DNA from: a virus
Taxonomy: Duplodnaviria > Caudoviricetes
Strand: one strand, 5' to 3'
Length of the DNA stretch: 39,326 nt
IMG/VR virus record: IMGVR_UViG_3300009095_000033
Location: 1-39,326 of that record
Both the position numbers and the translations under genes were made by a program. The notes beneath the pieces are model-generated. The model was not told the origin of the DNA. It made no database searches and saw only the letters and a list, made by a program, of their open reading frames with translations. This document shows, in pieces, positions 1 to 39,326 of the stretch; positions within the stretch are counted from its first letter, which is position 1, and each line of letters opens with the position of its first letter.

Positions 1-165
1 GCTGAGACGGACGTGCCAGCCTCGTCCCCAGTAGCTATCACCCCGACTGCCCGAGCACATGTCGAGCAGCGCCTGCCGAGCGGAGGCGTAGTCAACCGGG
101 TCGAGGTCGACCGCGTATCCGCCGCTCGCTCGGCTCTCGGCTATGGCGTCTGCCACCAGCGTCAC
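1..165 (-). CDS. hypothetical protein, runs off the window start
   Basis: GTG at 165 overlaps the TGA of the upstream gene (GTGA) and has a GAGGTG RBS; open frame MTLVADAIAESRASGGYAVDLDP... to position 1; not in the ORF track. Confidence 0.55.
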   Translation of the reverse strand, partial: MTLVADAIAESRASGGYAVDLDPVDYASARQALLDMCSGSRGDSYWGRGWHVRLS

Positions 166-425
166 GACGCCACCTCGGTGATCTGGTGCTTTGTCGTCCG
201 GCACAGATCGCCGGACTCGTCCCAGATGTGGGCATAAATGAAGTCTCCGGCTTCATATCCGTCGCTCGCACAGAGCCCGGCGGCCTCCTCCTCGAGGATG
301 CTCTCGACCACGTCTTGCGCGTGGCCGTCCGTCTCGGCCTCGATCGATCGACCGCAGTGGGATGGCCACGCTGGGCCGCCCTGGCTCGCGGGAGTGTCGT
401 AGATCGTGTAGGTGTACTGGGCCAT
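162..425 (-). CDS. small acidic hypothetical protein (MAQYTYTIYD...)
   Basis: ATG at 425 follows the AAAGGA RBS of repeat copy A; coding-like codon usage. Confidence 0.7.
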   Translation of the reverse strand: MAQYTYTIYDTPASQGGPAWPSHCGRSIEAETDGHAQDVVESILEEEAAGLCASDGYEAGDFIYAHIWDESGDLCRTTKHQITEVAS

Positions 426-430
426 CGTCT

Positions 431-526
431 CATTCCTTTCATTGGGCCGCTGAAATTCAGCGGAAGGGTCCGGGCTCACGGGCGCCGCGACCCGAGGGTG
501 ACGGCGCCGAGCGGGAGGCGAGCTCA
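431..526 (-). repeat. intergenic hairpin repeat copy A (core 480-508)
   Basis: Core GGGCGCCGCGACCCGAGGGTGACGGCGCC is identical in copies A-C; lies between the stop codon at 524-526 and the RBS of the next gene. Confidence 0.95.
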
Positions 527-1219
527 GTCCGGGTCTACGGCGCACGTGTCGTCCTCGAGCTCGCGCTCGAGCGCCTCGAACAGCTGCGCCGTGATACGGT
601 CCCACGCCGCCGTCTCCGCCGCCCTCGCCTCCGACGCCTTCGCCGCCTCCGCCGCCGCCCTCGCCGCCCTCACCGCCGTCGCCACCTCCCTCGCAGACGC
701 CCACGCCGCAGACGCCGCCGCCGCCGCCGCCCTCGCCGCCGCCGCCGACGCCTCCTCCTCCGCCGCCAAGAACGAGGCGGCGTCAATCGTCCCGGTCGCG
801 ACCACGCCTTCACAGAGCGTGGCGACTCGCTCACACACCGCGACCACGGGCTCTTCGCTCGTGTGCGACATGGCCTCGCGAACGACAGCCGCCAGCCAAC
901 GATACTTGACGCGCTGCCAAGCGTCGGCGTCCAGCGCGTGCCACCGCGAGGCCAGCGACGCGAAGCGAGCGACCATGCCCGGCCACGCCTCGACCGTGCC
1001 GTTGTCGTCGATGCGCGGCGTCAGGTACGCCAGCCATGCTGGCATCACCTCTGCCGGACAGACGCTAGCACTCTCCTCGATCCCGCATTGCGGTACCAGC
1101 GCCGCAAGTAGGCACGCGGTCTCGCGGCCTTGCTCGTCCGTGCCCGTCCAGGCGCCCCGGATTAGAGTTCCGGCGTCGATGTGCGCCCTCAGTCGTTCAA
1201 TGTGGTGTTGCATTGTCAT
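524..1219 (-). CDS. hypothetical protein with Ala-rich C-terminal helix
   Basis: GAGGAG RBS and ATG at 1219; globular N-terminus (CLLAAL...PAWLAYL), then Ala-rich low-complexity sequence at about 600-770. Confidence 0.75.
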   Translation of the reverse strand: MTMQHHIERLRAHIDAGTLIRGAWTGTDEQGRETACLLAALVPQCGIEESASVCPAEVMPAWLAYLTPRIDDNGTVEAWPGMVARFASLASRWHALDADAWQRVKYRWLAAVVREAMSHTSEEPVVAVCERVATLCEGVVATGTIDAASFLAAEEEASAAAARAAAAAASAAWASAREVATAVRAARAAAEAAKASEARAAETAAWDRITAQLFEALERELEDDTCAVDPD

Positions 1220-1231
1220 TTCTCCTCTCGA

Positions 1232-1292
1232 GCTCACTGCCCGATGGGCGCCGCGACCCGAGGGTGACGGCGCCGAGCGGGGGGTCAGCTCA
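1232..1292 (-). repeat. intergenic hairpin repeat copy B (core 1246-1274)
   Basis: Same 29-nt core plus GCTCACTGCCCG flank; abuts the stop at 1290-1292. Confidence 0.95.
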
Positions 1293-1475
1293 CCAGCCCT
1301 CCGCGTCGTCGAACGGCACGTCCTCACGGACGTGGCACCACTCGCACGGCTCGTGGTCTCGCGCGTCCTGCACCTCTCCCAGCTGGGGAGCGTCGGCGGG
1401 CATCGGGAGCTCGCCGTTGTAGTGGCGCCGGCAGACGGCGTGCTCTCTCGCCCGGTAGGCCTCGCGTACGATCAT
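1290..1475 (-). CDS. small Cys/His hypothetical protein (CRRH...CEWC)
   Basis: ATG at 1475 after the AAAGGA RBS of repeat C; CxxH and CxxC could bind zinc. Confidence 0.7.
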   Translation of the reverse strand: MIVREAYRAREHAVCRRHYNGELPMPADAPQLGEVQDARDHEPCEWCHVREDVPFDDAEGW

Positions 1476-1480
1476 TGCTT

Positions 1481-1582
1481 CATTCCTTTCATTGGGCCGC
1501 TGCAAGCAGCGGAGGGTCCGGGCTCAATGCCCGCCGGGCGCCGCGACCCGAGGGTGACGGCGCCGAACGGGTGGTGAGCTCA
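1481..1582 (-). repeat. intergenic hairpin repeat copy C (core 1536-1564)
   Basis: Most complete copy: long hairpin, CCGCTG/CAGCGG hairpin and CAATGAAAGGAATGA RBS module. Confidence 0.95.
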
Positions 1583-1999
1583 CCAGCCACGGCGCTCGAT
1601 GGCAACGTAGCGGCGGCGGGCGGACTGGGCGCGTTCGAGCCACTCATCAGGCAGCGAGACGCTGCCGTCCGGACCGGAGACGACGATCATGCACTCGTGA
1701 TCGAGGTGCACTCGATTGCGCCCGCACATGATGTCCGGCACGCCGTGGTCACCGGCGCGCTCCAGGCGGCGCTGATGGGCCTCTCGGGCCCGCGAGACGT
1801 AGCGGTCGCCGCTCGTGTGGTAGAGCGCGGCAATCAGGTCGCTCACGGTGTAGCTCCGCTCGCAGCGGAGAGGTAGCTCGTCCGTCAGTTGCCTGATCGT
1901 CCGCTGCGTCTCTGGCCAGCCTCCGATCGGCAACCCGTCGAGCCCGGACTTGAAACGGCCGCTCGTGACGGCCTGGACTGCGCTGGATAGGGTCTGCAT
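1580..1999 (-). CDS. hypothetical protein
   Basis: 139-aa ORF bounded by repeat D (RBS) and repeat C. Confidence 0.7.
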   Translation of the reverse strand: MQTLSSAVQAVTSGRFKSGLDGLPIGGWPETQRTIRQLTDELPLRCERSYTVSDLIAALYHTSGDRYVSRAREAHQRRLERAGDHGVPDIMCGRNRVHLDHECMIVVSGPDGSVSLPDEWLERAQSARRRYVAIERRGW

Positions 2000-2003
2000 G
2001 GGG

Positions 2004-2080
2004 TTCCTTTCATTGGTCCGGGCTCACTGCCCGCCGGGCGCCGCGACCCGAGGTGACGGCGCCAAGCGGGAGGCGAGCTC
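2004..2080 (-). repeat. intergenic hairpin repeat copy D (core 2036-2063, 1-nt deletion)
   Basis: Core plus RBS module, without the small second hairpin. Confidence 0.95.
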
Positions 2081-2296
2081 TCAGCAGCCTGAAGTCCGCG
2101 CCAGGTAGTCATGGAGAGCCTGTTTGGCCGCCTCCCGCACCTGCCTCCGCTGGGCGGGGTTGGTGGTCGACCGGAGCCCGAGCTGGTCTAGGCGGTCGGC
2201 CGCTGCGGAAAACTCGCGAGCCGTGCGCGCGGCCGCGCAATCAACGAGACAGGTGGACAGCTGGCGGGCGAAGAGGCAGACGCGCGCGGTCCTCAT
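2081..2296 (-). CDS. hypothetical protein
   Basis: ATG at 2296 overlaps the upstream TGA (ATGA); ends at repeat D. Confidence 0.6.
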   Translation of the reverse strand: MRTARVCLFARQLSTCLVDCAAARTAREFSAAADRLDQLGLRSTTNPAQRRQVREAAKQALHDYLARTSGC

Positions 2297-2607
2297 GGCG
2301 TCCACCCCAGTTCGCCGACGCTCGGGACGATGTCGACCTCAGCCTGGATTCGCGCCACGACCGCACCCACGCGCTGCGTGTGGTGATGCGGCGTGGGCAA
2401 CGCCGGGCGCACGACGCGCACTTCGACCTCCGCCGGCCAGGCCCTACCCGCGGTGTAGCGAGTCTCGCTCGTCCGGTAGGGCTCCAGCGTCCTAGCCGCG
2501 TAGGCCTCTGCGGCCGCCAGCGTGCCGACCACGACGGCGCCGGGCTGGCGGTCGAGCCCACGTCGCTCGGGCGACGGCAGCCACAGGGTGCAACGGTAGA
2601 GGCTCAC
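2293..2607 (-). CDS. hypothetical protein
   Basis: GTG at 2607 overlaps the upstream stop (GTGA), GAGG RBS. Confidence 0.6.
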   Translation of the reverse strand: MSLYRCTLWLPSPERRGLDRQPGAVVVGTLAAAEAYAARTLEPYRTSETRYTAGRAWPAEVEVRVVRPALPTPHHHTQRVGAVVARIQAEVDIVPSVGELGWTP

Positions 2608-2906
2608 AACGCCACCTCGCTCTCTTTCTCGATGGCCACCCCGAGCTCCGCGAGGCGCTCCCCGACGGCGGCCATGGCCTCCCAATACGCATCCCACTCT
2701 TCGCCGAGCTCCGACTCCGAGAGGCTCGACAAAAACCCGAGGGTGAAGGCGTGGCCGTACTCCTGAGAGGCCCCAGTCGCCTGTGAGTGCCAGTCGGCAC
2801 CGGCCTCATCCCGAGCCGCCTCGAGCGCAGCAGCGAGCTCCAGCCCCCCGTACGCCGCCGCGTAATTGCCCGCGTCATACCCGTTCATGAGCGTCATGTC
2901 GTCCAT
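2604..2906 (-). CDS. acidic hypothetical protein, first gene of the early operon
   Basis: GGAGGA RBS and ATG at 2906; strongly Glu/Asp-rich. Confidence 0.75.
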   Translation of the reverse strand: MDDMTLMNGYDAGNYAAAYGGLELAAALEAARDEAGADWHSQATGASQEYGHAFTLGFLSSLSESELGEEWDAYWEAMAAVGERLAELGVAIEKESEVAL

Positions 2907-2947
2907 TGTCCGTCCTCCCGTGATGGCACCGGCCAATCCCGTTGCCT

Positions 2948-3036
2948 GTGACTACACAATACGGTCGCCAGCTCGACCGCGCAAGGGCTAATCGTGACTA
3001 CTGCCGCATCTGTCATTCACCCCTACGGGTGACTAC
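2948..3036 (-). promoter_or_regulatory. sigma70-type promoter with palindromic spacer and three GTGACTAC repeats
   Basis: - strand TTGCGC(2984-2979)-17 nt-TATTGT(2961-2956); CGGTCG-N6-CGACCG at 2962-2979; GTGACTAC at 2948, 2994 and 3029. Confidence 0.7.
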
Positions 3037-3194
3037 GCGCGTTCAGTGGGAGAGAAACGAGCGCCGCCAGGCGCAATGGCGAGGCCGAGCTGGCCTCCTG
3101 ACGCCACAGCGCCCTCCCGAGCCTGTCCGGAGCCACGCGCCCGCCGCCCACCTGCCGAGCCTCGGAGCGGCGCCTGCGGCACCTGGCCAACGGG

Positions 3195-3578
3195 TCAGAG
3201 GTCGATGAGCTGGAGCGCGCGCAGCACTGCGCCGACGGTGCGGACGAACAGATCGTCTTTGGCGCGCTGCGCCGGCGGCAGCTCATCGTATGGCACGAGG
3301 CACGGGTGCGTCTTCTTCCCCGGGTCTTTGTCGGGCCCGTACGTCCAGCCGTGCTCGAGCTTGTGCCGCATCCAGCTCGCGTGACTCTCACGCGGCCCGT
3401 TACCAGCGATGACGCCGGCGACGCCCTCACGGCAGCTCGCGCGCTGCCACTCGGGCGCGCCCTCCCACGGCGGCTGGGACGCGTCGCCAATCGCAAGGCA
3501 GTAGGCGCGATTGACCTCGTGCGCTGCTCGCGCCGCGGCCTCGACCACGCTCGCGGAAATCTCCGGTGCCTCACTCAT
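3195..3578 (-). CDS. RyR domain-containing protein
   Basis: HASWMRHKLEHGWTYGPDKDPGKKTHPCLVPYDELPPAQRAKD matches the RyR-domain signature. Confidence 0.85.
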   Translation of the reverse strand: MSEAPEISASVVEAAARAAHEVNRAYCLAIGDASQPPWEGAPEWQRASCREGVAGVIAGNGPRESHASWMRHKLEHGWTYGPDKDPGKKTHPCLVPYDELPPAQRAKDDLFVRTVGAVLRALQLIDL

Positions 3579-3754
3579 TCGCTCCCAGCTTGCCCGAACC
3601 GCCGCCAGAGCGCCACAGAAGCCCCGCAATCGCCCCTGACCTAGCCTGGGCCCAGTGGCCTCTTGCCGCCAGCCGCGAGGTCAATGGCCCGGTGCGCGAG
3701 CTGCCCCCTCGCTCCTACCTGCCCCGTTCCCGCCGCCCCCTTCGACCACCGCAA

Positions 3755-3770
3755 GCTTCCACGTGAAACA
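3755..3770. promoter_or_regulatory. parS-like site
   Basis: GCTTCCACGTGAAACA is 14/16 to the consensus TGTTNCACGTGAAACA, in non-coding DNA. Confidence 0.5.
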
Positions 3771-4035
3771 CTGGCGATCACCCTCGCTCCCAGCTCGAAC
3801 AATGGCGCCTAACCTACCGATATCGCTAGGCTTATCGCCACTTATGCACTCAGCTTGACGTGTGTGCGTCGTTCACACCTGCGGGCTTTCGAGCGGGGCC
3901 CCGGGCACCCCTGGGGGGATGCCCCTACCCCAAGGAAGGGGTACACCCCTCACGGACATTCTGAAGATTCTGAATGAATCCGCCTAGTCGCACGGGCGCC
4001 TTGCAAAGGCCTCTGCGGGGTGCGACCGTGGTCAC

Positions 4036-4242
4036 ATGAGAGGACGAAGGAAGGTGAAGCGGACGCACTGGGGCCTGGAGCTTCTGAAGCCCGACGAGGC
4101 GAAGGCGCGCAGGGAACGCTACGAGGCCTTGAAGGCCCTGGGGGCATCAGGGCTGGTGGCGTGGAGGGAGTCCATTACGAGGGGCTCCTACTGGAAGATG
4201 CGCGACAGGATGGTGGCTGCTTCCGGGAAACCCACACTTTAG
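4036..4242 (+). CDS. small basic hypothetical protein
   Basis: 68-aa ORF; alternative GTG start at 4054 after GAAGGAAG. Confidence 0.55.
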   Translation: MRGRRKVKRTHWGLELLKPDEAKARRERYEALKALGASGLVAWRESITRGSYWKMRDRMVAASGKPTL

Positions 4243-4404
4243 AAGTAGACTACGGCCGAATGCGTAGATGCCAGCGCCCCGTCTGCTGATAGCGTCCCCG
4301 GAGGGTAGCAGTCCCCGCGGTGACGTTGTCCCCGCGTCCTGAAGGCGCGCTGGTATCGAGCATACCGGGCCCCTCCCGGAATTGGAATCTTTTTCTGGTG
4401 CCCC

Positions 4405-4854
4405 TCAGCGACGAGGCCTGAACAACTTCGGCATCGAGACCGCCTCCCGCTCCATCGCCAAGCGCTGCTGCCACAGGTCCCCGCTGAGGCTCCGGTGCTC
4501 CTCGCACCTCCGGTAGAAGCCCCCGTCTTCCTTACGGGCAGCCTCCCGGCTGCAGCTGTCGCAGACCCCAACCGCCTGCTTGCGCAGCCTCCGCTGAACC
4601 GCCGCCTTCTTCGGGCTCAACCCGAGCTCCATCCCCTTCTCCCGCTCCCGCGCGTTGTCGAGCTCCAGCAGCTTCTGCTCGATCTCCGCCTCGACCCGCG
4701 TCCGACGCTTCCGCACCGCCTCCCGCTCCTTCAGCCCCAGCGCGAACGGCTTTTCCCGCTCGAGCCTCGCGATCTCGTCCGTCAGCGCCTGGCAGCTCGC
4801 CCGCATCTCGAGGAGCTGCCCTTCGACCTCGGATACGCTTCTGTATCGTTTCAC
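4405..4854 (-). CDS. coiled-coil protein with CxxC...CxxH motif
   Basis: High G/C at third codon positions, E/R/K heptads, CDSC...CEEH. Confidence 0.6.
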   Translation of the reverse strand: MKRYRSVSEVEGQLLEMRASCQALTDEIARLEREKPFALGLKEREAVRKRRTRVEAEIEQKLLELDNAREREKGMELGLSPKKAAVQRRLRKQAVGVCDSCSREAARKEDGGFYRRCEEHRSLSGDLWQQRLAMEREAVSMPKLFRPRR

Positions 4855-5047
4855 CTTGAACCATCCTCACCCGGGCAATGATGCGAAGCGCCGTCTCCTC
4901 ATCCACCCATTCGTAGACCCGTCCCTCGAACACGACGCGGCGCGCCTTCGCCTTCCCGCTCCGGAACATCCCGAGCACTTCACGCCGGACCCGGTTGTCA
5001 ATACCGGCCCCGAGGAACCAAGCTAACTCATCGAGGTAGATCCGCAT
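4532..5047 (-). CDS. hypothetical protein (only the first ~62 codons look coding)
   Basis: MRIYLDELAWFLG... has coding-like codon usage to about 4860, then overlaps 4405-4854 in another frame. Confidence 0.35.
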   Translation of the reverse strand: MRIYLDELAWFLGAGIDNRVRREVLGMFRSGKAKARRVVFEGRVYEWVDEETALRIIARVRMVQGETIQKRIRGRRAAPRDAGELPGADGRDREARAGKAVRAGAEGAGGGAEASDAGRGGDRAEAAGARQRAGAGEGDGARVEPEEGGGSAEAAQAGGWGLRQLQPGGCP

Positions 5048-5504
5048 GGCGAAAAAACGCTCTCCCAAGGGTCAGTTTGCCGCCCTCGTCGCCACCAAGC
5101 ACGACGACGAGAAGGAAACCCTCGCCCGCATTGCTCGGATGGAACAGATGGAAGAGCGCCTCTACGTCTCATCCGCCGCCATCCTCGAGGCACAGATCGA
5201 CTTCGCGACCGTCTCCCCCGACACCGAAGAGCCACCCAAAGAATGGGTGAAGCAGTACGGCGCCCTCGGCGCCGCTCAGCGCCTGGCCGTCGCCAAGACC
5301 GGATGGCTCCCCCGCGGGCAGACCCCGAGCGGCATCGAGACCGCCTCCAAGATGTTCGCCGGCATCTCCGCTGCCCGCGCTCGCCGCCGAGACGACGTCG
5401 AAGCCCCGCGCCAGCTGCCCGTCGTCATCTCCATCCCCGCCCCGACCAGCCAGGCCTTCCCCGGACAGGACCCGCTCGCCCTGCCCGAGAAGGACATCGA
5501 GTGA
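5046..5504 (+). CDS. putative terminase small subunit
   Basis: GAGG RBS; first gene of the packaging operon, two genes before TerL; call rests on position and size only. Confidence 0.45.
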   Translation: MAKKRSPKGQFAALVATKHDDEKETLARIARMEQMEERLYVSSAAILEAQIDFATVSPDTEEPPKEWVKQYGALGAAQRLAVAKTGWLPRGQTPSGIETASKMFAGISAARARRRDDVEAPRQLPVVISIPAPTSQAFPGQDPLALPEKDIE

Positions 5505-5845
5505 AGCTCTCGGAAACCGCTGACGGCGCATCTGTCACCCGCGTGGATGACGGCATGCGCGGCGTCGTGCGCCGAGACGAGCGAGGCAACCCCCAGATCG
5601 TCTACCTCGACCGCGGCAGCGAGGTCATCGCCGAGCGCAAAGAGCACTGGGAGCTCGAGCCCAAGCCCTTCCGTCGCCTGCGCGCCGAAGAGATCCGAGA
5701 GATCGCCTCCGCCGCCGACCGCATCCTGCGCGCCATGGACGAAGGCTCAGCCTCGCCGCTGTACTGGCTCCGTGCAGCTCCCACCGACAGCTACGATCCG
5801 GAGCTCGTCGACCTCATCACCGACTACCTGGGTGCGCGTCGCTGA
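5501..5845 (+). CDS. hypothetical protein
   Basis: GTG at 5501 overlaps the upstream stop; its TGA overlaps the TerL ATG. Confidence 0.7.
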   Translation: MKLSETADGASVTRVDDGMRGVVRRDERGNPQIVYLDRGSEVIAERKEHWELEPKPFRRLRAEEIREIASAADRILRAMDEGSASPLYWLRAAPTDSYDPELVDLITDYLGARR

Positions 5846-7356
5846 TGCTCGACCGCTCCGTCTACAAGGCGAGCGCGTGGGGCCTTCGCTTCCACCAGTG
5901 CGCAGCTGACGAAGTCCTCGGCGGAGGCGCCGCGGGCGGGGGCAAGAGCATCGCTCTCCTCTTCGACCCGCTCGTTACGCAAGCCATCGTCGAGCAAGCG
6001 CGGGTCACGGGCCAGTTCATCGACGAGTTCCCCGAATGGCTCGCCGATCTCTGCCGGAAGCACCCGATCCGGGCCGGAGAGAGCGAGGGCCACGCGCTGC
6101 ACATGCGCAAAAACCTAACCCTGCTCCGAGAGAACATGGATCGCGCCGAGCGCATGTTCCCGAAGTTCGACCCGGGCGCCGAATACAACCGAGAGTTTCA
6201 CCGATGGACCTTCTCCAGCGGCTACAAGTTCACGTTCGGTCACTGCCCCGAAGAGTCATCGTACAAGAACTATCTTTCCAGCCAGTTCACCCATTTTGGA
6301 GTCGATGAATCCAGCGAAATGTCCGAACTGAGCGCCGACGAGGTGAGCGCGCGCGTGCGCTCCGCTGACCCGGTGCTCAAGTACCTTCTGCGCGTTCGGT
6401 ACGTCAGCAACCCCGCTCCCGGTTGGCTCAAGACGCGCTTCGTCGACCCGCATCCCGACGGCAACGTCACGCTGAAGGTGAAGGTTCCCGATCCGGAGAC
6501 CGGCGAGACCCACATCCGCACGCGCGTCTTCCTGCCCGCCAAGCTCGACGACAACCCCGACAAGTCGTTCGCTGCGCAGTACAGGAAGACGCTGCTCAGC
6601 AAGCCCGCTCACATGCGGGCTCGGTACCTGTATGGCGACTGGAACGCGCTTCAGGGCGCGTTCTTCGAAGACGACTTCATCAAGGACGTTCACGAGATCG
6701 AGCCGTTCAAGGTCCCGCGAGACTGGCCCAAGTTCCGCGCCATGGACTGGGGTTACAAGGCGCCCGGCACCATCGGCTGGTTCACGCTCGACCCGGACGA
6801 CCGCCTCTATCAGATCTTCGAGTTCAACTTCCGGCTGATGCGTGACTCGGAGGTCGCCGATCGCGTCATCGAGATCGAGAAGGGCTTCGGGTTCTGGGAT
6901 GACCGAGACCGATGCAGCCGCCTCACGGGCGTGGCCGACACGCAGCTGTGGGAAGAGCGCGGTGACTCGGGCCTGAGCAAAGCCCAGGTGTTTCATGAGA
7001 AAGGCGTCTTCTGGACGCCCGCCGACAAGGCCAGCATTCAGCGCAACGCCGAGCGCATCGGCGAGCGCCTGCGCGATCACGACGACAAGCGCCCGCCGGG
7101 GCTGCTGTTCTTCAAGGGCTACACGCGCAAGACGATTCAGATGCTCGCGGGCATCAACGTCGACCCGAACGATTCGCTCATCCCCAACAAGAAGAGCCCG
7201 CTCAAGCACTGGTTCGATATGCTCGGGTACGCTGCTGCGCGCGCGAGCCGCGGCCGGGAGTCCATCCCGATGAAACCGCACCGCTTCGACCGCTACGAGA
7301 GAGACGACGACAACGAGCCGGCGGAAACGTCGGGAGGATTCGGGTACGGCACATGA
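5845..7356 (+). CDS. terL: terminase large subunit
   Basis: Walker A GGAAGGGKS, Walker B FGVDE, SNP coupling motif, nuclease motifs AMDWGY and HWFDMLGY. Confidence 0.95.
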   Translation: MLDRSVYKASAWGLRFHQCAADEVLGGGAAGGGKSIALLFDPLVTQAIVEQARVTGQFIDEFPEWLADLCRKHPIRAGESEGHALHMRKNLTLLRENMDRAERMFPKFDPGAEYNREFHRWTFSSGYKFTFGHCPEESSYKNYLSSQFTHFGVDESSEMSELSADEVSARVRSADPVLKYLLRVRYVSNPAPGWLKTRFVDPHPDGNVTLKVKVPDPETGETHIRTRVFLPAKLDDNPDKSFAAQYRKTLLSKPAHMRARYLYGDWNALQGAFFEDDFIKDVHEIEPFKVPRDWPKFRAMDWGYKAPGTIGWFTLDPDDRLYQIFEFNFRLMRDSEVADRVIEIEKGFGFWDDRDRCSRLTGVADTQLWEERGDSGLSKAQVFHEKGVFWTPADKASIQRNAERIGERLRDHDDKRPPGLLFFKGYTRKTIQMLAGINVDPNDSLIPNKKSPLKHWFDMLGYAAARASRGRESIPMKPHRFDRYERDDDNEPAETSGGFGYGT

Positions 7357-7868
7357 TGATCTGTGGGCTCGACCTGAGCCTGACCGCGAGCGCGATCGTC
7401 TGCGTGCCCACCGACTGGGATGGGGATTGGAAGCGGGTACGCTCCCATGTCGTCGGTCAATCTCTTCCGCGCTCTGCCAACGACCACGAGCGGGTACGTC
7501 GCTGCGAGAGCATCGCGAAAACACTGACCCAATACGCTCGCTCTCGAGGCGTTTCCGAGGCCTGGTTCGAGAGCTACGCCTACGGTCTTCGGACCAGCGC
7601 TCACAGCCTCGGGGAGCTCGGTGGCATCGTGCGTCTGGTGATGGATCAGTCAAACATCGCGCTGCGCACGGCCAACATGTCCACGGCGCGCAAGCTGCTG
7701 CTCGGCAAGGTTCCACGCAAAGACGCCAAGGGCGCGTGTCACGAGGCGCTGCTCGAGGCGGGGCGGCCTGCATGGTCGAAGGACGAGACCGATGCTTTCG
7801 TGGCGGCGAATCTGGGTCTGAGCGAGCACCCTGGCGCCTACTGCTTCGCTTCTGAGGCGCGGGCATGA
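7353..7868 (+). CDS. ruvC: RuvC-like Holliday junction resolvase
   Basis: ICGLDLSLTASA, WFES, LGELGGIVRL and DETDA supply the D/E/DxxD catalytic set. Confidence 0.85.
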   Translation: MMICGLDLSLTASAIVCVPTDWDGDWKRVRSHVVGQSLPRSANDHERVRRCESIAKTLTQYARSRGVSEAWFESYAYGLRTSAHSLGELGGIVRLVMDQSNIALRTANMSTARKLLLGKVPRKDAKGACHEALLEAGRPAWSKDETDAFVAANLGLSEHPGAYCFASEARA

Positions 7869-7940
7869 GCACCGATCCGATTCCCCGCTTCCCCCGAGAG
7901 CGGCTTTGCTGTACCTACGGTCAGCGGGAGATGATGAACC

Positions 7941-10046
7941 ATGGCGGATGAAGAGAGCGTTTTCGAGGCTGGACAAGAAGAGCCCACCGAGGGCCCTTTC
8001 AAGTACGAGGAAGAAGAGCTCAACCTCGTCTCGTCCTTCAAGGGCCATAGCGAGGGCCGCCGCGCGCTCAGCCGCATCGGCAACCACGTGCTCGACGTGT
8101 TCAAAGAGGCCTGGGACGCGAACGACAAGTACCGGGCGAACATGGCCGACACCTGGAAGCTGTTCGCGGGCACGCTCGACCCGAAGCCTCCCGACTTCGC
8201 TCACCTCTCCAACGCGCACGTCCCGATCCTGATGGAAGAGACGATCCGCATGGTCTCGCGCCAGGCCTACGAGCTCTTTGGCAACTGGTCGCGCGTGTTC
8301 GGCGTCGTTCCGCTCGGTCCCGACGACGACAAGACCGCGAAGCTACTGTCGCTCCACGGAAACTGGCAGATTCGGAAAAAGATCAAGGACTTCAAGCGCG
8401 AGGTCGGTCATCGCGGCCTGCTCATATTCAACCTGTTCGGCGACGTCACCTGTCACAGCTACTGGGACCCGCAGCGGCGCGCGAACCGCCACGAGATCCT
8501 GACCGCGGCCGAGTTCGTGTGCAGCAACTCCCACGTCTCGACCATGCCGGACTACTCCGATGTGTCTTGGGTGGCGAAGGTCATGCACATGGACGCGCAC
8601 GAGCTGCGCAAGATGGATACGCTCTGGGAAGGGGTCGCGACGACGCTGGAGCGGCTGCCGCCGGAGTGGGAAGACGGCGAGTACTCGCGTGAACTGCGTG
8701 ACGCCGTGGACAAGTCGACGGGGGTCGACTCGACGTCGTTCACCCGAGGCCAGTACCGCATCGTGCAGTGGGAGGGCTGGCTGAATCTGCCGGGCCAGGG
8801 CCGAGATCGCTACTGCAAAGTGATCGTCGACACGACGACCCGCGCGGTGCTGTCGCTAGGCATCCACGAGCGCGTGGACGCCTACGACAAGCGGAGGTTC
8901 GAGTTCGAGACCGAGCAGCTTCAGCGCTACCAGGCAGCCGTTGCAGAAATCATGGCGTTCGAAGAGGAGCTCGAGGCAACCAAGCTCGCCGCCATCGAAG
9001 CGGGCGCCGGCGGCAGCGCGCAGGACGCGACCGGGGCAATCCTCGCCGCCCGGAACCTGGACATGATGCCTCGCCCGCCCGAGCCGGTCATGCCGGACTG
9101 GATGGCGGGCAACCCGGAGGCCAAGCCCGCGCCGCCCCGCTCGGAACCGATCCGGATGTTCGTGCACGGGGTGAACATCGAGCCGCTTCAGGGCGTGATG
9201 GGCATCGGCACGGGAGCGATCCATGCCGCGCAGAACAAGGCGGCCAACATCGCGCTCAGCATGTTCATCGACCAGGGCATGCTCGGCAACATGAAGAACT
9301 TCCTCGCGAAGGCAGAGCTCCGCTTCCCCGAGAAGCTGAAGATGCAGCCGGGAAAGGTCCACAAGGTCACGGGCTCCACCAACCTCGCGCAGGACATCGT
9401 GCCTCTCGACTTCGGGCAAGCGAACCCGCAGCTTCTCCAGCTAATCGAGATGTTCGTGCGCTTCGGGCACTCGGTGAGCAACACGCCCGAGGTGCTGACG
9501 GGCGAGTCGGGCAAGAGCGGCGAGACCGCGCAGGGGCTCGCGAACCGCGTCGAGCAGGCGACGAAGGTGCTCACGGTGCCAACTGGCAAGTACGCGGATT
9601 TTTGCTCTTTCATCCTGGCCAACAACGCCGCGCTGAACGCCACGTTCCTGGAAGATGTCGAGTGGTTCAGCGTCAACAACCACGACCCGGAGATGGGCGA
9701 CATGGGCTACCAGTTCTACAGTGTGGGTCGCGAGATGTACGATCGCCCGTACGACGTCGAGATCACGGCCGACCTGAAGTTCACGAGCACGTCGCAGCGC
9801 ATCGCCGAGGCGGACGCGCTCGTTCAGATGCCTCAGGCCGTGCCGGAGCTGGCCGGGAACGGCGCGTTCAAGCATGCGGTCGTAAGCAAGAGCCTGGAGG
9901 CCCGCAACCGCCATGACCTGGTGGCCCTGCTCGGTGCGCCCCCGCCCCCGCCGCAGGTCTACGGAGCGCCCACGAGCCCGCCCGCGCCCCCACCGGGGCA
10001 GCCGCCACAGCCGCCACCGCAAGGCCAGGGAGGGCCGCAGCAATGA
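7941..10046 (+). CDS. portal protein
   Basis: 701 aa just after TerL/RuvC; podovirus-portal features (GIG..IH..QN.AN, TGESGKSGETA, Pro/Gln tail). Confidence 0.85.
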   Translation: MADEESVFEAGQEEPTEGPFKYEEEELNLVSSFKGHSEGRRALSRIGNHVLDVFKEAWDANDKYRANMADTWKLFAGTLDPKPPDFAHLSNAHVPILMEETIRMVSRQAYELFGNWSRVFGVVPLGPDDDKTAKLLSLHGNWQIRKKIKDFKREVGHRGLLIFNLFGDVTCHSYWDPQRRANRHEILTAAEFVCSNSHVSTMPDYSDVSWVAKVMHMDAHELRKMDTLWEGVATTLERLPPEWEDGEYSRELRDAVDKSTGVDSTSFTRGQYRIVQWEGWLNLPGQGRDRYCKVIVDTTTRAVLSLGIHERVDAYDKRRFEFETEQLQRYQAAVAEIMAFEEELEATKLAAIEAGAGGSAQDATGAILAARNLDMMPRPPEPVMPDWMAGNPEAKPAPPRSEPIRMFVHGVNIEPLQGVMGIGTGAIHAAQNKAANIALSMFIDQGMLGNMKNFLAKAELRFPEKLKMQPGKVHKVTGSTNLAQDIVPLDFGQANPQLLQLIEMFVRFGHSVSNTPEVLTGESGKSGETAQGLANRVEQATKVLTVPTGKYADFCSFILANNAALNATFLEDVEWFSVNNHDPEMGDMGYQFYSVGREMYDRPYDVEITADLKFTSTSQRIAEADALVQMPQAVPELAGNGAFKHAVVSKSLEARNRHDLVALLGAPPPPPQVYGAPTSPPAPPPGQPPQPPPQGQGGPQQ

Positions 10047-10273
10047 GCCAGATGGTCAACGCCGAGGTGTTCCGGGAGCACCTGCTGAAGATGCGCCGTG
10101 AAACACGCGAGATCGAGCATCAGCTGGTCATGACGCTCAAGGAGCCATCCGACCTGATGCGGCTGAGCAACGCCGCGCACCAGGCCGAGCTACTCTCTCG
10201 CCTCATCTCCGATCTGGATCAGCTGGAGAAGGACGAGGCGAAGTTCATCGAAACGTTTCTGAAGGAGGATTGA
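10043..10273 (+). CDS. small helical hypothetical protein
   Basis: ATGA-coupled to the portal gene. Confidence 0.75.
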   Translation: MSQMVNAEVFREHLLKMRRETREIEHQLVMTLKEPSDLMRLSNAAHQAELLSRLISDLDQLEKDEAKFIETFLKED

Positions 10274-10277
10274 GAGC

Positions 10278-10961
10278 ATGAGTTTATCGAGAGGCGGCGA
10301 TTATCGGGACAGCAAACCGATCTACAGCTTTCCGGAGCCAACGAAGACGACGGCCTGGAAAGAGGAAGAGCGCGCGGGTCACACCGTGCAACTCGTGGAT
10401 TACGAACTGGAGGCAGCGAAGCGCAGGACGGAGGAGATCAAAAAGCTGATGTCTCCGCCGGGCGAGCTCGGTCTTCCCCCGCTCTTGGAAGCGGCGCGCC
10501 TGAAATGGGGCATCCCCGACGCTGCGTTCGACTGCGAAGCGGTGTTCGACCGCATCCACATCTTCCCGATCGACTTCGAGGGGCAGAAGGAGACCTACGG
10601 CAACTCACTGATCCATCGTCCCGACGTGATGAAGCAGCGGGACCTCCAGAACGGTCACCGAGGCATCCTGATCTCCATGGGGCTCACGGCGGCCGATCAC
10701 TGCGTGAGCCACGGCATCGAGCTCGGGCACATCGTGCGCACGATCCGCAACGCGCCTCACGCGCAGGAGTTCGCGCGCGTCCTCGGCAAGCCGATGCATT
10801 ACCTGATCATGCGCGACGGCGACCTGACGGGCAGCGAGACGCTTAAGGAAGACCTGCGCGCTGGGCGCGCGAGCATCGTGGACGACGGCGGCGAGCACGC
10901 CTACTGCCACAACCTCGACGGCAAGAAGAAGAAGAGCGCGCTGATCCGCGACCAGTGGTAG
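10278..10961 (+). CDS. GroES/Cpn10-like co-chaperonin with N-terminal extension
   Basis: AVFDRIHI...HRGILISMG...IELGHIV...YLIMRDGDL parallels GroES PLHDRVIV...RGEVLAVG...VKVGDIV...VLIMSESDI. Confidence 0.7.
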   Translation: MSLSRGGDYRDSKPIYSFPEPTKTTAWKEEERAGHTVQLVDYELEAAKRRTEEIKKLMSPPGELGLPPLLEAARLKWGIPDAAFDCEAVFDRIHIFPIDFEGQKETYGNSLIHRPDVMKQRDLQNGHRGILISMGLTAADHCVSHGIELGHIVRTIRNAPHAQEFARVLGKPMHYLIMRDGDLTGSETLKEDLRAGRASIVDDGGEHAYCHNLDGKKKKSALIRDQW

Positions 10962-10963
10962 CC

Positions 10964-11386
10964 ATGAAGCCTTGCCTATTGTGGACTGGATACCGAAGCC
11001 CTGACGGGTATGGGTGGAGAAGGATCAAGATGGACGGAAAGTGGCGCAATATAGGTGTGCATCGCCTGGCTTGCATCGAGGCGCACGGGCCACCGCCGTT
11101 CCCTAAAGCCGAGGCTATGCACAGATGCGACGTGCCCAATTGCTATGAGCCGACCCATTTGCGTTGGGGGTCAAGGCACGACAACATGGGGGACGCGGCC
11201 AAAAAAGGACGCATACCGAGGGGCGTGAAGAACTGGCGCGCGACGATGACAGAAGAGGATGTCCGGTTTATCCGCTCCACATGCGCGATGGGCATCCCAA
11301 AGACCGATCTGGCCCAACAGTATGGCGTCAGCGCCACCCAGATCCACAGAATCTGCAACCGTGAGCAATGGGCTCACGTTCCATAA
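10964..11386 (+). CDS. HNH homing endonuclease with C-terminal HTH
   Basis: CLLWTG..GYG, HRLA, HRCDVPNCYEPTHL, DN, then LAQQYGVSATQIHRI; visibly lower GC than neighbours. Confidence 0.9.
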   Translation: MKPCLLWTGYRSPDGYGWRRIKMDGKWRNIGVHRLACIEAHGPPPFPKAEAMHRCDVPNCYEPTHLRWGSRHDNMGDAAKKGRIPRGVKNWRATMTEEDVRFIRSTCAMGIPKTDLAQQYGVSATQIHRICNREQWAHVP

Positions 11387-11400
11387 CTGGTGAGGGAGCT

Positions 11401-12291
11401 ATGAGCGAAAACTACGTAACCCAGGATCCGAGCCACGTCCCGTTCAGCGACGACGAGGAGGTTCGAGACGACGAGCTGATCACCGACGGCGCGGCGCTGG
11501 CTTCCCCCGAGGAGCAGAAGGCCCGCGCCGAGCGTCGCAAGGAGCGCGCGGCAGAGCGCGAGCGAGAGCGCAAGGAGCTCGCCGAGAAGGTGAAGGCCTT
11601 CGAGGAGCGGGACGCCAAGCGCGACCGAGAGCTCGCGGAGCTACGCGGAGAGCTCCATGCGGTGCGTCAGCAGAGCGCCCCGAGCGGAAACCGTGACCCG
11701 TACGCGCAGCGCCTCGACATGGTCTACCGGCGTCAGCAAGACGCCTACAAGGCGATGCAGGCTGAGGCGAAGGGCGGGGCGCTGGACGAGGAGCGGACGG
11801 CCTACTACGAGGGAATCGCTCGCGAGCTCGAGCAGGAGAAGGCCCAGATCGCGGCCGAGCGAGTGCTAGCTCGGCACGCACCGGCGCAGGAACAACGCGC
11901 GGCGCAACAGCGCTGGCGAGACAAGTACCCGGAAATCTACGCGAACCCTCGCGCGTATCAGTTCGCTTCGGCGAGCTACGAACGGCGCAAGGCGCTGCTC
12001 GAGCCTGGGCAGGAGCCAACGAGCGAGATGGTCGACGAGGCCATGGAGGAAGCGCGCACCCAGTTCCGGCTGGGGGTGAAGCGTTCGGCGCCGTCGGCGA
12101 GCGACCGTCAGCGGCTGAGCGGCATGCCGTCGAGTGGTAGCGGCGGGGGGCCATCCGGCGCGGGCGTCACGATGACGCCGGAGCTCAGGAAGATGGCTCT
12201 GGCGTTGCACAGTGATTTACCCGAGGAAGAGGCGGTGAAACGCTGGGCAAACACGGCTGGTCGGGCCTTGAGAGAAAAAAAGGTCCTCTGA
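11401..12291 (+). CDS. putative capsid scaffolding protein
   Basis: GGGAG RBS; acidic N-terminus, coiled coil, and C-terminal MTPELRKMALAL; lies between portal and capsid. Confidence 0.7.
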   Translation: MSENYVTQDPSHVPFSDDEEVRDDELITDGAALASPEEQKARAERRKERAAERERERKELAEKVKAFEERDAKRDRELAELRGELHAVRQQSAPSGNRDPYAQRLDMVYRRQQDAYKAMQAEAKGGALDEERTAYYEGIARELEQEKAQIAAERVLARHAPAQEQRAAQQRWRDKYPEIYANPRAYQFASASYERRKALLEPGQEPTSEMVDEAMEEARTQFRLGVKRSAPSASDRQRLSGMPSSGSGGGPSGAGVTMTPELRKMALALHSDLPEEEAVKRWANTAGRALREKKVL

Positions 12292-12293
12292 CC

Positions 12294-12392
12294 TTGACTT
12301 TTGTGCCAAGGCGCCGGCACATTAGGTGAGTCGGCGCCTTGCTCCCGCCCGAGCTTGGCCGTCTGTCTTCCCGGGCATGACGGCAGGCTTTT
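12294..12392 (+). promoter_or_regulatory. structured intergenic region: TTGACT box, inverted repeats, hairpin followed by TTTT
   Basis: CAAGGCGCCG(12307-12316)/CGGCGCCTTG(12332-12341); GCCGTC...GACGGC-AGGC-TTTT. Confidence 0.5.
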
Positions 12393-12854
12393 GTGCATCC
12401 TAGCAAACCGGTCAAGCGCAGCGACCCTGACCCGCGCCCTGTAGAGGGCGCCATGAACCGCGTAGCCGTGGCGGGCAAGGACCCCACGAAGCACTACGTC
12501 TGGGTGAGTGAGGTCAACGACCCCACGATGAACCCGGGCTCGTACCTGTCTCAGGGGTACCGGTTCACGCAGCACGACCCGGACGGGGCGAACCCGGTGC
12601 TGGGCTACAACCCGGAGCTCAAGCAGGGCGATCACCTCAAGAGCTTCGGCTGCGTGCTCATGGAGATCGACGCCGAGCTCAAGGCTGAGATGGAAGCGCG
12701 GGGGCAGGCCTGGGCGGACAAGATCCAGGCGGCGATCAAGACCCGCGACGTCATGGACGAGACCGAGCCGATGAGCAAGATCGACCGGGCGCGAATGGGC
12801 GGGATCACGAGCCGCCGGTATGGCGGCGACAACCGCGAGGCGTGGGGCTTCTGA
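12393..12854 (+). CDS. head-region hypothetical protein
   Basis: ORF between the scaffold and capsid genes; start uncertain. Confidence 0.7.
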   Translation: MHPSKPVKRSDPDPRPVEGAMNRVAVAGKDPTKHYVWVSEVNDPTMNPGSYLSQGYRFTQHDPDGANPVLGYNPELKQGDHLKSFGCVLMEIDAELKAEMEARGQAWADKIQAAIKTRDVMDETEPMSKIDRARMGGITSRRYGGDNREAWGF

Positions 12855-12862
12855 GGTAGACC

Positions 12863-13573
12863 ATGGCGAACACTCATCAGTACGGGTTCCGCTTCGTGCG
12901 GAGCTTTGACGGCGTCGAGACGCCGCAGACGATCACCAAGCCGATCGCTTCGGGCTACCCTCCGAACACGGGCGCGGACGGCGCTGGCGGCACGGCTTGC
13001 AACCTGAACATCGGCGACCCCGTTCAGCTCCTGAACGATGGGACCGTGCGGCTCGTGCAGCCGGGTCAGAAGGAAGACGGCACCGACATCGACGATCGAA
13101 CCTTCGGGATCGTGGCCGGGTTCCCTCGAGTGATGATCGGCGGGGCGCCGCGCCCGAACGGCCACTACCCGAGCGGGACGACCTACACCGGGGACGACCA
13201 GCAGACGCTCTGTAAGATCATCCCGGTGCACGGAAACATCTTCGAGATCGACTGCGACGCGACGGGCCAGCCAACGACCAAGGCCGCTTGGCAGTCGCTA
13301 GTGGGAACGGCGAACTTCATCTACTCGGTGCTGACGAGCGGGATCGGGCAGCCGAAGGCCAACCCGCTGCTCGACATCAGCGACCACAACGAGACCACGG
13401 AGCTCAACCAGCTTCGGGTGGTTGGGCTTTCGAAGCGGTTCGATGCCCAGGACCCGACGGCAGAGTTCGTGACGGTCGAAGTGGTCTTCAACCAGCAGCA
13501 GCTACTGCCGGGCGCGATCTCCAACAACACCCTGACGCTCCAGCCTGCCGCGGGCGGCCTGGAAGCCTCCTGA
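12863..13573 (+). CDS. putative capsid decoration / minor capsid protein
   Basis: GAGG RBS; MAN...GFRFV and NIGDPVQL beta-rich protein directly upstream of the major capsid gene. Confidence 0.6.
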   Translation: MANTHQYGFRFVRSFDGVETPQTITKPIASGYPPNTGADGAGGTACNLNIGDPVQLLNDGTVRLVQPGQKEDGTDIDDRTFGIVAGFPRVMIGGAPRPNGHYPSGTTYTGDDQQTLCKIIPVHGNIFEIDCDATGQPTTKAAWQSLVGTANFIYSVLTSGIGQPKANPLLDISDHNETTELNQLRVVGLSKRFDAQDPTAEFVTVEVVFNQQQLLPGAISNNTLTLQPAAGGLEAS

Positions 13574-13582
13574 GGCACACAA

Positions 13583-14491
13583 ATGAGCGAAGTTTTCACG
13601 AGCACCGCGGCGCTGGCTCTCAAGGAGACGCTGGAGCGCATCGACACCGACGTCCACGGCTCCGAGGGCAGCAAGGCGGTCTTCCCGCGCTACCTCACCG
13701 TCCGGACGATGTCGGACAACTACATCGAGGACCAAGAGATCGCCGGCACGGGGCTCGCGGGCGAGAAGCCCGAGGGCGAGGACCTGCCGCTCGGCGGGAT
13801 CGTCGAGGGCCCGCTCACGCGCTACAACTCGCGCACGTACGGCCAGCGCATCATCGTCTCGGAAGAGGCGATGGAGGACATGAAGTACGACAAGGTCATC
13901 ATGGCGGCCAAGCGGAACAACCGCTCGCTGTGGAAGCTGGCCGACTTCGACGCCGTCCTGATCTTGGTCCGGGCCGCGAACGCTTCGTTCGTCGGGGGCG
14001 ACGGCAAGCCGCTCGCGAGCAAGACGCACGCTCTGCCCGGTGGCGGCACCTACTCCAACATGATGGAGACGGCAATGTCGCCGAGCAAGGCGGCGATGTA
14101 CATCGCGCGCGCCCAGCTCCGGCAGCAGGTAGGCCACGATGGCCTGATCGACGGCTTCGACATCACCGACGTGGTCTTCCCGGTGCAGCAAGAGGGCGTG
14201 TGGGACGAGGTCCTGGACAGCGCGAAGGACCCGACCCCGGGCGCCTTCAACGCGGTCAACTCGATCCACAAGGAGAAGATCAACAAGGTTCCGGTCAAGT
14301 ACTGGAACAACACGACGACCAACTGGCTGCTCAGGACGGACGCCGAGAACGGCCTGTCTTGGTTCTGGCGGCGCAAGCCGCGCAGCAACACGTGGGTCAC
14401 CGAGAGCAAGACCATGATGAACTACGGCATCACGGCTCGGTGGGCGCGGGGCTGGACCAACCCTCGAGCGGTTCACTTCTCTGACGCTTGA
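13583..14491 (+). CDS. major capsid protein
   Basis: 302 aa with EKPEGE, YG..I.VSEEAMED, GGDGKPL.SKTH.L.GGG..SN and RWARGW.NPR, typical of HK97-fold podovirus capsids. Confidence 0.9.
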   Translation: MSEVFTSTAALALKETLERIDTDVHGSEGSKAVFPRYLTVRTMSDNYIEDQEIAGTGLAGEKPEGEDLPLGGIVEGPLTRYNSRTYGQRIIVSEEAMEDMKYDKVIMAAKRNNRSLWKLADFDAVLILVRAANASFVGGDGKPLASKTHALPGGGTYSNMMETAMSPSKAAMYIARAQLRQQVGHDGLIDGFDITDVVFPVQQEGVWDEVLDSAKDPTPGAFNAVNSIHKEKINKVPVKYWNNTTTNWLLRTDAENGLSWFWRRKPRSNTWVTESKTMMNYGITARWARGWTNPRAVHFSDA

Positions 14492-14517
14492 TCCGTTGAC
14501 GCGGGGAATGAAGGCAG

Positions 14518-14697
14518 ATGGAATGGCAGAAAATGCTCGAAGGAATCCTTGGCAGCTCACCGGTGGCGGGGGTTCTGGGCTTCGTCGCGTGGAAGCTGTG
14601 GACGAAGACCGAGAAGAAGGACGAGGAGATCGCGAGGCTGAACGAGATGCACTCGAAGACACTCATCGCCATCTCGAAACTCTCGGACGAACGCTGA
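14518..14697 (+). CDS. small membrane protein, putative holin
   Basis: MEWQKMLEGILGSSPVAGVLGFVAWKLWTKTEKKDEEIARLNEMHSKTLIAISKLSDER: one TM helix plus coiled coil; 59 aa, absent from the ORF track. Confidence 0.6.
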   Translation: MEWQKMLEGILGSSPVAGVLGFVAWKLWTKTEKKDEEIARLNEMHSKTLIAISKLSDER

Positions 14698-14782
14698 GCA
14701 TTGCCCCGCGCTCGGTGCGCGCCGCGCGGGCGCGGGCCTTCCTGGATGAATTGAACGCCGCAGTGCGGCAAAGGGCAAAGTG

Positions 14783-15781
14783 ATGTCGACTGTTCAGAAT
14801 GCGTTTGGCGCGGCGCTCGGGGCGCCCATGTCGGCGATGGCCCTGAGCGCGATCAACCTGCCCTTTGGGCAGTTCATCAAGCCGGGCGGGCGCGTGGCGG
14901 CGTACGTACGGAGCACGGGCGCCCAGGACCTGGACGACCTGCACGTGCGGGACAACCTGGTCGCGACGATCGACGCGGGCCTGAAGCGCTGCCGCTCGGG
15001 CCACAACGACGTCGTGCTGGTTCTGCCGGGGCACACCGAGAGCGTCTCGGGCGCCGATGGCTGGCCGAGCCTGGTGGCTGGGTCTCAGATCGTGAGCTGC
15101 GGGCGCCCTGGGGCGTCGAACAACCCGACGGTCACGTTCGACACGGCGGCGACGGCTCAGCTGGCGATCGATGTCGCTGACGTGAGCATCGTCGGGATGA
15201 CCTTCGACTTCACGGGGCTCGACAACATCACGAACCCGATCCTGGTGACGGCGCGCGGCTTCTCGTTCGTTGGCAACCACGTGGTCTACCAGAGCGCGAC
15301 CGCCTCGGCGCAGCCGGTGGACGGCATCGTGCTCGGGGCCGGCGCTCACAACTGCGTCATCTCGGGCAACAAGTTCCTGTCGGACGACGCGGGCGAGGCG
15401 AACGCGGGCTCGGTCATTCTGATCGGGGCGAGCGCGGCGCTGGCGCTGAAGGACGTCGAGGTGTCGCACAACTACATCATCGGCGCGATCACCGAGGCGG
15501 CGACCGACGCGCTGATCATGGTGGCCACGACTGGATCGGCCATCTCGATCAAGGACAACGACCTTTACGTGCTGAGCGCGACCGGCGACTGCGCGGTGCG
15601 GGCGGCGGCCGTGGCCGCGAGCGGGGTCATCGCCCGCAACAAGATCCGGCTGACCGAGGACGTCGCCGCGAACACGGTGGGCGTCATCATGGGGGCCGGT
15701 GGCGCGTGGTTGTTATACGAGAACGGCGTCGCTGGCGCGAACGCGAGCGTGATCACGCCGACCCCGGCCGCGGACAGCTGA
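14783..15781 (+). CDS. right-handed beta-helix (pectin-lyase-like) virion protein
   Basis: DVVLVLPGHTE, repeating I.GN.F / V.HNYI / I.DN rungs. Confidence 0.7.
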   Translation: MSTVQNAFGAALGAPMSAMALSAINLPFGQFIKPGGRVAAYVRSTGAQDLDDLHVRDNLVATIDAGLKRCRSGHNDVVLVLPGHTESVSGADGWPSLVAGSQIVSCGRPGASNNPTVTFDTAATAQLAIDVADVSIVGMTFDFTGLDNITNPILVTARGFSFVGNHVVYQSATASAQPVDGIVLGAGAHNCVISGNKFLSDDAGEANAGSVILIGASAALALKDVEVSHNYIIGAITEAATDALIMVATTGSAISIKDNDLYVLSATGDCAVRAAAVAASGVIARNKIRLTEDVAANTVGVIMGAGGAWLLYENGVAGANASVITPTPAADS

Positions 15782-16122
15782 TGAGGACCATCCCGCGCAG
15801 CATCGACCGCAAAGGCGAGCACCTGTCCAGGTGCGACGTGTGCGGCTGCATGTGGTTGAGGAGTTCCCTCATGCGCGGGCAAGACGGGCTGCTTCGTTGC
15901 CCCCAAGACAAAGACGGGCGCGACGAGGTGACGCTTGCCGCTCTGACGGCGTCCCGGGCTGCCGACCTCTCGCGGCGGTTCGGGGCGTCGACTGCGGCCG
16001 ACGGGGCCTACCCCCACACCAACGCTGACGGCACGCCGGTCACGGATGGCGGCTACACGGGGCCGGTGAGCCGTCGCACTGCCGAAGACGTCTACCAGGA
16101 CGGCGTTCCCACGGGGTTCTGA
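15781..16122 (+). CDS. Zn-ribbon-like head-tail region protein
   Basis: ATG at 15781 (TGATG overlap); CDVCG...GLLRCPQD. Confidence 0.65.
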   Translation: MRTIPRSIDRKGEHLSRCDVCGCMWLRSSLMRGQDGLLRCPQDKDGRDEVTLAALTASRAADLSRRFGASTAADGAYPHTNADGTPVTDGGYTGPVSRRTAEDVYQDGVPTGF

Positions 16123-16841
16123 TGGCTGTCAGCGCAGCGGTCAGCATCAACGAGCTGGTCCTGCTGGCGCTCAAGCGCGCGGGGCTGGTGCCGGTGCAGG
16201 CGCGCCTGAGCGGCGCCAACCTGGTCCCGTACCTCGAGCACGGTCGGCGGCTGCTCGACCTGATCGTCGATGGCCTGGCGACGAAGGGGTTCTTCGCGCG
16301 CAGCATGGCGTTCCACGACCTGACGATCGTGGCGGACACGAGTGAGTACGCGCTGCCGGAGACGGTGCTGGACGTGCACGAGGATGCGATGTTCATCCCC
16401 TCGTTCAACGGCGACACCGAGCACACGCAGGGCGAGACGCCGATCAAGCAGATCGACCTGTCGACCTGGCAGACCCTGCCGAACAAGGGCAGTGAGTCGT
16501 CGCGGCCGCAGCTGTACGCGGCGTTCCGAGACGAGGCGACGGTCACGGTGCGCTTCTGGCCCGTCCCGAGCGAGGCCGGCACGGTGCGGCTCAAGACGGT
16601 GCGGCTGTTGGACGGCAACGCCACCGGAACCGATTCCGTCGACCTTCAACGCTACTGGAGCGACGCGCTGGTCTGGTGCCTTGCCTACTACTTTGCGGTG
16701 GACGGCTCGATGCCGGTCGAGAAGGTCTCGCTTCTGCTGAGCGTGAGCGAGACGAAGAAGGCCGAGTGCGTCTCGTACGCCTTCGAGCACACGAACCAGG
16801 TGGCGACGGTTCACTACCCCACGCAGTGGAGCCAAGGATGA
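16122..16841 (+). CDS. head-tail adaptor / tail tubular A-like protein
   Basis: INELVLLALKRAG, EYALPETVLDV, RPQLY, FWPVP, WSDALVWCLAY; gene order fits. Confidence 0.7.
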   Translation: MAVSAAVSINELVLLALKRAGLVPVQARLSGANLVPYLEHGRRLLDLIVDGLATKGFFARSMAFHDLTIVADTSEYALPETVLDVHEDAMFIPSFNGDTEHTQGETPIKQIDLSTWQTLPNKGSESSRPQLYAAFRDEATVTVRFWPVPSEAGTVRLKTVRLLDGNATGTDSVDLQRYWSDALVWCLAYYFAVDGSMPVEKVSLLLSVSETKKAECVSYAFEHTNQVATVHYPTQWSQG

Positions 16842-17263
16842 CCCTGGGAACGACCAGCAAGCGCCGTCTCGGCCAGTGCCACCCCAAGCTTCAGCGGCTG
16901 ATCGAGGAGGTGGACCGGCGTCTGATGAAGCGCCAGGTGATGGATCTGACCGTCGTCTGCGGCCACCGCGGGCAGGCCGAGCAGGACGCGGCGAAGGCGG
17001 CGGGGCGCTCGACGAAGGCGTGGCCGGACTCGAAGCACAACCGGCTTCCCTCGCCGGCCGTGGACGTCGCCCCCTACCCCGTCGACTGGCACGACCGAGC
17101 GCGCTTCGCGCGGCTCGCGGGGTTCATCGAGGCTGTGGCCGCGGACCTGGACATCGAGGTCCGGTGGGGCGGCGACTGGGACCAGGACGGCCGCACCGCG
17201 GACGAGCGCTTCATCGACATGCCTCACCTGGAGTTGACCGACCGGGAGCTCTCGCGTCCGTGA
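16838..17263 (+). CDS. endolysin, M15 family L-Ala-D-Glu peptidase
   Basis: GHRG..EQ, SKHN..PSPAVD, WGGDW, DMPHLEL. Confidence 0.9.
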   Translation: MTLGTTSKRRLGQCHPKLQRLIEEVDRRLMKRQVMDLTVVCGHRGQAEQDAAKAAGRSTKAWPDSKHNRLPSPAVDVAPYPVDWHDRARFARLAGFIEAVAADLDIEVRWGGDWDQDGRTADERFIDMPHLELTDRELSRP

Positions 17264-17315
17264 GGCTCGGGACGGATCGCTGCGGCAGCTGCCTTGCTGA
17301 GAAGGGTTTGACGAC

Positions 17316-18920
17316 GTGCCCGAAGCCCAAACCGAGCAAATCCCCTTCGGGCCGCTACTCGAAACGAGCGGAGAGGAAATTGCTGGCTCTAGCCCCGAGG
17401 CCTACAACGTCATCATCGACGCTCGAGGAGCCCTCCGAAAGCGCCCCGGCCTTGCCGCGTACACGGGTGTTGCCCCGAGTACCGCCGTCGATGCGAACGG
17501 GGTGCTCGGCCTGTGGCTCACGCAGCCTCGGGTAAAGCACACGAGCGGCACCAGCACGGTCAGTGGCGAGCACCCGGCGGTGCTGTACGCGGTCGGCGCG
17601 ACCGTCAACGACGCGGGCGACGACCACAACCGGGGCAGGAACGTCTACCGCATCGAGAGCGGCTCGGCGACGATCGTGGGCACCGGAGCGACGGACGAGG
17701 ATCGGCTCTCCACGCCGCCAGCCATCGCGACGACGCGCTTCCCGCGCCCGGTGTTCGCCGAGACGGAGGCGCTGTTGCTGATCGCGGGCGGGGCCGAGAT
17801 CGGGCAGATCGACATCCGGCCCGAGACGTTCAGCTCGCCCAACTTCACGACGAACGCCGACTACCACGAGATGAGCTTTCTCGACGGCTGCCCGCCGCTG
17901 GCGAGCCACATCCTGTGTAACAGCTCGCGCATCCTGGCCAACGACACGCAGCTCGACCAGACGAAGATCCGCTACTCGGACTCGAGCCAGGGCATCGTGA
18001 GCATCGCCGGCCACCAGAGCTGGGACCCGAGCCCCGGAGCCGCCGGCTTCTTCACGGCCGAGGCTCGCAGCGATTCGCTCGTGGCCATCGCCGAGAACAC
18101 CAACGACATCTTCGCGTTCGGGCGCACCAGCTTGCAGCTCTTCGCGCCCGATTCGAGCCTGACATTCGCGCCCACGATCACGCGCGAGACGGGGTGCCTG
18201 GCCCCCTACAGCCCGGTGAAGTTCGATGACCGGTACGTCTGGGTCGACCACCTTTCCCGCATCGTGGCGAGCGATGGCCGGCAGTGGGAAGACGTCGGTG
18301 CTCCGATCCAGGGCTCGCTCGATGAGCTGACGACGCCTGAGGACGCCTACGGCTACCGGTTCAGCGAGAGCTTCGCCGATGTAGTGGTGTTCCGCTTCCA
18401 GGCGGACGAACGCACCTTCGCCTGGCAGCGCGGGGTGGGCTGGGCCGAGTGGGCCTCGACCGATTCCGCGGGCGACTTCGACCAGTTCCCGGTTCTGTCT
18501 CACCTGATGCGACACGACGGCGGTCTGAACGTCGTGGGGCTCGAAGACGGCACCATCCGGACCCTGAGCCTGCAAAACACGACCGACCTGGGAGAGGCCA
18601 TCGTCGCGCGGGTCAGGACGGGGTTTCTCGATCGGGGCTCGGACAACCTGAAGTTTTGCTCCTCGGTGCGCCTGACGCTGAAACGCACGGCCGACATCTC
18701 GAACGGAGTGGTATGCTTCCTGGAGTTCCGAGACGATCTGGGCGACGAATGGACCTCTCTCCCGATCGATCTCGGGGTTGAGGACGCGAACATGACGCCG
18801 ACGATCATGCTGAGGAGCCTGGGCACGTACCGCCGGCGGCAGTGGCGGTTTCGCTTCCCTGACTCCGCCGAGCTGGTGCTGGTGCGAGCGAGCGAAACGT
18901 TTGAGATCTTGGAGTCCTGA
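17316..18920 (+). CDS. tail nozzle / P22 gp10-like DNA stabilization protein
   Basis: LRKRPGL, FFTAEARSDSLVAI, FAFG, GCLAPYS, LRSLG...RRQWRFRF. Confidence 0.8.
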   Translation: MPEAQTEQIPFGPLLETSGEEIAGSSPEAYNVIIDARGALRKRPGLAAYTGVAPSTAVDANGVLGLWLTQPRVKHTSGTSTVSGEHPAVLYAVGATVNDAGDDHNRGRNVYRIESGSATIVGTGATDEDRLSTPPAIATTRFPRPVFAETEALLLIAGGAEIGQIDIRPETFSSPNFTTNADYHEMSFLDGCPPLASHILCNSSRILANDTQLDQTKIRYSDSSQGIVSIAGHQSWDPSPGAAGFFTAEARSDSLVAIAENTNDIFAFGRTSLQLFAPDSSLTFAPTITRETGCLAPYSPVKFDDRYVWVDHLSRIVASDGRQWEDVGAPIQGSLDELTTPEDAYGYRFSESFADVVVFRFQADERTFAWQRGVGWAEWASTDSAGDFDQFPVLSHLMRHDGGLNVVGLEDGTIRTLSLQNTTDLGEAIVARVRTGFLDRGSDNLKFCSSVRLTLKRTADISNGVVCFLEFRDDLGDEWTSLPIDLGVEDANMTPTIMLRSLGTYRRRQWRFRFPDSAELVLVRASETFEILES

Positions 18921-19424
18921 ATGAGCCTTCTCGGAAACATTGCCAAAATCGGCCTAGCACCCGTCACGGGCGGCGGGTCGCTCCTCGCCGGCGAGGACAC
19001 GTTGGCCCGCATCCCGGTCGTTGGCGCCCTCACCGGCAGCAAGACGAAGGCCCAGAAGCGCCTGGTCGAAGAGCAGAAGCGGATGGCGACGGACATGCGC
19101 AAGCGCTCTGCGATGAACGAGCGCGCGCGGCTCAACGCCATGCAGCAGAAGCTTGGGGCAGTCGCCCCGCTCAACCAGGCCATGGCCCAGATGTACGGAC
19201 CCGACGCGGCGTTCTCTCCGGAGCAGTTCGCGCAGATGGGCGCGAATCCCTTCGGGCCCTACAAAGGCGTTTGGGGCCAAGGCACGGATGAAGAGCGCCG
19301 CAACCAGGTGCTCGACAAGCAGGCGGAAGAGCGGCGCCAGGCAGCGCTTCGCGCGATGCCCGCGCCTGGCCCTGGGCCCGCCCCGCTCGCACGGCGTAGG
19401 CCGCAGGCGGCCCGGAGGTTCTGA
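18921..19424 (+). CDS. putative small ejection (pilot) protein
   Basis: Gly-rich hydrophobic N-terminus, Gln/Met-rich helices; follows the nozzle gene. Confidence 0.55.
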   Translation: MSLLGNIAKIGLAPVTGGGSLLAGEDTLARIPVVGALTGSKTKAQKRLVEEQKRMATDMRKRSAMNERARLNAMQQKLGAVAPLNQAMAQMYGPDAAFSPEQFAQMGANPFGPYKGVWGQGTDEERRNQVLDKQAEERRQAALRAMPAPGPGPAPLARRRPQAARRF

Positions 19425-21367
19425 TGGCCAGCTACAACACGACCCCCATCTCGACCGCGCGGCGCGCCGTGCGCGGGGCTTCCCCCTCGGCCGCGTTCGC
19501 TCACGACGTGGAGTCGATGCCCAGCGTACCGGGCTCGGGCTACAATACGAGCCCCGTCTCCTCGACGCGGCGCAACGTGACGGGTGGCATGCCGGCGCCG
19601 AGCAGCGCCTTTGCCGTGGCGCCTGACCCGCCCCCTTCGACGTTCCAGGACCCGGGCAACAACATGGTGAACCCCGGGTACACCGAGCAGGCCTTCGGCG
19701 CGCTCCAGAACAGGCTGATGGAGGACCCGAGCGCGGGCCTGCTTCAGGACCAGTACGGCCAGACGCAGAGCGCTTCTGCGGGCGAGAACTTCATGAACCA
19801 GAACCTCGGGACGCTTCAGGGCCCGGGGCAGGGCGAGCAGTACTGGAACCAGGTCCAGGGTCAGTTCATGGACCCCTTCTCGGGTGAGCAGTTCGCGCGC
19901 GAGCAGGCGCAGGCGCTCTCTCCCTCGGGGGCCGCTGGCGCCTTCAACGCGCAGGCTCAGGGCCAATACGACCAATTCACGGGCTTCAGTGGCGCGGGCA
20001 ACGCCCAGGGGCAGTACGGCCAGAGCGCGGCGAGCCTCGCGGGCGGCACTGCGGGCGAGCAAGGCATGGGACAGATCGCGGGGCAGTACGGGCAGATCGG
20101 GCAGTACCAGGGCGGCAACAACGCGCTCGGTCAGTACCAGCAGAACGCCGGCAGCGGGCCCATGGCGGGCCAGACCTTCTACGACCAGGTGGGGGGCAGC
20201 TACAACGACGTGGGCAGGTACACCGACCAGAACCGCGCAGGCGGCCAGTACGAACAGACCCAGGGGGCATTCGGCGATCTGCCGATCGCGGAGTTCGATC
20301 CCTTCTACGACCGGGCGCGCCAGCTCGCGACGCAGGACTACAATCGGCAGAGCGCGGCGCGGGGCGTGTACGGGTCGAGCGAGGCGCTGAGCGGCATCGG
20401 CAACGTGATCACGGACATCGAGGCGCAGCGCGCCAACCGCTCCTTCGACGCGGAGATGGCTCGGGCGCAGGAGCAGCGGGCGCGGCAGCAGCTGCTCGGC
20501 GAGCAGGCGCGCATGGGCGATCTGTCGTCGCTCGGCGCGTTCAGCGCGAACATGAGCGGGCTCCAGACCTTCGGCGACCTGGCCCGGACCGCGGGCGAGC
20601 AGTCGCTTGCGCAACAGGACATGCTCGGGCGCCAGGCGCGGGACGCGGACCGCACGGGGCTCGAAGCGTTCGGCCAGAACCTCGAAGGCGCCCGGACCTT
20701 CGCGGACATCAACGAGGGCATGGGCCGCCTCGAGCTCGACCGCAACCGAGTGCTCGGGGACATGGCCAACGCGGCCGACAGCCAGGCGCTCGGCGCCCAG
20801 GAGGCGAACATCCGAGGCCTCTCGACGCTGGGCGACATCGCAGGCCAGGCCGACAGGTCCGAGATCGACCGGTTCCGCTCCAGCACGGATGCGGCGCTCG
20901 CCGCCGACCGGCTCGGGCTCGACCGCATGTCGACGGGAGCCGACATCGCGTTCCGGGGCGACGACTCGCGGCGGGCGGACTTCGACTCGGAGAGCCGCGC
21001 GGCGAACCAGGCCGCCCAGCTCGGGCTCGACCGCACGCGGCTCGGCGCAGACATCGCGCAGACGCTCAGCCAGAACGACCTGGCTCGAATCAACAGCACG
21101 ATGAACGCGGCAGGCTCGGCCGAGAGCGACCGTCAGGCGCGGCAGAGCGCGCGCATGGATGACCAGTTCCGCATGACCGACACCATCATGCGCTCCATCG
21201 GGGCCGACATGGAGAGCGTCATCGCGGGCGGCACCCAGGACTTCGAGCGGCAGTGGCAGGCGACGATCCTGCCCCGTATGCAAGAGGCCGGGATGGACCA
21301 GAAGCAGATCGATCAGACCTACGAAGCGCTGCGCATGGGCGCTGAAGCGTATGCGGCGGGTGCCTGA
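19424..21367 (+). CDS. putative DNA ejection / internal virion protein
   Basis: Gln/Gly/Ala-rich, GQY and LGLDR repeats, AARGVYGSS motif. Confidence 0.7.
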   Translation: MASYNTTPISTARRAVRGASPSAAFAHDVESMPSVPGSGYNTSPVSSTRRNVTGGMPAPSSAFAVAPDPPPSTFQDPGNNMVNPGYTEQAFGALQNRLMEDPSAGLLQDQYGQTQSASAGENFMNQNLGTLQGPGQGEQYWNQVQGQFMDPFSGEQFAREQAQALSPSGAAGAFNAQAQGQYDQFTGFSGAGNAQGQYGQSAASLAGGTAGEQGMGQIAGQYGQIGQYQGGNNALGQYQQNAGSGPMAGQTFYDQVGGSYNDVGRYTDQNRAGGQYEQTQGAFGDLPIAEFDPFYDRARQLATQDYNRQSAARGVYGSSEALSGIGNVITDIEAQRANRSFDAEMARAQEQRARQQLLGEQARMGDLSSLGAFSANMSGLQTFGDLARTAGEQSLAQQDMLGRQARDADRTGLEAFGQNLEGARTFADINEGMGRLELDRNRVLGDMANAADSQALGAQEANIRGLSTLGDIAGQADRSEIDRFRSSTDAALAADRLGLDRMSTGADIAFRGDDSRRADFDSESRAANQAAQLGLDRTRLGADIAQTLSQNDLARINSTMNAAGSAESDRQARQSARMDDQFRMTDTIMRSIGADMESVIAGGTQDFERQWQATILPRMQEAGMDQKQIDQTYEALRMGAEAYAAGA

Positions 21368-23466
21368 TGGCTATCGACTTTTCCAGCATGCTGCTCGACT
21401 CCAGCCCAGCCGTCAGGCTCGGCGGGATCAACTGGGGCGCGGGCTCCGCGGAGCGCGAGCGGCTGAAGCTCGAACGGGAGAAGTTCGAGGAGCAGAAGCG
21501 CAGGCGCGCTGAGGATGCGCAGCTCGCGCGGCTGCAAGAGGACGGGCTCGCGAAGCGTGCGGCAGCCAAGGCCGAGGCTGAGCGCTTGGCGGCGCTCCAA
21601 GCTGACCGCATGGAGGTTCAGAAGACCTTTCTCGACCGATCGAGCTCCGGCGACATCGAAGGCGCCCAAGCGCTCATCCCGATGATGAGCGCGCTCGGGA
21701 TGGGCGTCGAGCTCGAGGGCGAAGAGGACGGGCTGCCGCGGTACCGGATCGACATGGACGCGGAGGCAGCGGCCGAGGAGCAGCGCGCGCAGGCGGCGCA
21801 GCAAGCGACCTTCGGCGCGGGGGAGACGGCCGAGCAGAGCCTCTCGCGCATGGGCGGCGCTCACGGTATCGGCTACGACGACTCGGCGATCGGATCGATG
21901 GACGCCCCGGCGGGCATCGCCAGCACGGACCAGGTCGATGACCAGGGGTTCACGGTGGCCGAGCGCGTGGCGAGCACCTACGGGGAGCCGGGGGAGAAGT
22001 TCGCGATGGCTCAGCCCGCGGCGCCCGACGCGATGGGCTCGGTGCCGAGCAACGTGCTGGACATGGGCGCGCTCCAGATGCAGACGCTCCAGCGGCTCGA
22101 CCCGGCGCTCGGCGCGCTTTCGAGCGCGTACGCCGAACCCTATCGACAGAGCTCGGATGCGACGGCGTCGGCGGTGCGCGGGCTCGGGCTTCCGGCGACC
22201 AAGGCGCTCGAAGAGTTCCGGTCGATGCGCGGGTTGGCGGACCCGACGATCTCTGAGTCGCTGGACCGCGGAGACGCCCGGATGGAAGCGCTGGAGGCGC
22301 GCGCGAAGGAGCGCTACGCCCAAGGCCGAGCTCAGGACAAGGAAGCCTACGACCGTTACAAGACCGGGTTCACCACGATCGGTGAGAACATGGCGAACCA
22401 GTACGAAGTCAGGGCGCGCCTGAGGTCATCGGGCATCAACGAACGCGCGCTGGAGACGCTGACCAACGACGATCCGGCGGACGACCTTCAGGCGCTCTCG
22501 ACGATCTCTCGCGGCTTCGGTGAGCGCGGGGCGACTTCCGAGAATGACGCCACACGCGCGCTCGGGATCAAAGCAGGCGGATGGGTCGCGCAATTCAAGA
22601 CCTGGGCCAGTCAGGGGCTCGGGTCTGGGCTCGCGGAGGAGCACCGGAAGGCCCTCGTCGAAGTGCTCACGAAGGCGCAGGCCGAGAACGATCAGGCCCT
22701 CGAGACCTTCAGCTCACGCTTGGTCGATTTCCAGAACGATCCGGAGGCAGATGCGGACACCAAGCGCGGCGTGCGCGACTTGTGGCGCATCCTGACCCCG
22801 GAACGCATTCGCCAGAAGACCGAAGCGGAGCGCCCGGCGCCCGAAGAGAGATCGGGCAGCGGCGGGCAGCGCGGCGCGCGAAGGACCCCCACCGACCCCG
22901 ACCAGATGAGCGATCTGGAATGGTGGGTGGACGCCGAGGCTGGGATCAACGGGCTCGACGTGGACGCCATCCTGGACGTGATCCGAGTGGAGAGCGGCGG
23001 CAACCCGAAGGCTCGCAACCCGAGCGGCGCGACGGGCCTGATCCAATTCATGCCCGAGACGGCTAGGGGCCTCGGGACGACGACCGAAGAGATCGCCGAG
23101 ATGCCGGTCGAGGACCAGGTGCGCCTGGCCGTCCAATACTTCGAGCGCAGCGGCATCACCGCCGACAGCCCGCCCGGTGACTACGCGGTTGCGGTCGCGG
23201 CCCCGGCGTTCGTGGGCAAGCCCGATTCCGCGGTCGTCTACCAGCAGGGCTCGAAGGCCTGGGAGCAGAACAAGCCCTGGCGCCCCAAGGGCGGCGGCGA
23301 CATCACGGTCGGCTCCATCAAGGCGGCCTACCAGCGCAAGGGCGTCGGGTCTCCGCCGACAGAGCGCCAGGAGCCCGCGGGCCCTCCCCTGCCCCCGCCT
23401 GAGCAGATGACCCCTGAGCAGCGCCGCGCCCGGATCGCGGAGCTGAGAAAGCAGCTCGGACGATGA
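21367..23466 (+). CDS. internal virion protein with C-terminal lytic transglycosylase (SLT) domain
   Basis: VIRVESGGNPKARNPSGATGLIQFMPETARGLG. Confidence 0.85.
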   Translation: MAIDFSSMLLDSSPAVRLGGINWGAGSAERERLKLEREKFEEQKRRRAEDAQLARLQEDGLAKRAAAKAEAERLAALQADRMEVQKTFLDRSSSGDIEGAQALIPMMSALGMGVELEGEEDGLPRYRIDMDAEAAAEEQRAQAAQQATFGAGETAEQSLSRMGGAHGIGYDDSAIGSMDAPAGIASTDQVDDQGFTVAERVASTYGEPGEKFAMAQPAAPDAMGSVPSNVLDMGALQMQTLQRLDPALGALSSAYAEPYRQSSDATASAVRGLGLPATKALEEFRSMRGLADPTISESLDRGDARMEALEARAKERYAQGRAQDKEAYDRYKTGFTTIGENMANQYEVRARLRSSGINERALETLTNDDPADDLQALSTISRGFGERGATSENDATRALGIKAGGWVAQFKTWASQGLGSGLAEEHRKALVEVLTKAQAENDQALETFSSRLVDFQNDPEADADTKRGVRDLWRILTPERIRQKTEAERPAPEERSGSGGQRGARRTPTDPDQMSDLEWWVDAEAGINGLDVDAILDVIRVESGGNPKARNPSGATGLIQFMPETARGLGTTTEEIAEMPVEDQVRLAVQYFERSGITADSPPGDYAVAVAAPAFVGKPDSAVVYQQGSKAWEQNKPWRPKGGGDITVGSIKAAYQRKGVGSPPTERQEPAGPPLPPPEQMTPEQRRARIAELRKQLGR

Positions 23467-26400
23467 GCCCCGAGGAAGAGCTGAAGCTGCTCGAGGAGCT
23501 GGAAGCGCTCGAAGCGCTGGAGAATGGGGGCGCGCCGGCTGCCCCGGGCATCAGCCAAGAGGCGGAGCAGCTAGCGGCCGCCGTCGACCCTAGCATGCCC
23601 CTGCTGCCCCAGGTGCTCTCCCTGGAGTCGCCCACTACCCACCCCGGCGGCGAGGATGGCGCCGAATCGGAATGGCGCGCGGGCGGCGGCGGGCGCGGCG
23701 TGTACGTCTACGAGCCCCCGGTCGAGAAGGCGAAAGAGGAGCTGTCGAGCAACCCTCAGCTGCTCCAGACGCTGTTCCCCGGGGAGGAAATCAGGCCGGA
23801 ATGGATCGGCATGATGGACGAAAACTCGGACATCTACCGCGCCTATTCCGACTACAAGTGGTCACAGACGGCGCGAGCCGCGGCCGAGTCGGGGAAGACC
23901 GCCTACCGCTACTCGCGCATGCCCTGGCTCGGCGAGGGCAGCTTCAGCGACCAGCTCTCGCAGGTGCTCAGCAAGTCGATCGGCGCCGCGGTGCCGGCGA
24001 TGGGCGCCGTCTCAGAGTTCGTGATGGGCGTCGATGATGTGGCCACCTTCGGGCTCGGGGAGCTCGCGGGGCAGGCCGTGGACGAAGCGGAGCCGCTGAG
24101 TGCTCCCGAGGGCGGCGGCAAGTTCGACTTCGTGTACTCGAGCGGCGGACAGCCGGGCGGCGCGGGCGAGGTGGACACGGACAGCGCCGCCTACACGGCG
24201 GGCCAGGTCGCGGGCATCTTCACCCCGGGCGGGCTCGCCAACAGCGTGTGGGGCCTACTCGGCAAGGCCCCTGCTGCCGTCGCCAAGGCGGTCGGTGGCG
24301 GCGCCATGGGCGCGGCGGCGCGCCTGGCCACTGCGGCCCCTGTGGCGGCCGTGGCGGGCGGTGCGGGGCAAGCGGTGCGCGAGGGCGTCAGCGCGGCGAG
24401 CGGGCTCATCACCGAGGGCGACACGGGCACGACGCTGAGCGACGCTCGGCAGCGTGTGGTCGAGTCGGCGCTCGACCCGGTGAACCTCGGGCTGGGCGTG
24501 GCCGGCGAGGGCGTGGGTGCCGTGGCGTCGGGGGCGGCAGGCCTGATCCGCAACAGCCCTCACTACACGGGAGCGATCGAGCGCCTGGAAAAGCTCGGGG
24601 GCAAGGTGAAGATGTTCCGCGGCCCCACCGGAACCCCGGACGCAGAGCAGGCGATTCGATCCGGGCGGGCGCGCGACGTGTCGGCGGCGGATGTCGTGGC
24701 CGAGCGCGCGGCGCCGAAGATCGAAGGCGTGGAGCGGCTGGAGCAAGCCGAGGGTATGCAGTCGGCTCAGCACTCGATGCGCGAGGAGAGCCAAGCCACC
24801 AAGGCCCTGCGCAAGCAGATCGACGACGAGAACGAGGCGTTCTTTGCGTCCAGCGAGGGCTCTCGCCGCTTGCCGGCGGTCGAGACCGCGAACGAGGGGC
24901 TGAGCATCCTGCGCAAGCGCCACCAGGTCGAGGACGGCGCCCTGCGCCCGATCGGTGGCAGGAACGCCGAGATCGAGGCGATCCGATCGCAGTTCAACAG
25001 TGACCTGGTTGGCGTGCATATTGTCCCGCACGATGGCGCGATCGAGATGTCGGTCGATGAGGCGGCGAAGTTCCTGGACGGCGGCCTGAAGCGGAGCCTG
25101 GCCAAGAAGGCCGGGATCGACCCGCCCCCGTCGCCGCCCACCGGCGGATCCCCGTCGCCCGGCCCCGGCCCCGCGCCGAGCGGAGGCGCGCCCGGGGGCC
25201 CAGGGGTGAACAGCCAGGGCGTCAACGTGCTCAGCCCGAGAGCGCCCGAGCCTGAGAGCGTCGCCTCGCTTCTCACCAAGAGCATGCCCGGCGGCGCCAG
25301 GGAGACGCGCTCGGTGCCCGCCTCGGTGCGGCGCGCCGTGGACCAGGTCAGCGCGCGCACGAGGCAGGCCGTCAAGAAGCTCAGCGCTGACGAGCTCGAC
25401 GCGATCAAGGCCTGGTCGACGTCCAGCCTCGCCACAAAGGGCTCCTACTCGCGAGCGGCGCGTACCCCGGAAGAGCAGGCGCAGCGCATGCGCAGCCGCG
25501 GCTACGACGACGCCGAGATCGCTCGGGATGCGCAGCGCACGCAGGCGCGCGGCGGCAAATTCACGAGCGGCCGAGACGAGGCCACGATCAAGGCGCTCGA
25601 CGGCGCCATGGAGAAGCTCAGCATCGAAAACCCGACCCAGTACGGGAGCCTGTACCGAGGATTCTCGGCGGGTGATTCGGTGTACGAAATGCCCGAGATC
25701 GACGAGCTCATGAAGCGCGACACCTTCGTGAACAAGACGCCGATATCCACGACCTACAACCCGGGCAAGGCCGAGGAGTTCACGGCCGGCGCCTTCGTGC
25801 ACGAGGGTCAGACCCCGGTGCTCCTGGAGTTCAAGAGCGTTCGGCGCGGCGCCCCGCGCGTGCACCCCGACGTCCAGTCACTCGACGAGAGCGCGCGCAT
25901 GGGCGAGTCCGAGGTGCTCATCCCGCCGGGCTCCACCTTCAAGGTTCTGGACCGCAAGACGCGCGACATCACGCAGGGCGGCGACAAGCGCACCGCGCAC
26001 GTCATAACGCTGGAGCAGGTCGACGACGCCCCGCGCGAGGCCTGGACCGACGCGGCCATGATCGGCGCGGCGCTCGGGATCGGCGCGGCGACGGGCGACG
26101 AACAGGGAGCGGCGGCGGCGAGCGCCGGGGGCCTGGCGATGGCCCTCAAAAAGAAGGGAATCGGCAAGGTCTTCGTCACGCCTCGCCGGTACACGGCCGG
26201 CGCCCACGAAGAGCGTCTGCGCTCGCTTCAGGTGCTCGGTGACGGAAAGTCTCCGGTCAAGCGCGAGGCGCGCGCGCTGTACCTCGCCGCGCTGCGCGAC
26301 CGCGACCAGCGCCCGCTGAAGGGCGCCGTGGGCGGATGGTCGAAGCTCCAGCAGAGCCACAAGACCGCGCTCGACCTGGCCGAAGAGGCGGGCAGCTCGG

Positions 26401-26777
26401 CCTCGAAGCGCTTCACCGAATCGAAAGAGCCCCCGCTTCCCGCTCACCGCCGACTGGTCCGATACGGGTCACAACGGGAGGGCGAGCTCCCGGGCAAGCT
26501 GGAGCTCGAGCGCTTGGCGGCGAAGGGCGGCGCCACGGACGAGCTGAACACGCTGCGTCTGCTCGACCCCCTGGAGCAGCTCCGCGGGCAGATGGCTTTG
26601 CGCCGCTCTGGCACCGGCACGTCGGCGCGTGGCGCGCTCGGCATCTTGGGCGCCACCGCTGACCAGGGCGTGCTACGCCTCGCCTATCCGACCCTGAACG
26701 CCCTTTCCCGCACCCCGCTGCAAGGTGGGACACTGGGCGCGAGAGTGCAACAGCTCACGAACGAGGATCCCGAATGA
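23463..26777 (+). CDS. large ejection protein with an internal ADP-ribosyltransferase (R-S-E) domain
   Basis: ELDAIKAW, LYRG (R732), STT (S762), GESEVLIPPG (E815/E817); Gly/Ala hydrophobic segments. Confidence 0.8.
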   Translation: MSPEEELKLLEELEALEALENGGAPAAPGISQEAEQLAAAVDPSMPLLPQVLSLESPTTHPGGEDGAESEWRAGGGGRGVYVYEPPVEKAKEELSSNPQLLQTLFPGEEIRPEWIGMMDENSDIYRAYSDYKWSQTARAAAESGKTAYRYSRMPWLGEGSFSDQLSQVLSKSIGAAVPAMGAVSEFVMGVDDVATFGLGELAGQAVDEAEPLSAPEGGGKFDFVYSSGGQPGGAGEVDTDSAAYTAGQVAGIFTPGGLANSVWGLLGKAPAAVAKAVGGGAMGAAARLATAAPVAAVAGGAGQAVREGVSAASGLITEGDTGTTLSDARQRVVESALDPVNLGLGVAGEGVGAVASGAAGLIRNSPHYTGAIERLEKLGGKVKMFRGPTGTPDAEQAIRSGRARDVSAADVVAERAAPKIEGVERLEQAEGMQSAQHSMREESQATKALRKQIDDENEAFFASSEGSRRLPAVETANEGLSILRKRHQVEDGALRPIGGRNAEIEAIRSQFNSDLVGVHIVPHDGAIEMSVDEAAKFLDGGLKRSLAKKAGIDPPPSPPTGGSPSPGPGPAPSGGAPGGPGVNSQGVNVLSPRAPEPESVASLLTKSMPGGARETRSVPASVRRAVDQVSARTRQAVKKLSADELDAIKAWSTSSLATKGSYSRAARTPEEQAQRMRSRGYDDAEIARDAQRTQARGGKFTSGRDEATIKALDGAMEKLSIENPTQYGSLYRGFSAGDSVYEMPEIDELMKRDTFVNKTPISTTYNPGKAEEFTAGAFVHEGQTPVLLEFKSVRRGAPRVHPDVQSLDESARMGESEVLIPPGSTFKVLDRKTRDITQGGDKRTAHVITLEQVDDAPREAWTDAAMIGAALGIGAATGDEQGAAAASAGGLAMALKKKGIGKVFVTPRRYTAGAHEERLRSLQVLGDGKSPVKREARALYLAALRDRDQRPLKGAVGGWSKLQQSHKTALDLAEEAGSSASKRFTESKEPPLPAHRRLVRYGSQREGELPGKLELERLAAKGGATDELNTLRLLDPLEQLRGQMALRRSGTGTSARGALGILGATADQGVLRLAYPTLNALSRTPLQGGTLGARVQQLTNEDPE

Positions 26778-27208
26778 GCATCACCCACATCAAGTACCAG
26801 GGCGACGCCCTTCCCGACACGGAGACGGTTACCCTCTTCGACAGCCGCACCGCGTTCGCGGATGGCTCGTTTCACCTGCTGAATCAGAACTGGTTTCAGT
26901 GGTCGCTCGTCGCCACGGGAGCAGCTGGCGAGGTCACCGGCAGCTACATCAACGCCGCGGGCAGCAAGGTAGAGTTCTATTCTTCGGCGACGGTCGACGG
27001 CACGTTCGCTTCCGACGAAGTGCCCGTCAGCACGTTCAAAGACATCGTCTTCGAGTTCACGACCGCCGGCACGCTCACCGGCTTCGACCCGAACCTCACG
27101 CTCCACTGCGACAAGCCGACCAGCAAGGTCAGCGCAGCGGATGTCCTGCACGACGGGACCGCGGCGGCTGGATCCATCAACATCGTAGATGTCACGCCGT
27201 CAGGATGA
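26774..27208 (+). CDS. beta-rich hypothetical virion protein
   Basis: ATGA-coupled, GAGG RBS. Confidence 0.65.
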   Translation: MSITHIKYQGDALPDTETVTLFDSRTAFADGSFHLLNQNWFQWSLVATGAAGEVTGSYINAAGSKVEFYSSATVDGTFASDEVPVSTFKDIVFEFTTAGTLTGFDPNLTLHCDKPTSKVSAADVLHDGTAAAGSINIVDVTPSG

Positions 27209-27354
27209 CGTCCCCTGGAAGTAGTCGCGGGAGCCGAGAGCGGACTCGGCCCGGGGGGACGAAGCTGAATCTACGCCGCTCGACTCCCGCACCGGGAGTT
27301 ACTCACGGTCAAAGAGGTTGGTCAACACGCTCATTGCTTCAAGGAGGTCTGTCC

Positions 27355-27570
27355 ATGCTAAAAACGGTTGTAATTGCTACGTCTTTGGTGGTTGCCACGG
27401 GCTGCGGCGCGGCCACGAAAAACCTGCTCGAGTGCAAACTCGACAGCCTGAAGATTCTCCCCAGTGACCCTGAGCGGATCACGATCGGAGACCTGAAGGA
27501 CGTCGTCTCTCGCGTCCGAGCCTGCCACTCGGAGGAGCTGGCCCCCATCCCGCCGGAGCTCGAAGAGTGA
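27355..27570 (+). CDS. small lipoprotein, possible o-spanin
   Basis: AAGGAGG RBS; MLKTVVIATSLVVATG-C lipobox-like cleavage site. Confidence 0.65.
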   Translation: MLKTVVIATSLVVATGCGAATKNLLECKLDSLKILPSDPERITIGDLKDVVSRVRACHSEELAPIPPELEE

Positions 27571-27848
27571 CCCAGGAGCTCGTCACGTTCGCGATGCTGG
27601 CCGTCACGTGCGTCCTGTGCGTGGCGAGCTCAGCGCTCGGGCTGAGCGCCGTCAAGGACATCGCGCAGGAGATGCGCAAGCTTCACCTTCAGCAGGGCAA
27701 CATCATCGCCATGATGATCCGTGCTGGGTTCCGCCCGGCACGCGGAGAGCCCGACTGGGGCGACTCGGGCGACAAGACGCGCCTGGCCAAGGCCGACGTG
27801 TCGACCGCCACCACCGCACCGTTCCAGTTCCGCAAACCCTGGAATTGA
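27567..27848 (+). CDS. membrane protein (holin- or i-spanin-like)
   Basis: GTGA-coupled; N-terminal TM helix followed by an amphipathic helix. Confidence 0.55.
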   Translation: MTQELVTFAMLAVTCVLCVASSALGLSAVKDIAQEMRKLHLQQGNIIAMMIRAGFRPARGEPDWGDSGDKTRLAKADVSTATTAPFQFRKPWN

Positions 27849-27858
27849 TAGGTAAAAA

Positions 27859-28020
27859 ATGATAGTTCAGGCCCCAAAGCCAGTCGTGCGCATCGAATAC
27901 CGCGTGCAGCGGCATCCTGATGAGCAGTGCGCCCAGCTCATCGAGCGCATCGAATTTCACCGTAAGCAGGCGGCGTCTGCCGAGGAGCAGCTCAAGGCGC
28001 GCCTGAAGGAGATCGGATAA
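27859..28020 (+). CDS. small hypothetical protein (MIVQAPKPVVRIEY...LKEIG)
   Basis: 53-aa ORF absent from the ORF track; TAATG-coupled to the next gene. Confidence 0.55.
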   Translation: MIVQAPKPVVRIEYRVQRHPDEQCAQLIERIEFHRKQAASAEEQLKARLKEIG

Positions 28021-28397
28021 TGGCTCTCACACTTGGCAACCCCGATACGTTTGCGGACGCGGCCCGCAACGCTCAAGCGGACGCCGTTGACGCGCTGGTT
28101 GAGAGCGGGAACATCGTGTTCCGCGCGACGAACGACTCGGGCACCATCCTCGCGGAGTTCGACTTGCAGAACCCGGCGTTCGGTAGCGCCAGCTCCGGCA
28201 CCATCACGCTCGCTGGCACCACGTTGAGCGACACGGCCCCCGCGGGCTCGGCGACGGCCGTCGCGCGCTGGCAGCTGCGCACCTCGGGAGACGCCGCGAT
28301 CATGAGTGGACCCATCACCGGCAGCGACACGATCACGAGCGGACAGACCGTCAACCTGACCGCGTTCAGCATCACCTGGCCGTCGTCGTCGTCCTGA
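28020..28397 (+). CDS. tail-fibre-associated structural protein
   Basis: ARNAQADA...LAEFDL.NPAF...ITSGQTVNLTAFSIT, a beta-sandwich type seen in phage tail regions. Confidence 0.7.
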   Translation: MALTLGNPDTFADAARNAQADAVDALVESGNIVFRATNDSGTILAEFDLQNPAFGSASSGTITLAGTTLSDTAPAGSATAVARWQLRTSGDAAIMSGPITGSDTITSGQTVNLTAFSITWPSSSS

Positions 28398-28408
28398 GGT
28401 AGCCCGGC

Positions 28409-29722
28409 GTGGCGTACATCAGCCACACCGCGAGCGCCACGACCGGGCGCACCGAGACGATCGCGGCCAACTGCGATCTCGTCGTCGTTGCCGTCATCCA
28501 CTTTGGGGAAACAGGCGCCATCGATTGTGAGCTCGGCGGAACGGCGCTCACGCTCGCCACCGACGATAACCCCTACGTCAAGATCTTCTACCGGCTGAAC
28601 CCGGCGGCGGGCGCTCAGACGCTGGACTTCGAGCTGAATCAGATCAGCTCGGTCGTGTGCGCTCAGTACAGCGACATCGAGTCGTTTCAGTCGGCGCAGC
28701 AGGCGAGCGCAGGCAGCGCCAACTACAGCCCGAGTGGCGCCGGGCTCATCGTGCACGCGATCAGCGCGACGAGCGCCGGGACGCCGGTCGCGGACACCAA
28801 CGAGCGCTTCGACGGTGGCACGGGCGAGTGGTACGGCGACCGCATCGTGACGGGCGCCGGCACCGTCAACGTCGGCGCGACGATCAGCGATCCGGACTAC
28901 GCGGGCGCCATCTTCCTGGCGCCATCCGAGGAGCCCGAGGAAGTCGACGCGAGCGGCACCCCGACTGCCGCTGCCCCGACCGCCTCGGGTAGCGCGAGCG
29001 TCGTCGTCTCGAGCTCGGGCGCCTCCACCGCGGCTGCCCCCACCGCCAGCGGGTCAGCGTCGCCCGTTGTGGCGTCAAGCGGCGCCGTAAGCGGGCCCGC
29101 GCCGAGCGCATCAGGAGCGGCGAGCGCGGTCGTCTCTGCCGCCGGGACACTGTCTGCTCTCACCCCTGGGGCCTCCGGCAGCTCCAGCGCGGTCGTGGGT
29201 GCCTCGGGCGCGCCATCCGCGGCGCCGCCCACTGCCACGGGGGCAGCCGAGGGCGAGGCCGTTGACCCGGAGGCATCCGGCTCCGTGTCGGCGCCTGCCC
29301 CTGGTGCCGCGGGCTCAGCGTCGGTCGATGTCGCCGCCAGCGGCTCCACAGTCGCCGCGGCGCCGAGCGCCAGCGCGGGACTGGGCGTAGTGGTCAGCGC
29401 GTCCGGAGCCACCGATGCCATCGCCCCGGGAGCCGCCGGAAGCTCCAGCGTGGTCGTCGGCGCATCGGGTGCAGTGGCGGCCGCTCAACCGATAGCGAGC
29501 GGTTCGGCTGTCGACCCGGACGCATTGGTGTCGCGGCTCAGGGCAACCGCCAGCGCCACCGTCCCCCAGGTCAGCGCGCGCGCCACTCGCGCGGTATCAT
29601 CAGCGGCAGCGGTCTCGACCCAGATCGCAGCGCGCACCACTCGTGCGGTATCATCATCGGCAGCGGTCTCGACCCAGATCGCAGCGTCCACGCCCGGCGG
29701 CGGGAAGCTCTCGGAGGGCTAA
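28409..29722 (+). CDS. tail fibre / adhesin with Ala-Ser-Gly repeat stalk
   Basis: GAGG RBS; beta-rich N-terminal domain, then repeats of VxASGxxxAxAPxAxGS. Confidence 0.7.
   Translation: MAYISHTASATTGRTETIAANCDLVVVAVIHFGETGAIDCELGGTALTLATDDNPYVKIFYRLNPAAGAQTLDFELNQISSVVCAQYSDIESFQSAQQASAGSANYSPSGAGLIVHAISATSAGTPVADTNERFDGGTGEWYGDRIVTGAGTVNVGATISDPDYAGAIFLAPSEEPEEVDASGTPTAAAPTASGSASVVVSSSGASTAAAPTASGSASPVVASSGAVSGPAPSASGAASAVVSAAGTLSALTPGASGSSSAVVGASGAPSAAPPTATGAAEGEAVDPEASGSVSAPAPGAAGSASVDVAASGSTVAAAPSASAGLGVVVSASGATDAIAPGAAGSSSVVVGASGAVAAAQPIASGSAVDPDALVSRLRATASATVPQVSARATRAVSSAAAVSTQIAARTTRAVSSSAAVSTQIAASTPGGGKLSEG
29583..29686 (+). repeat. 54-bp tandem duplication (18 aa)
   Basis: CCACTCG(C/T)GCGGTATCATCA(G/T)CGGCAGCGGTCTCGACCCAGATCGCAGCG at 29583 and 29637. 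Confidence 0.9.
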
Positions 29723-30060
29723 ATGGCAACCATCGGCACCACGATCACGTTCTCGGCGACCTTCGTCGACTCCAGCGGTTCAGCCGCCGACCCTGACACC
29801 GTCGAGTTCTTCCTGCGCGAGAGCATCGACGGCACCGAGCTCGAATGGACGTACAAGGCCGACCCCACCGAGGTCACCGACTACCCCGAGGACGCGAACC
29901 CGGTCGTGCGTGACAGCGCGGGCGTCTACCACGTGGCTTGGGTCGCGCGCAAAGCGGAGCGGCACATCGGCCACTTCAAGGCCAGCGGCACCGTTCCGGA
30001 CCAGAGCGCCGAGACCACCTATCTCGTGCGGCACACCGAGGTCGAGGCAGCGGTCGAGTA

Positions 30061-30061
<1 letters not shown>
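29723..30061 (+). CDS. small Ig-like tail-associated protein
   Basis: GGAGG RBS; [14 protein letters not shown]...DP, SAGVYHV. Confidence 0.65.
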
Positions 30062-32205
<2,144 letters not shown>

Positions 32206-32254
32206 CCTTCGGGCGCGAATGACGAGCCTCAAACCGCCCCGCTCGACCCGGACG

Positions 32255-32383
32255 TCACAACCCGTCGCCTCGCTCCAACGGGACGCAGCAGGACTCGGGC
32301 GCCGGCGATAGCACCATGGCGTCAGGCGCCTCGGGAGCGCCTGAGCAGGCGGCAAGCAGGCCCGCAAGCAACAGGCGCTTCAT
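32255..32383 (-). CDS. small lipoprotein (MKRLLLAGLLAAC-SGAPEAPDA..., 42 aa)
   Basis: ATGA-coupled to the upstream gene; LAAC lipobox; absent from the ORF track. Confidence 0.6.
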   Translation of the reverse strand: MKRLLLAGLLAACSGAPEAPDAMVLSPAPESCCVPLERGDGL

Positions 32384-32892
32384 GACGCACCACGCTCGGG
32401 CACGAACGCGGGGCAGTCGATGTCACTGCACAGGGTTACCAGCGTGCTCGCGTTAATGGTGCCATCGTTTGCCTTGGCTGATGAGACACCCGAGTCCGAA
32501 TGAATGTTTTTTCCACCCATCATGGCGTGGATAATCTCGTGAACCGCCGTGCTTTCCGTGTCGAGGCAGCCGGGCACTTCGCTAGATATGTCGATTCGAG
32601 TAACGTAATCTTTCCCCTTATAGTGTTCGACGAACGTTCCGCCGCATACGGGGCGGCCCTTGAGGTTTCGGACCACAGGCACAACCCGAATAGGTACGCC
32701 GCCCCCGTTCTCCGACAGCCAGCAGCCCGAGGCCGCGTTGATGCGAGCGAGCGCGCGCGCCCCTATCGCCCGCGATGACTCGTCCAGTGCTAGGCGTAGT
32801 GCGCACCCATAGGGCCCAGCGTCAGGCGCCTCGGGAGCGCCCGCGCAGGCGGCAAGCAGGGCGAGCACCACCAGGGCCACCAGGCGCCTCAC
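32380..32892 (-). CDS. lipoprotein with HExxH zinc-metallopeptidase-like domain
   Basis: GTG at 32892 (GTGA overlap); MRRLVALVVLALLAAC lipobox; TAVHEIIHAMMG...H. Confidence 0.75.
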   Translation of the reverse strand: MRRLVALVVLALLAACAGAPEAPDAGPYGCALRLALDESSRAIGARALARINAASGCWLSENGGGVPIRVVPVVRNLKGRPVCGGTFVEHYKGKDYVTRIDISSEVPGCLDTESTAVHEIIHAMMGGKNIHSDSGVSSAKANDGTINASTLVTLCSDIDCPAFVPERGAS

Positions 32893-33365
32893 GACGCACC
32901 CCGTCGCAGCCGACACTGCTGAACGCTGGGAGTGAAGTCCTTCTGCAGAAGTGTTTTTCGGCCGTCAGCGCTGCGTCCAGTGACGCGGTACCCAGCCGCC
33001 TTGAAGCAACAGCCCGGGTTGTGGCTGCGGACCCTGGAATCCCAAACGTAGGTGATTAGGCCGTCGGGGCCGCAATCGGTAAGAAACTCTTCTGCCGCAA
33101 CCACCATCGCTGACGAGAGATGCAGATCACTGCGCTCGTTCCGGAAGATCGTGCAGGTCCAGCCGTCCAAGCCATTCATCGCGCGTATCCCGCTTTGTGG
33201 CGCCGGTCGCCACCAGCCCCAAACCGCACCAGCAGCCCGCAGCACGATCGTTTGCCCCGGGGGCATGAACTGCGGGCTGCCGACTTTGCGTCGCGAGTAG
33301 TGACGATCGGCGAGGGCAACGCACTCGCGATCGCCCTTGTGGGTGAGCGTCCAGGGGTTGGTCAT
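32889..33365 (-). CDS. Mom-like (XF1762-type) GNAT, putative DNA-modification protein
   Basis: ADRHYS, IFRNE, LITYV, NPGCCFKAAGY resemble Mom-family motifs. Confidence 0.6.
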   Translation of the reverse strand: MTNPWTLTHKGDRECVALADRHYSRRKVGSPQFMPPGQTIVLRAAGAVWGWWRPAPQSGIRAMNGLDGWTCTIFRNERSDLHLSSAMVVAAEEFLTDCGPDGLITYVWDSRVRSHNPGCCFKAAGYRVTGRSADGRKTLLQKDFTPSVQQCRLRRGAS

Positions 33366-33372
33366 CAAGTGT

Positions 33373-33837
33373 TCAGCGCCGCTCCTTCACATCGGGGTCG
33401 TAGTCGGGACCGAGGTCCTCGAGCTCTTGCTCACGAGACTTGTGGCCACTACATCGTAGGTCGACGAGCACGCTCGACCGGTGTCCAGGGTTGCGGGCCA
33501 ACGAAGACCTGACGGCCATCGCGAAAGTACCCTGAGTGCGAGCCCCCTCGGTGGCCGCGATGGAGTCGAGCCCCATCCTCCTGAGCTCTCGGTAGCGGGC
33601 TGAGCGCTCTTCGTTGTCCGGCGTGTCGACCTTGGGGCGCCCGCCCTCCCTGAGCTTCCGAAGCTCGCCGCCCGGGTCGAGCTCTTCGGGGTCGCCGCCC
33701 TGCCCCTCGATCATGGAGACGAACCGAGAGACGCATTCGGAGCCCCGCGTCGCGTCCTTCGGCGCCACGCCGATCTCGCGCAGGATTCGGCGCCGGGCCA
33801 TCCTCCGCTGCCTTGCCGCCGCGCTCTCGTTCGTCAC
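33373..33837 (-). CDS. hypothetical protein
   Basis: GTG at 33837 overlaps the upstream stop. Confidence 0.65.
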   Translation of the reverse strand: MTNESAAARQRRMARRRILREIGVAPKDATRGSECVSRFVSMIEGQGGDPEELDPGGELRKLREGGRPKVDTPDNEERSARYRELRRMGLDSIAATEGARTQGTFAMAVRSSLARNPGHRSSVLVDLRCSGHKSREQELEDLGPDYDPDVKERR

Positions 33838-34034
33838 AGGACACCCCCGCACGTGCAGAGCTCCTGATCGGGCACGTACACGAAAGCGCCGCAGCGAGGG
33901 CACGTGCGCGGCCTGATGGGCACCGCGGCCCGGAACGCGGCCTTTGCCGAATCCTTGGCGCGCCGAGCCTTGTCCCGCCACCACTCGCGCAACGCGAGCT
34001 CCGCGACGGCTCCCGCCCAATGCCACAGGCTCAC
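33834..34034 (-). CDS. small Zn-ribbon protein (CPRC...CTC)
   Basis: GTG at 34034 overlaps the upstream stop. Confidence 0.55.
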   Translation of the reverse strand: MSLWHWAGAVAELALREWWRDKARRAKDSAKAAFRAAVPIRPRTCPRCGAFVYVPDQELCTCGGVL

Positions 34035-34234
34035 GTCGGACCACCAATGTCGGCTGATCTTGGACCGTTGGCCCCGTAGGAGTAGAGGCCGAAATCTGCC
34101 CAATAGCGTCGCCCGTCTCCCAGTTCCACGTATTCCTGCCCCAGCTTGTTCATCGCCGCGCGAGCCTCGAGGCGCCCCTTGTCGCTGTCCAGCGAGAATG
34201 TCTCGTCCCCGATCTTCACCACCGTGCAACTCAT
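34031..34234 (-). CDS. hypothetical protein
   Basis: ATGA-coupled to the sigma factor gene. Confidence 0.65.
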   Translation of the reverse strand: MSCTVVKIGDETFSLDSDKGRLEARAAMNKLGQEYVELGDGRRYWADFGLYSYGANGPRSADIGGPT

Positions 34235-34743
34235 AACGCAACCCTTTCCATCGGCAAACTGTCCCTGATCATCTGAAGGGCAGTCTTCTCTATCATCCGC
34301 GCCCTCTCGCGCGTGAACCCGAATTTCTTCCCCACCTCTTCGAGCGTCATGTCGTGCGCGAACCGCATCCGGATCACATCCTGATATCGCTCAGGCAAAG
34401 CGGCAAGCGCCTTTGTGACTCCAGAGGTCAGCGGCCCCATTTCGCTCGGCTCGGTTTGCTGCTCGGGTGGGAAGTTGTCTTCCCCTTCGCGAAAGACGCC
34501 GTTGGCCCCCACCCGCTTCGGTATCGCGACCGGCGCGATCATGCTGGAAATGTTGCGGTAGGCAGCGCGCTTGACCGCGTAGCCTACCGCGGTGCTCGGC
34601 GCGCACGGCAGCGCGGCCTCGTCGCTCGTGGCGATCCATGACTCCAGCATCGCGTCCTGCACCAGGTCATCCCAGGAATACGACGGTGAGTCAGCCCACC
34701 GATACCGCCGGCACAGGCGCTTCACTAGGCCCTCGTGTTTCAC
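34231..34743 (-). CDS. sigma-70 family RNA polymerase sigma factor
   Basis: Region 2 GLVKRLCRRY...DDLVQDA; region 4 LPERYQDVIRMRF...MTLEEVGKKFGFTRERARMIEKTAL; GTG at 34743. Confidence 0.85.
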   Translation of the reverse strand: MKHEGLVKRLCRRYRWADSPSYSWDDLVQDAMLESWIATSDEAALPCAPSTAVGYAVKRAAYRNISSMIAPVAIPKRVGANGVFREGEDNFPPEQQTEPSEMGPLTSGVTKALAALPERYQDVIRMRFAHDMTLEEVGKKFGFTRERARMIEKTALQMIRDSLPMERVAL

Positions 34744-36389
34744 TGCTCTTCTCCTTCGTCCTTGTGCAGGTCCCCCTTGTGCCAGAGGTCGAGCGCCAGC
34801 CCGAAACGCATGGCGGCGTTCCGCAGCGCGTCGCCGATGACCTCCTTTTCCCGAGCCCCTACGTCCTGGTACGCTTTCTTTTCGGCGTGCCCGTATCCGA
34901 GGCGGGTGACGCCGCAGACCGTCAGGCGAATCCACAGGCCGCCGCTCGCGTCGAACAGCGGTAGCCCCTCCGACGAGAGCGCCGCCGGTTCCCACGTCCA
35001 GCCAGGATCAGCGTCGAGAAGCCGGTCTGTCGTCGCGGCGTGGCCGACGTAGTCCAGGTGGACGATCCGAGGATGGTGCCACCCGCCGCAGATGGTGCAA
35101 TTCCGCTTCTCGTTCGGGGGGCACATGTTCTGTGCCTTGGTGCCCTTCGGGAGCTTGCTGACCAGGTGGTCAGGGAACGGCTCACGAAGCAGAGCCAGGC
35201 CTTCGGGGCGGCGAGTCCGGGTGCCGGCTGTAGGTGCACTTGCCGGCGGCGTGGCAGCCGAGGGGCGAGACGCAGCCGCTGGGGTAGGGGCAGGGGCCCG
35301 GGTCGGCGTAGCGCTCGACGTCGGCTCTGTCGGGCGGCTGGGGGCCGTAGACGTCCCAGCGGTGGGTCTCGGTGTTGTAGCGGTTGGCGTGCGGGTAGCT
35401 GACGCTGATGTCGAAGCAGAGCTGCGCTCCTGGGCTGCCCGTCGCAGGTGCTCGTCGGCTTTTGGGTCAGCGCCGATCAGCGGTGCGGCCGGCGCCGTCA
35501 TCTGCTCGCGCTCCTCGGCCAGCTCCTCGGGCTCGGGCTCCCAGGCCGTCGTCTTGGTTCCTGACTCGGGTGTGCGCCGGTACTCGAGATAGCTCATCGG
35601 GTCGCGCTCGAGCTCGACGTCGGTGCGCAGGGTGGTCAGCTCCAGCCAGCGGTTCAACTCTGCCATCCCCGCCGCGAAGTAGCGCCACTTCGCGTTCGGC
35701 TCTTTCCCCGCTTCCGCCGCTGCGGAGCACGCTGCGGTGCACGCCTCGATCATCGCCTGCGGCGTGCCGTAGGTGTTGATCAGCCACGCAGCGCTCTTCC
35801 ACCCCAGGTTTTTGATGCCCGGGATCGAGTCGCTGTCGTCCCCGTTGATCGCTTGCGCCAGCGCGAACTGGTCGGGTCGCACATCGTACTTCTTGCTCAC
35901 GTACTCGGGCCCACGGGGCTCGTAGCCGTCGCCCGTCGGCACCATGAGCCGCACCGTCTCCGAGACGCACTGGAGCAGGTCCTTGTCCTCTCCTACGATC
36001 CGGATGTCGTCGCACCCCGCCTCGCTGTAGACACGCGCCAGCGTCGCGATCACGTCGTCTGACTCCTGCCCCCTGCATCGCGCGAGCTGGTAGCCGTCCG
36101 CTTCGAGCCTGTCTAGCGTCCAGCGGATGATGTGTCCTTTCGCCGGGTCGCGGTCGCGCAGCTCCTTGTAGCCCTCGAATCGCTGCTTGCGCCAGTAGGG
36201 CGGCCAGTCCAGACAGACGACCACGCGCTCGACGCTGTCTCGCACGCTGGCGATCTGGTCGAGCGTGGCCTGCCCCGCGTCGTTGACCCCGCCGTCCTTG
36301 GCGCGGGCGTGGAAGTGCACGCTCAACAGCGAGCTGAAGTCGACCAGCGCGATTGACGCCGGCATGTCCGGGATGTTCACAGCTTGCAT
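34740..36389 (-). CDS. fusion of a 5'-3' (PolA-N/FEN-like) exonuclease and a Rad52/Sak-like single-strand annealing protein
   Basis: LVDFS, CLD..PYWRKQRFEGYK..R, ESDDVIATL, GEDKDLLQ, GDDSDSIPGIKNLGWKSA; then LREPFP, LDYVGHA.TTDRL, WTWEP, GVTRLGYG, KEVIGDALRNAAMRFGLALDLW. Confidence 0.85.
   Translation of the reverse strand: MQAVNIPDMPASIALVDFSSLLSVHFHARAKDGGVNDAGQATLDQIASVRDSVERVVVCLDWPPYWRKQRFEGYKELRDRDPAKGHIIRWTLDRLEADGYQLARCRGQESDDVIATLARVYSEAGCDDIRIVGEDKDLLQCVSETVRLMVPTGDGYEPRGPEYVSKKYDVRPDQFALAQAINGDDSDSIPGIKNLGWKSAAWLINTYGTPQAMIEACTAACSAAAEAGKEPNAKWRYFAAGMAELNRWLELTTLRTDVELERDPMSYLEYRRTPESGTKTTAWEPEPEELAEEREQMTAPAAPLIGADPKADEHLRRAAQERSSASTSASATRTPTATTPRPTAGTSTAPSRPTEPTSSATPTRAPAPTPAAASRPSAATPPASAPTAGTRTRRPEGLALLREPFPDHLVSKLPKGTKAQNMCPPNEKRNCTICGGWHHPRIVHLDYVGHAATTDRLLDADPGWTWEPAALSSEGLPLFDASGGLWIRLTVCGVTRLGYGHAEKKAYQDVGAREKEVIGDALRNAAMRFGLALDLWHKGDLHKDEGEEQ
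35182..35466 (-). other. candidate -1 programmed frameshift and overprinted 94-codon frame
   Basis: In-frame slippery C_CCA_AAA at 35466-35460 directly after a -1-frame TGA; -1 frame stays open to TGA at 35182 and has no start codon. Confidence 0.5.
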
Positions 36390-36949
36390 TTTTCCCTCTC
36401 GATCTCTTGTTGCAGCGCGGCGAAGTCGTCGCGCCAGGGTTGATCCATCAGCTCGTGCGCCGTGTTCTCCAGCAGGCGCATGGCGGTGCCGAGTCGCAGC
36501 TCCAGCGTATTGGCCTCGTCGCGAGTCTCCAGCAACCGTGTGCGCACACGCTGCAGCTCGGCCTTGTTCTCCAGGTGCCGAGCCTGATCGACGCTGCCGC
36601 GCGTGGCCTCATGCCGCGCCCTCTCTGCCTCGAGCTCTGCACGCGCCTGCGCCAGCTCTGTCTCGAGCAACCCGCGCATCGACGCGCCGGACTCGGCCAG
36701 CCGCGTCACGAGCTCTTTCGTCGGCCCCGCGGTGTTCAGGCCGCGAGCCGCGCACGCCTGCTCTAGCAGCTCGTGCACATCTTCGGCCGCGCGCTCGATC
36801 GCCATCGAGTCGGCGATGATCGTCTCCGCCCGCTCCTGCTCGGCCTCGATCATCTCCGCCCTGGTGGCCGCGAGCGAGCTCAGCACCGTGAGCGCCGTCC
36901 TCATCGTGTCGCGCTCCTGGTTGCGTAGGTTGTTCAGTTTGATCGTCAT
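36377..36949 (-). CDS. coiled-coil hypothetical protein
   Basis: ATGA-coupled; E/L/A/R heptads. Confidence 0.7.
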   Translation of the reverse strand: MTIKLNNLRNQERDTMRTALTVLSSLAATRAEMIEAEQERAETIIADSMAIERAAEDVHELLEQACAARGLNTAGPTKELVTRLAESGASMRGLLETELAQARAELEAERARHEATRGSVDQARHLENKAELQRVRTRLLETRDEANTLELRLGTAMRLLENTAHELMDQPWRDDFAALQQEIEREKCKL

Positions 36950-37323
36950 GTTGCTTTGCCCCCGGAGGTCCCGCACTCGCTGGCACGGACGGGCGCGTCG
37001 TCGGCGTGGATGATGAACCCGCTCGTTGACGCGCACAGCGCCACGCGCAGCCGCTCTTGCTCGGCCTCGGACCGCGCGAGCTTGGCTCGCAGCTCGTCCT
37101 TTTCCGCGTCGCGAACCTGCCAGTCATCCGCCAGAAGGTCCGTTTGGCTCGCTGTCCACGGGACCAGTGCGCCCTGGGACGTGCGCAAGTAGACGTAGGG
37201 GAGCGTCATCTTGCCCAGTACGCCCGGCTGCTGGAGCTCTAGATACTGGCCCGCGCCGTTCCAGCCACCGCGGGTGACCTGCTTTCCGTCCTTCAGTGCC
37301 CTGACGGCTTCTCCGATGTTCAT
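36946..37323 (-). CDS. tad2: DUF2829 / Thoeris anti-defence Tad2-family protein with C-terminal extension
   Basis: MNIGEAVRALKDGKQVTRGGWNG...PYVYLRTSQG.LVPWTASQTDLLADDW. Confidence 0.85.
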   Translation of the reverse strand: MNIGEAVRALKDGKQVTRGGWNGAGQYLELQQPGVLGKMTLPYVYLRTSQGALVPWTASQTDLLADDWQVRDAEKDELRAKLARSEAEQERLRVALCASTSGFIIHADDAPVRASECGTSGGKAT

Positions 37324-37328
37324 CTTGA

Positions 37329-37742
37329 TCACTTCTCTCCTCCTACAATCTCGGCCACCTCTTCGGCGGTCAGGTCGATGCGCGCGATCTCCTCGCACTG
37401 CCACGGGGTTTGCGCGCGCAGCGCCACGCTGGCGATCGTGAACAGACGGCCACGAGCATCAGGCTCGAATTCCGGCGGGTCGCCCTCGGGATCCCCGAAC
37501 TCGTCCTGGTACCAATCCTGCGCGCGCTCTATCCAATCGTTGACGACGCCCCACACCTCGGCGTCGCTCATCCGCTTGCGGCGCCAGGCGATCAGCGCGC
37601 GCGGGCCCGGGGCGAACATTCCCAGGGCCTCTCGTGGCGTATCGCTGCATCCGGTGTCGAACTCGCTGTCATCCCGGGCGTACCGCACGCTCCACAGCAC
37701 GGCGCCTGGCGCGGCTGCCAGGACTCGTTCGAGCGCGGTCAC
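37329..37742 (-). CDS. hypothetical protein
   Basis: GTGA-coupled, GAGG RBS. Confidence 0.65.
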   Translation of the reverse strand: MTALERVLAAAPGAVLWSVRYARDDSEFDTGCSDTPREALGMFAPGPRALIAWRRKRMSDAEVWGVVNDWIERAQDWYQDEFGDPEGDPPEFEPDARGRLFTIASVALRAQTPWQCEEIARIDLTAEEVAEIVGGEK

Positions 37743-38086
37743 GGCGCCACCTCGGCATAGATGGCCTCGAGCAGTTCCGCGTCCAGCGTAGTCTGCTCCA
37801 GGTCGCGCGCCGCGCGCTCCAGTAGCGCGTGGCAGGTGTCGACCTGCCGCTCTCTCTCCGTGAGCTCCGCGGACGTGGCGTCCAGATCCTCTATCGCACT
37901 GGCCAGCTTAGCCCGCGCCGTCTCCAGCTCGGCTCTCAGCTCCCTGGCTGAGTCGAGGGCTAGCTCGAGCTCGCGGCGGAGCATATCCAGCTCTGCGCTC
38001 AGCTGCGCGCAACGGCCCGAGCACGAGGTCAGGTCGCTGGGCCCCGTGCCGTAGTTGACGTTCACTCCGCTGATGCCGCCGATCAT
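37739..38086 (-). CDS. coiled-coil hypothetical protein
   Basis: GGAGG RBS, ATGA overlap. Confidence 0.65.
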   Translation of the reverse strand: MIGGISGVNVNYGTGPSDLTSCSGRCAQLSAELDMLRRELELALDSARELRAELETARAKLASAIEDLDATSAELTERERQVDTCHALLERAARDLEQTTLDAELLEAIYAEVAP

Positions 38087-38298
38087 TGGGTACCCTCCTC
38101 AGCGATGATGGCTTTCACCCTCGGCTCTCCGACGATCATGACGCTCGGACTGGTCAGCACATCCCGGAGAACCTGCACAGCCTCACGCCGAGCGTTGCGA
38201 TTGACGTTCTCGATGGTGACGTCCGCCGGCCACGGCTGGGACAGTCTCACCTCGACCGTCACCTGAACGACAGCCATGCACTGCACTCGGGTATTCAT
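38083..38298 (-). CDS. hypothetical protein
   Basis: ATG at 38298 overlaps the upstream stop. Confidence 0.6.
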   Translation of the reverse strand: MNTRVQCMAVVQVTVEVRLSQPWPADVTIENVNRNARREAVQVLRDVLTSPSVMIVGEPRVKAIIAEEGTQ

Positions 38299-38906
38299 TG
38301 CCCCACCTCGCCCTCGAACCGCGCGATGGCGGTCAGCAGCTGGAGCGCGATCCTGTCGCTCTTGGCGCCCTGCCCGTGGAGCTCCGAGGCGGCGCGCTCT
38401 ACCGCGGTCAGCAGCTCGCGCACCGGGCTGCCCACCTCGTGGGGGGCGAGCTCTAGCGTCGGCTCCTCGTGCTCTCCGTGTACGCGGCACGGGCTGTCTC
38501 CGACCTCCTGGTCGCATTGGCATCCGGGCTCGCGCGGCTGGGTGTCGCCCTGCTCGGCGTCCGCCTTGATGCGCGCGTCGATCGGCCCACGGCGCAGCTG
38601 GCGCACGAAGCGGAACAGGTCACGCTCCTCGGGTAGGTCGTCCTCGGGCTCGGCGTCATGGTAGACCCAGCTGTCGTACCAGGCGCCCACCAGCTCATGC
38701 AGCCGGTGGCTCGACTCTTGGCGCTCGCGCGCGATCCGCGAGGCCTCGGGCGGGCTGATCATCGCGGGCGCACCTGGTTCCCGCAACGCGCACCGAAGGA
38801 GAAGCTTCTCGTCGGGCGATAGGATCTCTGGCGCTCGGCGGACGAGCGTCTCTCGCGCGTAGCGCAGTTGCTCGGGGCTGTAACTGATCAGGTCTGGTTC
38901 GTTCAT
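38295..38906 (-). CDS. hypothetical protein with CxC...C..H motif
   Basis: AAAGGAG RBS, ATG at 38906. Confidence 0.7.
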   Translation of the reverse strand: MNEPDLISYSPEQLRYARETLVRRAPEILSPDEKLLLRCALREPGAPAMISPPEASRIARERQESSHRLHELVGAWYDSWVYHDAEPEDDLPEERDLFRFVRQLRRGPIDARIKADAEQGDTQPREPGCQCDQEVGDSPCRVHGEHEEPTLELAPHEVGSPVRELLTAVERAASELHGQGAKSDRIALQLLTAIARFEGEVGQ

Positions 38907-38922
38907 TGGGGTCTCCTTTGTT

Positions 38923-39001
38923 GGCGCTGCTCCGGGCGACGGCCGACCGCGGTCTACATTCGCAGCTTCGCCGCCGCCCAGAGCAGTGCCCCCGAAGGGG
39001 C
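38923..39001 (-). other. long intergenic hairpin plus UUCG hairpin
   Basis: ~20-bp imperfect inverted repeat at 38923-38990; GCCCC-UUCG-GGGGC at 39001-38988. Confidence 0.6.
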
Positions 39002-39015
39002 AACAGGTTATCGCG

Positions 39016-39213
39016 TCAGCAGTCCTTCGGCTTGGCCTCCCACAGCATCCTGGCAGCGGTCCAGACCACGGAAGGGTCCGGGTACGGAGACACGCAGCAC
39101 AGTTCGATCGCTGCGCGACGAATGAACTCCACTCTCTCTGTCTCCAGCTTGAACGCATCGAGCCCACGTACTGTGCACTGGATCTGTTCCTCTGTCGGGT
39201 ATTCCACCTTCAT
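39016..39213 (-). CDS. hypothetical protein
   Basis: GGAG RBS, 65 aa. Confidence 0.6.
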   Translation of the reverse strand: MKVEYPTEEQIQCTVRGLDAFKLETERVEFIRRAAIELCCVSPYPDPSVVWTAARMLWEAKPKDC

Positions 39214-39326
39214 TGCTCCAATCGTCGATTGACAGGACGCCTACCGCCGCGATAGCGATCAGCAGGCGTCCGATGGCTGCGATCATTTGGCAGCGTCCGC
39301 CTCGGCGCACTCGACCATCTTGCGCA

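Follow-up and report, generated by a model that had tools for sequence, protein, structure and literature searches.

A FEN/PolA-type 5' nuclease and a predicted Rad52-fold annealase encoded by a single phage gene

RESULTS

The fused gene and its surroundings

The analyzed DNA (the window) is a record of an uncultured phage; it has 39,326 bases and an estimated completeness of 82%. Its plus strand carries the terminase, portal, head-closure and tail genes. The gene of interest, P0001 (Table 1), is surrounded by small minus-strand genes and lies upstream of a sigma-70-like gene. According to the original prediction, this single 549-codon reading frame would combine a nuclease bearing acidic motifs, a linker rich in Pro, Ala, Ser and Thr (P/A/S/T) and a Rad52-like C-terminus, and the Pfam, PHROG and structure-modeling results support this layout. 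The proposed domain-architecture search gave a mixed outcome, as Pfam 5_3_exonuc_N is present, whereas Rad52_Rad22 has no match in P0001. Because the source labels on fused genes read only '5'-3' exonuclease', the annealase half is easily missed.

Table 1. Features of the fused gene P0001 (coordinates in the window)
Feature	Coordinates	Strand	Description
Whole fused gene (P0001)	34740..36389	-	Single ATG ORF, 549 codons, 549 aa
Ribosome-binding site, purine-rich	36390-36400		Directly upstream of the fused gene
FEN/PolA-type 5' nuclease, aa 10-275	35565..36362	-	Pfam, Taq polymerase alignment, fold match
Linker, aa 276-393	35211..35564	-	Acidic stretch, predicted helix 309-330, disordered P/A/S/T segment
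Linker motif IG[A/K]DPxA, aa 305-315	35445..35477	-	Conserved; leads into the helix
Slippery-type heptamer, X XXY YYZ	35460-35466	-	Opens the -1 frame
Stop-free -1 frame in the linker	35182..35466	-	94 codons, no start codon, Cys/His-rich
Predicted Rad52/Sak-fold annealase core, aa 394-545	34755..35210	-	Tail-less; 4 residues remain before the stop codon
Cys/His insert in the annealase (C423, C431, C434, H438/H439), aa 423-439	35073..35123	-	Conservation

We considered whether two separate genes might have been joined by an assembly or sequencing error, for which the chance is negligible. A contig from run X2 covers positions 33508-36928 and differs from the window in 137 letters. The region 35150-35900, which includes the whole linker, is spanned by a single contig in X2 and likewise in X3 (net indel +6), both runs belonging to studies other than that of X1, the possible source run. 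In X1 (69% of the run read), no contig spans the fused gene. The 90% cluster of P0001 contains full-length members of 549 and 551 aa from ENA and Logan. Moreover, the nuclease-then-annealase layout recurs in at least 43 clusters among the best 120 of 382 matches, at 38-52% overall identity. The one point in favor of an artifact is that frame continuity was judged on assembled contigs and not on raw reads. The independent in-frame contigs, the full-length cluster members and the multitude of clusters rule out such an error for practical purposes.

The nuclease domain

Both the N-terminal PIN-like and the C-terminal H3TH/SAM nuclease domains exceed the Pfam cut-offs: 5_3_exonuc_N matches aa 13-168 (E 2e-18; 67 bits versus the cut-off of 34.3) and 5_3_exonuc matches aa 170-265 (E 5e-11; 43.3 bits versus 40). 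The 5' domain of Taq polymerase aligns with the same region (E 1e-19), and the best fold matches of the full-length model are M. smegmatis FenA (Foldseek E 6e-17), ExoIX and T5 FEN. Judging by the model, the nuclease belongs to the bacterial PolA branch. Thirteen residues (D17, D61, R67, Y74, K75, R78, E109, D111, D112, D135, D137, D184 and D187) are each conserved in 123-125 of 125 fused proteins; from what is known of the family we take them to be the metal-binding acidic residues and the basic or aromatic residues of the arch. The full set of acidic 5'-nuclease motifs is in place, with all catalytic residues present. On these sequence grounds the nuclease is very likely active.

The annealase domain

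PHROG 3290, annotated as 'single strand annealing protein', matches aa 395-545 (E 8e-48). The C-terminal part of P0001 has no Pfam match at all, either to Rad52_Rad22 (PF04098) or to SSAP_Sak (PF06378). Among 110 homologous domains, PF04098 is matched weakly and below significance by 42 (E up to 0.1, best 4e-4), and PF06378 by one. With sequence evidence this weak, it is the predicted structure that decides. The model of aa 393-549 (pLDDT 91.6) displays a core of a beta-hairpin, a helix, a three-stranded sheet and a helix. It matches Mgm101 (Z 10.7, rmsd 3.3, 115 aligned residues), RAD52 (Z 9.5, rmsd 3.5, 118 aligned) and 80-alpha Sak (Z 9.5, rmsd 3.5, 112 aligned), at only 14-17% identity to solved Rad52-fold structures. 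The next matches are unrelated dsRBDs (Z 6.1 or less) and Red-beta (Z 4.2), and all nine Foldseek matches with E under 0.001 are either RAD52 or Mgm101. The domain is thus predicted to have the Rad52 fold, as originally proposed, and the fold matches of the model speak against the alternative that it is not Rad52-like.

In a weak profile alignment to RAD52 (E 1.6), R523 aligns with K152, N524 with R153 and R528 with R156, basic residues of a helix at the floor of the ssDNA groove; R523 and R528 are each conserved in 109 of 110 annealase homologs. The three RAD52 residues touch ssDNA, as described in the available part of PMC13110880. Self-assembly of the annealase in head-to-tail fashion is also predicted. 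Three copies modeled together score 0.65, compared with 0.00 for the best of three controls, with at least 79% of contacts agreeing between runs and pLDDT of at least 82; the mark for this score is attained by 20 of 30 solved pairs and by 1 of 23 single chains. This pass may stem from likeness to the solved RAD52 and Sak rings.

The annealase domain harbors a Cys/His insert. C431, C434, H438 and H439 are present in all 43 fused proteins compared and C423 in 42 of them, while among 110 homologs of the annealase domain C431 occurs in 104 and C434 in 106. Based on its sequence, the insert likely binds zinc.

Stand-alone homologs of the annealase are common. One of them, gp63 of Mycobacterium phage Marvin (PHROG 3290), is 53% identical over the annealase domain and adjoins the exonuclease gp62. 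The annealase tree (support 68) is compatible with one origin or with several.

The linker and its -1 frame

In the model, pLDDT of the linker is under 50 at aa 277-285, 298-307 and 328-393, and P/A/S/T residues make up 86% of aa 323-393. The motif preceding the helix is found in 38 of 46 Sak-fused rows and in 49 of 81 RecT-fused rows. Linker length ranges from 38 to 272 aa across the fusions. The full-length model suggests neither a fixed arrangement of the nuclease relative to the annealase (pTM 0.54) nor any contact between the two domains.

A newly seen feature is that the linker DNA has a gene-like codon pattern in the -1 frame, starting from a slippery heptamer. Over aa 316-395, third-position G+C falls in frame 0, and values of 0.93-1.0 are attained in the -1 frame, a pattern that is partly explained by P/A/S/T codons carrying C at the second position. 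Within aa 323-393, 27 of 71 codons end in A or T, where 8.6 would be expected from the amino acids encoded (z 6.7). By mean log p, the -1 frame (-3.73) fits the codon use of the phage as well as real genes do, the nuclease domain scoring -3.67 and frame 0 of the linker -4.21. The heptamer consists of two rare codons and is one of three such sites in 4942 codons scanned; among the variants listed, none falls within it in X2, X3 or X5.

These observations (the excess of A/T-ending codons, the gene-like score, and a frame that begins at a rare heptamer free of listed variants) are what could be expected if, in addition to the full-length protein, a programmed -1 frameshift at the heptamer gave rise to a shorter nuclease product devoid of the annealase. 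We consider this unlikely, and the same applies to the form and role of such a product, which would consist of the nuclease followed by about 92 Cys/His-rich residues and would set the ratio of nuclease to annealase. The variants in X2 and X3 favor frame 0: of 18 substitutions within the -1 frame, 11 are on frame-0 third positions and 3 on -1-frame third positions, and many are radical changes in the -1 peptide while mostly silent in frame 0, so that purifying selection on the -1 frame is not seen. A stop-free -1 frame also arises in 38% of synonymous resamplings. Downstream of the heptamer, the RNA structure analysis revealed nothing unusual (z 0.03-1.23) that might serve as a stimulatory fold, and the search with the -1 peptide returned no homolog. 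The linkers at four other fused loci (L011, L015, L019 and L082) are ordinary frame-0 linkers. At the level of protein sequence alone, the core motif of a P/A/S/T-type frame-0 string is present in 11 of 124 relatives, including RecT-fused ones; no DNA of relatives with this type of linker turned up in the viral collection, where one scan took in 15 of 64 parts. Finally, capture of a piece of another gene out of frame accounts for the codon pattern by itself. Most likely, then, the linker represents gene DNA captured out of frame, a fossil rather than a working frameshift.

Distribution of the fusion and exchange of the annealase

Besides the Sak-type fusions described above, at least 81 proteins combine this nuclease with a RecT-type annealase (among the best 120 of 371 matches). 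Eight RecT-type proteins were scanned with Pfam RecT; two are above the cut-off and the other six show weaker matches. On the nuclease tree (FastTree, 137 domains), no fewer than 11 switches between Sak and RecT are required, so that the two kinds of fusion interleave. Since the outgroup comprises only 10 PolA domains, the root of this tree is uninformative regarding other phage FENs. Placing all Sak-fused nucleases in one clade is rejected (AU p 2e-64; 30 rows chosen to cover the tree). The P0001 nuclease shares 55% of its residues with RecT-fused nucleases and no more than 43% with other Sak-fused ones, and the nucleases of P0011 (Sak) and P0184 (RecT) share 91% identity. Sak/RecT sister pairs remain similar through the linker as far as the annealase border. 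The sequences thus indicate that the annealase has been exchanged repeatedly on one nuclease chassis.

Other arrangements are rare. The reverse order, annealase followed by nuclease, occurs in one cluster (P0044, P0124). In L004 the annealase and the FEN are encoded by adjacent genes, with the FEN directly downstream, and among 154 unfused annealase loci this is the only one having a FEN gene in the fetched flank. A weak search for short stand-alone relatives of the P0001 nuclease yielded one among 232 short candidates. P0071, an apparent fusion of an annealase with YqaJ, was set aside as a probable frameshift artifact, being a singleton whose middle part looks out-of-frame.

Terminases 59-67% identical to that of the window are present in 6 of 12 records with Sak-fused, RecT-fused or split forms (63% in L004), so the carriers of these forms are largely one phage group. 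For cultured phages, there were 269 and 111 matching records, and in none of them does the match extend over 80% of either fusion type. No RNA record was listed among the carriers. We also looked for a host. When 401 genomes from the phylum to which G001 belongs were searched, none of the matches listed (150 of 347) was a fused gene, and the best were PolA-length ORFs. Searches of two orders (301 and 192 genomes) with the terminase of the window gave no match at E 1e-30. A 5-kb contig encoding an identical protein is part of a Thermomicrobiales bin (L122), which we do not count as pointing to the host; it may be the same source DNA.

The missing tail and recombination neighbors

All 127 C-terminal fusion rows stop 0-15 residues past the annealase core. 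The tail has a median of 13 aa in Sak-type fusions (0-15, n=46) and of 3 aa in RecT-type fusions (0-12, n=81), compared with 100 in stand-alone homologs (22-207, n=113). The tail of Red-beta serves to bind both Exo and the SSB of the host (available part of PMC11611040), and tail-less Red-beta is still able to anneal but does not support recombination in vivo (abstract of PMC5052646). The fusion lacks this tail that Red-beta needs in vivo, which weakens its promise for recombineering. The missing SSB contact is a weak point for any use of the fusion as a tool, and the fusion has no obvious replacement for it.

We next compared neighboring genes. YqaJ, PDDEXK_1 and the PolA polymerase domain are found in none of 10 records with a fusion or the split pair, four of which are at least 90% complete and six under 90%. 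In comparison, a nuclease of the YqaJ, PDDEXK_1, RecE-like or PHROG-298 type lies no more than two genes away at 11 of 44 stand-alone viral annealase loci (150 of 168 neighbors scanned, with rough gene calls). This difference suggests that the FEN takes the exonuclease slot, although the window's record is incomplete and the absent portion could encode a separate exonuclease. An SSB gene is present in 3 of the 10 records, the window not being one of them, and in 6 of the 44 stand-alone loci. PHROG 10477, labeled 'exonuclease' and adjoining 13 of the 44 stand-alone loci, was not counted, as its members read as helical proteins rich in Ala, Glu and Lys with no nuclease motif visible.

Intergenic repeats

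An intergenic element of 60-70 nt is present in four copies (463-532, 1229-1298, 1519-1588 and about 2015-2080), each of which, read on the minus strand, follows a stop codon and precedes the next ribosome-binding site. The 12-base core of the element, with one mismatch allowed, is found 5 times versus 0.26 expected. The fusion had been put forward as a driver of repeat-bounded modules in this genome. The repeats do exist, but the idea found no support: no relatives with a module gained or lost between repeats were seen, the scan of metagenome contigs having returned only the window's own contig. The one gene-sized difference observed is the loss of a Tad2-like gene in X2 and X3, with no repeat called at its ends. 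A role of P0001 at the repeats is possible but unsupported.

DISCUSSION

Function of the fused protein

We think that P0001 is probably a one-chain single-strand-annealing recombinase, in which a 5' nuclease is tethered to a Rad52-fold annealase, because a complete nuclease is joined to a predicted annealase and because relatives keep the nuclease while swapping in RecT. Each subunit of an annealase oligomer, either a ring or a filament, would bear its own nuclease, attached through a tether of about 120 residues. Starting from a DNA end, a nick or a gap, the nucleases would degrade the 5' strand, and the 3' strand exposed in this way would go directly onto the annealase and be paired with its complement. 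Any 5' flaps that remain would then be trimmed by the same nucleases, leaving host polymerase and ligase to finish. In such a machine the covalent tether would stand in for the tail with which Red-beta-like proteins bind Exo, and the large number of tethered nucleases would make up for the low processivity that is typical of the FEN family. The phage would likely use the protein to repair its genome, to form concatemers and in exchange with other phages. A precedent is T7 gp6, a non-processive FEN-family enzyme that is needed for T7 recombination and stimulated by gp2.5 (according to the available part of PMC4124056).

One argument against the tethered resection machine is that FEN-family enzymes also remove primers and flaps. 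The main alternative, less probable in our view, is that annealing comes first and trimming second, with the nuclease mainly cutting 5' flaps, or RNA primers and flaps at the fork, and host enzymes performing resection. The closest structures (FenA, ExoIX and the 5' domain of PolA) are those of enzymes that act on flaps and primers. T7 gp6 itself has been proposed to act in post-annealing flap removal and in primer removal, yet its rate on blunt ends exceeds that on flaps 10- to 120-fold (both from the available part of PMC4124056). The genomic context is likewise two-sided: L007 has primase and DnaB helicase genes within 3.5 kb upstream, but it is the only one of 9 loci scanned with a primase or helicase neighbor. 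The FEN type is absent among the nucleases of 325 lambdoid Rec modules, which include Exo, RecE, DnaQ-like, HNH and RecB-like enzymes (PMC12315714, available part), a point in favor of trimming; the lack of YqaJ and PDDEXK_1 in the records with the fusion, compared with the stand-alone loci, argues for resection. Trimming would still keep the two activities coupled, and sequence cannot separate it from a resection role. We find it very unlikely that the fusion is an incidental joining of neighboring DNA-metabolism genes with no functional coupling. The long, variable and disordered linker, the lack of a predicted domain-domain contact and the split form in a related phage would all agree with an incidental origin. 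However, the fusion has persisted through the repeated annealase exchanges and arose in both orders, tail loss accompanies it in every C-terminal fusion row, and the weak search for short stand-alone nuclease relatives yielded only one.

A more far-reaching proposal, which we regard as doubtful, combines several of the above elements: a class of natural recombinases of one component, built on a FEN chassis that takes either a Rad52/Sak or a RecT cassette, which recombine dsDNA without the Exo/SSB-binding tail and, in the P0001 lineage, may also free a nuclease-only form by -1 frameshifting in the linker. If this were true, one gene would constitute a portable recombineering tool.

Significance and relation to known systems

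Phage exonuclease-annealase pairs underlie recombineering. Contacts with the partner and with SSB, which the annealase tail mediates, limit how portable these pairs are (PMC12054835 and PMC11611040, available parts). A tail-less family that tethers another class of nuclease and accepts different annealases represents a natural experiment on the role of the tail and on the hand-over from resection to annealing. It supplies about 125 single-gene candidates, and its near-isogenic Sak/RecT pairs, with nucleases up to 91% identical, allow the two annealase families to be compared.

The fusion is real, widespread and apparently undescribed in the literature that could be searched. In the main texts of PMC8093625, PMC11611040, PMC11783212 and PMC12054835 the words 'fused' and 'fusion' are absent, although the supplements of PMC8093625, PMC11783212 and PMC12054835 could list such proteins; the available parts of PMC5512222 and PMC7824862 contain nothing relevant to the fusion.

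Among the closest known systems are the two-component exonuclease-annealase recombinases lambda Exo with Red-beta and Rac RecE with RecT (PMC11611040 and PMC7496540, in the portions available). They resemble P0001 in pairing a 5'-3' nuclease 1:1 with an annealase of the Rad52 superfamily. In contrast to P0001, which is one chain with a FEN/PolA nuclease, they are two proteins and their nuclease is a PD-(D/E)XK toroid. The P0001 family further differs in having an exchangeable annealase family and no C-terminal tail for binding Exo and SSB.

T7 gp2.5 is an SSB with an OB-fold and not a Rad52-fold protein. Together, gp6 and gp2.5 are similar to P0001 in that a FEN-family 5' exonuclease operates with a partner in RecA-independent phage recombination (PMC4124056, available part). 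However, these are separate proteins, and T7 has its own polymerase, whereas none was found in the fusion records. The annealase half shares its predicted fold and predicted self-assembly, and possibly the basic groove-helix residues, with RAD52, Mgm101, 80-alpha Sak and PHROG 3290; it differs from RAD52, Mgm101 and 80-alpha Sak by the Cys/His insert, the missing tail and the fusion to a nuclease. In eukaryotic single-strand annealing, Exo1 (FEN superfamily) and Rad52 are separate proteins acting with RPA and other factors. The same two superfamilies thus meet in the same pathway, but the P0001 nuclease is of the bacterial PolA branch. Overall, both parts and the pathway are known; what is apparently new is the single-chain, tail-less and swappable layout and the FEN partner.

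Gene organization around the fusion and in its relatives

In the split form (locus L004), the annealase is a stand-alone protein with a C-terminal tail, and the FEN gene begins four bases past its stop codon. This FEN gene shares only 32–38% identity with the fused nucleases. A sigma region-4 match, in addition to the sigma gene of the window, lies near the fusion of a second phage (locus L007). Integrase genes are found near the fusion in two other relatives (L019, 1044–2888; L082, 2435–4027), and therefore some fusion-bearing phages are probably temperate. In G406, the record containing L007, the terminase match (28306–30834) falls into two pieces within one open frame of 861 residues, which suggests an intein-sized insert.

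The window segment 36929–37341, which corresponds almost exactly to the Tad2-like gene, is missing from contigs of two closely related phages (sequencing runs X2 and X3). Among the small minus-strand genes of the window, the intergenic repeat is positioned after a stop codon and before the next ribosome-binding site; it looks like a regulatory cassette.

Features of the window and of the split-form locus
Feature	Location	Strand	Remarks
Split form	L004 5926–7546		annealase gene, then FEN gene
Phage sigma-70-like gene	window 34231–34719	−	directly downstream of fusion
Tad2-like (Thoeris anti-defence) domain gene	window 36946–37404	−	Pfam E 8e-24
Small gene with RyR domain	window 3195–3629	−	Pfam E 2e-12
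'RuvC-like resolvase' (putative; PHROG 159 label)	window 7353–7868	+	between terminase and portal
Intergenic repeat, 60–70 nt	window 463–532, 1229–1298, 1519–1588, about 2015–2080		internal inverted repeat
Repeat core, additional occurrence	window 2735–2746

Stand-alone annealase homologs

According to precomputed Pfam assignments, Hint/intein domains (PF13403, PF14890) are present on the stand-alone annealase homologs P0099, P0102, P0104, P0109, P0113 and P0116, and an HNH domain is fused to one stand-alone homolog, P0056. The gene following the annealase in L038, L040, L043, L135 and other loci belongs to PHROG 10477. Despite the family label (exonuclease), its product reads as a helical, Ala/Glu/Lys-rich protein, which may be Gp157/Gam-like.

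Follow-up and report, generated by a model that had tools for sequence, protein, structure and literature searches.

A candidate programmed -1 frameshift at C_CCA_AAA in a phage exonuclease-annealase fusion gene

Known phage frameshifts are found mostly in head, tail and chaperone genes, and in such structural and chaperone genes the shift takes place near the end of the gene and extends the protein. In the partial accounts available for T3/T7 gene 10, the Lactobacillus phage A2 head/tail genes and lambda G-T, a Pro-Lys or Gly-Lys heptamer leads into an alternative C-terminus; the A2 frameshift reportedly uses exactly CCCAAAA. A further point of reference is the dnaX gene of Escherichia coli, which has an upstream SD sequence. 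According to the available portion of PMC5009743, its 3' stem is established, its in-frame heptamer lies in the middle of the gene, and the shifted product of the tau/gamma pair, gamma, which stops one codon after the shift, keeps the N-terminal enzyme and loses the C-terminal interaction domain.

Here, we analyze a gene in a 39,326-nucleotide stretch of viral DNA (the window), for which an earlier reading of the letters alone (the original prediction) had proposed dnaX-like frameshifting. The predicted arrangement resembles tau/gamma in the mid-gene position of its heptamer and in the domains kept and lost, and it resembles the phage Pro-Lys and Gly-Lys sites in leading to a different C-terminus. 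Unlike gamma as described in the available portion of PMC5009743, the predicted product would gain 94 residues, all encoded within the frame-0 linker; unlike the structural-gene shifts, this one would fall in a recombination gene, remove a domain and make approximately 95 codons dual-coding. The gene itself pairs a 5'-3' exonuclease with a single-strand annealase, as do lambda Exo/Beta, RecE/RecT and Sak with its exonuclease, and its C-terminal domain is modelled with a Sak/Mgm101-like fold. In contrast to these two-component recombinases, however, it is one ORF with a FEN-type nuclease, and among its relatives the annealase has been swapped among Rad52-like, RecT-like and AAA_24 types. The open-access literature searched, including the available portions of PMC5009743, PMC7260188 and PMC4066793, holds no report of a frameshift in a phage exonuclease-annealase gene.

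The fusion gene and its slippery site

The window covers a 39.3-kb linear virus record (IMGVR_UViG_3300009095_000033; completeness 82%) whose genes include those for a terminase, portal-like, head-closure and tail-fibre proteins, and a virion transglycosylase. DNA near-identical to it is present in soil, rhizosphere and mixed-culture metagenomes. On the minus strand, positions 34740..36389 encode, in frame 0, a protein of 549 residues that joins a FEN-type 5'-3' exonuclease, a linker and a Rad52/Sak-like annealase. The exonuclease domain (residues 1-272; 35574..36389) matches PF02739 and PF01367 above cut-off as well as phrog_107, has a FEN fold like those of ExoIX and T5 D15, and retains its acidic active-site residues, nine of which (D17, D61, E109, D111, D112, D135, D137, D184 and D187) are invariant in the family alignment. 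This domain is predicted to be common to both products of the gene. The C-terminal domain (residues 395-549; 34740..35207) matches phrog_3290 with an E value of 8e-48; in a whole-protein model it resembles Mgm101 (Z 7.8, rmsd 2.9 over 105 residues) and phage 80a Sak (Z 7.3-7.4), these Z scores being middling. Pfam gave no Rad52 match. By profile and fold, it is a Rad52/Sak-like single-strand annealase with predicted annealing activity.

The fusion is natural: the same nuclease-annealase order was present in 42 of 52 other proteins examined, one had the reverse order, and the remaining nine carried the nuclease with a different C-terminal domain, RecT-like where tested. The two domains are bridged by a P/A/S/T linker (residues 327-392; 35214..35411) that is predicted to be disordered, with pLDDT under 50. 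It is preceded by a conserved frame-0 motif, IG[KA]DP[KRN]ADE.LR, and a predicted helix (residues 309-325), together spanning 35415..35477. Slightly upstream, at 35499..35516, GAGGAG stands 9 nt before an ATG (M298), an arrangement present in one relative, L159, and missing in another, L031. This candidate internal start could possibly yield a linker-annealase protein devoid of the nuclease.

The slippery heptamer lies inside the conserved motif, at 35460..35466, where the codons GAC CCA AAA (D-P-K) contain CCCAAAA. It begins at codon position 3 and is therefore an in-frame X_XXY_YYZ site, C_CCA_AAA, preceded directly by a TGA in the -1 frame, just as had been reported. The -1 frame then runs from 35466 to 35182 (94 codons, then TGA at 35184-35182) with no ATG, GTG or TTG among its 94 codons, and our translation reproduces the originally quoted peptide exactly. 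Two stretches of this frame stand out. At 35400..35423, frame-0 SSASTSAS is QLC[FL]D[IL]SV in the -1 frame and uses rare TCT and TCA codons that are common to L159. At 35236..35292, frame 0 reads ...PSAATPPASA and the -1 frame has four cysteines, spaced C-x5-C-x5-C-x5-C as originally noted; the corresponding block in L159 is C-x6-C-x5-C-x5-C. Downstream of the heptamer, a 6-nt spacer (GCCGAC) leads to a candidate 3' stem, the two covering 35419..35459; one stem pair is broken in the X2/X3 strain.

Were the site used, a fraction of ribosomes would likely slip back one base at C_CCA_AAA, probably by tandem slippage in which tRNA-Pro moves from CCA to CCC and tRNA-Lys from AAA to AAA; the weak stem 6 nt downstream may assist. 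The predicted product of 402 residues (308 + 94) would contain the intact FEN domain and lack the helix, the linker and the annealase. Its Cys/Tyr-rich tail would end in a predicted hairpin and the four-Cys cluster, which may bind metal. A division of labour could follow, with the fusion resecting and annealing while the annealase-free FEN removes primers and flaps. In the available portion of PMC4066793, the V_VV.A_AA.R class, which covers C_CCA_AAA and G_GGA_AAA, is among the most efficient -1 motifs in E. coli, and heptamers without a stimulator shift at approximately 0.3%.

What linker composition produces

The original prediction had pointed to a run in which 73 of 74 consecutive -1 codons end in G or C, and a recount agrees (58 C, 15 G and 1 A). 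In the matching frame-0 run, 27 of 74 codons end in A or T; the rest of the gene has 56 of 450. Its own caveat also held: the G/C endings arise because the -1 third position is position 2 of the linker's P/A/S/T/R/G codons. The openness of the frame likewise follows from linker composition, and a -1 frame open for at least 90 codons appeared in 11-36% of synonymous resamplings of the same protein, with 11-41% for openness in general. Nor did the stem, correctly placed 6 nt downstream, gain support as a stimulator, since it folds no better than shuffled sequence (z +0.74 for the stem-forming window; z -0.48 to +1.46 across all six window folds). The same was true in L159, where a stem likewise begins after a 6-nt spacer. 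Openness and G/C endings thus carry no evidential weight for frameshifting, and the stem, a candidate only, adds none. A pseudoknot was also considered and set aside, its loop being rewritten in strains X4 and X12. An SD sequence 10-14 nt 5' of the heptamer, an optional feature, was not found in the window by inspection; L159 has GGTGA approximately 10 nt upstream of its heptamer. Neither the 3' stem nor the upstream SD of dnaX has a clear counterpart in the window.

These results invite the reading that the -1 frame is nothing but a shadow. The linker would then be an ordinary, fast-evolving P/A/S/T tether with relaxed codon bias, and the heptamer an inherited spelling of D-P-K. Simple arithmetic gives such a tether an open, C-ending -1 frame, and a T before an Ala or Thr codon spells Cys or Tyr. 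The motif IG.DP[KRNQG]ADE is conserved as protein and often reads D-P-R, which is incapable of slipping. Codon endings bear on this reading as well. A or T ends 25 of the 58 P/A/S/T codons of the linker, compared with 421 of 3168 genome-wide, and it is this excess of A/T third positions that gives the -1 frame its Tyr, Cys and Trp codons. A/T endings are also elevated (28 of 114) in another A/S-rich gene of the window, whose -1 frame is rich in Cys and interrupted by stops; the linker's excess exceeds that of this control gene (P=0.015). At four-fold sites, the -1 codons have 32 C and 12 G, compared with 84 C and 115 G in the gene itself.

Resampling bore on the finer features. When codons were drawn by the usage of the gene itself, 1.2% of resamplings contained the heptamer; with linker-level usage, the share was 17%. 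The four-Cys pattern arose in 0.01-0.26%, a figure to be read with the pattern having been defined post hoc, after it was seen. The three-Cys pattern of L159 arose in 0.2-0.6% of L159 resamplings, where shared descent with the window is possible. We regard a mere shadow as a somewhat unlikely account, given the relatives and strains described below.

Conservation in relatives and strains

Motif scans, which covered 28 of 64 parts of the metagenome set, gave 132 hits in 239 sequences, of which 118 were dropped as unrelated; 10 distinct family loci were recovered in addition to L031. A homologous S/T linker is present in just one of these 11 loci, L159, which encodes an exonuclease-RecT-type fusion. 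Its exonuclease shares 127 identical residues with that of the window over 268 aligned (Met and Trp not counted). L159 keeps GAC CCA AAA GCC GAC, an open -1 frame of 104 codons, the QLC-D-SV block and the Cys block; the TGA before the heptamer is absent. At the level of sequence, heptamer, spacer and Cys block are conserved in L159, by common ancestry with the window rather than as an independent occurrence.

A global codon alignment misplaced the L159 linker, and three blocks were therefore anchored by hand. Within these blocks, the window and L159 have 6 of 11 rare A/T-ending codons in common; the exonuclease of L159 gives a baseline of 1 of 11 (P=0.06), and nine relatives together give 4 of 92. 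The five unshared codons are strain-variable sites, and one T is conserved even though the frame-0 residue differs (AGT in one, GCT in the other). A shadow leaves these shared rare codons unexplained.

Conservation of the heptamer beyond L159 and the strains is limited. Only one of the 11 distinct relatives with DNA has slippery codons at the D-P-x site, and it is one of the 4 that read D-P-K there; the three non-slippery D-P-K relatives have no adjoining S/T stretch. Stops in the -1 frame of relatives would count against the original prediction, and this is the outcome in the non-slippery D-P-K relatives L116 and L031, where the -1 frame closes after 8-10 codons; L159 is open and no strain stop is listed. 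In L031, a different heptamer, G_GGA_AAA, lies directly 5' of the gene's own A/T/S/P stretch, at a place distinct from D-P-K. The -1 tail that follows has 28 residues and 5 Cys, which do not align with the Cys-block positions, and the L031 gene is T3-rich throughout (0.12). The occurrence of a heptamer at this second site is not accounted for by a shadow.

The family as a whole shows a similar association. DNA was available for 16 family ORFs, that of the window included. Three of them contain a stretch that is 83% or more P/A/S/T, and each of the three has an in-frame heptamer, either at the stretch or up to approximately 18 codons before it. Among the remaining 13, the linker region of L112 (C_CCU_UUC) and that of L209 also contain a heptamer, and L036 and L049 carry theirs outside it; unrelated P/A/S/T stretches had none (0 of 10). 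In the protein relatives with the strongest stretch, P-K-A falls within -19..+4 of its start in 8 of 9, compared with 1 of 60 others, counts that are confounded by kinship; P-K regardless of the third residue is present in 13 of those 60. Three of the P-K-A occurrences near a stretch start lie at non-homologous places. The Cys block requires A-x5-A-T-[PQ]-x3-A as its frame-0 shadow, and five relatives keep this pattern; in L005, an unrelated gene has 'ATPPAS' as its shadow, as a shadow reading would allow. The Cys block was found in frame in none of 227 family and search-derived proteins, and pattern matches in L240 and L328 were set aside as chance. Scans for the DNA of further S/T-linker relatives gave no match with P0065 and P0070, only Pol I-like matches in genome contigs (4 of 64 parts), and no match in 89 genomes from the order of a Myxococcales MAG.

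Strain variation was read from contigs of 7 of 22 listed runs at a depth of 2-14, with the identical contigs X12 and X13 counted once; strain figures are those among the changes listed. The original prediction had called for synonymous-site constraint in the overlap, and the opposite was observed. No part of the gene varies more than the overlap: its 285 nt, 17% of the 1650 nt, hold 21 of the 35 changes of X2 plus a 6-nt insertion, the sole insertion listed there, and its synonymous variation is raised. Among the changes listed, it has 28 variable sites and 30 alleles, 18 of the sites at frame-0 position 3 and five each at positions 1 and 2. These changes give a pN/pS of 1.08 for the -1 frame and of 0.30 for frame 0, which is thus under purifying selection. 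This is what a shadow would give, as is the preponderance of frame-0 third positions; several strain changes are also non-conservative in the -1 frame.

The size of the -1 effects tells in the other direction. Of the 30 alleles listed, 18 are silent in frame 0, and the BLOSUM62 loss that they cause in the -1 frame averages -4.5. Random silent changes lose -6.36 when matched by transition/transversion, -5.68 by base pair and -5.36 by exact change (P = 0.0009, 0.010 and 0.035, respectively). The same test in the +1 frame showed no effect (P 0.45-0.68), and none of 14 control pairs of single-coded GC-rich genes reached the -1 excess on any of the three nulls. The best-supported haplotype alone retains the signal (P 0.001-0.018). 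It weakens to P 0.016, 0.09 and 0.25 when two Arg-to-Arg changes are left out, and to P 0.004, 0.065 and 0.20 with PAM250. Two of the 18 frame-0-silent alleles are also silent in the -1 frame, compared with 4 of 257 possible changes.

Further counts among the changes listed point the same way. None of the 13 T-starting Cys, Tyr or Trp codons of the -1 frame varies, and T3 sites vary in 1 of 18 cases against 8 of 17 for A3 sites (P=0.007). No -1 stop is listed in the strains, where 9 of the 257 possible silent changes would create one, and no change to the heptamer is listed in X2, X3 or X12/X13. Selection on the -1 frame is statistically supported, not proven, and modest. Both the mildness of the -1 effects and the sparing of T3 relative to A3 sites would be unexplained by a shadow.

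The predicted tail peptide, its possible expression and its origin

The homology search suggested with the original prediction produced no homologue of the 94-residue peptide in any database searched, a result in keeping with a shadow. A phmmer search of 1.84 billion representatives gave 10 matches, all repeat proteins with scores summed over repeats (7 inspected). Pfam, PHROGs, viral contigs and phage tblastn contained no homologue, and neither did ESM Atlas, where the recognition value was 1853, below the 2300 typical for known families. Modelled with AlphaFold from a two-sequence alignment, the tail has pLDDT 55 and a hairpin at residues 27-40, and all Foldseek matches of the model had E above 0.4; the model was given no weight in the argument.

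The -1 frame could also yield a small protein of its own by a route other than ribosomal frameshifting, namely a non-canonical start, stop read-through or transcript slippage. In favour of a start, AGGAG stands at 35431-35427, upstream of the QLC block, and L159 has a -1 GTG four codons before QLC. The window, however, has no -1 GTG, and AGGAG and the near-cognate ACG (35442) and ATC (35409) are all altered in strains. With no conserved start, no entry to the -1 frame other than the heptamer is conserved. Read-through of the TGA before the heptamer is disfavoured by the absence of that codon from L159, and polymerase slippage would need a run longer than A4. Any of these routes is very improbable.

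For the dnaX-like claim itself, the heptamer, spacer and Cys block of L159 and the sparing of the -1 frame in strains give genuine though moderate support. The open frame, the G/C run and the stem lend it nothing, and the failure to find peptide homologues and the early closing of the -1 frame in L116 and L031 go against it. We consider real -1 frameshifting at this heptamer, as judged from sequence comparison, to have an even chance. A broader proposal can be offered tentatively, as something short of probable. In it, a soil podovirus-like clade would use -1 frameshifting to produce the fusion and, in fixed proportion to it, a free FEN bearing an overprinted Cys4 module; its S/T linkers would be dual-coding, the slippery site would have been re-placed more than once (at P-K or G-K), and the module would have survived swaps between Rad52-like and RecT-like annealases, with the internal start perhaps adding an annealase-only form.

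If frameshifting is real, it governs the domain make-up of a recombination enzyme, and a single gene supplies two enzymes, one a tethered protein for resection and annealing, the other an untethered flap nuclease. Approximately 95 linker codons would then be a second coding sequence invisible to gene callers, and the fusion of two genes would be seen to preserve a small gene between them. Recombineering with natural exonuclease-annealase fusions could give mixed products. If it is not real, what remains is an exonuclease-annealase fusion with a cautionary shadow frame.

The tail probably descended from a small gene between nuclease and annealase, whose shadow frame would have been read through during fusion, leaving a linker with a protein-like -1 frame. 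Among 18 loci read from phages with a stand-alone annealase, a small gene directly upstream in the -1 frame is common, and the frame-0 shadows of such genes are open and P/A/S/T-rich (e.g., L005, L018, L019, L022 and L029). The same genes would suit a silent relic, in which a former Cys-rich -1 gene lost its start, had its shadow read through by the fusion and is now decaying unexpressed. Such a frame, however, would be expected neither to be spared in strains nor to be retained in the diverged L159. The relic had been the second suggestion of the original prediction, and its simple version is weakened by the purifying selection on frame 0 and by the C-skew of the -1 codons, which is unlike native genes. 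We hold a silent relic to be quite unlikely.

A small stand-alone phage family of 34 proteins, FKPCPGCPTPAKCKxAGKC, has cysteines spaced C-x2-C-x5-C-x5-C, and its existence would fit a relic. Like the window tail, it has C-x5-C-x5-C, a Pro at +3 and AGxC; unlike it, the first spacing is x2 and the proteins are Lys-rich and stand alone. The profile of these small FKPCPGCPTPAKC proteins scored 10.2 bits with the window peptide and 1.0 bit with that of L159, compared with 49 bits for a member. The family was rejected as a homologue of the tail for these weak scores and for circularity, having been reached via a peptide-derived pattern. Uptake of neighbouring modules is seen elsewhere in the family, as the relic and the proposed descent of a used tail would both allow: in L159, a CDHKF...C..C module begins a gene of its own, and in P0067 and P0070 it is part of the linker, in frame. 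By sequence, then, family linkers do capture Cys modules from neighbouring genes.

Annealase partners and cysteine modules

The exonuclease of the exonuclease-annealase ORF is not always followed by the same type of partner. Among relative proteins, RecT-like or AAA_24 domains are joined to it in P0045-47, P0057, P0065, P0067, P0070, P0079 and P0134-P0140, and the annealase is therefore swapped behind a common linker. In P0044 (439 aa), the domain order is reversed, with the annealase (8-157) preceding the exonuclease (176-418).

The linkers of P0067 and P0070 carry a CDHKF...C..C module in frame, whereas in L159, a diverged exonuclease-RecT-type fusion locus, this module forms the beginning of a separate downstream gene (minus strand, offset 3574-4165). 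The in-frame Cys insert of P0014 is different. A stand-alone Cys4, Lys-rich gene of approximately 32 aa adjoins a portal-like gene in another locus (L239, 2489-2587, minus strand); its product is one of at least 34 members of a family that lacks annotation.

Candidate internal start and further heptamers

Within the exonuclease-annealase ORF, GAGGAG is followed after 9 nt by ATG (window 35516-35499, minus strand), and L159 has an identical arrangement at the matching position. This Met recurs in several subclade proteins in the context E-E-R-x-x-M. From its sequence, the site is a possible internal start, which would yield a nuclease-free annealase, although such a Shine-Dalgarno-like GAGGAG is readily produced because Glu-Glu codons spell the motif easily.

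L159 also contains a second in-frame heptamer, A_AAA_AAT, 12 codons past the first and entering the same -1 frame. In loci L112 and L033, an in-frame C_CCU_UUC lies at an E-F-I-P-F motif, followed by a segment rich in A/T at codon third positions and a 59-codon -1 frame; L209 encodes this motif with non-slippery codons.

Neighboring and control genes

Upstream of stand-alone annealases (L005, L011, L013, L018-L029), small acidic Trp-rich genes lie in the -1 frame and overlap the annealase gene start. In the window, a sigma-factor-like gene (34234-34743, minus strand) overlaps with its start the end of the exonuclease-annealase ORF by 4 nt. An ORF of 437 aa (window 28409-29722, plus strand) served as the control for the codon and -1-frame features of the linker; it contains a long stretch of A/S/G repeats, in which A/T third positions are raised and the -1 frame is Cys-rich but contains stops.
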